Assembly (NCBI GenBank): GCA_963760615.1
Contig: CAVXDX010000015.1
Coordinates: forward strand, 1 to 39,864
Direction of reading: 5' to 3'
Length of the DNA: 39,864 nt
Origin: an uncultured Candidatus Micrarchaeota archaeon
GTDB taxonomy: Archaea; Micrarchaeota; Micrarchaeia; Burarchaeales; Fermentimicrarchaeaceae
A program made the position numbers and the translations under genes. Below the pieces are notes generated by a model. It searched no databases, had not been told where the DNA came from, and saw only the letters and a program-made list of their open reading frames with translations. Of the stretch, positions 1 to 39,864 are shown one piece after another; position 1 is the first letter of the stretch; the number at the start of each line of letters is the position of its first letter.

Positions 1-1
1 A

Positions 2-175
2 GCCTATGTGCATAATGACATCCAGCCCTGGGATGCTGCAGCTGCGTATGTAGTGATAAAAGAGGCAGGCGGAAACGTAATCAACTTCAAAGGAGCACCC
101 TGGCAACTCTATGACAGAACAATAATTGCATCAAATAAGACTCTTTCAAAGAAGCTTTTGGAGTATGCAAAATAA
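2..175 (+). CDS. Inositol monophosphatase family protein, C-terminal fragment (truncated by window edge)
   Basis: Frame 2 reads AYVHNDIQPWDAAAAYVVIKEAGGNVINFKG...LLEYAK*. WD-x-AA-x3-I-x2-EAGG is the IMPase C-terminal signature. Stop TAA at 173-175. Confidence 0.85.
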   Translation, partial: AYVHNDIQPWDAAAAYVVIKEAGGNVINFKGAPWQLYDRTIIASNKTLSKKLLEYAK

Positions 176-200
176 AAAATAAAAAGAAAAAAGAAAGAGA
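176..200 (-). terminator. Oligo-T tract, probable archaeal terminator of the thermosome gene
   Basis: Minus strand reads TCTCTTTCTTTTTTTCTTTTTATTTTT directly after the thermosome stop, between convergent genes. Confidence 0.45.
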
Positions 201-1862
201 CTACTCATAGTCTCCGCCCATTCCACCCGGCATTCCTCCTCCTCCAGGTGGCATCGCAGGACCTCTTGACTTCGCGCTTATCATATCATCTATCCTCAAG
301 AGCATTGCCGCTGCCTCGCTTGCGCTTGCAATTGCCTGCTTCTTCACCTTGGTTGGCTCTATCACGCCCAGCTTCTTCATATCTGCAATCTTGCTGTTGT
401 ATACATCTACTCCCATATCCCTGCCGTCCGCTCTCTTGTGCCTTGTCCTCAGGTCAACCAATGTGTCTATAGCATCCATGCCCGCGCTCTCTGCAAGCGT
501 CCTTGGGACTACCTCCAGCGCATCTGCGAACACCTGTATTGCGAGCTGCTCCCTTCCGCCTATCTCGGTTGCGTATTTTCTGAGATCTGTCGCAAGCTGC
601 ATCTCAATGCTTCCTCCTCCCGCAACGTATTCTCCTTCCTCAATTGCGCTGCTCACCGCCCCTATACCATCAACTATTGCCCTTTCTCCTTCATTCACAA
701 CGTGCTCTGTGCTTGCTCTTACAAATATTGTCACGCTCTTGGGGTCCTTGCACTTCTCAACAAACACCATCTGCTCGCCTGCTATTTTCCTCTCCTCAAC
801 TTGGCCTGCATAGCCCAAATCCTTCGCACTTAGGTCATCAAGGTTGGTTGCAAGCTTGGCGCCCGTTGCCTTGGCAAGCTTCTCCATATCGCTCTTCTTC
901 ACCCTTCTCACCGCGACTATGCCCTTCTTTGCAAGGAAGTGCTGCGCTATATCATCAATTCCCTTCTGGCAGAACACCACGTTTGCTCCGCTTGCAGCTA
1001 TCTTCTCCACCATCTCCTTCAGCATCTTCTCCTCCTGCTTCAGGAAGGACTCTAACTGCTCAGGAGATGTTATCTCGATCTTAGCATCTGTTTCTGTCTT
1101 CTCAATCTCCAGTGCAGAGTCAACCAATGCAATTTTGGCATTCTCCACCTTCTTTGGCATTCCCGGGTGGACTATCTCCTTATCGACCAGCACGCCATTT
1201 ATAAGCTGGGTGTCGTCAATATCCCCTCCCTCCTTCTTCTCAACCTTTATGAAGTCATCGTCGATAACCACCTTTCCGTCTTTCCTTTCAGCAACCTGCC
1301 TCACTGCACTCACAACCAGCTTCCCAAGCTTGTCCTTGGCCTTTCCAAAACCAACTGTCTTGGAACCCATTGAAATAGATGCAATTTTCTCAAGGTTCTC
1401 CGTGTCATCCAAAGTAACTTTATAGCTCATCTCAGTCAGAATCTTCTCTGCCTGCCGAGCCGCTCCCTTGTAGCCGTTTATTATTGTGCTCGGATGTATG
1501 TCCTGGTCGAGCAAGTCGCCTGCTCTCTTCAGTAATTCACCGCCAAGCATCACCGCGGTGGTTGTTCCATCCCCAACCTCCTTGTCCTGCGTCTTGGCTA
1601 TCTCCACCATTATCTTCGCTGCAGGGTGCTCCACATTCATTTCCTCAAGAATTGTCGCACCGTCGTTGGTTATCACTATGTCCCCCATCTCACTGACCAG
1701 CATCTTATCCATTCCCCTAGGACCGAGGGTTGTTCTCACAGCATTCCCAATCGCATATGCGACTGCTATATTTGTACGCTGCGCATCCCTCCCAAGAAGC
1801 CTTGAAGCTCCTTCCGGAAGAATGAGCACGCGCTCTCCGCCCATTTGTGCTTCTGTAGCCAT
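201..1862 (-). CDS. ths: Thermosome subunit (group II chaperonin)
   Basis: Motifs [32 protein letters not shown] and a [10 protein letters not shown] tail. Start placed at ATG 1862 behind a GGAGGT Shine-Dalgarno; the ORF track start is TTG 1895. Confidence 0.97.
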
Positions 1863-1914
1863 CTTATCTACCTCCAAATTTTCAGTTTTACTCAACTAGC
1901 ATTTTCACTATATA

Positions 1915-1936
1915 TGTATGCATACAGATTTAAATA
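1915..1936 (-). promoter_or_regulatory. Thermosome promoter: TATA-like box with adjacent 12-bp palindrome
   Basis: TATTTAAA on the minus strand at 1929-1936; perfect palindrome TGTATGCATACA at 1915-1926. Confidence 0.45.
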
Positions 1937-2038
1937 GTTTATCCCAGGAGTGGCTTTGCACATAAAATAGGCAGTATGCATGAGTTGCACAAAAAGTAGG
2001 CACGGTGCACATAAATTAATAAAAGCCGTAATATATCT

Positions 2039-2473
2039 ATGAAGAAAAGGAAGAAAGCAGTTGAGGAAAGAACACTTACGCAACCTCTCCTACTCATAAT
2101 ATCGCTTTCAATGCTGGAGCCGATTCTGATAATTTTTGGCGTGCTGCCGCCGCTATTCTCCTACTCCCCTGGCAACATTCTCTTTGCATTACTCGAGATT
2201 GTTATAATCATACGACTGGCCTACTCGCGCTCCGACGAGGGAATAAGGGACTCTGCCATCAACGGAGCAGTGCTAGGCTTCGCAATGGCGTCAATACTCG
2301 TTGCTTCCGGCCTCATTGGCAGCACCTATTTTGAAAAACCAGTGCTTGGAATATCCACTGAAACACAACTCTCCCGCTTCCAGATAATAGCCTTCATAAT
2401 ACTAGAAAACACAATACTATTTGCATTCATTTCCATCCTTACCTCCCTACTTGCAAAAAAATTCAAGCACTAG
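2039..2473 (+). CDS. Hypothetical membrane protein (3-4 TM helices)
   Basis: Several long hydrophobic segments. Start uncertain. 4-nt convergent overlap with the next gene. Confidence 0.65.
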   Translation: MKKRKKAVEERTLTQPLLLIISLSMLEPILIIFGVLPPLFSYSPGNILFALLEIVIIIRLAYSRSDEGIRDSAINGAVLGFAMASILVASGLIGSTYFEKPVLGISTETQLSRFQIIAFIILENTILFAFISILTSLLAKKFKH

Positions 2474-3357
2474 GCGCCTCTCTCCTCAATAAGCTTCATG
2501 AGTTCCCTCGCCTTGCTTATCTCCCTTATCTCCTTCTTCCTCACAACAGGTATCCCCGCAATGCTATTCTTGCTGTACTTGTTAAGAATAAAGCATGAGC
2601 CAGAGCCGAAAGCATCCATTATGCCCGAATATACTTCTGCCCTCTTCGCCATTGTCCTCTTGTCCGCATCCTCTCCTGCAAAGAGCAGCTTCCTCTCTTT
2701 CCCAAGAATATCAAACGGTGCAGTCTTCATCCTCACGCTCTCAAACCCCAGCATGCTGAGTAGCGTGTCCTCGCTCACGAACTTCTGCCTCCTCCCGAAC
2801 GGGTCTATGAACTTCCTCAGCTCCATTCCAAGTATCTCTTCAATCTTCCTGGCATTCTCCTCGCTTGCGTATATCTTCCCGTGCTCATACCTATACAATG
2901 TGTCTTTGGAGATTCCTGAGCGCCTCGCCAGCTCCTCCAGGCTCAGCTTCAACTCCTCCCTCCTCCTCGCCATCTTCCCCTCGTCAATATCCACAAGTAG
3001 CTCCCGGAACTTCCTTATCTTCGGAAACTCCTCCCCCCCAACCATCCCTTTGAATGTTTTAATATTCCCCGCAGGAACCTTATGCCTCTCATACAGCACA
3101 CCGTCCTGCAACCTGTACTCCGTGCTCCTCTCCCCAACAATGAAGCCATTCCCCGCGAGCATGCCTGCTATCTTCCTCATATCCTCTGCCTGCTGTTTCG
3201 TGAATGCGTCAATGTTCTCCAGCACCTTAACAAGCAGGGTCTCATCCTCCCTTTTCGCCAGCATATCGAAGCAGCTGTGTATCCTTGTGCAGTACACTGA
3301 GAGGTAGTTGCAGTTGATAAGAACCTCCGCCACCTCCTGCACGAGCTGTTCCCTCAT
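2470..3357 (-). CDS. Archaeal Cro/C1-type HTH transcriptional regulator (COG1395/MJ1164-like)
   Basis: N-terminal FDMLAKRE...LLVKVLENID domain, central HTH RREELKLSLEELARRSGISKDTLYRYEHG, and a repeated PFDILGK-like C-terminal domain. Confidence 0.85.
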   Translation of the reverse strand: MREQLVQEVAEVLINCNYLSVYCTRIHSCFDMLAKREDETLLVKVLENIDAFTKQQAEDMRKIAGMLAGNGFIVGERSTEYRLQDGVLYERHKVPAGNIKTFKGMVGGEEFPKIRKFRELLVDIDEGKMARRREELKLSLEELARRSGISKDTLYRYEHGKIYASEENARKIEEILGMELRKFIDPFGRRQKFVSEDTLLSMLGFESVRMKTAPFDILGKERKLLFAGEDADKRTMAKRAEVYSGIMDAFGSGSCFILNKYSKNSIAGIPVVRKKEIREISKARELMKLIEERGA

Positions 3358-3378
3358 GAAAGAGTTTTGGGAGTTGAA

Positions 3379-3417
3379 TTATATAACTTTTCTGCCATGA
3401 CTGCAATACTTATATAA
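3379..3417. promoter_or_regulatory. Divergent archaeal promoters (two TTATATAA boxes)
   Basis: Minus strand GAAAAGTTATATAA (BRE+TATA, 3379-3392) lies 22-35 nt upstream of ATG 3357, consistent with a leaderless transcript. A second TTATATAA at 3410-3417 faces the ATP-cone gene. Confidence 0.6.
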
Positions 3418-3448
3418 TCAACCCAACATACATCTATGGGGTGGTTTC

Positions 3449-3706
3449 TTGGAATTGAAAGTAGCAAAAAGAATGGGGCAGATTGAAGCGTTTAGCGAGG
3501 ATAAGATTAAAAAAGGAGTAATGAGGGCAGGAGGAACCGCCAAGCTTGCGGGAAACATTACACTGAGCACTGCAAACTGGGCCAAGGAGACTGCAAAGGG
3601 CGGCGTTATTTCTGCGGTTGATATACACACAAAAGTGCTTGGTCTCCTCGCAGAGAAAGACAAACAGGTTGCAGAAAACTTCAAGAACTTCGTTAAGAGA
3701 AGGTAA
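3449..3706 (+). CDS. Stand-alone ATP-cone domain protein
   Basis: KVAKRMGQIEAFSEDKIKKGVMRAGG...ISAVDIHTKVLGLL matches the ATP-cone pattern seen in NrdR and NrdJ in this window. GGGGTGG SD upstream, TTG start. Confidence 0.8.
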   Translation: MELKVAKRMGQIEAFSEDKIKKGVMRAGGTAKLAGNITLSTANWAKETAKGGVISAVDIHTKVLGLLAEKDKQVAENFKNFVKRR

Positions 3707-3761
3707 ATAATATCTTACTCGAGCATCCTCTAACTTAGAAATTATAAGGTTTAAAATTATA

Positions 3762-3852
3762 TGCTCCAGCCGGGATTTGAACCCGGGTCGCCGACTCTCT
3801 TCGCATAAAGCTCGAAAGGCCGGGATCCTTGACCGGACTAGACGACTGGAGC
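3762..3852 (-). tRNA. trnE: tRNA-Glu(TTC) with 16-nt intron at 37/38 (intron 3797-3812); CCA not encoded
   Basis: GCTCCAG/CTGGAGC acceptor stem, CCGGG-TTCAAAT-CCCGG T arm, anticodon arm CCGGC-CT-TTC-G|intron|A-GTCGG. BHB central helix CTTT/GAAG with 3-nt bulges CGA and AGA. Confidence 0.95.
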
Positions 3853-3857
3853 GCGGT

Positions 3858-4466
3858 CTATTCTTTGAGCAGCTGAACTATAAAACCCTTCACTATCTCA
3901 AATACCTCGCTGGGCTTTGCATCCGCATCAACCTTCACCCATTTATCCGCAAGGAACTTCCTCTCGCACAGCTTCAAGTAATTCTCTCGGACTTTTCTGA
4001 GAAGCTCCACATCCTCCTCATGTCTGTCCATCTTCTTCTGCCTGCTTTTCCTCTCCATTGAAACATCAGGAAGAATATCAAGCAGCAGAACTAGGTTGGG
4101 CTTCATGAAATTCATCTCCTCAATAATCTCCGCACCTCTCTCAAATGGTATGCCCTTGCTGCACTGGTAGGCAATTGTTGAGAAGACATACCTGCCAAGC
4201 AGAACAATTTCACCTTCCTTGAGCTTCTTTTCAATCTCGCACTGGTCCTTCGCTATATCAAGCATATACACCATAAACTGGGAGAGAGGGCTCAGCTCAA
4301 TTTTCTTCTTCAGAAACCTGTCAATAATCTCTCCAAATGCGCTCCTCCTATCCGGGTACTTGTATACACTCACTCGTTTCCCTTTCAGCATTTTCAGGAC
4401 AAGCCCGAGTTGCGTCTCCTTCCCCGAGCCGTCAATTCCCTCCAAACAGATTAACTTCCCTCTCAT
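3858..4466 (-). CDS. tmk: Thymidylate kinase
   Basis: P-loop LICLEGIDGSGKETQ, LLGRYVFSTIAYQ, KPNLVLLLDI. True start MRGKL at 4466; the longer ORF-track extension overlaps pyrB. Confidence 0.93.
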   Translation of the reverse strand: MRGKLICLEGIDGSGKETQLGLVLKMLKGKRVSVYKYPDRRSAFGEIIDRFLKKKIELSPLSQFMVYMLDIAKDQCEIEKKLKEGEIVLLGRYVFSTIAYQCSKGIPFERGAEIIEEMNFMKPNLVLLLDILPDVSMERKSRQKKMDRHEEDVELLRKVRENYLKLCERKFLADKWVKVDADAKPSEVFEIVKGFIVQLLKE

Positions 4467-4515
4467 AAACCAACATTTATATATTCTGCTTTTTAAAAGG
4501 ATTAACTTGGGTTCA

Positions 4516-5430
4516 ATGGAATTTGTCAAAGACCTTATTTCTATTAGGGATTTGGAGAAGAGACACATCGACCTGATTCTGAAAAAGTCCTCCGAGATGG
4601 AGCAAGCCCTGAAGCAGGGCAAGCAGCTCACATCACTGAAGGGGGACGTGGTAGCAACACTATTCTTCGAGCCCAGCACTAGAACAAGGCTTTCTTTCCA
4701 GACAGCTGCAATGAGGCTTGGGGCAAAGGTTCTGAGCTTTGAGAATGTTGGAGCGAGCTCAATTGTGAAAGGGGAGACATTCTCAGACACGATACGCATG
4801 GTTGACGGCTATGCCGACATAATTATTGTGAGGCATGCCAAGGAGGGTTCGGCAAGATACGCCGCGCAACTGGCAGAGCACCCAGTCATCAACGGAGGCG
4901 ACGGGGGCAACCAGCACCCCACTCAAACATTGCTTGACCTATACACAATAAAGAGGGCAAAGAAAAGAATTGAAGGGTTGAATGTGACCCTGCTGGGGGA
5001 CTTGAAGCACGCCCGAACAATGCGCTCGCTGCTCTACGGGCTGAGTATGTACGGAGCAAACACAACTCTGGTTGCGCCGAAAGGGCTGGAGATGAACAAG
5101 GAAATAATCAATGAAGCAAGAGAGCGTTTCGGAGCAAGGGTCGAGGAGAAATCAAAGATGGATTTATCAGATGCGGATGTGCTCTACCTCTGCAGAATTC
5201 AGAAGGAGCGTTTCTCCGACCAGTATGAAGCGGAGAAAGTTCAGAAGGAATTCCGAATAACCGAGGATGCAATCAAGGGGGTGAAGGACGACCTGATAAT
5301 ACTGCACCCCCTTCCAAAGATTGATGAAGTTGCCCCAGAAGTCGACAGGAGCAAGTACGCCTATTACTATGAACAAGCGAAGATGGGGATACCTGTGAGA
5401 ATGGCCATAATGGATACGATGGTGGTTTGA
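4516..5430 (+). CDS. pyrB: Aspartate carbamoyltransferase catalytic subunit
   Basis: FFEPSTRTRLSF, INGGDGGNQHPTQTLLD, LYLCRIQKER, ILHPLPK. Start MEFVKD at 4516. Confidence 0.97.
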   Translation: MEFVKDLISIRDLEKRHIDLILKKSSEMEQALKQGKQLTSLKGDVVATLFFEPSTRTRLSFQTAAMRLGAKVLSFENVGASSIVKGETFSDTIRMVDGYADIIIVRHAKEGSARYAAQLAEHPVINGGDGGNQHPTQTLLDLYTIKRAKKRIEGLNVTLLGDLKHARTMRSLLYGLSMYGANTTLVAPKGLEMNKEIINEARERFGARVEEKSKMDLSDADVLYLCRIQKERFSDQYEAEKVQKEFRITEDAIKGVKDDLIILHPLPKIDEVAPEVDRSKYAYYYEQAKMGIPVRMAIMDTMVV

Positions 5431-5877
5431 ATGCCTCTTGTAGTTGAAAAAATTGAGAATGGAACTGTGATTGACCACATACCCGCTGGGCTGGGCTTGA
5501 AGGTGCTGGAGATACTGAAGATTGACAGAAACTATGAAGCACGAGTTGCATTGATGATGAACGTTCCCAGCAAGAGGATTGGCAAGAAGGATATAGTGAA
5601 GGTTGAGGGCAAGACGCTTGATGACAAGTCGGTGAACAAAATAGCCCTTGTTGCCCCCAACGCAACGCTCAACATAATAAAGAATTCCAACGTTGTTGAA
5701 AAGAAGATTGTGAAGCTCCCAAAGGAGCTGAGGGGAGCTTTCAAGTGCCCCAACCCGGACTGCGTGACCAATCTGGAACCCATAGAGACGCTCTTCAAGA
5801 TGGAGAAACCAGAGGAGAGGAGGCTGCGCTGTGGGTTCTGCGAAACGCTCTTCGAAGCGAAGGAACTAATCTCCTGA
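5431..5877 (+). CDS. pyrI: Aspartate carbamoyltransferase regulatory subunit
   Basis: VEKIENGTVIDHIPAG, KKDIVKVE, Zn site CPNPDC...CGFC; abuts pyrB. Confidence 0.97.
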   Translation: MPLVVEKIENGTVIDHIPAGLGLKVLEILKIDRNYEARVALMMNVPSKRIGKKDIVKVEGKTLDDKSVNKIALVAPNATLNIIKNSNVVEKKIVKLPKELRGAFKCPNPDCVTNLEPIETLFKMEKPEERRLRCGFCETLFEAKELIS

Positions 5878-5936
5878 GAGCGCAGGTATTTATATAACCC
5901 CGACCCAACTACATACACAGCTAGTGGTGGTATTCT

Positions 5937-6146
5937 ATGGAGAAAGAGGAGCATTTTCTGAGCAAGATACGCCGGCAGGGTAGCGGACTTCATATATATT
6001 TCCCCACAGAAGTAATAAAGAACCCGAACTTCCCGCTCAATGAGAAGGATGCGGTAGTGATAAAGCTTGACCCCAAGAAAAAGACAATTGTGATAAAGAA
6101 GGTTGAGTGGGACAATCTTGTTGGAGAAAGCACCACCATTGAGTAG
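5937..6146 (+). CDS. AbrB/MazE/SpoVT-like swapped-hairpin DNA-binding protein
   Basis: SKIRRQGSGLHIYFPTEVIK...AVVIKLD...IVIKK pattern; own TATA (TTTATATAA at about 5889) and SD; paralog at 22763-22951. Confidence 0.7.
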   Translation: MEKEEHFLSKIRRQGSGLHIYFPTEVIKNPNFPLNEKDAVVIKLDPKKKTIVIKKVEWDNLVGESTTIE

Positions 6147-6198
6147 CTTTCTTTCCTAAAAGCAAACTATTATTATTCACACCCAACTAAATATACTC

Positions 6199-7059
6199 AT
6201 GGAGCGAATAGTGCTTCTCAGCCCTAATTCTCACGACTTTATGAAAAACCACCCCTCTCATCAGCTCATAGCAAAGCAATTTCCAGATGGCGAGAACTAC
6301 ATAAGAATACCAGTCGAATTCAAGGGGAAGGAAGTTATACTTATACACCGATGCTACCCCAACCAGGACAGGTCACTCATACAACTCTTCCTCACACTGA
6401 AAACGCTGAAGGAAGGAGGAGCTTCACGCATACGGGCGGTAGTGCCGTACCTTCCATATGCGAGGCAGGATAAACTCTTCCTAAAAGGAGAAGCTCTCAG
6501 CTCTAAAATAATCTGTGAGCTCATGAAAGAGAGCGGCTGCGACGAACTCGTAACATTTGACTGCCACTTTCTCAAAAAGGAGGGCGAGTTTACCTACGGC
6601 GGGCTGAGAATAAGGAACATATCCCTCTCCCACGCTATTCTCTCATACTTCAAAGGGAAGCTGCACTCGCCAAAAATAATTTCCCCAGATGAAGGAGCAT
6701 CCTATTTCCTCGCAAAGGAAAAAGACCGGGGGGTAATGAAGAAGACCAGGGGCGCATATTCAAAAGGAAAAACAATGTACAGAAAGCCGGAAATTGAAGC
6801 GAACTTCAATGTTGAAGGAAGGGACGTTGTGATTGTTGACGACATGGTAAGCACGGGAAGCACAATGCTCAAAGCGGTTCAGGCATGCAAAAAGCTTGGC
6901 GCAAAATCCATATCATGCGGCGCATCCCACGGCCTGTTCCTCAATGACTCGCTTAAAAGGTTAAAAAGAGCCGGCGCGAAAGAAGTTATTGCGAGCAATT
7001 CAATAAAATCCTCCGCTTCAAGAATAGACATAGCGGATTCACTGAGAAGCATGATGTGA
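6199..7059 (+). CDS. prs: Ribose-phosphate pyrophosphokinase (copy 1)
   Basis: FPDGENYIRI, VPYLPYARQDK, ISPDEGA, VVIVDDMVSTGSTM, SHGLF. Confidence 0.92.
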   Translation: MERIVLLSPNSHDFMKNHPSHQLIAKQFPDGENYIRIPVEFKGKEVILIHRCYPNQDRSLIQLFLTLKTLKEGGASRIRAVVPYLPYARQDKLFLKGEALSSKIICELMKESGCDELVTFDCHFLKKEGEFTYGGLRIRNISLSHAILSYFKGKLHSPKIISPDEGASYFLAKEKDRGVMKKTRGAYSKGKTMYRKPEIEANFNVEGRDVVIVDDMVSTGSTMLKAVQACKKLGAKSISCGASHGLFLNDSLKRLKRAGAKEVIASNSIKSSASRIDIADSLRSMM

Positions 7060-7062
7060 CAA

Positions 7063-7710
7063 CTATTTGCCCTCCGCCTTAGCAAAATCCTCCCTGAACT
7101 TTTTGATGCCCGCGTCCGTGAGCGGATGATTCCACATCTTCGCGAGAACATCCGCCGGTATTGTGGCAATGTGCGCACCTGCCTTCGCGGCCTCGATCAC
7201 GTGAAGAGGATGACGTATGCTCGCGACTATCACCTGCGTCTTGAAGTCGTAATTCTTGTAGATTTGCATTATGTCGCGCACCAGCCCCATCCCATCCATT
7301 GAGTTATCATCAAGCCGCCCTATGAAAGGGGAGACGAAGCTCGCACCTGCCTTCGCGGCGATGAGCGCCTGGCTCGCACTGAAGACGAGCGTCACGTTAG
7401 TATGTATCCCCTTTTTCTCTAGAATGCGCACGGCCTTAACCCCCTCCTCGCTCATTGGAATTTTGAAAACAATATTCGGCGCCCACTTCGAATAAACTTC
7501 CCCCTCCTTCACAAGCTCGTCGCACGTCATCCCGTTCCCCTCAACCGAAATGGGGCCTTTCACGAGTGCGGCTATCTCCTTTATGAGCGCCTGCTGGCTT
7601 CTCCCTTCCTTTGCAATTAGCGTCGGGTTCGTGGTAACCCCATCAGCAACGCCTGCCTTTACGGCCCTCTCTATCTGTTCCACGTTCGCAGTGTCAAGAA
7701 AAAATTTCAT
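7063..7710 (-). CDS. tal: Transaldolase (short TalC/FSA family)
   Basis: [18 protein letters not shown], Schiff-base [15 protein letters not shown] and FVSPF fit transaldolase rather than fructose-6-phosphate aldolase. Confidence 0.93.
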
Positions 7711-7725
7711 TTTTTCACCTCCAAT

Positions 7726-8727
7726 TTATTGGATACAGTTCTCGCGCACGAAGCGCGCTATCCCATCGGCATCGAGCCCGTATTTTTTCAGGAGCTCGAG
7801 CGGCTCGCCCGACTCGCAGAAAATATCGTTTATCCCATGACGCTTAAGCGTGCACGCATGCGCGCGGGGGAGCTCGCTCACAACCTCGGCGAGAGCGCCC
7901 CCCAGCCCGCCGCTCACTTGGTGCTCCTCAACGCTCACGAGAAATTTTGTTTTCCCAGCCCAGTATTTTACAGCCTCAACATCAATTGGTTTTATCGTGT
8001 GGCAGTCGACAACCGCGCACGAGATGCCTTCGCTCTCGAGCTTCTCTGCTGCGAGAATTGATTCATAAACCTGCGGACCGCACGCGAAAATTGCGACGTC
8101 ATCGCCGAATCTGTAAACGTTCGCCTTTCCAATCACGAATGGCGTCCCTGCGGTGGTGAATATTGGCATTTTTTCCCTGCAAGTCCGTATATACGCAGGG
8201 CCCTCGCGTTTGGCAACTTCAAGAGTCGCCTTCCTCGCCTCCTCTGCGTCCGCGGGCACGATTACCATGATGTTCGGAAGAACGCGCGCAATTGCGATGT
8301 CCTCGAGCGCCTGGTGAGACGCACCGTCAGGTCCAACAGTTATTCCAGTGTGCGAGCCGTGAAGCTTTACTGGCACGTTGTTGTAGCATATCGCCACGCG
8401 CACTTGGTCCCAGTTTCTACCGGGTGAGAAAACCCCGTACGCAGAAATAAAAACGGTTTTCCCGCACGACGCGATTCCTGCAGCCACTCCGGCTAGGTTC
8501 TGCTCTGCGACGCCGACCTGGACAAACCTTTCGGGAAATTTCTCCGCGAACCAGTGTGTCCTCGTGCTCTCCGAGACGTCCGCGGTCATCACCCAAACAT
8601 TCGTATTTTCCGCGCCCAGCTCCACGAGCGCCTTGCCGAACCCATCCCTGCTCGGCTTTTTCGCCTGGGGCGCGTCTATGGGGTCTATCAGCGCCATCTC
8701 CTTGTTTATTTTCGATGAGTTCGCCAT
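7726..8727 (-). CDS. tkt: Transketolase C-terminal (pyrimidine-binding) subunit
   Basis: VQVGVAEQNL, GPDGASHQALED, GPAYIRT, HTIKPID, VSVEEH. Confidence 0.93.
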   Translation of the reverse strand: MANSSKINKEMALIDPIDAPQAKKPSRDGFGKALVELGAENTNVWVMTADVSESTRTHWFAEKFPERFVQVGVAEQNLAGVAAGIASCGKTVFISAYGVFSPGRNWDQVRVAICYNNVPVKLHGSHTGITVGPDGASHQALEDIAIARVLPNIMVIVPADAEEARKATLEVAKREGPAYIRTCREKMPIFTTAGTPFVIGKANVYRFGDDVAIFACGPQVYESILAAEKLESEGISCAVVDCHTIKPIDVEAVKYWAGKTKFLVSVEEHQVSGGLGGALAEVVSELPRAHACTLKRHGINDIFCESGEPLELLKKYGLDADGIARFVRENCIQ

Positions 8728-9642
8728 TCAAACACCGCTCTCGCTCCCATAAAACTTTCTCTCCTCCTCGAGGTCGCCAAGCGCGGTCGTAATCTCCTTG
8801 TCGCCAGGCGCCTTGCCGTGCCAATCTGTGATGAACTCCATAAACGAGATGTCCTTCCCGGGAACGGTATGCGCGATTATCATCGTGGGCCTATCTATTA
8901 CTTTTTTCGCCTCGCTGCACGCATCTATAAGCTGTTCTATGTTGTGCCCGTCAACCTCGAGCACGTGCCAGCCGAACGCGCGGTATTTTTCCGCAAGCGG
9001 CTCGAGCGGGAGAACATCCTCCGTAAATCCATCGATCTGTATATTGTTCCTGTCCATGAGCACCGTTAGATTTCCAAGCTTGAATTTCGATGCGAGAAGG
9101 ACTGCCTCCCATGTCTGCCCCTCATCGTGCTCGCCGTCAGAGCACACGCAGTAGACCCTCCAGCTTTTTCTCTCCCTTTTCGCTACGAGCGCCATTCCGA
9201 CGGCTATTGAGAGTCCCTGACCGAGAGGGCCTGAGCTGTTCTCGATTCCCGGGAGCGAGCCGCGGTGCGGATGGCCCTGCAAGCGCGAGCCCAGTTTCCT
9301 CAGGGACATGAGCTCCTCCTTCGGGAAATAACCGGCCTCTGCCATCGCCGCGTACATCACCGGGCACACGTGGCCGTTTGAGAGAACAAACCTGTCCCTT
9401 CCAGGCCATGTTGGATTTTTAGGGTCATGGTTCAGTATGTTGAAATAAAGAGCGGTGAATATGTCCGCGAGCCCGATGGAGCCTGCGGAATGTCCTGATT
9501 TCGCCTCGTGGAGCATTTTCACGACGCTCTGCCTCACGCCATTCGCGATCAGGTGGAGTTTTTTTATATCATTTATTTTCTTCAATCCTACGCCCGGCTG
9601 GCCAGTTTCAAGAAGCATTTGCTTTGAGGTGTCTTCAACCAT
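8728..9642 (-). CDS. tkt: Transketolase N-terminal (TPP-binding) subunit
   Basis: SGHSAGS, RDRFVLSNGH, LQGHP, SGPLGQGLS, TPP motif SDGEHDEG...DRN, WHGKAP. Confidence 0.94.
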   Translation of the reverse strand: MVEDTSKQMLLETGQPGVGLKKINDIKKLHLIANGVRQSVVKMLHEAKSGHSAGSIGLADIFTALYFNILNHDPKNPTWPGRDRFVLSNGHVCPVMYAAMAEAGYFPKEELMSLRKLGSRLQGHPHRGSLPGIENSSGPLGQGLSIAVGMALVAKRERKSWRVYCVCSDGEHDEGQTWEAVLLASKFKLGNLTVLMDRNNIQIDGFTEDVLPLEPLAEKYRAFGWHVLEVDGHNIEQLIDACSEAKKVIDRPTMIIAHTVPGKDISFMEFITDWHGKAPGDKEITTALGDLEEERKFYGSESGV

Positions 9643-10317
9643 CTATTCACCAGTAACCGTTTTCGCACCGCGCACGCCGGCGGCGGATATGTTTTTAATC
9701 GCCTCGCGCGGATTTTTTGCGGAGTATACCGCGCTCGCGGCGGCGAGAACGTTCGCGCCAGCGCCGCACGCGCGCCCGGCAGTCTCGGGATTCACTCCGC
9801 CGTCGACTTCTATCTCCAATTTCGGGAACCTAGTGCGCAGTGCGCGGATTTTCTCCTCAACATCAGGGATGTATTTCTGCCCATAAAACCCAGGATGAAC
9901 GGCCATCACCAACACGCGTGAAATATCTTTTATGTATGGTCCAAGTTTTTCGATTGTTGTCTCTGGATTGAGCACGAGCCCGAGCCGACAACCTGACCTC
10001 GCGCAGATTTTTTTGAGCGCGCCCCAGTTTTCTTTGTTTATCGTCTCCACGTGCACGAGATGGAGATGGTTTCCATTTATTTTCGCGATCCATCTCTCCG
10101 GGTGTTTCACCATCCAGTGAAACTCGTACGAGACGCCATTCGGCAGCTCAGCAAGGCTTTCGAGCCCGATGGTTTTATTCGGCACGAACTCGTTATCCAT
10201 CATGTCTATATGCACGACTGAAACGCTTTCCCTAACGCGCGCTATGCACTCTAGCAATTCCGCTCTGCTTTTTACTAATATGGCAGGGACTACCTCCACC
10301 ATCTGACCATCCTGCAT
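9643..10317 (-). CDS. rpe: Ribulose-phosphate 3-epimerase
   Basis: VHIDMMDNEFVPN, EFHWMV, GLVLNPET, VMAVHPGFYGQ, IEVDGGV. Start may be ATG 10302. Confidence 0.92.
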   Translation of the reverse strand: MQDGQMVEVVPAILVKSRAELLECIARVRESVSVVHIDMMDNEFVPNKTIGLESLAELPNGVSYEFHWMVKHPERWIAKINGNHLHLVHVETINKENWGALKKICARSGCRLGLVLNPETTIEKLGPYIKDISRVLVMAVHPGFYGQKYIPDVEEKIRALRTRFPKLEIEVDGGVNPETAGRACGAGANVLAAASAVYSAKNPREAIKNISAAGVRGAKTVTGE

Positions 10318-10347
10318 AACGCGTTAAATAATGAATGAAAAAATATA

Positions 10348-11205
10348 TTAAGGTAAATAGTCAGTGAGCCTTCTCTTCACGCTCACAACTGCTGCGGGTC
10401 CAGGTATGCTGTCGCTTACAACGATTTCCTTCGCGCCCGCGGCGCGTATCTTGTCGAACGCGCAGCTCACGAGCAGGCCATGAACAGCAGCGCATACAAT
10501 CCTTTTCGCGCCCCCTTTCTTGCACACTTGCGCCGCGCGTATCATCGTCTCACCCGCGATTATCATATCGTCTATAAGGATGACATCCCTTCCAGTAACA
10601 TCGAAATCCAGTTTCTCCTCAATTATCTGTCTGAATGTCACTGGCCCGTGTACATAATCACCAAGGGTTTTTTCCATGCTCACTCCGCCTACCTTTTTCA
10701 CCATGTACGCCGTGCCTATATCTGGGGATATAAAAACAGGATTGCTCACTTTCGGCTTCACGTACGCGAGGAGCTCAGGCGCGAGCGAGCGGTTGTCTAT
10801 GTTCAAACCTACATAGTTCTTCTTTCCCTCGCCCTCCTGCATGAAATGGCAGTCGAACGTGACGAGCTCGTCCAGGCCCGCGTTCGTGAGCATCCCGCAT
10901 ATCAAACTCCCGGATTTCACCTCGCCTTTCCGGACTTTCTCATCCTTGCGCGCATAGGGAAGATACGGGACTAGCGCGGTTACGCGCGCAGCGAGAGGTC
11001 TGACTACCTCAAGAATATGGAATAACTGGAATAACCTCGAGTCCTGGTCCGGGTAGCACCTGTGGAGAATGACTACATCTTTGCCCTCGAGCTTGTCGAT
11101 ATCTGGGATGTAGACGTAGTTCTCGCAATCAGGGAATTTTTTTATTTCGAAATTTGGCGCGCATAGGTCGGCGCAGTTCGGACTCACGAGAAGGTGTTTT
11201 TCCAT
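10348..11205 (-). CDS. prs: Ribose-phosphate pyrophosphokinase (copy 2)
   Basis: FPDCENYVYI, VPYLPYARKD, ISPDIG, VILIDDMIIAGETM, VHGLL. Start set at MEKHLL (11205). Confidence 0.9.
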   Translation of the reverse strand: MEKHLLVSPNCADLCAPNFEIKKFPDCENYVYIPDIDKLEGKDVVILHRCYPDQDSRLFQLFHILEVVRPLAARVTALVPYLPYARKDEKVRKGEVKSGSLICGMLTNAGLDELVTFDCHFMQEGEGKKNYVGLNIDNRSLAPELLAYVKPKVSNPVFISPDIGTAYMVKKVGGVSMEKTLGDYVHGPVTFRQIIEEKLDFDVTGRDVILIDDMIIAGETMIRAAQVCKKGGAKRIVCAAVHGLLVSCAFDKIRAAGAKEIVVSDSIPGPAAVVSVKRRLTDYLP

Positions 11206-11298
11206 AATATTAATTAGACAGAAGATATAAATAATATTCTCACATAAACACAATCAACCTAAAAAAGTAAGTACTCTCAATTCATTGGGAAGGTTAGT

Positions 11299-11883
11299 AT
11301 GATGATACACACAAGAATGGAAAAGCTCACCCAGAAGATAGAGGAGCAGCTCCGCGCGATAGACCAGAAGAGCATAGACCAGTTCGTGGAGTCCCTCATA
11401 AATACAAAGAGGATATTTATCGTGGGCGCCGGGAGGAGCGGTCTTGTCGCAAAGGCATTCGGCATGAGGCTGATGCACCTAGGCTTCACAGTCTACGTAG
11501 TCGGAGAGGTAATCACCCCAGCCATAAACAAGGACGACCTACTCATTATAGTGTCGGGTTCGGGCCAGACACTCTCTCCTATTGTCGCAGCGAGGATTGC
11601 AAAGGAAAAGGGCGTGAAAATAGTTAGCATTACCTCAAATCCAGACTCAGACATAGGGAAGATTTCGGAAGTAGTGGTTCAGATAAAAGGAAGGCGCCCG
11701 GAGGATGCAAAACGGGATTACGAGGCGAGGCAGCTCCTAGGCAATCATGAACCCCTCACCCCACTTGGAACGCTTTTCGAGCTATCCACCATGGTGTTTC
11801 TAGACTCCATAATAGACGAACTGATGCTAAAGTACAAAAAGAGCGAGGACGAGCTAAGGAAACTGCATGCTGATTTAGAATGA
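11299..11883 (+). CDS. hxlB: 6-phospho-3-hexuloisomerase (SIS domain)
   Basis: IFIVGAGRSGLVAKAFGMRLMHLG, VSGSGQT, PLGTLFE, HADLE C-terminus. Confidence 0.93.
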   Translation: MMIHTRMEKLTQKIEEQLRAIDQKSIDQFVESLINTKRIFIVGAGRSGLVAKAFGMRLMHLGFTVYVVGEVITPAINKDDLLIIVSGSGQTLSPIVAARIAKEKGVKIVSITSNPDSDIGKISEVVVQIKGRRPEDAKRDYEARQLLGNHEPLTPLGTLFELSTMVFLDSIIDELMLKYKKSEDELRKLHADLE

Positions 11884-11885
11884 GT

Positions 11886-12179
11886 CTACCTGCTGAAGCC
11901 CCTTACCTCTTCCTCTGGAAGTTCTGCAAACTTCTCTGCAGTACTTCCTTTGGTGACAACCACAACGTCCTCAACAGACTTTACATTCCTGTAGAGCACG
12001 CTCGCCTCCCTCAGCACTCTCCTTGCCTCTTCCCTGCTTATTGCCGTTAGGGGCTGCATGGTCATCCTTACAACTTCTCCCTTCTCAAGGTCAAGAATCA
12101 GGTCTATTACCCTTCCGAGATATTTTCCAGCGTCGCTGTATATATCCATTCCGTATAACCTAGAGAGCCTCATAGTCAT
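11886..12179 (-). CDS. PRC-barrel domain protein
   Basis: RLSRLYGMDIYSDAGKYLGRVIDLILD...VKSVEDVVVV is a typical archaeal PRC barrel. Confidence 0.85.
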   Translation of the reverse strand: MTMRLSRLYGMDIYSDAGKYLGRVIDLILDLEKGEVVRMTMQPLTAISREEARRVLREASVLYRNVKSVEDVVVVTKGSTAEKFAELPEEEVRGFSR

Positions 12180-12272
12180 TATATCACCACTTACACTCCC
12201 TTCTTTTCACTTTTCTATTTAAAAAGCTTACTGTTTTAAAGGAGTGAAGCTAATAAATCTACGAGGTTTTCT

Positions 12273-12572
12273 ATGGGATTGAAGGAAATACTCTTTAGGG
12301 CAAAGCCCCTCTGCATATTCCTGGAGCTCAAGGACACTTCTAAGGATTGGTATGCTTCAAACCTTGCAGCTGGGTGCGGCACCACCTACGTGCACACCAC
12401 AAAACTGCTCAAGGAATTCAAAAAAACAAACCTCGTCACGTTCGAAGTAAAAGGCCGGGTCAAGAAGGTGAAGCTCACCGAGAGAGGCATGCAGCTCGCC
12501 TCTGCACTTGGAGAGCTGATGCAAAAACTTGAGGAAAAGGAAGAGGAAAAGAAGGAGCAAAAAACAGCCTAA
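12273..12572 (+). CDS. Winged-HTH (MarR-like) protein
   Basis: YASNLAAGCGTTYVHTTKLLKEF...VTFEVKGRVKKVKLTERG wing pattern. Confidence 0.75.
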   Translation: MGLKEILFRAKPLCIFLELKDTSKDWYASNLAAGCGTTYVHTTKLLKEFKKTNLVTFEVKGRVKKVKLTERGMQLASALGELMQKLEEKEEEKKEQKTA

Positions 12573-12982
12573 ACAGCCCTCAGCACTATTTCTATCCTCT
12601 CAGCATTCAGCATATAACCATAATTCCTGTAGTGGCATATCGCAGTCACTTCAATGGGGTAGTCACCTGCGTCCGTCCTCGGGTTTCCCCAAACTTCAAC
12701 CTTCACAACCTTCTCCTCACCAGACTTTATCTCACCCAGCCTTATCTCCCTGGCGTTTGAGAGGGCAGTCTGGTCGAACCCCAGGTTCTTGGGAAGCTTC
12801 ACAATAATTGAAGTGAGCAGTACCTCCTCCTTCAAATTTTTCAAATCAATAATCAAGAGCACGCTCTCCATCTTATTTGCATTCAATCTATAGGGATGGA
12901 AACTGAGCTTCATCGCATATGGAACTTTCTTTGTCAGCTCCTCCCCCACATCCTTCTTCCCAAAAATGTCAAGCAGCTTCAC
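12569..12982 (-). CDS. Hypothetical beta-sandwich (Ig/NEW3-like) protein; paralog of 29496-29861
   Basis: Alternating hydrophobic beta pattern; FHPYRLNA...IRLGEI...DYPIEVT motifs shared with the second copy. Confidence 0.7.
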   Translation of the reverse strand: MKLLDIFGKKDVGEELTKKVPYAMKLSFHPYRLNANKMESVLLIIDLKNLKEEVLLTSIIVKLPKNLGFDQTALSNAREIRLGEIKSGEEKVVKVEVWGNPRTDAGDYPIEVTAICHYRNYGYMLNAERIEIVLRAV

Positions 12983-13066
12983 CAGATCACCTTTTCTCTA
13001 TGCTTATTGCTCCACACCCTTTTTAATCTTTACTCAATTAAATGTCTATTCCTAGAGGTATCGAAA

Positions 13067-14164
13067 ATGGAAGCGAATGGATATATCGACGAGTGGGGAC
13101 CAGAAAAAATAATCATAACATACGACCAGAAGACGAAGACAAAGGGCATCGTTGTCGTAGACAACTCAGCTCTTGGACCGGGCAAGGGAGGGATAAGACT
13201 TGTGCCAGACCTCACGGTGACAGAAGTTTTTAGACTTGCAAGAGTAATGACCTGGAAGAACGCCCTCGCCGAACTTCCCTTCGGTGGCGGGAAGAGCGGC
13301 ATAAAGGGAGACCCCCGCGGGGATAAGGCTTCAATGATGAGGGCCTTTGGAAAAGCTCTGAAATTACTCTGCCCTGGCGACTACTTGGCAGGTCCTGACA
13401 TGAATACAGGTGCTGAGGAAATGAGGGTGTTTGTTGAAGGCGCCGGTAACCCCAAGGCAGCAACTGGCAAGCCCACAGACATGGGCGGCTTACCGCATGA
13501 GCTTGGCTCCACAGGCTTTGGCGTTGCAGAGTCCACAGAGATTGCTGCAGAGTTTGCTGGCATAGGCCTCAAGGGAACAACTGTTGCAATTGAGGGTTTT
13601 GGCAATGTGGGCACGTTCACTATGAAATTCCTCTCTGAGAAAGGCGCGAAGGTTGTTGCAGTTTCAGACTCTAAGGGAACAATATACAACCCCGATGGTT
13701 TGAATTATGACGAGCTTATGAAAACCAAGAAGGAGAAGGGAACAGTTCTCAGCTATCCTTCCGGAAAACAACTCCCAACTGCAGACCTCTTCGGGCTTGA
13801 CGTTGCAATACTCATACCTGGGGCAAGGCCAGATGTGATAAACGAGAAAAACGTCAACAATGTGAAGGCTAAGATACTTATCGAGGCTGCAAACCTGCCC
13901 GTGAAGCTGGAAAGCGAGATGATTCTTCACAACAGGGGCGTGCTGATTGTCCCAGATCTTATAGCGAATGCAGGGGGCGTCCTATTATCCTATACAGAGA
14001 GCATAGGGGGCACCAAGGAGCAGGCATTCTCCCTCATAACCGAGAGAGTCAGGAAGAACACGAAGATGGTTCTTGAGAAGGCGAAGAATGAATCCACTAC
14101 CACAAGGGATGCCGCCATGGCTATAGCTAAAGAGAGGGTGCTTGCTGCAATGAATAAGAGGTAG
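13067..14164 (+). CDS. gdhA: Glutamate dehydrogenase (Glu/Leu/Phe/Val DH family)
   Basis: GPGKGGIR (Lys fits glutamate specificity), PFGGGKSG, GPDMNT, IEGFGNVG, EAANLP, VPDLIANAGGV. Start MEANG at 13067. Confidence 0.9.
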   Translation: MEANGYIDEWGPEKIIITYDQKTKTKGIVVVDNSALGPGKGGIRLVPDLTVTEVFRLARVMTWKNALAELPFGGGKSGIKGDPRGDKASMMRAFGKALKLLCPGDYLAGPDMNTGAEEMRVFVEGAGNPKAATGKPTDMGGLPHELGSTGFGVAESTEIAAEFAGIGLKGTTVAIEGFGNVGTFTMKFLSEKGAKVVAVSDSKGTIYNPDGLNYDELMKTKKEKGTVLSYPSGKQLPTADLFGLDVAILIPGARPDVINEKNVNNVKAKILIEAANLPVKLESEMILHNRGVLIVPDLIANAGGVLLSYTESIGGTKEQAFSLITERVRKNTKMVLEKAKNESTTTRDAAMAIAKERVLAAMNKR

Positions 14165-14570
14165 TCTTTCCTCCCCTCTTTTTCTCCTTTCCCCTTTTTG
14201 CGAGTGCAAAAGTCAACCCCAAATCCTCGTTTGCATTGCCTTCTTTCACCCATGCTTTCACATACTCGCCAAAGTTCTTGAGTGGTTTTGTGAACCTGTC
14301 TGTGAATGAATAGACCTCCTCCTCGTGCTTCAGTATGCCAACCTGCACCCCAAAATCCAGATACCTCTTCCATGTTGCAAGGGGCAGCTCCTCAGGGCAT
14401 TCCCTCAGCCTCAAGAAACCTTTTCTCTTCACAAGCAGCAGAGCTGATGCAAATCTGTAAGCCTGCGTCTCATTGTCAAAGTAAGCTCTTGCTATCTCCT
14501 TGACTGAAATGTTCTTGAGCTTCTCCTTGAGAACAGCATCCTCCCATTCCCAGTATTTCAAAGAAACCAT
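14127..14570 (-). CDS. Hypothetical protein, possible winged helix
   Basis: Clean ORF directly downstream of the GTPase; ATWKRYLDFGVQVGILKHEEEVYSFT resembles a recognition helix plus wing. Overlaps the gdhA 3' end by 38 nt. Confidence 0.6.
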   Translation of the reverse strand: MVSLKYWEWEDAVLKEKLKNISVKEIARAYFDNETQAYRFASALLLVKRKGFLRLRECPEELPLATWKRYLDFGVQVGILKHEEEVYSFTDRFTKPLKNFGEYVKAWVKEGNANEDLGLTFALAKRGKEKKRGGKTTSYSLQQAPSL

Positions 14571-14574
14571 GAAA

Positions 14575-15387
14575 CTACCTCATGACAATTGTTATCACAT
14601 CCCCATCCTTAAGAACATGATTCGCGCCTACCTTCTGCCCAGGGAACTTTGCCGAGCTGCCCCACACAAGAGCGTGTTCCATCTCCCCCTTCAACCTCAG
14701 CTTCTCCCACACATCCCTCAGTGATGAGCCCTCCCTCACGACAAGAGGCCTATTCCTGTCAGGCTCTCCTCTTCTAGGCTTCATGTAAACCCTCACAACC
14801 CTCAGCCTCCTGTATATTTCCTCCTTCAACCCCTCAATTCCCTCTCCACTCAATGCAGAAACACAGAATCCTCCTCCCCACTCCACATCGCACTTGTTGA
14901 TGACCACCAGAGGCTCTCCCGCCACCTTCACCCTCTCCAGCCCCTTCATAACACTTGACAAATTGCTTTTTGAAGAGTCGCACACTATAACGACCAAATC
15001 CGCTATTGTTGCGAAAGACAGTATCTCCGCCTCTCCAAGCTCCAGAGCAGGAGTATCAAGCACCTGTATTTGCACCCCTTTGTAGCTCATAATGCCTGGA
15101 ATTATCTTCTGGGTTGTGAATGGATGGTCCCCAATTTTGGAGTGCGCCCCAGTCAGCCTGTTGAATATGCTTGATTTTCCCACAAAGGACTCGCCTATGA
15201 GTATCACTGTGGCATCTCCGCTTTTCCTCACAGAAAACCTCGCCCCTCCCTTCCTGTGCTGCCCCACAACCTTCCTGAGATGAGCTAGCTTTGCCTTCAG
15301 CTTTCCGAAATGGTGCTCAGTGCCCTTGTGGTACTGGGTTCTCGCCATTTCATCTTCAATAGCCTTTATCTTCTCCTCAACCCCCAT
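14575..15387 (-). CDS. DRG/Rbg-family (OBG class) GTPase with TGS domain, internally shortened
   Basis: DRG N-terminus EEKIKAIEDEMARTQYHKGTEHH, G1 GESFVGKS, G2 PFTT, G3 DTPA, G4 NKCD, TGS tail ALVWGSSAKFPGQKVG..HVLKDGDVITI. Confidence 0.85.
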   Translation of the reverse strand: MGVEEKIKAIEDEMARTQYHKGTEHHFGKLKAKLAHLRKVVGQHRKGGARFSVRKSGDATVILIGESFVGKSSIFNRLTGAHSKIGDHPFTTQKIIPGIMSYKGVQIQVLDTPALELGEAEILSFATIADLVVIVCDSSKSNLSSVMKGLERVKVAGEPLVVINKCDVEWGGGFCVSALSGEGIEGLKEEIYRRLRVVRVYMKPRRGEPDRNRPLVVREGSSLRDVWEKLRLKGEMEHALVWGSSAKFPGQKVGANHVLKDGDVITIVMR

Positions 15388-15399
15388 GCAAACTCCTTC

Positions 15400-15768
15400 T
15401 CATCTCTTCAAGTACTTCCAGAACCTAAGGAAGGAACTGGACAGAAAAACCATCGCCGACATTGAGCTGTCCAGAAGCAGAATGTAGAATGTCCTATCCC
15501 CCAAAGCCAGCGCCAAGAGCAGCGAGAAGAGCAACCCGGCAATCGAGACCAATGCGCCGAAGCCCAGGCCAATGACATCCCTCCAGCGCAGCTTCTTCTT
15601 TTTCTCACTCTTTGCAACCTCCCGCATGAACTCAATGCAAAGTGACAAGAGCACCACACCTGTCCCTGCATAAAAGCTCCTGTCAAGCTGTATGAATACC
15701 CCTGCAAGGAATGCGACAAAAAGAAATGTGCTTAGCAGAAAGCCCAACCAGCTCTCAAGTAATCTCAT
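15400..15768 (-). CDS. Hypothetical membrane protein (4 TM)
   Basis: Four hydrophobic segments; 12 nt upstream of the GTPase on the same strand. Confidence 0.65.
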   Translation of the reverse strand: MRLLESWLGFLLSTFLFVAFLAGVFIQLDRSFYAGTGVVLLSLCIEFMREVAKSEKKKKLRWRDVIGLGFGALVSIAGLLFSLLLALALGDRTFYILLLDSSMSAMVFLSSSFLRFWKYLKR

Positions 15769-15866
15769 ACTATTTAAATTGGGCCTATAAAAATAAAACT
15801 ATGCCTGATTCCTTCGCAGTTGTGCGAGGAAAATGGTAACGCATAAAATTTAGTAAGTCCAACCCC

Positions 15867-16520
15867 CTAGCGCAGAAGAATTTCTATCCTCTCCTTCCCT
15901 GCACCGGGCTTCTTCCCCCTCTGCACAATTATCTCCCCAATCTCCTCCAACCTTTTGACGTGAGTCCCTCCGCACGGCATCTTCGGAAAGCCGTCAATCT
16001 CCCAATACCTGTAATTGGGCTTCTGCTCATCATTCCAAGTCCTTATCTCCCCCCCTCTCCCAATCAACTCATTCGCTTTGCTCTCAACAACTACCAGCTT
16101 CTCCCTGTCAAATGACTCAGTAAGATAATCCGTAATATCCTTCTTCTCATTCACAATTCCAGAGGAGGCAAGCTTGCATTTCTCGCCAAACATGTCAATC
16201 AACAGATAGTACACAACATGGGCTGCAGAATGCAGCCTCATCGTCCTGTATCTTTTCTCCCAGTCAATTTTCCCCTTTACAACATCACCAAACTTGAATT
16301 GAATTTCCCTCTCAAGAAGGTGCTTTACATTGTACTCCTCATCCTTCCTAGAGTCAATAACTCTCGCATCGTTCAGAAAGCCCGTGTCCCCTACCTGCCC
16401 CCCTCCCTGCGGGAAGAAGCACGTCCTGTCCAGCACCACTTCCTTCCCACTAGCTGAAACAACCTTTGCCTCAAACTCCCTCATGTAAGGGTCCTTCCAG
16501 AAAAGAGCTTCAGTTCCCAT
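15867..16520 (-). CDS. alaX: Alanyl-tRNA editing protein AlaX (AlaX-M type)
   Basis: VLDRTCFFPQGGGQVGDTG, RLHSAAH (HxxxH) and CGGTH Zn-editing motifs. Start MGTEALF at 16520. Confidence 0.92.
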   Translation of the reverse strand: MGTEALFWKDPYMREFEAKVVSASGKEVVLDRTCFFPQGGGQVGDTGFLNDARVIDSRKDEEYNVKHLLEREIQFKFGDVVKGKIDWEKRYRTMRLHSAAHVVYYLLIDMFGEKCKLASSGIVNEKKDITDYLTESFDREKLVVVESKANELIGRGGEIRTWNDEQKPNYRYWEIDGFPKMPCGGTHVKRLEEIGEIIVQRGKKPGAGKERIEILLR

Positions 16521-16528
16521 CGCAAAAC

Positions 16529-19500
16529 CTAGGCATGGCAGGTCTCGCACCCGCCAGCATAATCAGCGGCAACCACCCCATTCTCATCAACTCCATTGGG
16601 ATGCGCCACAGCACCCTCCTCAACAATCTCCTTCTTTTCCGCTCCCTTGAAAGCATCTATGCTCAGCACCTGCCCCTCCCTGCTTTTATCCCTGTACACA
16701 GTTACGCCCTTGCACCCGAGCTTGTAGGCAAGCATGTACACCTTCTCCACATCCTCCGGAGTTGCATCCACCGGGAAGTTTATCGTCTTTGAAACTGCGT
16801 TGTCTATATACTCCTGGAATGCAGCCTGAATCTTCACGTGCCACTCGGGCGAAACCCCGTAGGCTATTACAAAGATTTCCTTCCATTTTTCTGGAACTTC
16901 CTCAACACTCTGCACTCCCCCACTCTTGGCAATTTTCCTTATGAGCTCCATACTGTAGAACCCCTCTCTTCTTGCAATTCTCTCAAATACTGGATGAACC
17001 TCAAGCAGCTCTGTGTTGTCCATCACCCTTCTCACATAGGCAATTGCAAACAGAGGCTCAATGCCGCTGGAGCATCCCGCAATTATGCTCAATGTCCCTG
17101 TGGGGGCAATTGTCGTAGTTGTGGCATTCCTCAGCTTTGGAGCGCCTGGCTTGTTGTAAACACTTCTCTCAAAATTCGGGAATGCCCCCCTCTTCTCAGC
17201 AAGCTTTACAGATGCCTTCTTGCTCTCGTCGTTTATGAACCCCATGACGCTCCCGGCAACCTCAACAGCCTTCTCCGAGTTGTAAGCAACACCCATCTGG
17301 AAAAGCATATCTGCAAACCCCATCACACCCAGCCCAATCTTCCTGTTTCCCCTGCTCATCTTCTCAATTTCAGGAATTGGGTACTTGTTTGCATCAATCA
17401 CATTATCCAGGAAATGCACGGCAGTCCAAACAACTTTTTTCAGCCTCTCCCAGTCAATCTCCCCATCCTCCTTCACCATTTTTGAGAGGTTTATTGAGCC
17501 CAGATTGCATGACTCGTATGAAAGCAATGGCTGCTCCGCGCAGGGATTAGTGCTCTCGATATGGCCCAAGGCAGGAGTTGGATTTGCTGCATCCATCCTA
17601 TCTATAAAAACCACCCCGGGCTCCCCATTCTTCCATGCCTGCTGCACTATGAGCTTGAAAACTTTTTTTGCGGACAACTTGTCAACAGGTGTTCCGCTCC
17701 TTGGATTCAATAAGTCATAATCCTCATCCCTCTCCACTGCGCCCATGAATCTATCAGTCACAGCAACCGATATGTTGAAATTGTTCAATGCATGCATGCT
17801 GCTCTTCGCCATGATGAACTCCAGTATATCCGGATGATCCACTCTGAGCATCCCCATATTGGCTCCTCTTCTCTTCCCCCCTTGCTTTATCACATCCGTT
17901 GAAACATCAAACACCCTCATGAAGGAGACAGGACCGCTGGCAATCCCGCCGGTTGACTTCACCACGTCTCCCTTCGGCCTCAGCTTTGAGAAGGAGAAGC
18001 CTGTGTTGTGGACTACAGAAAATCCATTCATGCCAGCAAGGTAATTCTGATACTTCTCAACACTGAAATCATAGAATGGTCGAGTCTTGGCAACTTTTGT
18101 AATTTTTTTAACGACAACGCAGGTTTGCACTACCCGTATTAAACTGGCAATTTTTTCCTTTGTATTTCTGTGCGTACTTACTCCGTAGAGTTCTTGCAAG
18201 ATCCCAAGGAGATACAGTCTGTTAACACCAAGCCCCCATCTTAAGCGATGTAACCAGAACTTTTTATTGCCAATACGCGCGGGTTTTTTATGTATAGCTG
18301 TTGAATGGGTTTTTATCCCAAGCTCATTTAGGAAAGGCTCTATAAACTCAAACTTTAGCGGCAGGCAGTCTGCTTTGCCTATCTTTGAAATTTTTTGATT
18401 ATTTAGCCGCTCTTTCTTCATACTGTCATTGACGTAAGGCAATAAAAGTTCCTTCAGCTTGTCCGCTCTCTCGCGTGTTGAAAAGGTGACCTCGTAAACA
18501 ATGCGTTTGCCATTCCCATACGGAAGCCTTCTTCGAATTTTTGGGTCTAACGTTAGTAAAGACAAGACGTAGATAAGCTGCTCTGCTAGCGCATAGGACG
18601 TAGTGGAAAAAGAGACCCTTGAATTCCGGTTATCAACATAACCATCAGAATCTATGAGTCCGGCCAAGTATGAGCAAACAACCTTCAATGGAGATTTTAT
18701 AATGAAAGAGGGTACAGTTAGTCTGCCCTCTTTCGAACCGACAATTCCATTATTGAGATTAAGCCATTTATTAACGAAATCCTTATTCGTCGTGGTTAAG
18801 CTATATACCTCGCCTCTGCTATCTTTTTGGATTTTTACTTTTATCCCAAATTTCTTATCCAATACTCTTTGAGCTTTTTTTAGGCAATCTGTTCTACCAT
18901 CAAATAAGCGAAAACGCAGACCATTTTTTGAATTCCCAACAGAGCCATCCCCAGTCCAGAAGCCCAACAGCCATGCAATGTCCTCATCTACAGTTATGCC
19001 AGATGTGCTGCTATAAGATTCAAATGGCCAAGCAGGAAGGACGGTATCATTAGCCCTGACAACAATATCCTGAACCTGCAACTTATCAGCCCTTTTCTCT
19101 TTAATAAGACCTTCAGGGGTTAAGACAAAGAAAGGGTGCCACGGACTTGTAATTATCTGCGGTCCCGATGTCTCAATGTTATATGCAGGATTGACTTTTG
19201 GGTATTTCCATATCCTGGTTATTCTATCATTGTAGAATGTATTGTTGTTTGGATTAAACGCAAGAGTACGAATATTTTTATCAGATATATCTATCCATTC
19301 GCATGACTTATCACTCACAGGCTGCCTTTCCTTAGCGCATTTTCCATATACAGTTTCTATGTTTTCTATACCACACATCGTTGTGAAAACTTTTGAGCCT
19401 TCCGAGATGCAGCCCCCCCCGGACTGGTGAATCAATGCAGTATTCTTCACCGCATTGAATATGCTCTCAATAGAATCCTCAATCGGCAGGACAAAGCACG

Positions 19501-20110
19501 CAGAGAGCTGCCCTATTTCCGTGCCGGCATTCATCAGCGTTGGGGAATTTGGCAGGAAATCCAAGTTAATCATCGCATTGTAGAACTCCTCCTCCACCTC
19601 GCTTGTGTCAACATTCTTGTCATAGAACATGTCGGCAAGTGCAATTGCCTTTGCGACCCTCCTGAACATCTGCTTTGGAGTCTCAATCACATTCCCATTC
19701 TTATCCTTCTTCAAGTACCTTCTCTCAAGAACCTTCACCGCATTCACAGTAAGCTTGTTATCCACCTCATCAACAGGAACATTGAGCAGCTCAGCCTTCA
19801 GCTCCCTCAGAATGGCTCGCTTCTGCCTGTAAAGGATATACGCCTTGGCAGTCTTGGCATGCCCATTCTCAATGAGGACTTTCTCAACAGTATCCTGCAC
19901 ATCCTCTACTGTTGGAATCCTCCCTGCAAAATTCTCATTCACAATCGCAACAACATTATCCGCAAGCTTCTCTGCTATCTCTCGGTCCTCCCCCCCAACC
20001 GCGACTGCAGCCTTGAAAATAGCATTGGTTATCTTACTCTTGTCAAAATCAACAATCTTCCCTTCTCTTTTTTTAATCTGACTAACTGCCGCCTTACCTC
20101 CTTCAGCCAT
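16529..20110 (-). CDS. nrdJ: Class II (adenosylcobalamin-dependent) ribonucleotide reductase with N-terminal ATP cone, intein-containing
   Basis: ATP cone, [27 protein letters not shown], catalytic [34 protein letters not shown]-terminal CETC. No NrdB/NrdF gene nearby; cobO adjacent. Confidence 0.93.
18005..19411 (-). mobile_element. Intein with LAGLIDADG homing endonuclease (469 aa) in nrdJ
   Basis: Junctions HQSGGG|CISEGSKV and GFSVVHN|TGFSFS; endonuclease blocks LLGFWTGDG and [10 protein letters not shown]; removal restores GGGTGFSFS; visibly more AT-rich than the exteins. Confidence 0.96.
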
Positions 20111-20141
20111 CACACCACCTTCAATGATAATAATACCCTCT

Positions 20142-20199
20142 ACACAACCTATAGTGGTTCAATAGAAGCCTAAATACTATATATCGTAATTTATTTAAA
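20142..20199. promoter_or_regulatory. Tandem NrdR boxes overlapping the nrdJ TATA promoter
   Basis: ACACAACCTATAGTGG (20142-20157) and ATACTATATATCGTAA (20174-20189) match acaCwAtATaTwGtgt at 13/16 and 12/16, starts 32 bp apart. TTTAAATA on the minus strand at 20192-20199. Confidence 0.75.
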
Positions 20200-20216
20200 C
20201 CTTGCGTTCAGCCAAT

Positions 20217-20681
20217 TTACCTTCTTTTCAGCTTTCTTCTCATTACCCTAAGCTCATTCTCAAACGACTCAATATCCGCAAAGGAACGGTACACTGAGGC
20301 GAATCTTATGTAAGCAACCTTATCAAGCCTCTTCAGCTTCTTCATCACCAGCTCCCCGATCTTGCTGCTCTCCACCTCCAGCGTCTCCATATTCCTGAGC
20401 TCCCTCTCAATCTCCTCAACCAAATTCTCAATCTTCTCTTGGCTGATAGGTCTTTTCTCGCATGCCTTCTGCACCCCCGCGAGCAGCTTATTCCTGTCGA
20501 ACTTCTCCCTCCTCCCGTCCTTCTTTATCACGACCAAATCAATTGTTTCCACTCTCTCGTATGTTGTGAACCTCTTCTTGCATTTCCTGCACTGTCTCCT
20601 CCTTCTAGTAATCTCAAGCTCGCCAACATCGCGCGAGTCTATCACATTTGTTCTCCCATGAGCGCAGTAGGGGCACCTCAC
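20217..20681 (-). CDS. nrdR: Transcriptional repressor NrdR
   Basis: MRCPYC...VIDSR...RRRRQCRKCKKRFTTYE Zn ribbon, ATP cone, LDKVAYIRFASVYRSF. Confidence 0.97.
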   Translation of the reverse strand: MRCPYCAHGRTNVIDSRDVGELEITRRRRQCRKCKKRFTTYERVETIDLVVIKKDGRREKFDRNKLLAGVQKACEKRPISQEKIENLVEEIERELRNMETLEVESSKIGELVMKKLKRLDKVAYIRFASVYRSFADIESFENELRVMRRKLKRR

Positions 20682-20690
20682 TCTCCCACC

Positions 20691-21215
20691 TCAGTACTGT
20701 ATACCCTCCTGTGCAGGAATTCCCTTTTTGTAGGGATGCTTTATATCCTTCACCTCATTCACAAAATCCGCTTTCTCAATCAACTCCTTTGGGGCCTGCC
20801 TCCCGGTTATTGCAATCACGGTTTCCTTTGGAGCCTCGTCAAGCAGCTTCACCACATCCTTAACATTCACAAGCCCTATGGAAGCTGCAAGGTTCAGCTC
20901 GTCAAGCACCACGAGATTGGGTTTTTTCAGCAGTTCCTCACTCGCAAACTTCAAGCCCTTCTCTGCAAGCTCCTTGTCCTCCTTGCTCGGGTTCTTCAAA
21001 TCGACGAACTCCTCCCTGCCGAACTGGAATATCTCGTAATGCGGATGCAGTCTCCTCGCAATCTTGTACTCCCCAATGTCTTTCCTGCCCTTCATGAACT
21101 GAATTACTACTACCTTGTGCCCGTGCCCCACAGACCTCAGAGCGAGGCCAAGCGCCGCGGTTGTCTTGCCTCCTCCTTCTCCGGTATAAAGATATAGCAA
21201 ACACTCACCCCCCAA
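20691..21215 (-). CDS. cobO: Cob(I)alamin adenosyltransferase (CobO/BtuR type)
   Basis: YTGEGGGKTTAALGLALRSVGHG, VIQFMKG, VVLDEL, ITGR, KHPYKKGIPAQEGIQY. Start codon uncertain. Confidence 0.93.
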   Translation of the reverse strand: MGGECLLYLYTGEGGGKTTAALGLALRSVGHGHKVVVIQFMKGRKDIGEYKIARRLHPHYEIFQFGREEFVDLKNPSKEDKELAEKGLKFASEELLKKPNLVVLDELNLAASIGLVNVKDVVKLLDEAPKETVIAITGRQAPKELIEKADFVNEVKDIKHPYKKGIPAQEGIQY

Positions 21216-21308
21216 ACAAGTTCACTCAAAAATTTATTCCGTCAAGTTATATAAGCATTGCTACCACCAGGCAAATGCATTAAATATCTCCTCAACAAAA
21301 AACTTTTG

Positions 21309-21497
21309 ATGCTTCCAAAAATCGAAAAGAAACGCTGCCTAGGATGTGGAGCATGCATCTCAGCCTGCCCCACAGGGGTTTTCGATTCAGGCCGTGACCA
21401 CCCAATAGTTGTAAACCCCTCAGCATGCATAGGCTGCAAGCTGTGCGCCCTCAACTGCCCGCATGGAGCCATCCATTTCAAGAGAAAGACCGAATAA
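21309..21497 (+). CDS. 2[4Fe-4S] ferredoxin
   Basis: CLGCGACISACP and CIGCKLCALNCP motifs. Start set at MLPKIE (21309). Confidence 0.92.
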   Translation: MLPKIEKKRCLGCGACISACPTGVFDSGRDHPIVVNPSACIGCKLCALNCPHGAIHFKRKTE

Positions 21498-21501
21498 AGT
21501 A

Positions 21502-21526
21502 TTAGAATTTCCAAGATAGTTTTAGA
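21502..21526 (+). repeat. Left copy of 25-bp imperfect direct repeat flanking the GNAT block
   Basis: TTAGAATTTCCAAGATAGTTTTAGA; 22/25 identical to 26722-26746. Confidence 0.6.
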
Positions 21527-21579
21527 TACCTCGCAACTGAACCTCCCCTTTAATATATTCAAAATTCCATAATCTAATT

Positions 21580-22743
21580 ATGAATGACATAACTCAGAAA
21601 CCCAAACAGGAAAACCCCATGGATATCATAAAAACTCCGGAACTCCTCCTCGTCCGCATTGAGAGCTTCACCTCCAAGGAAATGAGCAATGCGTGCAAGG
21701 GGCTAGATGAAAAACTCCTTGGAAGAGTGGCTGCAATGTGCGAAAGCATTGCAAACTCGGGAGAAAAGCCATACTGCGCAGTGCAAACAATACTCAACAT
21801 GTCGAAAAAGAAGGACTGCACGGAGGAGATACTGAATTCAGTTATGAAACACTTTGAGCAATTCCCCGACACCTGGTTATCCTACCAGACCGAAAAACTT
21901 TCGCAGGATGTTTCTGCCGCACAACTCTTCAAATCCATCCCGCTTATGGAGAGAATCTGCAAATGGAACAGGAGGGCATTTTCTGTCAGACTTGATGAGG
22001 AACATTTTGTCTTCCTGACCTCGCAACTTGTAACCGCCCTTGGCGACCAAAAAGGGCTTGAAAAATGCATGGAATTAGGTAAGGAATGTGCAGAGAGGGG
22101 AATACACCCGGAAGACCTCCAGCATACCCTGGTACTGCTTATAAAGAAGCATCCCACCAACGAACAGTTCAATACAGTTGTCGATGAATTATCAAAGCTC
22201 CTAACCTTCATTGAGCCAGCCCCCCATGCACTTAAAAATCTTCCGGATGAGATACAATTCTCCAAAACTGATGAATTCATCAAATATCTCAAAGACTTCA
22301 ATTTTAAGAATGACCCATCCAGAAAAGCAATTAGGGTGACAATTGATATACCAAAAGAAGAAGAGCTGTCCAAGGTGCTTCGGATATACGATCAATATAA
22401 GGGAGAACGCGGAGATGTCGGGGTGCACAATACATGGGTCGCACATGCTAAGGGAGACTTTGTAGGGGCAGCTAAGGGGGACCTTGTAGGTGGGATGACT
22501 GTGGAGGAAGTTTTGGGCACCACATTCATTAGGGTTATAGGTGTTGAACCCGGACTTAAAAGAAGAAAAATTGGAGAACAAATGGTCAGTTGGCTTAGCA
22601 AGAAAATTACTGAGGAGGACGGCATCCTATCTGTTGAATTACCAAAGGAACGTGAAGGCCAGCCGGAATTCTATGCTAAGCTGGGATTTAAAAAAGGTCT
22701 TACAAACGAAAAAGGAGAGTTGATAATGGAGTACAGACCCTGA
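21580..22743 (+). CDS. Helical N-terminal domain fused to C-terminal GNAT acetyltransferase domain
   Basis: C-terminal ~140 aa: NTWVA...VGGMTV...IRVIGVEPGLKRRKIGEQMV...EFYAKLGF. Confidence 0.8.
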   Translation: MNDITQKPKQENPMDIIKTPELLLVRIESFTSKEMSNACKGLDEKLLGRVAAMCESIANSGEKPYCAVQTILNMSKKKDCTEEILNSVMKHFEQFPDTWLSYQTEKLSQDVSAAQLFKSIPLMERICKWNRRAFSVRLDEEHFVFLTSQLVTALGDQKGLEKCMELGKECAERGIHPEDLQHTLVLLIKKHPTNEQFNTVVDELSKLLTFIEPAPHALKNLPDEIQFSKTDEFIKYLKDFNFKNDPSRKAIRVTIDIPKEEELSKVLRIYDQYKGERGDVGVHNTWVAHAKGDFVGAAKGDLVGGMTVEEVLGTTFIRVIGVEPGLKRRKIGEQMVSWLSKKITEEDGILSVELPKEREGQPEFYAKLGFKKGLTNEKGELIMEYRP

Positions 22744-22762
22744 AAATTTTATAAAACTTAGA

Positions 22763-22951
22763 CTACTGAGTTTGAACTTCCTTGGACTCTTCCTTCAGTT
22801 TTTCAATTATAACTTTTCTTCCATCAATTTTCATCCTCACCTTTTCACTGATTTGAAAAGGGAATGCGCTGTCCTTGAAAATATCCATTGGAATGTAGAT
22901 GCATGAGCCCCCTCTTCCGAATTTGTATATCTGGGTTTCTTTTTCTTTCAT
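22763..22951 (-). CDS. AbrB/SpoVT-like small DNA-binding protein
   Basis: IYKFGRGGSCIYIPMDIFKDSAFPF...KVRMKIDGRKVIIEK; aligns with 5937-6146; AT-rich TATA region upstream. Confidence 0.7.
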   Translation of the reverse strand: MKEKETQIYKFGRGGSCIYIPMDIFKDSAFPFQISEKVRMKIDGRKVIIEKLKEESKEVQTQ

Positions 22952-23182
22952 TTGGTCGCCTTGAATCTATTATAATAAACCTATATAAAAATGTTATATA
23001 CGAATCCATAAACATACTCTTCGTCGTAATCGCTTTTTTCAACCCTCTTTTGCCCTGGAAGCTTGCTTTCTTCACCCATGAGCATCAAATTCCATGTTTA
23101 TGAAACAAATTGGTTTGTGAAAATGCCTTTTCGGGCTTTTGGAAAACGGTTTGGAATTTGGCTCGGAATTTGGAGGGGAATT

Positions 23183-23614
23183 TCAAACATGCTTTACCAT
23201 TGTAACCAAAGGCATTCCGCCTTTAGCTTCAAACCCCAGTTTATCAAAGAGCTCTATCATATCCTCCTTTGCAGGGTCAATTTTCACTTCAATCCTACTG
23301 AAGCCCTCCCTTTTCATCTCCTCAATCACTTTTGAAACCATCTGCCGTCCAATCTCCCTGTCCTGAAGCTCTGGCTTAACTCCTATAACCCTCAATTCCG
23401 CGCAGTTAGCACCCAATTCAAGGAATCTAATATAATTCCTGTTTACGGTTATTGCTCCAACTATATCTCCTGATCCATCCTTCGCAACAAAAGTGTTATC
23501 TTTGTTCACACCCTCACAAATTCCCTTATGCTGCCTGTAGATGCTGGTGACTATCGGCAAGTCCGTTAGCTTTGCTGGTTCAACAGTCACAACAATTGGT
23601 TTTTCCTTCAGCAT
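23183..23614 (-). CDS. GNAT family N-acetyltransferase
   Basis: NTFVAKDGSGDIVGAITV, LRVIGVKPELQDREIGRQMV, LFDKLGF. Confidence 0.85.
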   Translation of the reverse strand: MLKEKPIVVTVEPAKLTDLPIVTSIYRQHKGICEGVNKDNTFVAKDGSGDIVGAITVNRNYIRFLELGANCAELRVIGVKPELQDREIGRQMVSKVIEEMKREGFSRIEVKIDPAKEDMIELFDKLGFEAKGGMPLVTMVKHV

Positions 23615-23624
23615 GCAACATACC

Positions 23625-24026
23625 TTAAAGATGTTTAATCATTGATTGGGAATCCAGCATCTCAAATCCAAACTGAGAGTAGAAACTCTGCCTGTTTTCC
23701 TGAGGGAGGTCAACAACAACCGCCCTCTTCCCCTGCCTCCTCATCTCATCCACAACCGCCCCGAGCAGCTGGCTTCCGATCCCTCTGCCGTGCAATGCTG
23801 GGTCAACGCAAATCACCTCTATCTTAACCCACGAAGGTTGCGGCTCCGATACTGTTGCAGCCCCGATAACAGCTCTGGCTTGGTTTCTGGCAACGAACGT
23901 ATTGCTAGGATTCACGTTACTGCACCTCCTATCATTCTGCCAGTAAATCCCTGTAACAACCGGTAGTTCGCTAACTTGCGCATTCCCGATGCTCACTTCA
24001 ATAAATCCTGGTTTTTCTGCATTCAT
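23625..24026 (-). CDS. GNAT family N-acetyltransferase
   Basis: NTFVARN...VIGAATV, motif A CVDPALHGRGIGSQLL, SFYSQFGF. ATGA overlap with the upstream gene. Confidence 0.9.
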   Translation of the reverse strand: MNAEKPGFIEVSIGNAQVSELPVVTGIYWQNDRRCSNVNPSNTFVARNQARAVIGAATVSEPQPSWVKIEVICVDPALHGRGIGSQLLGAVVDEMRRQGKRAVVVDLPQENRQSFYSQFGFEMLDSQSMIKHL

Positions 24027-24424
24027 AACTCAAGCACCATTTCAGATGGGTTCAACTCCTTAAACCCGAATTTTTTGTAGAACCATTGATTCCTGTTTTG
24101 ATGAGCAATATAAATTACCTTGTACCCATCATTTTTTAAATCTTCAATAACCGCCTCAAGTAACTGCTTTCCTACACCTTTTCCCTCAAAAGCCGGGTCT
24201 ACGCCAACACTGCGTATAGTTGCAATGTTTGGATTAGTTTTAAATGTCACAGCTCCAACCACAATGCCGGCTGCATTCCTAGCAACATAAGTATTGTCAC
24301 AACCTACTTGAGTGGTATCCGCCTCGCGTTTTCTGTATATATCCAGCACAATAGGTATCTCCTCTGGCGTTGCCTTCCCCGCAGTAACTTTTATCCTAGC
24401 TGGCTTTTCTGCGTGAATACTCAT
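24023..24424 (-). CDS. GNAT family N-acetyltransferase
   Basis: NTYVARNAAGIVVGAVT, motif A GVDPAFEGKGVGKQLL, WFYKKFGF. Confidence 0.9.
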   Translation of the reverse strand: MSIHAEKPARIKVTAGKATPEEIPIVLDIYRKREADTTQVGCDNTYVARNAAGIVVGAVTFKTNPNIATIRSVGVDPAFEGKGVGKQLLEAVIEDLKNDGYKVIYIAHQNRNQWFYKKFGFKELNPSEMVLEL

Positions 24425-24439
24425 ACTATCACTTGGAAC

Positions 24440-26092
24440 CTAAATCTCATGAGCCATCTTACTGGAATCCAAACTCCAAAACCCCAACTTTGAATAAAAC
24501 TGCCTTTGCTCCAATGGAACTTCGGCAACAATTGCCCTGAATCCATCATTTTTTGCCTCCTTCCCAACCATTGCAATCAATTTAGCTTCAACATCTTTAT
24601 TCTGCCAGTTCTGCTCAACCCCTAACGCCTTAATATATATCCACTCAAAATCAGGCATTTCTTCAACAGTTACAGCTCCAATCAACTTTCCTCTATTATC
24701 ACATGCTACAAATATGTTATCAGAATTCACCCCACTGCTTCCCACCCCACATCTGCGGTACATCTCCATAACGCTCTGGATTTCTTCAGGCTTCACTCTC
24801 TCAACACTCACTTTTCTTATAAGAATCCTTTCCACAGCATTATTGAATATTCTTTCAGAATATCCCATCACGGCTATCAGTCTATCCTCCTCAGGATCTA
24901 AACCCTCCTTCTGGCACCTTTTCAGGTGGTTTTCAAAAGTAGCAATACTAACCTGTTCTATCACTTCTGGGTGCATCCACCATCTGAAATTATACCTCTC
25001 AGCCATTTCCGTTATCTGCATCAAGTGTTTCCTCCAGTCTGCATGGGCTTTCAGAAGCTCATCAACCATATAGCTACTTAGATGAAACTTCTCTATGTCA
25101 TCTGAGAACATCCCAGCCTTCACGCACCTAAGAGCCAGCTTCTCTGAGAAACCAATCTTCTCGAGTTCCCCCATCTGAGCCAGCAACATTTCGTTGGTCT
25201 CCCAGGGATTTTCCAGTAATGGTTCAAGCATCCAGACGTAATGTTTTTCAAAAACCGGCCAAAATCTTTTGTCTATTCTGTGTAACCACCTCTTGGGAGT
25301 CTTGAAACTAGGATTTTCCAGTCCCTCACTGCAAGCCAGCCCCTTGTAATATTCGGTAAGTTCCTCCTTCTTTATAGCAACTTCCCTTTCCAACAGGCCT
25401 CCATCGGCAGCAATGGCAGATAGCAATCCTCTTATACGCCTCTCTTTTATAGCAGGGAGCTCTTTTTTTATGAAGTTGGCTATCTTCGAATAGCTCATAA
25501 CCCCATTATGCGTCTCAAATTCGTTCTGAAGTTTCTCAAATGCCTTCCTCTCAGGACCCAGCAGGCCGCTTAGGGAGGAGGAGTATCCCTTGGAATCATA
25601 AAAGTAGACAACCGGGGGGTAAAGCTCGCCGAGAGGCATTTCTATTCCCAGGTGGTTGCGGTAGACTTTTTCCACCAGCCCGCCGCGGTTCACAAGCTTA
25701 TTCAATAAATCGAATATCCTCTCATCAGATATGCTGGGGGCACTTTCTTTTATGAAAGCAATTACCTCATCTCTCTCCATAACGTTTTTTCTAATCTTGC
25801 CAGTCAGATCATCGAATGCCTTCCTCTCCAGAATCTCGCTTATCCTCTCATCTGATAGGTAAGGAATCTTTTCTTTTATGAAGGCATTTATTTCATCTTT
25901 CTTAATAGCACCATTTTTAACATGGCGAGCCAAGTCACCCAACGCATTTTTCTCAACCCCGTTTAATTCAGCCAAGTCCAGATCTCTCAGAGAGTAAAAA
26001 TACTCCCGGTAGGCATAAACAATTTTTGATGGCACCGCCGATGTCTCTTCTATCTGACTCTTGAGAGGTGCCTCAAGCACAACTTTAGTCAT
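24440..26092 (-). CDS. Large protein: repeated helical N-terminal modules plus C-terminal GNAT domain
   Basis: C-terminal NIFVACDNRGKLIGAVTV, LGVEQNWQNKDVEAKLI, QFYSKLGF; three internal helical repeats of about 42-50 aa in aa 47-236. Confidence 0.8.
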   Translation of the reverse strand: MTKVVLEAPLKSQIEETSAVPSKIVYAYREYFYSLRDLDLAELNGVEKNALGDLARHVKNGAIKKDEINAFIKEKIPYLSDERISEILERKAFDDLTGKIRKNVMERDEVIAFIKESAPSISDERIFDLLNKLVNRGGLVEKVYRNHLGIEMPLGELYPPVVYFYDSKGYSSSLSGLLGPERKAFEKLQNEFETHNGVMSYSKIANFIKKELPAIKERRIRGLLSAIAADGGLLEREVAIKKEELTEYYKGLACSEGLENPSFKTPKRWLHRIDKRFWPVFEKHYVWMLEPLLENPWETNEMLLAQMGELEKIGFSEKLALRCVKAGMFSDDIEKFHLSSYMVDELLKAHADWRKHLMQITEMAERYNFRWWMHPEVIEQVSIATFENHLKRCQKEGLDPEEDRLIAVMGYSERIFNNAVERILIRKVSVERVKPEEIQSVMEMYRRCGVGSSGVNSDNIFVACDNRGKLIGAVTVEEMPDFEWIYIKALGVEQNWQNKDVEAKLIAMVGKEAKNDGFRAIVAEVPLEQRQFYSKLGFWSLDSSKMAHEI

Positions 26093-26171
26093 GTTTAACT
26101 TTTCTCTCTTGAGATATAAAAATAAGGCGGGTTACCGGTAATCAATTTAACTTCTCTTGAGAAATTATAGC

Positions 26172-26708
26172 ATGGAAGCGAAGCCAGTTAAAATCGAACT
26201 CAAGATATTGTACGGGGACTTGGGTAAGGAGTATTGGAAAGATTACAACCCACTTGAGCGGAAATTCGAAGAATCAGTTGGAGCTGGTGATGTAATTTCT
26301 GGCAGGGGGTACCTTGAGAGGAAAAGCAGGGTGAATATCGTGGCTCTTTCCGAAGGCAAGCCAGCTGGAATCATCAGGCTGGACCTGCTGAACCAGCCTC
26401 CGAGAATAGGATGGCTTTATGTCGAGCCGGAGTTCAGGAATAAGGTAGCGGCGGTCGTAAATACTCCCTGGCTGAAAAGCGAGGAGGAGTACAAAGTCAG
26501 GCAGCATCTTGTGAAGGCGGCGTGGATTACAGGCAGGAGAGCGGGTTTTGAAGAGATTGGCAGTGTGATTCACGAGGAAGCTGGGCAGAAGTCAAGGGAG
26601 TGGCGTCTTACGCAAATGCCCAAATGGGAGAGGGAAGTTGTTGAGTTGCATGAGCCTAGGGAGTTGCTGGAGTTAATACGGCGCAAGCAAGAGCTGGTTA
26701 AGAGGTAG
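26172..26708 (+). CDS. Divergent GNAT-like protein
   Basis: IVALSEGKPAGIIRL...IGWLYVEPEFRNK resembles GNAT beta2-beta4 and the start of motif A, followed by an insertion. N-terminal AKP echoes the EKP of neighbouring copies. Confidence 0.6.
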   Translation: MEAKPVKIELKILYGDLGKEYWKDYNPLERKFEESVGAGDVISGRGYLERKSRVNIVALSEGKPAGIIRLDLLNQPPRIGWLYVEPEFRNKVAAVVNTPWLKSEEEYKVRQHLVKAAWITGRRAGFEEIGSVIHEEAGQKSREWRLTQMPKWEREVVELHEPRELLELIRRKQELVKR

Positions 26709-26721
26709 TTCTAATACTTAT

Positions 26722-26746
26722 TTAGAATTTCTAAAATAGTTTAAGA
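26722..26746 (+). repeat. Right copy of 25-bp imperfect direct repeat flanking the GNAT block
   Basis: TTAGAATTTCTAAAATAGTTTAAGA; part of the palindrome TTTAGAA-T-TTCTAAA at 26721-26735. Confidence 0.6.
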
Positions 26747-26801
26747 AAGTGTTAGGACAGCCGAGAGGCTTATTAAGAAGTTTTGCGGGGAAGAACCCGA
26801 A

Positions 26802-27419
26802 CTAATTCGTAAGCCTGAATGAGACTACACCATTCACATCTTCAAAAAGGCTCTTGGCCCTCTCCCCGAATTCTTTAGTCCTGTCCAGCATCTCACCCTT
26901 GTCCGGGTCCTCCTTCATGGGTTTCAAATTGACGTATATATCCAAGAGTGCTCCCTGCACCCCTGCATTCGCAGCCAGAGCGGCAACGCCAACGTCACTG
27001 ACAGAGTTAACATTCCCTTTGAATGCAACAATTTTTGACAGTTCCAAACTTCTTATGCCAATCTTCGCTATTTCCATAGGGGTCATGGTTGCTTTTTTAA
27101 GGGCATTCTGGATGACCTCCACCCTCCTTGGGTTGTCCTTGGGGGTTTTGTAAGCATTCATGACCTCATTGAAAACTGCAGCATCCTCATCAATCAATTC
27201 CTCCGCCCTCTTTCTAAGGGCTCCCGCCTCCTCGAGGATTTTCTTCAGCTCGCTCTCACTTTCCTCGTACCCTTTCTTGCCAATCGTGAGCTCGCATACC
27301 ATGCATATCAGGGATGCGCCAACAGAGCAGAGCAGCGCCGAGGCGCTTCCCCCTCCTGGCGTTGGTGAGGAAGAGGCCAGTTCATCAAGGAATTCATGCA
27401 TTTTCATATCCTTCAACAT
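26802..27419 (-). CDS. Formiminotetrahydrofolate cyclodeaminase (FTCD C-terminal domain protein)
   Basis: FLDELASSSPTPGGGSASA, LIDEDAAVF, GNVNSVSDVGVA, NIYVNL-like LDIYVNL. Confidence 0.92.
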   Translation of the reverse strand: MLKDMKMHEFLDELASSSPTPGGGSASALLCSVGASLICMVCELTIGKKGYEESESELKKILEEAGALRKRAEELIDEDAAVFNEVMNAYKTPKDNPRRVEVIQNALKKATMTPMEIAKIGIRSLELSKIVAFKGNVNSVSDVGVAALAANAGVQGALLDIYVNLKPMKEDPDKGEMLDRTKEFGERAKSLFEDVNGVVSFRLTN

Positions 27420-27423
27420 TCAA

Positions 27424-28323
27424 TCACTCCCACAGATGTGTTTCAAGTATCTGCTCCTTCCTGAAGTTCTCAAGCTTGAGGTAGAAGTCCGCTGCATCAA
27501 CCATGGCGTCAAGCGGAACCAAACCTATTATCTCGCATCCTGCTATTTTAACACCGCACTTCTCTGCCTCGCTTTTCACTGCTTCATATGCCTTGAAGAT
27601 GGGAGTTTCCTTGTAGTTTGTGAGGTTCATTGAAACTTGAACGATGCCCCTCTTCTTAATTTCAAATCCTTTTGCCTTCACGCACTTCAAACCCCCGGAG
27701 CTGAACCTCACGGCCTTCGCAATTTTCTTCGCAACCTCTATGTCTTTTGTTGCGAGGTTGACGTTGAACGCAATGAGGAGCTCTCTTGCTCCCACAACTG
27801 TTGCGCCTGCAGTCGGATGGAGCTTTGCCGGCCCGTAGTCAGGCTTCCTTTTGGGGTTTGTCTCAATCTCATTCTTCAGGCATTCATATTCTCCTTCCCT
27901 TATGTCCGATAGGTTTATGCATTCCGGCCTCAGGGCAGCTGCATCATACAGATAAACAGGTATTGCCAGTTCACTTGCAATTCTTTTTCCGACTTTTCTT
28001 GCGAGCTCAACGCACTTGTTCATTGTTATGTTTGAAATTGGGACGAATGGTATCACATCAGTTGCGCCAATTCTCGGGTGCTCTCCTTTATGGAGATTCA
28101 AGTCAATCAGCTCAGAAGCTTTCTTCGTTGCAAGGAATGCCGCTTCTGCAGCTGCCTCGGGCTCGCCGATGAACGTGACGACGCTCCTGTTGTGGTCCGC
28201 ATCGCTCTCAACATCCAGAAGCTTGACTCCCTTCACTTTCTTTACCTCACCCACAATTTCGTCTATGACTTCCCTCCTCCTTCCCTCGCTGAAATTGGGT
28301 ATGCACTCCACTATCCTTCTCAT
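27424..28323 (-). CDS. ftcD: Glutamate formiminotransferase
   Basis: IVECIPNFSEGR, DADHNRSVVT, HKGEHPRIGATDVIPFVP, HPTAGATVVGAR, VQVSMNLTNY. Start MRRIVE at 28323. Confidence 0.95.
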   Translation of the reverse strand: MRRIVECIPNFSEGRRREVIDEIVGEVKKVKGVKLLDVESDADHNRSVVTFIGEPEAAAEAAFLATKKASELIDLNLHKGEHPRIGATDVIPFVPISNITMNKCVELARKVGKRIASELAIPVYLYDAAALRPECINLSDIREGEYECLKNEIETNPKRKPDYGPAKLHPTAGATVVGARELLIAFNVNLATKDIEVAKKIAKAVRFSSGGLKCVKAKGFEIKKRGIVQVSMNLTNYKETPIFKAYEAVKSEAEKCGVKIAGCEIIGLVPLDAMVDAADFYLKLENFRKEQILETHLWE

Positions 28324-28418
28324 TTCCGCACCCTCATAGTAGTTTCTCTTGAACAATTTAAAAACCATCCAGAAAGAATTATATCTTTGCACGCAATAAA
28401 TCCATTGGAGGTGTAATT

Positions 28419-28802
28419 GTGAGAGATGCCCTAGTTTTTATTGTACTTGCGGTTCTACTACTCGGTTGCGCCTCACAGTATCCGCCGAGCCAGCCTCCTC
28501 CGCAAACTCCAGGCCAGCCTGCAGGTGGCAACCAAACACCGCCGCCGAAGACAAACGAGGTGACGGTGCAGATAAGCGGGTTTAAGTTTGTCCCCTCCGA
28601 TGTCCAGGTAAGCGCAGGAACGAAAGTTACGTGGGTGAACCAAGATCCTGTGATGCATACTATAACATTTGACAATGGAGCTTTTGACACCGGGGGATTC
28701 CCCCATGGGGATAGCAGGAGCTACACATTCAACACAACAGGAAAATACACCTACCACTGCTCAATACATACATCCATGACGGGCAATGTGACTGTAACGT
28801 GA
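28419..28802 (+). CDS. Cupredoxin (plastocyanin/amicyanin-like) lipoprotein 1
   Basis: GGAGGT SD with GTG start, LLLGC lipobox, Pro/Gln-rich linker, VTWVNQD..MHT, type-1 Cu loop YHCSIHTSM. Confidence 0.9.
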   Translation: MRDALVFIVLAVLLLGCASQYPPSQPPPQTPGQPAGGNQTPPPKTNEVTVQISGFKFVPSDVQVSAGTKVTWVNQDPVMHTITFDNGAFDTGGFPHGDSRSYTFNTTGKYTYHCSIHTSMTGNVTVT

Positions 28803-28834
28803 GCTGCATACTTTATATACTGTAAATGCCGTAG

Positions 28835-29221
28835 ATGTTGTTGATGAAAATCCTTGTGGTTTGCGTCATCCTTGCGGTTCTGCTTCTTGGTTGCGCCTCG
28901 CAGCAGCACCCTCCCGCTCCCTTGCCAAAAAATACAACCCCCGCAAGCAAGCCGAGCCCCCCGCCAGTGGTAAACCACGCATTTGTGCAGATAGGCAACT
29001 TTATGTACCTTCCTCCTAAACTTTATTTGCCAGTTGGTACGAATGTCACATGGATAAATTTGGACAATGTAAGCCATTCCGCCACAGGAGAAAATGGGAC
29101 ATTTGATACCGGAGATTTTCCGCAGGGAGAGAATAGGAGTTATGTATTCAACCAACCAGGAACATACATTTACCATTGCAAAATTCATCCCAACATGAAT
29201 GGAACTATAACTGTGCGATGA
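28835..29221 (+). CDS. Cupredoxin lipoprotein 2 (tandem paralog)
   Basis: ILAVLLLGCASQ signal nearly identical to copy 1, VTWINLDNVSHS, YHCKIHPNM. Confidence 0.9.
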   Translation: MLLMKILVVCVILAVLLLGCASQQHPPAPLPKNTTPASKPSPPPVVNHAFVQIGNFMYLPPKLYLPVGTNVTWINLDNVSHSATGENGTFDTGDFPQGENRSYVFNQPGTYIYHCKIHPNMNGTITVR

Positions 29222-29225
29222 TTGC

Positions 29226-29438
29226 ATGGCCCCAATCCCCTTTATCCTTGGTCTGCCTGTTACAATGTGGATGGGAGGGGTGACCTTCACCCTGCTACTA
29301 TCTACTGCAACAATCGGGCTGACAATTCACAAAGGGTGGAGAGACATCCCAATAAGATATCATATGTACTTTGCACTGGCGACAATTGTCTCTGCGTTGA
29401 TTCACATATCGCTTGTAATCTATCTCTATTTTCTCTAG
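29226..29438 (+). CDS. Small two-TM membrane protein with His-x13-His helix
   Basis: Two hydrophobic helices, the second YHMYFALATIVSALIHISL; starts 5 nt after the cupredoxin 2 stop. Confidence 0.7.
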   Translation: MAPIPFILGLPVTMWMGGVTFTLLLSTATIGLTIHKGWRDIPIRYHMYFALATIVSALIHISLVIYLYFL

Positions 29439-29495
29439 CTGAATTCAAAGTTCGTCCTGCCCAAAGAGAGATTCGCAAAAATATTCCCCAAATAG

Positions 29496-29861
29496 CTACC
29501 TTATTCTCTCGCACCTTAGCTCGGCAGTCTTGTCCTCTCTTGCCACTATGGCGGCATCTTTCCCGAACCCGAATACTGTAAGCTTGATTGGGTACAAATC
29601 TGGGTAGCTCTTAGCGCTCCCAAATATCTTGCATTTCTTAGTCATTATCTCGCTGGGGTTGATTATCCCCACGTTTATTCTTCCGCGCTCAACCTCCTTG
29701 TCCGCGGCGAGAGATACCGCTGGGGGAACAACAACCTCGCATTGTGTCCAGAGTGGCTCCCTCCCTGCGTTCTCAATCTCTATGGTGAGTTCTACCTCGT
29801 TCCTCATGAATGCGTTGAGCCTTATAGGGTAGAACTTTGTGGAAATTCTGTATGTTGGCAT
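29496..29861 (-). CDS. Hypothetical beta-sandwich protein; paralog of 12569-12982
   Basis: FYPIRLNA...INVGII...LYPIKLT; 12 nt downstream of the KaiC-like gene. Confidence 0.7.
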   Translation of the reverse strand: MPTYRISTKFYPIRLNAFMRNEVELTIEIENAGREPLWTQCEVVVPPAVSLAADKEVERGRINVGIINPSEIMTKKCKIFGSAKSYPDLYPIKLTVFGFGKDAAIVAREDKTAELRCERIR

Positions 29862-29873
29862 GTTCCCTTACTC

Positions 29874-30575
29874 TCAAAACTCTTTGTTAGCGTAAACCTC
29901 TATTCCACGCTCGGTGAATTCAATTGGGCATATCTTGTTGCTGTGCTTGGTACCTCTCAACTTTATTACCTCGAGCCCCCTCTGCCTTCTGGCATCCTTG
30001 GGTTCTTTCCTCGTATTGTAAAGGTATATGATTCCATCAGAGAAAAGCTCAACCTCAAATTTTCCGAGAGGCACTTCGGCATCAATTCCACCGCTCTCCG
30101 AGGTCATCAGAGAGGTGCACCCCAGAGACCTCAGCCTCTCAAGCAGCCTCAGGAGCCTCTCCCTCCTCTTCTGTTCATCTCCATAACCCATCAGCAGGGA
30201 GCTCACCGGGTCTATGACAAGCCTCTTCACTCCAACCATCTCCACAGAATCCCTTATAACAACCTCCTGGGAGAGGAAAACCTCAATCTCATAGGGCGGG
30301 TACTCCACAAACAGTATCTTCTTGTCCTCCTCAAGCTTCTTCAAATCCCATCCATACCTTAGCATGTTTGCGAATATCTGCTTCTTCTGCTCACCAAGAG
30401 TTATGTAAAGGCCCGGCTCGTTATACATCAATGCTCCATTGACAAGGAATTGGACGGCGAAAGTTGTTTTGCCAGAGCCGCTTGTGCCGCTGCAGCTTAT
30501 AACCTGGCCCCTTCTGAAGCCTCCTTCTATAAGTTCATCAAGACCCGGTATCCCAGTCATCACTCTATCTTCCAT
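29874..30575 (-). CDS. Single-domain KaiC/RAD55/GvpD-like RecA-fold ATPase
   Basis: TGIPGLDELIEGGF, Walker A GTSGSGKT, YITLGE, Walker B RLVIDP, SDGIIYL, LEVIKLRGTKH. Confidence 0.92.
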   Translation of the reverse strand: MEDRVMTGIPGLDELIEGGFRRGQVISCSGTSGSGKTTFAVQFLVNGALMYNEPGLYITLGEQKKQIFANMLRYGWDLKKLEEDKKILFVEYPPYEIEVFLSQEVVIRDSVEMVGVKRLVIDPVSSLLMGYGDEQKRRERLLRLLERLRSLGCTSLMTSESGGIDAEVPLGKFEVELFSDGIIYLYNTRKEPKDARRQRGLEVIKLRGTKHSNKICPIEFTERGIEVYANKEF

Positions 30576-30653
30576 TAAATCACCCCGAACAAACTATAAT
30601 TTAGTCTCTGCTATTTAAATATAAGCGTTGCGTTCAAAACTTAATGTGATGGC

Positions 30654-31130
30654 ATGCAGATTCCGGAAGCAGCTTTGATTGAGAGGGAGTTCCTCATAAG
30701 GGATATGCAGCTCACCAAAGAGGTGAGGATGACGAAGAAGTCTCTTGTGAGGTGGCTCGCCCTGGCGCTTGGCCTCATCTCGCCCAACGAGAGCAGGAAG
30801 ACCATCCTTGATTTGCTCGAGGCACTCTTCTACTTCCAGTTCTCTGAGAGCAGGGACCCGGATGTGCACGAGCTTGCCGAGCAGATGAAGAAGAACAATG
30901 AAAAAGCAGCAGTGAGTGAAAAAACAATACTCTACCACCTGCTCCAGCTGAAGAATGCCGGCTTGGTGAGACGGGAGAAGGGCAGGTACTCATTCTCTGT
31001 TTCTCCCTATTCCGAGAAAGGGGATGTGGCCAGCTCAATTGAATATAACTACAAGAGCAGGTCCGATGCCGCCTTCTCAAAAATTCAGGAGGCGTTGAAC
31101 AGCCTGCGTAAGATGCACAGGCAAAGGTAG
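30654..31130 (+). CDS. Winged-HTH transcriptional regulator (ArsR-like C-terminal HTH)
   Basis: VHELAEQM...VSEKTILYHLLQLKNAGLVRREKGRYS; divergent from the KaiC-like gene with TATTTAAATA between them. Confidence 0.75.
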   Translation: MQIPEAALIEREFLIRDMQLTKEVRMTKKSLVRWLALALGLISPNESRKTILDLLEALFYFQFSESRDPDVHELAEQMKKNNEKAAVSEKTILYHLLQLKNAGLVRREKGRYSFSVSPYSEKGDVASSIEYNYKSRSDAAFSKIQEALNSLRKMHRQR

Positions 31131-31153
31131 TTATTATTTCTGTTGCAAATTAA

Positions 31154-32815
31154 ATGCGAGGTGTAACAATGAAGAGATATTTCATCCCAATTATACTTCT
31201 ACTGTTGCTTTTCGGATGCGTGGGCAACAAGCCCCAGCTTTCAGTATCATTCCTGCCTGCCTCGCCTGCCCACCCCTACGAGGGTGATGAGGTGACTCTC
31301 AGCATAAACGTTGTGAATTCTGCTTCCGTGCTTGCAAAGGAATTCACTGTGGAGGTTCTAGTCAACAATGTTTCCCTGAAAACCGATGTCCTGACCCTGC
31401 AGCCGAACTCAAACCAAACAATGTCTTTCTCCTGGTACCCCTACTCGGCGGGAGAGTATGATGTCACTGCCAGAGTTGACAAAGGCAATACTGTATCTGA
31501 CCCATCAGCAGGCAAGGAGAGCAGCATGCGCGTATCAATAGCCCCAGCTGAAAGGGTGAGCATGTTTTCTGCGCTTCCAGATAGAAGTCTTGTGAACATA
31601 GGCGTCATCAACGTCACAGGCAAAGGCATAACTGCGCTGTACAACTACCTGCCAACGATGCAGGAGATTTCAGGTGCTGGGTACCTCACTTTTCTAAGGC
31701 CGTATATAAAGAATTTCAGGGAGGTGCAGATAGGAACTGTGGACTACGCAGACCAGCGCCATGGAATAATTGTTTTCATCAGAGGAGTAGCGCCAGTCCA
31801 GCAGCTCTCCGCTCTTCTCTCCAGTTTTGTAAAACTAGAAACGAACCTGGATGCTGTGGTGGAGAATAAAACAATAAATGGAGTGGATGTATCCATAATC
31901 TCAAGCGATGCGCTGCCCGCCCCACTGTGTATCTGGAGGGAGAGAGGGTGGTCGAAGATTAGCCTCTATGCGGACTCATATACACTCGAAACCTGCGATA
32001 GCATGTTTGGGACGTATAACTCATCATACGCAGATATGCCGCTCAGCCTTGGGAATGAGCTTGCAAAGGCACCTCCATTCAATACAAGTCTGCTCGGAGC
32101 AACGCTTCACTTCTCCAACTTCTCAGGCTCCCTGACTGCAAACATGAGCGAGTATGGAGCTGCATTTGAGGATGATGAGGGGTTCTATGGGTTTTATGCT
32201 ACAAAGCAGGCATACCAGCCGCAAAACAATACATGCGTTGGGAGGATACTCAACAGAAGTTCGATGCAGGTTTGCGAGACTCCTCCTATAAACTCAACAT
32301 GGGCTGCAGTGCAGAGGAAGGTTGGAGATTACTCCATAGTCTGCCTCTCAACCCCGAAGTCTGGCGTGCTGACGGCAAGTGTTGAGGAGAAGGCGGTTGA
32401 CCTGTGCTTCTCACTCAACTACTCCGGTGAGGAAAGGATGTGGATGAGCATCCTCGACTTGCTGCACCAGAAAAGATGCGAGTTGCCTGATGGCTTCAGC
32501 TGTCTCTCCTATGATTTCAACAATGCCACGCTGCAAGTCAACCTGACGCAGAATACGGGGAAGGAGGTTGTGCTGAATGCATTCGGATGCTCCTCCCAGA
32601 CGAATGCATCAATGGAATCCTTCAAGCTGGCTCAGCCGCTCACAATGCCATCAAACTCTTCAGTTACACTGAATGTGCCTTGCCACGACAGTTCTGGCGG
32701 AACTGTGGTTGCCGCGTATACATACTTTGATTCAAAGCTCTATCTCAACTACACAATAGAGGGAAGCAACGAGTCAAAAGTGGTTTCCGGAAATCTCACA
32801 ATAAGGAAGATATAG
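31154..32815 (+). CDS. Multidomain surface lipoprotein with CARDB-like Ig domain
   Basis: MKRYFIPIILLLLLFGC lipobox; GDEVTLSINVVNS...FTVEVLVN...GEYDVTARVD CARDB pattern; about 19 N-x-S/T sequons; Cys-rich C-terminal domain. Confidence 0.8.
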   Translation: MRGVTMKRYFIPIILLLLLFGCVGNKPQLSVSFLPASPAHPYEGDEVTLSINVVNSASVLAKEFTVEVLVNNVSLKTDVLTLQPNSNQTMSFSWYPYSAGEYDVTARVDKGNTVSDPSAGKESSMRVSIAPAERVSMFSALPDRSLVNIGVINVTGKGITALYNYLPTMQEISGAGYLTFLRPYIKNFREVQIGTVDYADQRHGIIVFIRGVAPVQQLSALLSSFVKLETNLDAVVENKTINGVDVSIISSDALPAPLCIWRERGWSKISLYADSYTLETCDSMFGTYNSSYADMPLSLGNELAKAPPFNTSLLGATLHFSNFSGSLTANMSEYGAAFEDDEGFYGFYATKQAYQPQNNTCVGRILNRSSMQVCETPPINSTWAAVQRKVGDYSIVCLSTPKSGVLTASVEEKAVDLCFSLNYSGEERMWMSILDLLHQKRCELPDGFSCLSYDFNNATLQVNLTQNTGKEVVLNAFGCSSQTNASMESFKLAQPLTMPSNSSVTLNVPCHDSSGGTVVAAYTYFDSKLYLNYTIEGSNESKVVSGNLTIRKI

Positions 32816-32819
32816 TGTT

Positions 32820-35630
32820 ATGGAACTGCAAAACAGAATCAATGAGCTCATAAAAAAGAGGTTTGGGGAGCTCAATGAAATCCAGAAGCTCTCAATACCC
32901 ATAATCCTTAGCGGAGCAAACTCTCTGGTGATTGCTCCAACTGGGTATGGGAAGACTGAGTGTGCGCTGCTTCCTATGCTGAATGGCATAAGCCCTAGCG
33001 GAGGAGAGGGGATAATTGCGTTGTATATCACCCCTCTCAGAGCTTTGAACAGGGATATTTTGGAGAGGATAACATGGTGGTGCGAGGAGCTTGGGGTGGA
33101 GTGCGCAGTGAGGCATGGAGATACATCTCAGAGCGAAAGACTGAGGCAGTCAAAGCATCCGCCGCAGCTTCTCATAACGACTCCCGAGACGCTGCAGGCT
33201 GTCCTCACTGCAAAAAGGCTGGGGCAGGCTTTGAGGAATGTAAGATTCGTAGTAGTGGATGAGGTGCACGAGCTCTTTGAGAGCAAGAGAGGCTCCCAGT
33301 TATCCATTGCATTGGAAAGGCTGCTTGAGAAGAGAGGAATGGAGTTTCAGAGAATCGGCCTCAGTGCAACGGTTGGAAAGCCTGAGGAGGTTGCGAACTT
33401 CCTCACAGGAGGGAGGGAGTGCAAGATTGTAAAGCTTCCGAAGGAGAGGAGGATGGAGCTGAGGGTGGAGTACCCGCTTCCTTCCTCAAAAGACGAGGAG
33501 CTTTCCGACAAACTATTTCTTGAGCCTCGTGCCCTAGCAAGATTACGCTTTTTGAATGAATTGATCGAAACCCATACTTCAACCCTTGCGTTTGTAAATA
33601 CAAGGGCAGTTGCCGAAACCCTCACCTCAAGGCTCATTGCATTCAGGAAGGCCCAGAGGTATGAAGGCTCGGTGGGAATCCACCACGGCTCTCTTTCAAA
33701 GGATGTGAGGAAGCATACTGAAAGAAGGTTCAAGGAAAGGGGGATAAAGGGCTTGCTTGCAACTTCTTCCCTTGAACTGGGAATAGACGTTGGCTCTGTT
33801 GACTTGGTTGTCCAGTACATGTCGCCCCGCCAGGTATCACGCCTCATCCAAAGGGTGGGGCGGAGCGGGCATGCTATTGGGAGGATGCCGAAAGGAGTTG
33901 TCATTGCAGGCGATTTTGACGATATCTGTGAATCAGTTGCAATAATGAAGATGGCGGAAGAGAACAGGCTGGAAATTCCTCCTCTCCAGAGCAATGCGCT
34001 TGATGTTGTCGCTCATCAACTGTGCGGTCTTGTGCTTGAGTATGGAATGATTGAGCTGGAGAGGGCGCACAAGATAATCACAAGGGCATACCCCTTCAGG
34101 AGTCTTCCCTTCTCAGAGTTTGCCTCTGTTGCAGAGCAGCTCCGCTCAGAGGGAATTTTGCATGCTGAGGGGAAGTCAGTCAAGAAGGGAGGCAGGATAC
34201 TCACCTATTACTTTGAAAACCTCAGCACAATTCCCAGTGAGACAAAGTATTTCGTGAAGAATACCGTGACAAACTCAAACATTTCAACGCTTGATGAGGA
34301 TTTTGTGGCAAGCTACCTGGAGAAGAACTCAGTTTTCATAACAAGAGGAGTCCCCTGGAGAGTGCTTGATGTGAGGGATAGGGAAGTCATTGTGGAGCCC
34401 TCGCAGGATATTTCCGCAGCTGTGCCTGACTGGGTTGGAGAGGAAATACCTGTTCCTTTTGAGGTTTCCCAGAGTGTTGGCGAGCTGAGGAGGAGAGTCA
34501 AGGAGAAACTGGAGAAGGAAGAAAGCGTTGCCGGGCTTGGGGAAGAGCTGCATGCCTCGAGGAATGCTCTCAAGCAGATGCAGGAGGTTATTGAGAAGCA
34601 GATGCATCTCTTTCTGCCTGATGATAAAAACATCCTCATTGAAATTTACGAGGATGTTGTGATAATTCATGTCTGCGGGGGCTCGCTTGTGAACAACTCA
34701 CTGATGCGCTGTCTCTCCTCCCTTCTATCCTCCAATTTCTCCTCCAGTGTAAGGGGGAGTGCAGACCCCTACAGGATAATGCTTCAGCTTCCAGGAAGCG
34801 GAAAGGGGATTGTGAAGGAGATGCTCATGAAGATGACTGAGAATGATGTTGCCCCGCTGCTTGAGAGGAACATCTCAAGCTCAAGTTTCTTCAACTACAA
34901 GTTTGTGCACATTGCAAAGGCATTCGGCTTGATTGGCAAGACTGAGAATGTCACCTCCTCCAGAGTAAAGAGGCTCGTGGAGTATTTCTCCAAGTCCCCG
35001 GTATACAGGGAGACAATGAGGGAGCTGCTTGTCGATTACTTCGATGTTGAGAGATGCAGGCTGCTCGTGAGGAAAATCCACTCGGGGGAGATAAAGGTTA
35101 AGGAGCTTCTTGTGGCAGAGCCAACGCCTTTCGGAAGTCTGGGCTTCTCAAAAATCTCCAGAGCAGCGGAATTCATAGCCCCTATAGAACCATCCTCGGA
35201 AATTCTCAAGGCGTTCAGGAAGCAGCTTCTCAAGAAGACTGCAAAATTCCTCTGCACCTACTGCAGCAACATATTCTACTCTCCTCTTGAGAAGCTGAAG
35301 AGGAAAATAAACTGCCCCAGCTGCGGGAGCAGCATGGTTGCCTGCTTCACTGTGAAAGAGGACTGGCCAGAAAGGGTATTCAAGAAGAAAACAGAGGGAA
35401 AAAGCCTGAGCGAGAGGGAGAAGAAGGGTGTTTCATACATAATGAAGTCCGCAAGCCTCATTGATGCATATGGAAAAAGGGCTGCAATTGCCCTCTCCAC
35501 ATATGGGGTGGGGGCTGAAACAGCTGCAAGGGTGCTTGCAAACGTGAGGAGGGAGGAAATGCAGTTCTTTGCGGATTTGCTTGAGGCGCAGAAGACTTTC
35601 ATCAGGACGAAGAGGTACTGGCAGGTTTAG
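32820..35630 (+). CDS. lhr: Lhr-family DEAD/DEAH helicase
   Basis: APTGYGKT, ITPLRALNRD, ITTPETL, VVDEVHE, GLSAT, HHGSLSK, ATSSLELGIDVG, QRVGRSGH, C-terminal CTYC/CPSC Zn finger. Confidence 0.95.
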   Translation: MELQNRINELIKKRFGELNEIQKLSIPIILSGANSLVIAPTGYGKTECALLPMLNGISPSGGEGIIALYITPLRALNRDILERITWWCEELGVECAVRHGDTSQSERLRQSKHPPQLLITTPETLQAVLTAKRLGQALRNVRFVVVDEVHELFESKRGSQLSIALERLLEKRGMEFQRIGLSATVGKPEEVANFLTGGRECKIVKLPKERRMELRVEYPLPSSKDEELSDKLFLEPRALARLRFLNELIETHTSTLAFVNTRAVAETLTSRLIAFRKAQRYEGSVGIHHGSLSKDVRKHTERRFKERGIKGLLATSSLELGIDVGSVDLVVQYMSPRQVSRLIQRVGRSGHAIGRMPKGVVIAGDFDDICESVAIMKMAEENRLEIPPLQSNALDVVAHQLCGLVLEYGMIELERAHKIITRAYPFRSLPFSEFASVAEQLRSEGILHAEGKSVKKGGRILTYYFENLSTIPSETKYFVKNTVTNSNISTLDEDFVASYLEKNSVFITRGVPWRVLDVRDREVIVEPSQDISAAVPDWVGEEIPVPFEVSQSVGELRRRVKEKLEKEESVAGLGEELHASRNALKQMQEVIEKQMHLFLPDDKNILIEIYEDVVIIHVCGGSLVNNSLMRCLSSLLSSNFSSSVRGSADPYRIMLQLPGSGKGIVKEMLMKMTENDVAPLLERNISSSSFFNYKFVHIAKAFGLIGKTENVTSSRVKRLVEYFSKSPVYRETMRELLVDYFDVERCRLLVRKIHSGEIKVKELLVAEPTPFGSLGFSKISRAAEFIAPIEPSSEILKAFRKQLLKKTAKFLCTYCSNIFYSPLEKLKRKINCPSCGSSMVACFTVKEDWPERVFKKKTEGKSLSEREKKGVSYIMKSASLIDAYGKRAAIALSTYGVGAETAARVLANVRREEMQFFADLLEAQKTFIRTKRYWQV

Positions 35631-35678
35631 TTTTTATACACAAAACTGCATAATTTATCCATAAGCTTGAGGGTTTTT

Positions 35679-36527
35679 ATGCCGGAAGCAGAGAAATACA
35701 CCATAGGGGAGCACTTGCTTGAGGATTTCAAAATAGACGGGAAGCGGGAGTTTGTGGGAGGAAATGCAGGTCCGTATCTCGTTCTGGTTAATGCCGAGCA
35801 AGAAGTGTCTGTGATGGAGAGGAATGAGAAGAAAAACAGGTACTGGGTTGCAAAATATAAGGAGAATGGGTTCTGGATTACTGTTTACGATGGAAAGGAG
35901 AAGTGGAACTCGCCTGTCAATATGGATGGAAAAGATGCGCAGTTCTCATGTCTTCCGCTTCTTGACGAAAGGCTTTTCGAGAAGGCTGGAGGGAAAGTTA
36001 AAGACGGATTTATAGGGATGGATGATGTGGGGAAAGCGCTGAGTTGGCATAAAGAAGGCACGCTTCATCTGACGGATGAGGATAGGGATCTTGAAAGAAC
36101 AAGGCTCAAGAACCTTAAGAATATAGCAAGATACAAGGCGGAGACAGAGGAAGCCGCAGGGCTTTTTGAATATGCGCAAAGGCTCAAAACCCATCCAGAA
36201 GTGCTGAAACTTGCCAAGGAGAAGGGATTCATTGAGGAAAGACCGGTTATGACCGAGGAGAAAGCAATGGCGCTTACTGCAATAGACTCCATCGTGAAAA
36301 AAGGAGACAGGGTTACCACGCTAGGAATCCTTGAATGGCTGGAGAGGCAGAGCGGGGTTAAGCCCGGCCCTTCAGAGTTTGGCGACATAGCAAAAATGAG
36401 TATACTCCTCGCTGAAATTGGCAGGGATGGCTATGTGCGGATAACAAAGAGAGGAAGGGAGCTGACTGATTTCGGCAGGAAAGAGCTGGAAGAGTACAAC
36501 AAGAAAAAATTCAGCTATGTGGTGTGA
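35679..36527 (+). CDS. Hypothetical protein with probable C-terminal winged helix
   Basis: Long ORF with own TATA (TTTTTATA at about 35631); C-terminal ...GYVRITKRGRELTDFGRKEL wing-like motif. Start set at ATG 35679. Confidence 0.65.
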   Translation: MPEAEKYTIGEHLLEDFKIDGKREFVGGNAGPYLVLVNAEQEVSVMERNEKKNRYWVAKYKENGFWITVYDGKEKWNSPVNMDGKDAQFSCLPLLDERLFEKAGGKVKDGFIGMDDVGKALSWHKEGTLHLTDEDRDLERTRLKNLKNIARYKAETEEAAGLFEYAQRLKTHPEVLKLAKEKGFIEERPVMTEEKAMALTAIDSIVKKGDRVTTLGILEWLERQSGVKPGPSEFGDIAKMSILLAEIGRDGYVRITKRGRELTDFGRKELEEYNKKKFSYVV

Positions 36528-36533
36528 GTTTGA

Positions 36534-37307
36534 ATGCCAACAATCGTTTTCTCCTCGCAGGATATTGCAGGCAGCAACATAGCAGACAAGCTCATCAGGA
36601 AATTCGGCTTTGAGAGGAAAGGGGACAGATGGGTGAAGGGTGAGTTGGAGCTCATTCAAATTGAAACGAAACTTGTTGATGCAGAGCATCTGTATAACAA
36701 GGAAACGGATTTCCTGGTTTTCATAAGCAAGCACAGAAGCGAGACAGGCAAGCCTTGCTTAACTGCTCACACGCAGGGCAACTGGGGGAAGGCGGAGCTT
36801 GGGGGAAAACCCAAAACATTATGCATCTGCTTTCCCAGCAAGATGAAAATTGTGCTGAAGGAGATGAACTCTTTGAATGACTTGGGCTGGCAGGTGTGCG
36901 CAGAGGCGGACCACCACGGACCTTTGACAAATGCGCCCTCAATTTTCGTTGAGATAGGCAGCTCCGAGAATGAATGGAGGAATGAGCAGGCGACAGAAAT
37001 AGTCGCCTCCGCAGTGATGAAAATGCTTGAGTCCAAGGAAACCTTCCCTGCTGCTTTCGGAATTGGCGGGGGGCATTACGCTCCTTCCTTCACAAAAGTG
37101 ATTCTTGAAAGCGAGTATGCCATAGGGCACATGCTCCCGAAGTATTACATTGATGAGATTGATTTTGAGTGCTTCAGGCAGGGAGTGGAGAAGTCTGCGG
37201 AGAAAACAGAAGTTGCATTGCTGGACTGGAAAGGAATGAACAAGGAGCAGAGGGACAAGGTGCTCGGCTTCCTGAAGGAGCTGAATATTGGCTATAAAAA
37301 GATTTAG
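36534..37307 (+). CDS. dtdA: D-aminoacyl-tRNA deacylase (archaeal DTD2)
   Basis: SKHRSE..PCLTAHTQGN, EADHHGP, FVEIGSSENEW, GIGGGHYAP, GHMLPKY. Confidence 0.95.
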   Translation: MPTIVFSSQDIAGSNIADKLIRKFGFERKGDRWVKGELELIQIETKLVDAEHLYNKETDFLVFISKHRSETGKPCLTAHTQGNWGKAELGGKPKTLCICFPSKMKIVLKEMNSLNDLGWQVCAEADHHGPLTNAPSIFVEIGSSENEWRNEQATEIVASAVMKMLESKETFPAAFGIGGGHYAPSFTKVILESEYAIGHMLPKYYIDEIDFECFRQGVEKSAEKTEVALLDWKGMNKEQRDKVLGFLKELNIGYKKI

Positions 37308-37317
37308 AGGTGTTCTC

Positions 37318-37569
37318 ATGGTGAAAATGAATGTTATAAAACATGATTTCAAGGAATACTGGACCCGCTCGCTGTTGAAGGCGATTACCTACAGAATAAT
37401 AATCCTCATACTGGATTTCACCGTCATCTACCTGCTCACCGGGAAATTTGACATTGCGTTCTGGTTCATGGTTATAAGCAACGTCTACACAAGCGTGGCA
37501 TACTACGTTCACGAAAGGATTTGGAATGGAATAAGCTGGGGCAGGAAAAGAGCAAGCTATGCGAGGTAA
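37318..37569 (+). CDS. DUF2061-like small membrane protein
   Basis: RSLLKAITYRII...YYVHERIWNGISWG pattern; GAGGTG SD before ATG 37318. Confidence 0.8.
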   Translation: MVKMNVIKHDFKEYWTRSLLKAITYRIIILILDFTVIYLLTGKFDIAFWFMVISNVYTSVAYYVHERIWNGISWGRKRASYAR

Positions 37570-37739
37570 AACAAAAAGGAGGGCGGAGTGGGTTATGAGA
37601 AGATATAGATTGTGAGGCGATTGAGATGCTGGAGAAGTCGGATTTAGAATGAAATGATTTTATCGCTAACTATCTTCTATTTATAATTAAAGCAACATAA
37701 ACTAGGAATGCAGGTGAGTTCATAAAAGAAGTTAAGTCA

Positions 37740-38594
37740 TTGAAAAGATCTCTTTGGCAGTCTTGGTCTCAACTTTCGTTATTTAATAAAATACTATTAG
37801 TTGGATCTTTGTTTATAGCTCTAGTCTCTCTTTATTTTGCGGTTACTTCAGATTTGGCGAATAAGCAGCTCGTAGACCAGAATAAACAACTTTCAATTGA
37901 AATTGCAGATTTTAAAAAACAACATAACGAATCTCAACTTGAGGTAATCAATACCTTGAATGAATTCAGCAAGCAGATAAACATGACATTATCAAAATTA
38001 CCTATCCAGACTGAGTGCGTAAATAATGTAACCGACTTTGTTTATGAAAAAAATGGTCTTCACCTCAATGCGAGACTATATGATGGCTGTGATGTAAGCA
38101 GAGTTCCAGTTCATGGAAACTATGTATTCAGTACGTTCACTTCTTACTTCTTAGTGTATCCTGTTTGGAACAAAACCGATAGCAAAATTCATTATTTTAT
38201 AGATACTTTGGGCAGTAACAAAACTAGCGACAGAGTCTCCGTATTCTATAATGAAAACAGACAACTGATAGGTAAATTCTATAGTGATAAAGGCGTAGCA
38301 TACGAAGTCCCGATCGATGTGTCAGATTGGAATCCTTACGAATGGGCTTTAATCATGTATGGTTCAAATCCAAAGCAAGTTTCACTAGTTTATTTAAACA
38401 TACCTAACTGGAAACTCAAAATGAATTTTGTGAATGTTACAGATTACAATCTGGAGATTAGCAACGCTAGTGCATATATTGGTTCTGATGCAGAGGGAAA
38501 AAATCAAGCGTATGCAGTGATTGCAAACGTTCCTGATGAGTGGGTTGGATCCAATAACCTTCCAACTTGTCTGGGAATCCAAAATTTAGCCTAA
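37740..38594 (+). CDS. AT-rich membrane-anchored protein, possible LamG/concanavalin-like C-terminal domain
   Basis: One N-terminal TM, coiled-coil-like segment, then a beta-rich region with WALIMYG...VYLN and YIGSD motifs. TTG start uncertain. Confidence 0.6.
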   Translation: MKRSLWQSWSQLSLFNKILLVGSLFIALVSLYFAVTSDLANKQLVDQNKQLSIEIADFKKQHNESQLEVINTLNEFSKQINMTLSKLPIQTECVNNVTDFVYEKNGLHLNARLYDGCDVSRVPVHGNYVFSTFTSYFLVYPVWNKTDSKIHYFIDTLGSNKTSDRVSVFYNENRQLIGKFYSDKGVAYEVPIDVSDWNPYEWALIMYGSNPKQVSLVYLNIPNWKLKMNFVNVTDYNLEISNASAYIGSDAEGKNQAYAVIANVPDEWVGSNNLPTCLGIQNLA

Positions 38595-38760
38595 TTCTGC
38601 ATAAAACACCATCCCGAAATCCCTGAAATCCGTCCGCCTGAACCGGTATTCCCATACAACAAATCCGCCAGTTTTCCCGCCTGAAAAAGCCGGAAGGAGC
38701 CGGTCTAAACCGGTCTTGTATGGCGCAGGAAAAACGCCTAAGCCATTTCTGCCTCAAAAA

Positions 38761-38786
38761 AGATGCCTCACGTCGGAGAGGCATCT
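38761..38786. other. Perfect 9-bp stem hairpin in a convergent intergenic region
   Basis: AGATGCCTC-ACGTCGGA-GAGGCATCT. Confidence 0.6.
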
Positions 38787-38945
38787 CCTACCGATTTTCC
38801 TCTGAGAAATTATGAAAGAAAAACGCCTTTACCGCTTCACAGACGAGAGCCTTCCGGAAAACCTGAACCGATTTTACCGATTTTCCAGACGTAAATTATA
38901 CCTGAGTAAAAATGCCTCTAAAAACCGAATTTTAAGCAGGAAACC

Positions 38946-39797
38946 CTACGCAGTCACTTTCTTCCTTTTCATTGCCTCTTCAAGCGTCTTTTCGGCTGGC
39001 TTTGACGATACAGTCATCCTTCTTTCAATCTCTTTAACCGCTTCGCGGGCATATTCAACGTCTAGTCTAACATACTGATCCCGGTTGTTTTTGTTTTTAT
39101 CTATAAATTCATTCAGTAACACTTTTGACTTTTCAGTTCCGCTCACCTTTAGCATATCAAACAGAGCAGTCAAATAGTCATTTACATTGCCATCCTTACT
39201 ACTTATTGCCTTTTTCGTTGCCTCTACAAAATCATCTTCATACTTTTTAATCTCTAATCCCCCTTTTTCAATTACAGTAAAAATAGCTCCGATTTCAACG
39301 AAGTCCTTACCCCCCAAACCTGATTTGACAATCGAGATCTCATGCTCTGCAGCAGGAGGCCAGCGCATCCTCTCGAAGATTTCCACTGCCTGTCTCCTGT
39401 TGAATTTCTCAAACTCATCCAATGCAGGCACGCCACCAATCACTTTTTCACCATATTCCATGTCAAGAAATGGCATCCAAAACTCTGCAACTTCTTTTTT
39501 TGCACCCTTATCGCCAATTGCATCAATCAAGGCTGCAGCCGATTCTCTTGCAGTAATAGGCTTGCTCGTAGCTGCAGCAACCAGCGAATCGAGGGCTTTC
39601 TTTTTGTTTTCCGGTGAAGTTAACAATTCCAGAATTTTCTTTCTTTCTCCCGGTGGCATTTCATAATAAAAGACATCGCCTGCCTCCAATTTCTTAATGA
39701 ACTCGTCTGCCTTATTGGCCATAATCCCACACATAGATTGCTCATTTTGTATATTTAAATTAACGTCCTGTCTGCTAAGGGTGCCATTATTTCGCAA
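38946..39797 (-). CDS. Hypothetical all-helical (HEAT-like) protein
   Basis: Long ORF of amphipathic helices (ARESAAALIDAIG, VRLDVEYAREAVKEI) with a basic tail. True start probably 39723-39735. Confidence 0.65.
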   Translation of the reverse strand: MRNNGTLSRQDVNLNIQNEQSMCGIMANKADEFIKKLEAGDVFYYEMPPGERKKILELLTSPENKKKALDSLVAAATSKPITARESAAALIDAIGDKGAKKEVAEFWMPFLDMEYGEKVIGGVPALDEFEKFNRRQAVEIFERMRWPPAAEHEISIVKSGLGGKDFVEIGAIFTVIEKGGLEIKKYEDDFVEATKKAISSKDGNVNDYLTALFDMLKVSGTEKSKVLLNEFIDKNKNNRDQYVRLDVEYAREAVKEIERRMTVSSKPAEKTLEEAMKRKKVTA

Positions 39798-39864
39798 GCA
39801 TAAGAAACCGAGTCTGTTCCATCTTGCGTTTCCTCAACCCAGTCACCTAAGACCATAGCTCAGT

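Follow-up and report, generated by a model that had tools for sequence, protein, structure and literature searches.

Background

GNAT acetyltransferases are met in several settings with which a cluster of such genes may be compared. Stand-alone GNATs of 130-140 aa commonly have small-molecule substrates. GNAT toxins are a known kind, and archaeal Pat is a protein lysine acetyltransferase of the GNAT type acting on the chromatin protein Alba, a small nucleic-acid-binding protein. Defence islands, in turn, typically show presence/absence polymorphism, replaced cassettes, pseudogenes, raised dN/dS, slightly low GC and a fixed hot spot.

In this report we analyse a block of GNAT genes in a window of 39,864 nucleotides (the whole stretch of DNA under study) from Ca. 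Fermentimicrarchaeum (Micrarchaeota, DPANN), a tiny symbiotic-type archaeon with a reduced genome of 1.14 Mb. An initial annotation had described the block as a locally amplified and diversifying array of six GNAT-like genes. We lean towards reading it as an accessory, strain-variable, fast-turnover set of private GNATs, which are old paralogs and whose substrates are likely macromolecules.

Results

Organization of the locus

The block occupies a fixed chromosomal slot, with FTCD genes on one side and Fdx-CobO-NrdR-RNR on the other (Table 1). It consists of five private-family GNATs (A to E), conserved gene F and the small, highly conserved s62, takes 0.45% of the genome's DNA and is slightly low in GC (43.9% vs 46.9%). 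The same slot holds family members in 9/9 other metagenome contigs and in 3/3 genomes with members, a count that covers every family member whose context was read, in two Micrarchaeota genera. All six ORFs of the initial annotation are present with the coordinates and lengths it gave, and its description of the tight minus-strand packing is accurate: the ATGA overlap of D and C is real and is accompanied by spacers of 10 and 15 nt. The division into three stand-alone genes (B, C, D) and two fusions with long N-termini (A, E) is likewise correct, both fusions being real, and the proposed lack of signal peptides agrees with the absence of a hydrophobic N-terminus in 6/6 proteins, as read from their sequences.

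Table 1. Features of the GNAT block and its borders (positions in the window)
Feature	Position	Strand	Description
Left palindrome copy (half-site)	21502..21526	.	TTAGAAnTTCYAA, 53 nt 5' of A start codon
Gene A	21580-22743	+	387 aa ORF
s62	22763..22951	-	62 aa
Gene B	23183-23614	-	143 aa ORF
Gene C	23625-24026	-	133 aa ORF
Gene D	24023-24424	-	133 aa ORF
Gene E	24440-26092	-	550 aa ORF
Putative divergent E/F promoter region	26093..26171	.	inverted repeat TCTCTTGAGA in two copies; TATA-like boxes on each strand; read directly
Gene F	26157-26708	+	183 aa ORF
Right palindrome copy (full)	26710..26746	.	core TTAGAATTTCTAA at 26722-26734, 2 nt past F stop codon

A locus-specific palindrome, TTAGAAnTTCTAA, flanks the block on both sides, and a TATA-like TTTAATATA lies between its left copy and the ATG of A. 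The palindrome core is nearly unique per genome (n = 5 genomes; 0-1 hits with the reversed-pattern control). In all relatives the palindrome is kept in the same slot, where it precedes the start of A or A-long by 36-61 nt or, in G002 and G006, the D-like GNATs by 48-61 nt, while the right site of the relatives lies 23-78 nt upstream of p206, which is absent here. This conservation rules out an insertion scar. The region between E and F, probably a divergent promoter of the two genes, is conserved in L037, L019, L026 and L027.

A private GNAT family

Each of the five genes A to E scores above the Pfam GNAT gathering cut-offs (A, PF13508, 32.5 bits; B, PF00583, 50.4 bits; C, PF00583, 49.9 bits; D, PF13508, 56.4 bits; E, 28-32 bits over residues 456-547). 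The family HMM, run against all ORFs of the genome, gave 133-190 bits for these five copies and 39.7 bits for the next GNAT. When 1.84 billion representatives were searched exhaustively with the profile, the full-length members numbered about 20, of which 14 had E <= 1e-30, and generic GNATs followed below them. The two results bear out that A to E are paralogous members of a single private family, and given this gap in score and the rarity of the family, their clustering is far beyond chance.

The claim of six GNAT-like genes therefore stands for five of them, the GNAT kinship of F being unproven. This gene, whose true start is likely ATG 26172 (giving 178 aa), has neither the acetyl-CoA loop nor the FYxKxGF motif. 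Its match to Pfam GNAT is below the cut-off (E = 0.011), with weak matches in 5/8 orthologs (58-96% identity); a search of all genome ORFs with the family HMM did not find it at E <= 10, and a profile-profile comparison (hhalign) gave a probability of 5.7%.

The proposed private signature (ExxxVxxIY, NT[FWY]VA, [VI]GAxT, GVxP, FYxK[LF]GF) is valid as a consensus, each motif having one or two exceptions; in the alignment B shows D in place of E and LF in place of FY, E has NIF, GVEQ and MY, A has VGGMT, and C has CVDP and FYSQ. The EKP start ascribed to three genes is seen in B, C and D. The acetyl-CoA loop is canonical in C (HGRGIG) and D (EGKGVG), in both of which the FY tyrosine is present, and it is eroded in A (KRRKIG, with the tyrosine retained), partly eroded in B (QDREIG) and devoid of both glycines in E (QNKDVE). 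In B the tyrosine of FYxKxGF is substituted (LFDKLGF), likewise across its whole clade. With three eroded loops and, in B, no tyrosine at this site, some of the five may have lost activity or be in decay.

Domain fusions in A and E

Gene E encodes three repeats of the winged-helix type (at about 57-100, 101-142 and 193-237; 38-44% identity, E about 1e-9) followed by a helical linker and the GNAT domain (about 427-550). In gene A an alpha-helical repeat scaffold (residues 1-250) precedes the private-family GNAT domain (about 251-387). The AF2 models were built on 5-sequence alignments and had pLDDT of 61 and 72. Residues 162-240 of E match winged-helix domains (Z 5.5-7.5, rmsd about 2 Å), and the N-terminus of A, helical throughout and with pLDDT >90 at residues 20-125, matches designed helical repeats only (Z up to 8.8), both Z-scores lying in the range where a common arrangement alone may be shared.

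Orthologs of E are full length in L037 (78% identical) and interrupted in L019 (86% identical); G001 and L026 have two genes, one for the N-terminal part and one for the GNAT, and L027 has a remnant. The A ortholog of L037 is full length and 88% identical. The N-terminus of A is 41-64% identical to the N-termini of a 543-aa GNAT protein and of 601-634-aa proteins whose C-terminal domain is a CheR-like methyltransferase. This scaffold is joined to a GNAT in L026, L037 and P0155 and to the methyltransferase in G001, G006 and L019 (in G006 Pfam PF01739, E = 7.7e-8, 32.4 bits vs a cut-off of 27), and tblastn found no CheR-type domain in the present genome. As the scaffold bears a GNAT here and a CheR-type methyltransferase in sister strains, one targeting module can present different modifying heads.

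Turnover and phylogeny

The number of family GNATs is zero in G004 and G005, one in G001, G002 and G006, two to three in L019, L026, L027, L029 and L037, and five here; as the two genomes without them belong to the same genus, the GNAT function is dispensable. In the nearest strain, whose flanks are 85-89% identical in nucleotides, the position of B-C-D is taken by a single B-clade GNAT, which has no nucleotide similarity to B-C-D, yet its first 24 nt (the MSIHAEKP patch, conserved as the first 24 nt of D) are identical and the breakpoint lies there. A C-like copy in L017 is broken.

In the tree the five copies fall into separate older clades, each with closer relatives in other genomes. B groups with P0015, P0022, P0012 and P0014 (support 96/85), the closest relatives of C are in G001, G006 and L029 (44-47% identity), and D has orthologs in L017 (78%), L019 (67%), G002 (58%) and G001 (48-49%). 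The AU test rejected the window copies as one clade (p = 3e-90) and also B, C and D as a clade (p = 3e-4). The copies are thus not mutual closest kin, which contradicts the proposed local amplification, and the array consists of old paralogs that have accumulated or been retained.

That the locus diversifies, as also proposed, agrees with the copy number of 0-5 among relatives, the pseudogenes, the cassette replacement and dN/dS values 3-10 times those of the flanks. A has 0.35, D 0.18-0.26 and E 0.47-0.53, vs 0.04-0.12 for the flanks, s62 (0.05-0.10) and F (0.07-0.10). No dN/dS >1 was obtained, gene-wide or domain-wide, so relaxed constraint is as good an explanation of the rates as diversifying selection. 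In A and E dS is below that of the flanks, which indicates a mosaic. The single constant gene of this variable slot is s62, with 75-95% identity across all relatives. Turnover proceeds by gain, loss and decay of genes, by replacement of whole GNAT cassettes, presumably through recombination at the shared 5' MSIHAEKP patch, and by domain fusion, fission and swapping.

Discussion

In the reading towards which we lean, C and D, having kept both the loop and the catalytic tyrosine, would act as acetyltransferases, E would bring its GNAT to the target through the three winged-helix repeats, and A through its helical scaffold. With such targeting modules, the substrates would be macromolecules (protein, possibly nucleic-acid-bound) rather than metabolites. 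The purpose might be conflict with a host or virus, or self-regulation.

It is unlikely, in our opinion, that these are small-molecule N-acetyltransferases, metabolic or detoxifying, each with its own acceptor (amino acids, polyamines, antibiotics, toxic analogues), the fused forms sensing the same compounds as regulators. The size of the stand-alone members speaks for this and against macromolecules, the weak best NCBIfam/PDB neighbours include amino-acid N-acetyltransferases, ArsN2 and 'IAA acetyltransferase' 1y9k (E = 2.8e-11), ligand-sensing regulators are possible among winged-helix-GNAT fusions, and the ortholog of E bears the JGI name 'N-acetylglutamate synthase-like GNAT / DNA-binding protein'. 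However, all NCBIfam scores are far under the cut-offs, biosynthetic or transport genes do not accompany the array, core metabolism seldom shows cassette turnover, and a scaffold that bears either a GNAT or a CheR-type protein methyltransferase indicates that the target is a protein.

It seems quite improbable that the block is a conflict island, for anti-virus defence or otherwise, with GNATs acting on macromolecules of virus or host and with an arms race behind the variability. The array matched no defence, toxin-antitoxin or phage families: PADLOC gave weak, generic GNAT-domain hits only, the best being to PDC-M11A (E = 3.8e-5, about 60 residues), the neighbours had none, and PHROGs matches were to generic acetyltransferases only. 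Known defence partners such as a nuclease, an ATPase or a sensor are absent from the slot, and dN/dS stays below 1. The defence, poly-toxin and host-effector roles suggested by the initial annotation gain no support from these results. On the side of such an island are the presence/absence polymorphism, replaced cassettes, pseudogenes, raised dN/dS and discordant dS, together with the slightly low GC and the fixed hot spot amid housekeeping genes.

We give little credence to the possibility of accessory genes in mere decay, that is, a lineage-specific family under relaxed selection which is lost piecemeal, this genome retaining most copies, some already inactive. The eroded loops of A, B and E would fit, but that of E is conserved between orthologs, which suggests a maintained variant; relatives carry broken or interrupted copies or, in G004 and G005, none, but five ORFs are intact here in an operon-like tight run and full-length E and A orthologs exist in L037; and dN/dS of 0.2-0.5, with no signal >1, is still clearly below 1. 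A reduced genome, moreover, gives this block the share of its DNA noted above.

Least probable of all is an array of toxins acetylating aminoacyl-tRNA (TacT/AtaT type) with s62 as AbrB-type antitoxin, for although s62 lies downstream of the GNATs on the same strand in every locus and looks, by eye only, AbrB/SpoVT-like, it is retained in G004 and G005 (about 90% identity) despite their having no family GNAT, does not vary along with the GNATs, themselves only 30-45% alike, lies 231 nt from B, matches nothing among Pfam and PDB sequences and would have to serve five toxins, while an RHH/DUF1778 gene is absent and the GNATs have 133-143 aa vs roughly 160-175 aa in toxins.

Comparison with known systems

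The core motifs are common to the array family and generic small GNATs (Pfam Acetyltransf_1/7/10), among them the C-terminal FYxKxGF, which holds the usual catalytic tyrosine, and the acetyl-CoA loop at beta4-alpha3, of canonical form in C and D; the closest solved structures by profile are 1y9k, 1z4e, 6ao7, Naa50/Naa30 and RimI (PDB profile E 3e-11 to 8e-7). The array family differs in being shorter (about 130 aa), in its private N-terminal MxxAEKPxxIEV and NTxVA motifs and in its rarity, all members with context read lying in the single slot, and it reaches none of the curated NCBIfam families (RimI 40.8 bits vs a cut-off of 86.4).

GNAT type II toxins (TacT, AtaT, ItaT, KacT) are similar in the GNAT fold, small genes and a small adjoining gene, but the array has shorter proteins, no RHH/DUF1778 partner, consecutive GNATs without interleaved partners, and in s62 a neighbour that persists without GNATs. 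To Pat and Alba there is an analogy only, as repeats of winged-helix type occur in E and the locus also encodes a small conserved protein; the sequence kinship with Pat that can be claimed is that of the superfamily, and Alba and Sir2 genes are absent from the locus.

Polymorphic toxin and CDI-Rhs loci with orphan C-terminal cassettes differ from the array in their immunity genes between cassettes and in their secretion/trafficking domain or signal peptide; the heads of the array are modifying enzymes that may or may not be toxic, and each of its stand-alone cassettes starts at a codon of its own and looks expressed, not silent. Common to both are a conserved N-terminal module with alternative C-terminal enzymatic heads among strains (A), related stand-alone cassettes downstream of a long gene (E) and a conserved junction patch at the point where strain similarity breaks. 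CheR-type SAM-dependent protein methyltransferases, finally, are related to the locus through the Pfam CheR domain that ends the A-type scaffold in three of the relatives, whereas in the present genome the same scaffold bears a GNAT instead.

The acetyltransferase block and its protein family

The block under study is a set of GNAT enzymes in a cassette-exchanging locus. Six GNAT-like open reading frames (A-F) had been listed in the initial annotation, and their coordinates, strands and lengths were reproduced here (see table). As a criterion for the superfamily we used the Pfam Acetyltransf_1/7/10 profiles with the curated gathering score, which A to E exceeded. F stayed below it, and its orthologs gave similarly weak matches in five of eight cases. 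F was also not matched by the family HMM at E <= 10 in a search of all ORFs of the genome, and its profile-profile comparison with the family (hhalign) returned a probability of 5.7%. Its membership in the family was therefore rejected and its GNAT nature is unproven, so that the GNATs number five, not six. Every F ortholog has an ATG at the site corresponding to 26172, hence F is probably a 178-aa protein starting with MEAKP.

Positions of the features discussed (window coordinates unless another contig is named)
Feature	Position	Strand	Description
tRNA-Glu(UUC)	3762-3852	-	91 nt
s62 paralog	5937-6146	+	69 aa
RNR	16529-20113	-	class II ribonucleotide reductase with intein
Palindrome, left copy	21502-21526		25-nt repeat
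A	21580-22743	+	387 aa; GNAT at C-terminal residues 285-372; Pfam 32.5 bits, above cut-off
s62	22763-22951	-	conserved 62-aa protein gene between A and B
B	23183-23614	-	Pfam GNAT 50.4 bits, above cut-off
B-C-D segment	23186-24386		no nucleotide similarity to L037
Region of B start	23608-23624	-	out-of-frame ATG
C	23625-24026	-	Pfam GNAT 49.9 bits, above cut-off
D	24023-24424	-	Pfam GNAT 56.4 bits, above cut-off
E	24440-26092	-	550 aa; GNAT at residues 456-547; Pfam 31.9 bits, above cut-off
E/F promoter region	26093-26171		divergent; inverted repeats
F	26157-26708	+	Pfam GNAT 16.4 bits against a cut-off of 20.7, E = 0.011; below cut-off
Palindrome, right copy	26722-26746		25-nt repeat
FTCD_C	26802-27419	-	divergent outlier
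Insertion in E of L019	L019:4437-5611		1.2 kb
RuBisCO and Sua5 slots	L013:8509-9822, L016:8512-10056		G002, G006

The genome (1.14 Mb, 91% complete, with the window as one whole contig of it) contains 11 matches to PF00583, six of which fall in the block, five of these above the cut-off. The family profile is full-length, with N-terminal AEKP..IEV followed by IY, NTxVA, GAxT, GVxP and FYxKxGF. A to E all conform to this private short-GNAT profile and reach 133-190 bits with the family HMM, the next GNAT of the genome scoring 39.7 bits, which bears out the proposal that the five genes are true paralogs of one family. The private signature proposed for them is a fair consensus, although each motif has one or two exceptions. 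The tight packing was likewise confirmed (an ATGA common to the stop of D and the start of C, spacers of 10 nt between C and B and 15 nt between E and D), as were the fusions of GNAT domains to long N-termini in A and E. An out-of-frame ATG lies 7 nt upstream of the B start and would read MLHAE..., comparable to the usual MxHAEKP start of the family; the start of B may have shifted after a 1-nt change.

When 1.84 billion representatives were searched exhaustively with the family profile, about 20 full-length members emerged, 14 of the matches having E <= 1e-30; further down the list only generic partial GNAT matches appeared. A D homolog, 58% identical, is assigned to Candidatus Fermentimicrarchaeum limneticum, which places the source organism among the Micrarchaeota (DPANN). 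The N-terminal modules of A (A-N) and E (E-N) are rarer than the GNAT family: a 5.8-billion-protein index contains four proteins for each, and in 200 genomes of the class neither turned up beyond a single family. Judged by these searches, the GNAT family is well delimited and confined to two genera. By profile, generic small GNATs, Naa50/30 and RimI are the closest of the solved structures, and our literature search found no paper on the family or the locus.

Catalytic motifs

The acetyl-CoA pyrophosphate loop (Q/R-x-x-G-x-G/A after beta4) keeps both glycines in C (HGRGIG) and in D (EGKGVG). A (RRKIG) and B (DREIG) are short of one, and E (NKDVE) of both, a state shared by the E orthologs; F has an insertion at this position. 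The loop binds acetyl-CoA via backbone amides, thus its erosion is no proof of lost function. The tyrosine of the alpha4 motif (FYxKxGF), which serves as general acid, occurs in A, C, D and E; B and most of the B clade have phenylalanine instead, and the F protein lacks it.

Kinship of the copies

A maximum-likelihood tree built from 30 members of the family placed every window copy with sequences of other genomes: D with L017 (78% identical), L019, G002 and G001; E with E of L019; A with P0016 and P0021; B with P0015, P0022, P0012 and P0014; and C near G001, G006 and P0013, in a position that the tree did not resolve. Constraining all five window copies to be monophyletic cost 455 log-likelihood units (AU p = 3e-90), and constraining B, C and D alone to one clade gave p = 3e-4. 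The tree and the AU test rule out recent local amplification of the copies, which the initial annotation had inferred.

The slot and its changing content

In all contexts read, namely three related genomes (G001, G002, G006) and the metagenome contigs L017-L019, L026-L029, L037 and L038, the family occupies one slot, bordered by FTCD_N-FTCD_C on one side and by a membrane protein-Fdx-CobO-NrdR-RNR on the other. The copy-number comparison across relatives showed the content to be variable, from 0 to 5 family GNAT domains. G004 and G005, of the same genus, have none and keep s62 only. A single domain is present in G002, in G006 (together with a 601-aa A-type protein), in L017 (with a broken C-like copy) and on each of two contigs of G001, one with a separate E-type N-terminal gene and the other with a 634-aa A-type protein. 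Two were counted in L026, L027 and L019 (D, and E interrupted by a 1.2-kb insertion), at least two in L029, whose contig ends just past the second GNAT, three in L037 and five in the window, which lacks the membrane protein, p206 (a gene in the slot of relatives) and the CheR-like domain.

Several further observations concern the slot and its surroundings. The insertion in L019 splits E between residues 65 and 96 and holds a 52-aa DUF2080 gene and a 320-aa ORF without family match; it may be a small mobile element. The slot of G002 and G006 also contains a form III-like RuBisCO and Sua5. The RNR of the window carries an intein with a LAGLIDADG-type insert (about residues 235-703), absent from L037, L017, L026 and L027; L019 has inserts at both sites and G002 at the second site only (about residue 858), so described, the intein is a presence/absence polymorphism among close strains. 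Elsewhere in the window, s62 has a paralog (29% identical, with the same IYxP..FP..V..D pattern), and the tRNA-Glu(UUC) gene exceeds the 71 positions of the Rfam model and probably has an intron.

Cassette replacement and rates of evolution

Most flanking proteins of L037, the nearest strain, are 90-97% identical to those of the window, and the DNA is 85-89% identical across A-s62 and across E-F-FTCD. Over the B-C-D segment nucleotide similarity is zero, and at this position L037 has a single GNAT of 156 aa that belongs to the B clade. The 24 nt that open the gene following E (ATGAGTATTCACGCAGAAAAGCCA, coding for MSIHAEKP) are the same in the window, L037, L019 and L027, and similarity stops after about codon 9-12. 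From this pattern of an identical patch followed by loss of similarity, we infer that the patch is a recombination junction.

Synonymous divergence is discordant along the locus. Compared with L037, dS was 0.16 for A and 0.24 for E, most flanking genes having about 0.5-0.6 and NrdR 0.23; compared with L019, E gave 0.125, most flanks 0.6-0.76 and FTCD_C 1.9. Such discordance marks the locus as a mosaic. FTCD_C is a divergent outlier also towards its L037 ortholog (68% identical, dS 2.8), the adjoining FTCD_N being 89% identical with dS 0.62, and this sharp step suggests allele replacement by recombination beside the variable slot.

The dN/dS ratios (Nei-Gojobori) were 0.04-0.12 for RNR, NrdR, CobO and FTCD, 0.05-0.10 for s62, 0.07-0.10 for F, 0.18-0.26 for D, 0.35 for A and 0.47-0.53 for E; no domain of A or E exceeded 1. 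The raised rates fit relaxed constraint or partial diversifying selection, positive selection being not proven. The earlier description of the array as diversifying is supported as regards the turnover of the locus and its raised rates.

Domain architecture of A and E

A-N was modelled by AF2 as an all-helical repeat, with pLDDT above 90 for residues 20-125. Foldseek against the PDB gave no match at E <= 0.001, and no natural structure matched: VIA-align returned designed helical repeats only, and the ESM Atlas shape search reached TM of about 0.5 at best, with unrelated hypothetical proteins. The Atlas feature search gave nothing usable for A-N or E-N. The scaffold is common to three types of protein: those of 601-634 aa in G001, G006 and L019, whose C-terminus matches Pfam CheR (E = 7.7e-8); one of 543 aa with the same middle region and a GNAT head instead; and forms like A, of 387-410 aa. 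Since A-N is shared by proteins with CheR-type and GNAT heads, one A-type scaffold, by its homology relations, bears either a methyltransferase or an acetyltransferase.

Three repeats, each about 42 aa long and 38-44% identical in sequence, occur in E. AF2 modelled E with moderate confidence (pLDDT 61), and residues 162-240 of the model resemble many winged-helix domains (cullins, MCM, MukF, Fur and others) with Z of 5.5-7.5, below 8, and rmsd of about 2 A over some 60 residues; Pfam gave no winged-helix match for the E N-terminus. In G001 and L026 the E N-terminal region is a separate gene directly before a stand-alone GNAT, and on this gene arrangement E is a fusion/fission polymorphism between strains. 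Homology between A-N and E-N, hinted at by a 'GLDPEE / GIHPED' echo, was not supported (hhalign probability 0.8%).

The palindrome and the E/F promoter

The 25-nt repeats flanking the block represent a palindrome whose core, TTAGAAnTTCTAA, is nearly exclusive to the slot in each of five genomes (0-1 matches for the reversed-pattern control). The core occurs a third time in the genome (G000 contig 6, position 1103), within an unrelated fragmented CDS, and this copy looks like a chance match. The repeats do not represent a target-site duplication or insertion scar: the same palindrome is kept in the slot of every relative, including the GNAT-free G004 and G005. It precedes the start codon of A or its long form by 36-61 nt, the D-like GNATs in G002 and G006 by 48-61 nt (there in the divergent region between RuBisCO and GNAT) and p206 by 23-78 nt; in several loci it directly follows the stop codon of F or s62. 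The right-hand copy in the window is at the site of the lost p206. We read the palindrome as a candidate local operator or boundary element, for which s62 and the putative winged-helix region of E are binding candidates by position only. The divergent E/F promoter region, conserved in L037, L019, L026 and L027, contains two copies of an inverted repeat, TCTCTTGAGA, beside TATA-like boxes, which may be an operator.

Discussion

The locus is best read as an accessory, fast-turnover set of acetyltransferases that swappable targeting modules would direct at macromolecules; roles in defence, as toxins or as host effectors are conceivable but less probable. A bolder version, which we consider improbable, is a cassette-shuffling effector locus of a DPANN archaeon. 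Here the putative winged-helix triplet and the helical scaffold would present swappable GNAT or CheR-type heads, the stand-alone GNATs would form a reserve exchanged between strains at the 5' patch under the locus's own palindromic operator, and the whole would act in host or virus conflict as an archaeal, non-secreted counterpart of polymorphic toxin systems.

DPANN archaea have reduced genomes and a lifestyle thought to depend on other cells, so DNA spent on fast-changing, lineage-private enzymes probably matters for that lifestyle. The locus is a compact natural illustration of the re-aiming of modifying enzymes: acetyltransferase and methyltransferase heads alternate on one scaffold, the same GNAT is seen alone, fused or split from its targeting module, and whole cassettes are apparently swapped at a defined junction. 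Should the targets prove to be host or viral macromolecules, the locus would represent a new kind of archaeal conflict system; should they be the cell's own chromatin or regulators, it would show strain-level rewiring of protein acetylation.

Comparison with known systems

PADLOC-DB 2.0 revealed no defence system with partner genes at the locus. Its best match was weak and partial, a GNAT domain against the candidate PDC-M11A (E = 3.8e-5, about 60 residues of a 486-position model), and A-N, E-N, F, s62 and the relatives' extra genes gave none. In PHROGs, the locus and these extra genes matched no phage family except generic acetyltransferases, and in NCBIfam no curated family was reached, nor a specific one for the extra genes. 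Against the NCBIfam model for RimI and N-terminal acetyltransferases (TIGR01575) the best score was 40.8 bits, for D, below the cut-off of 86.4. GNAT type II toxin-antitoxin modules (TacT/AtaT), whose toxins acetylate aminoacyl-tRNA and arrest growth, have an adjacent RHH/DUF1778 antitoxin gene, usually upstream and overlapping; Pfam detected none among the block ORFs. The sole small gene, s62, lies on the downstream side at 231 nt from B and is retained by genomes that have no GNATs; it had no Pfam or PDB sequence match, and these searches gave no support to an AbrB/SpoVT assignment.

From polymorphic toxin-type loci the block differs in having no immunity genes, B, C, D and E being spaced -4 to 15 nt, too tight for other ORFs, and in that its proteins are without signal peptide or known trafficking domain. 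The likeness to such loci lies in a conserved N-terminal module with a strain-variable head, GNAT or CheR-type methyltransferase on the A scaffold, and in downstream cassettes with a common junction motif, the 24-nt MSIHAEKP patch, identical in four loci with the breakpoint after it.
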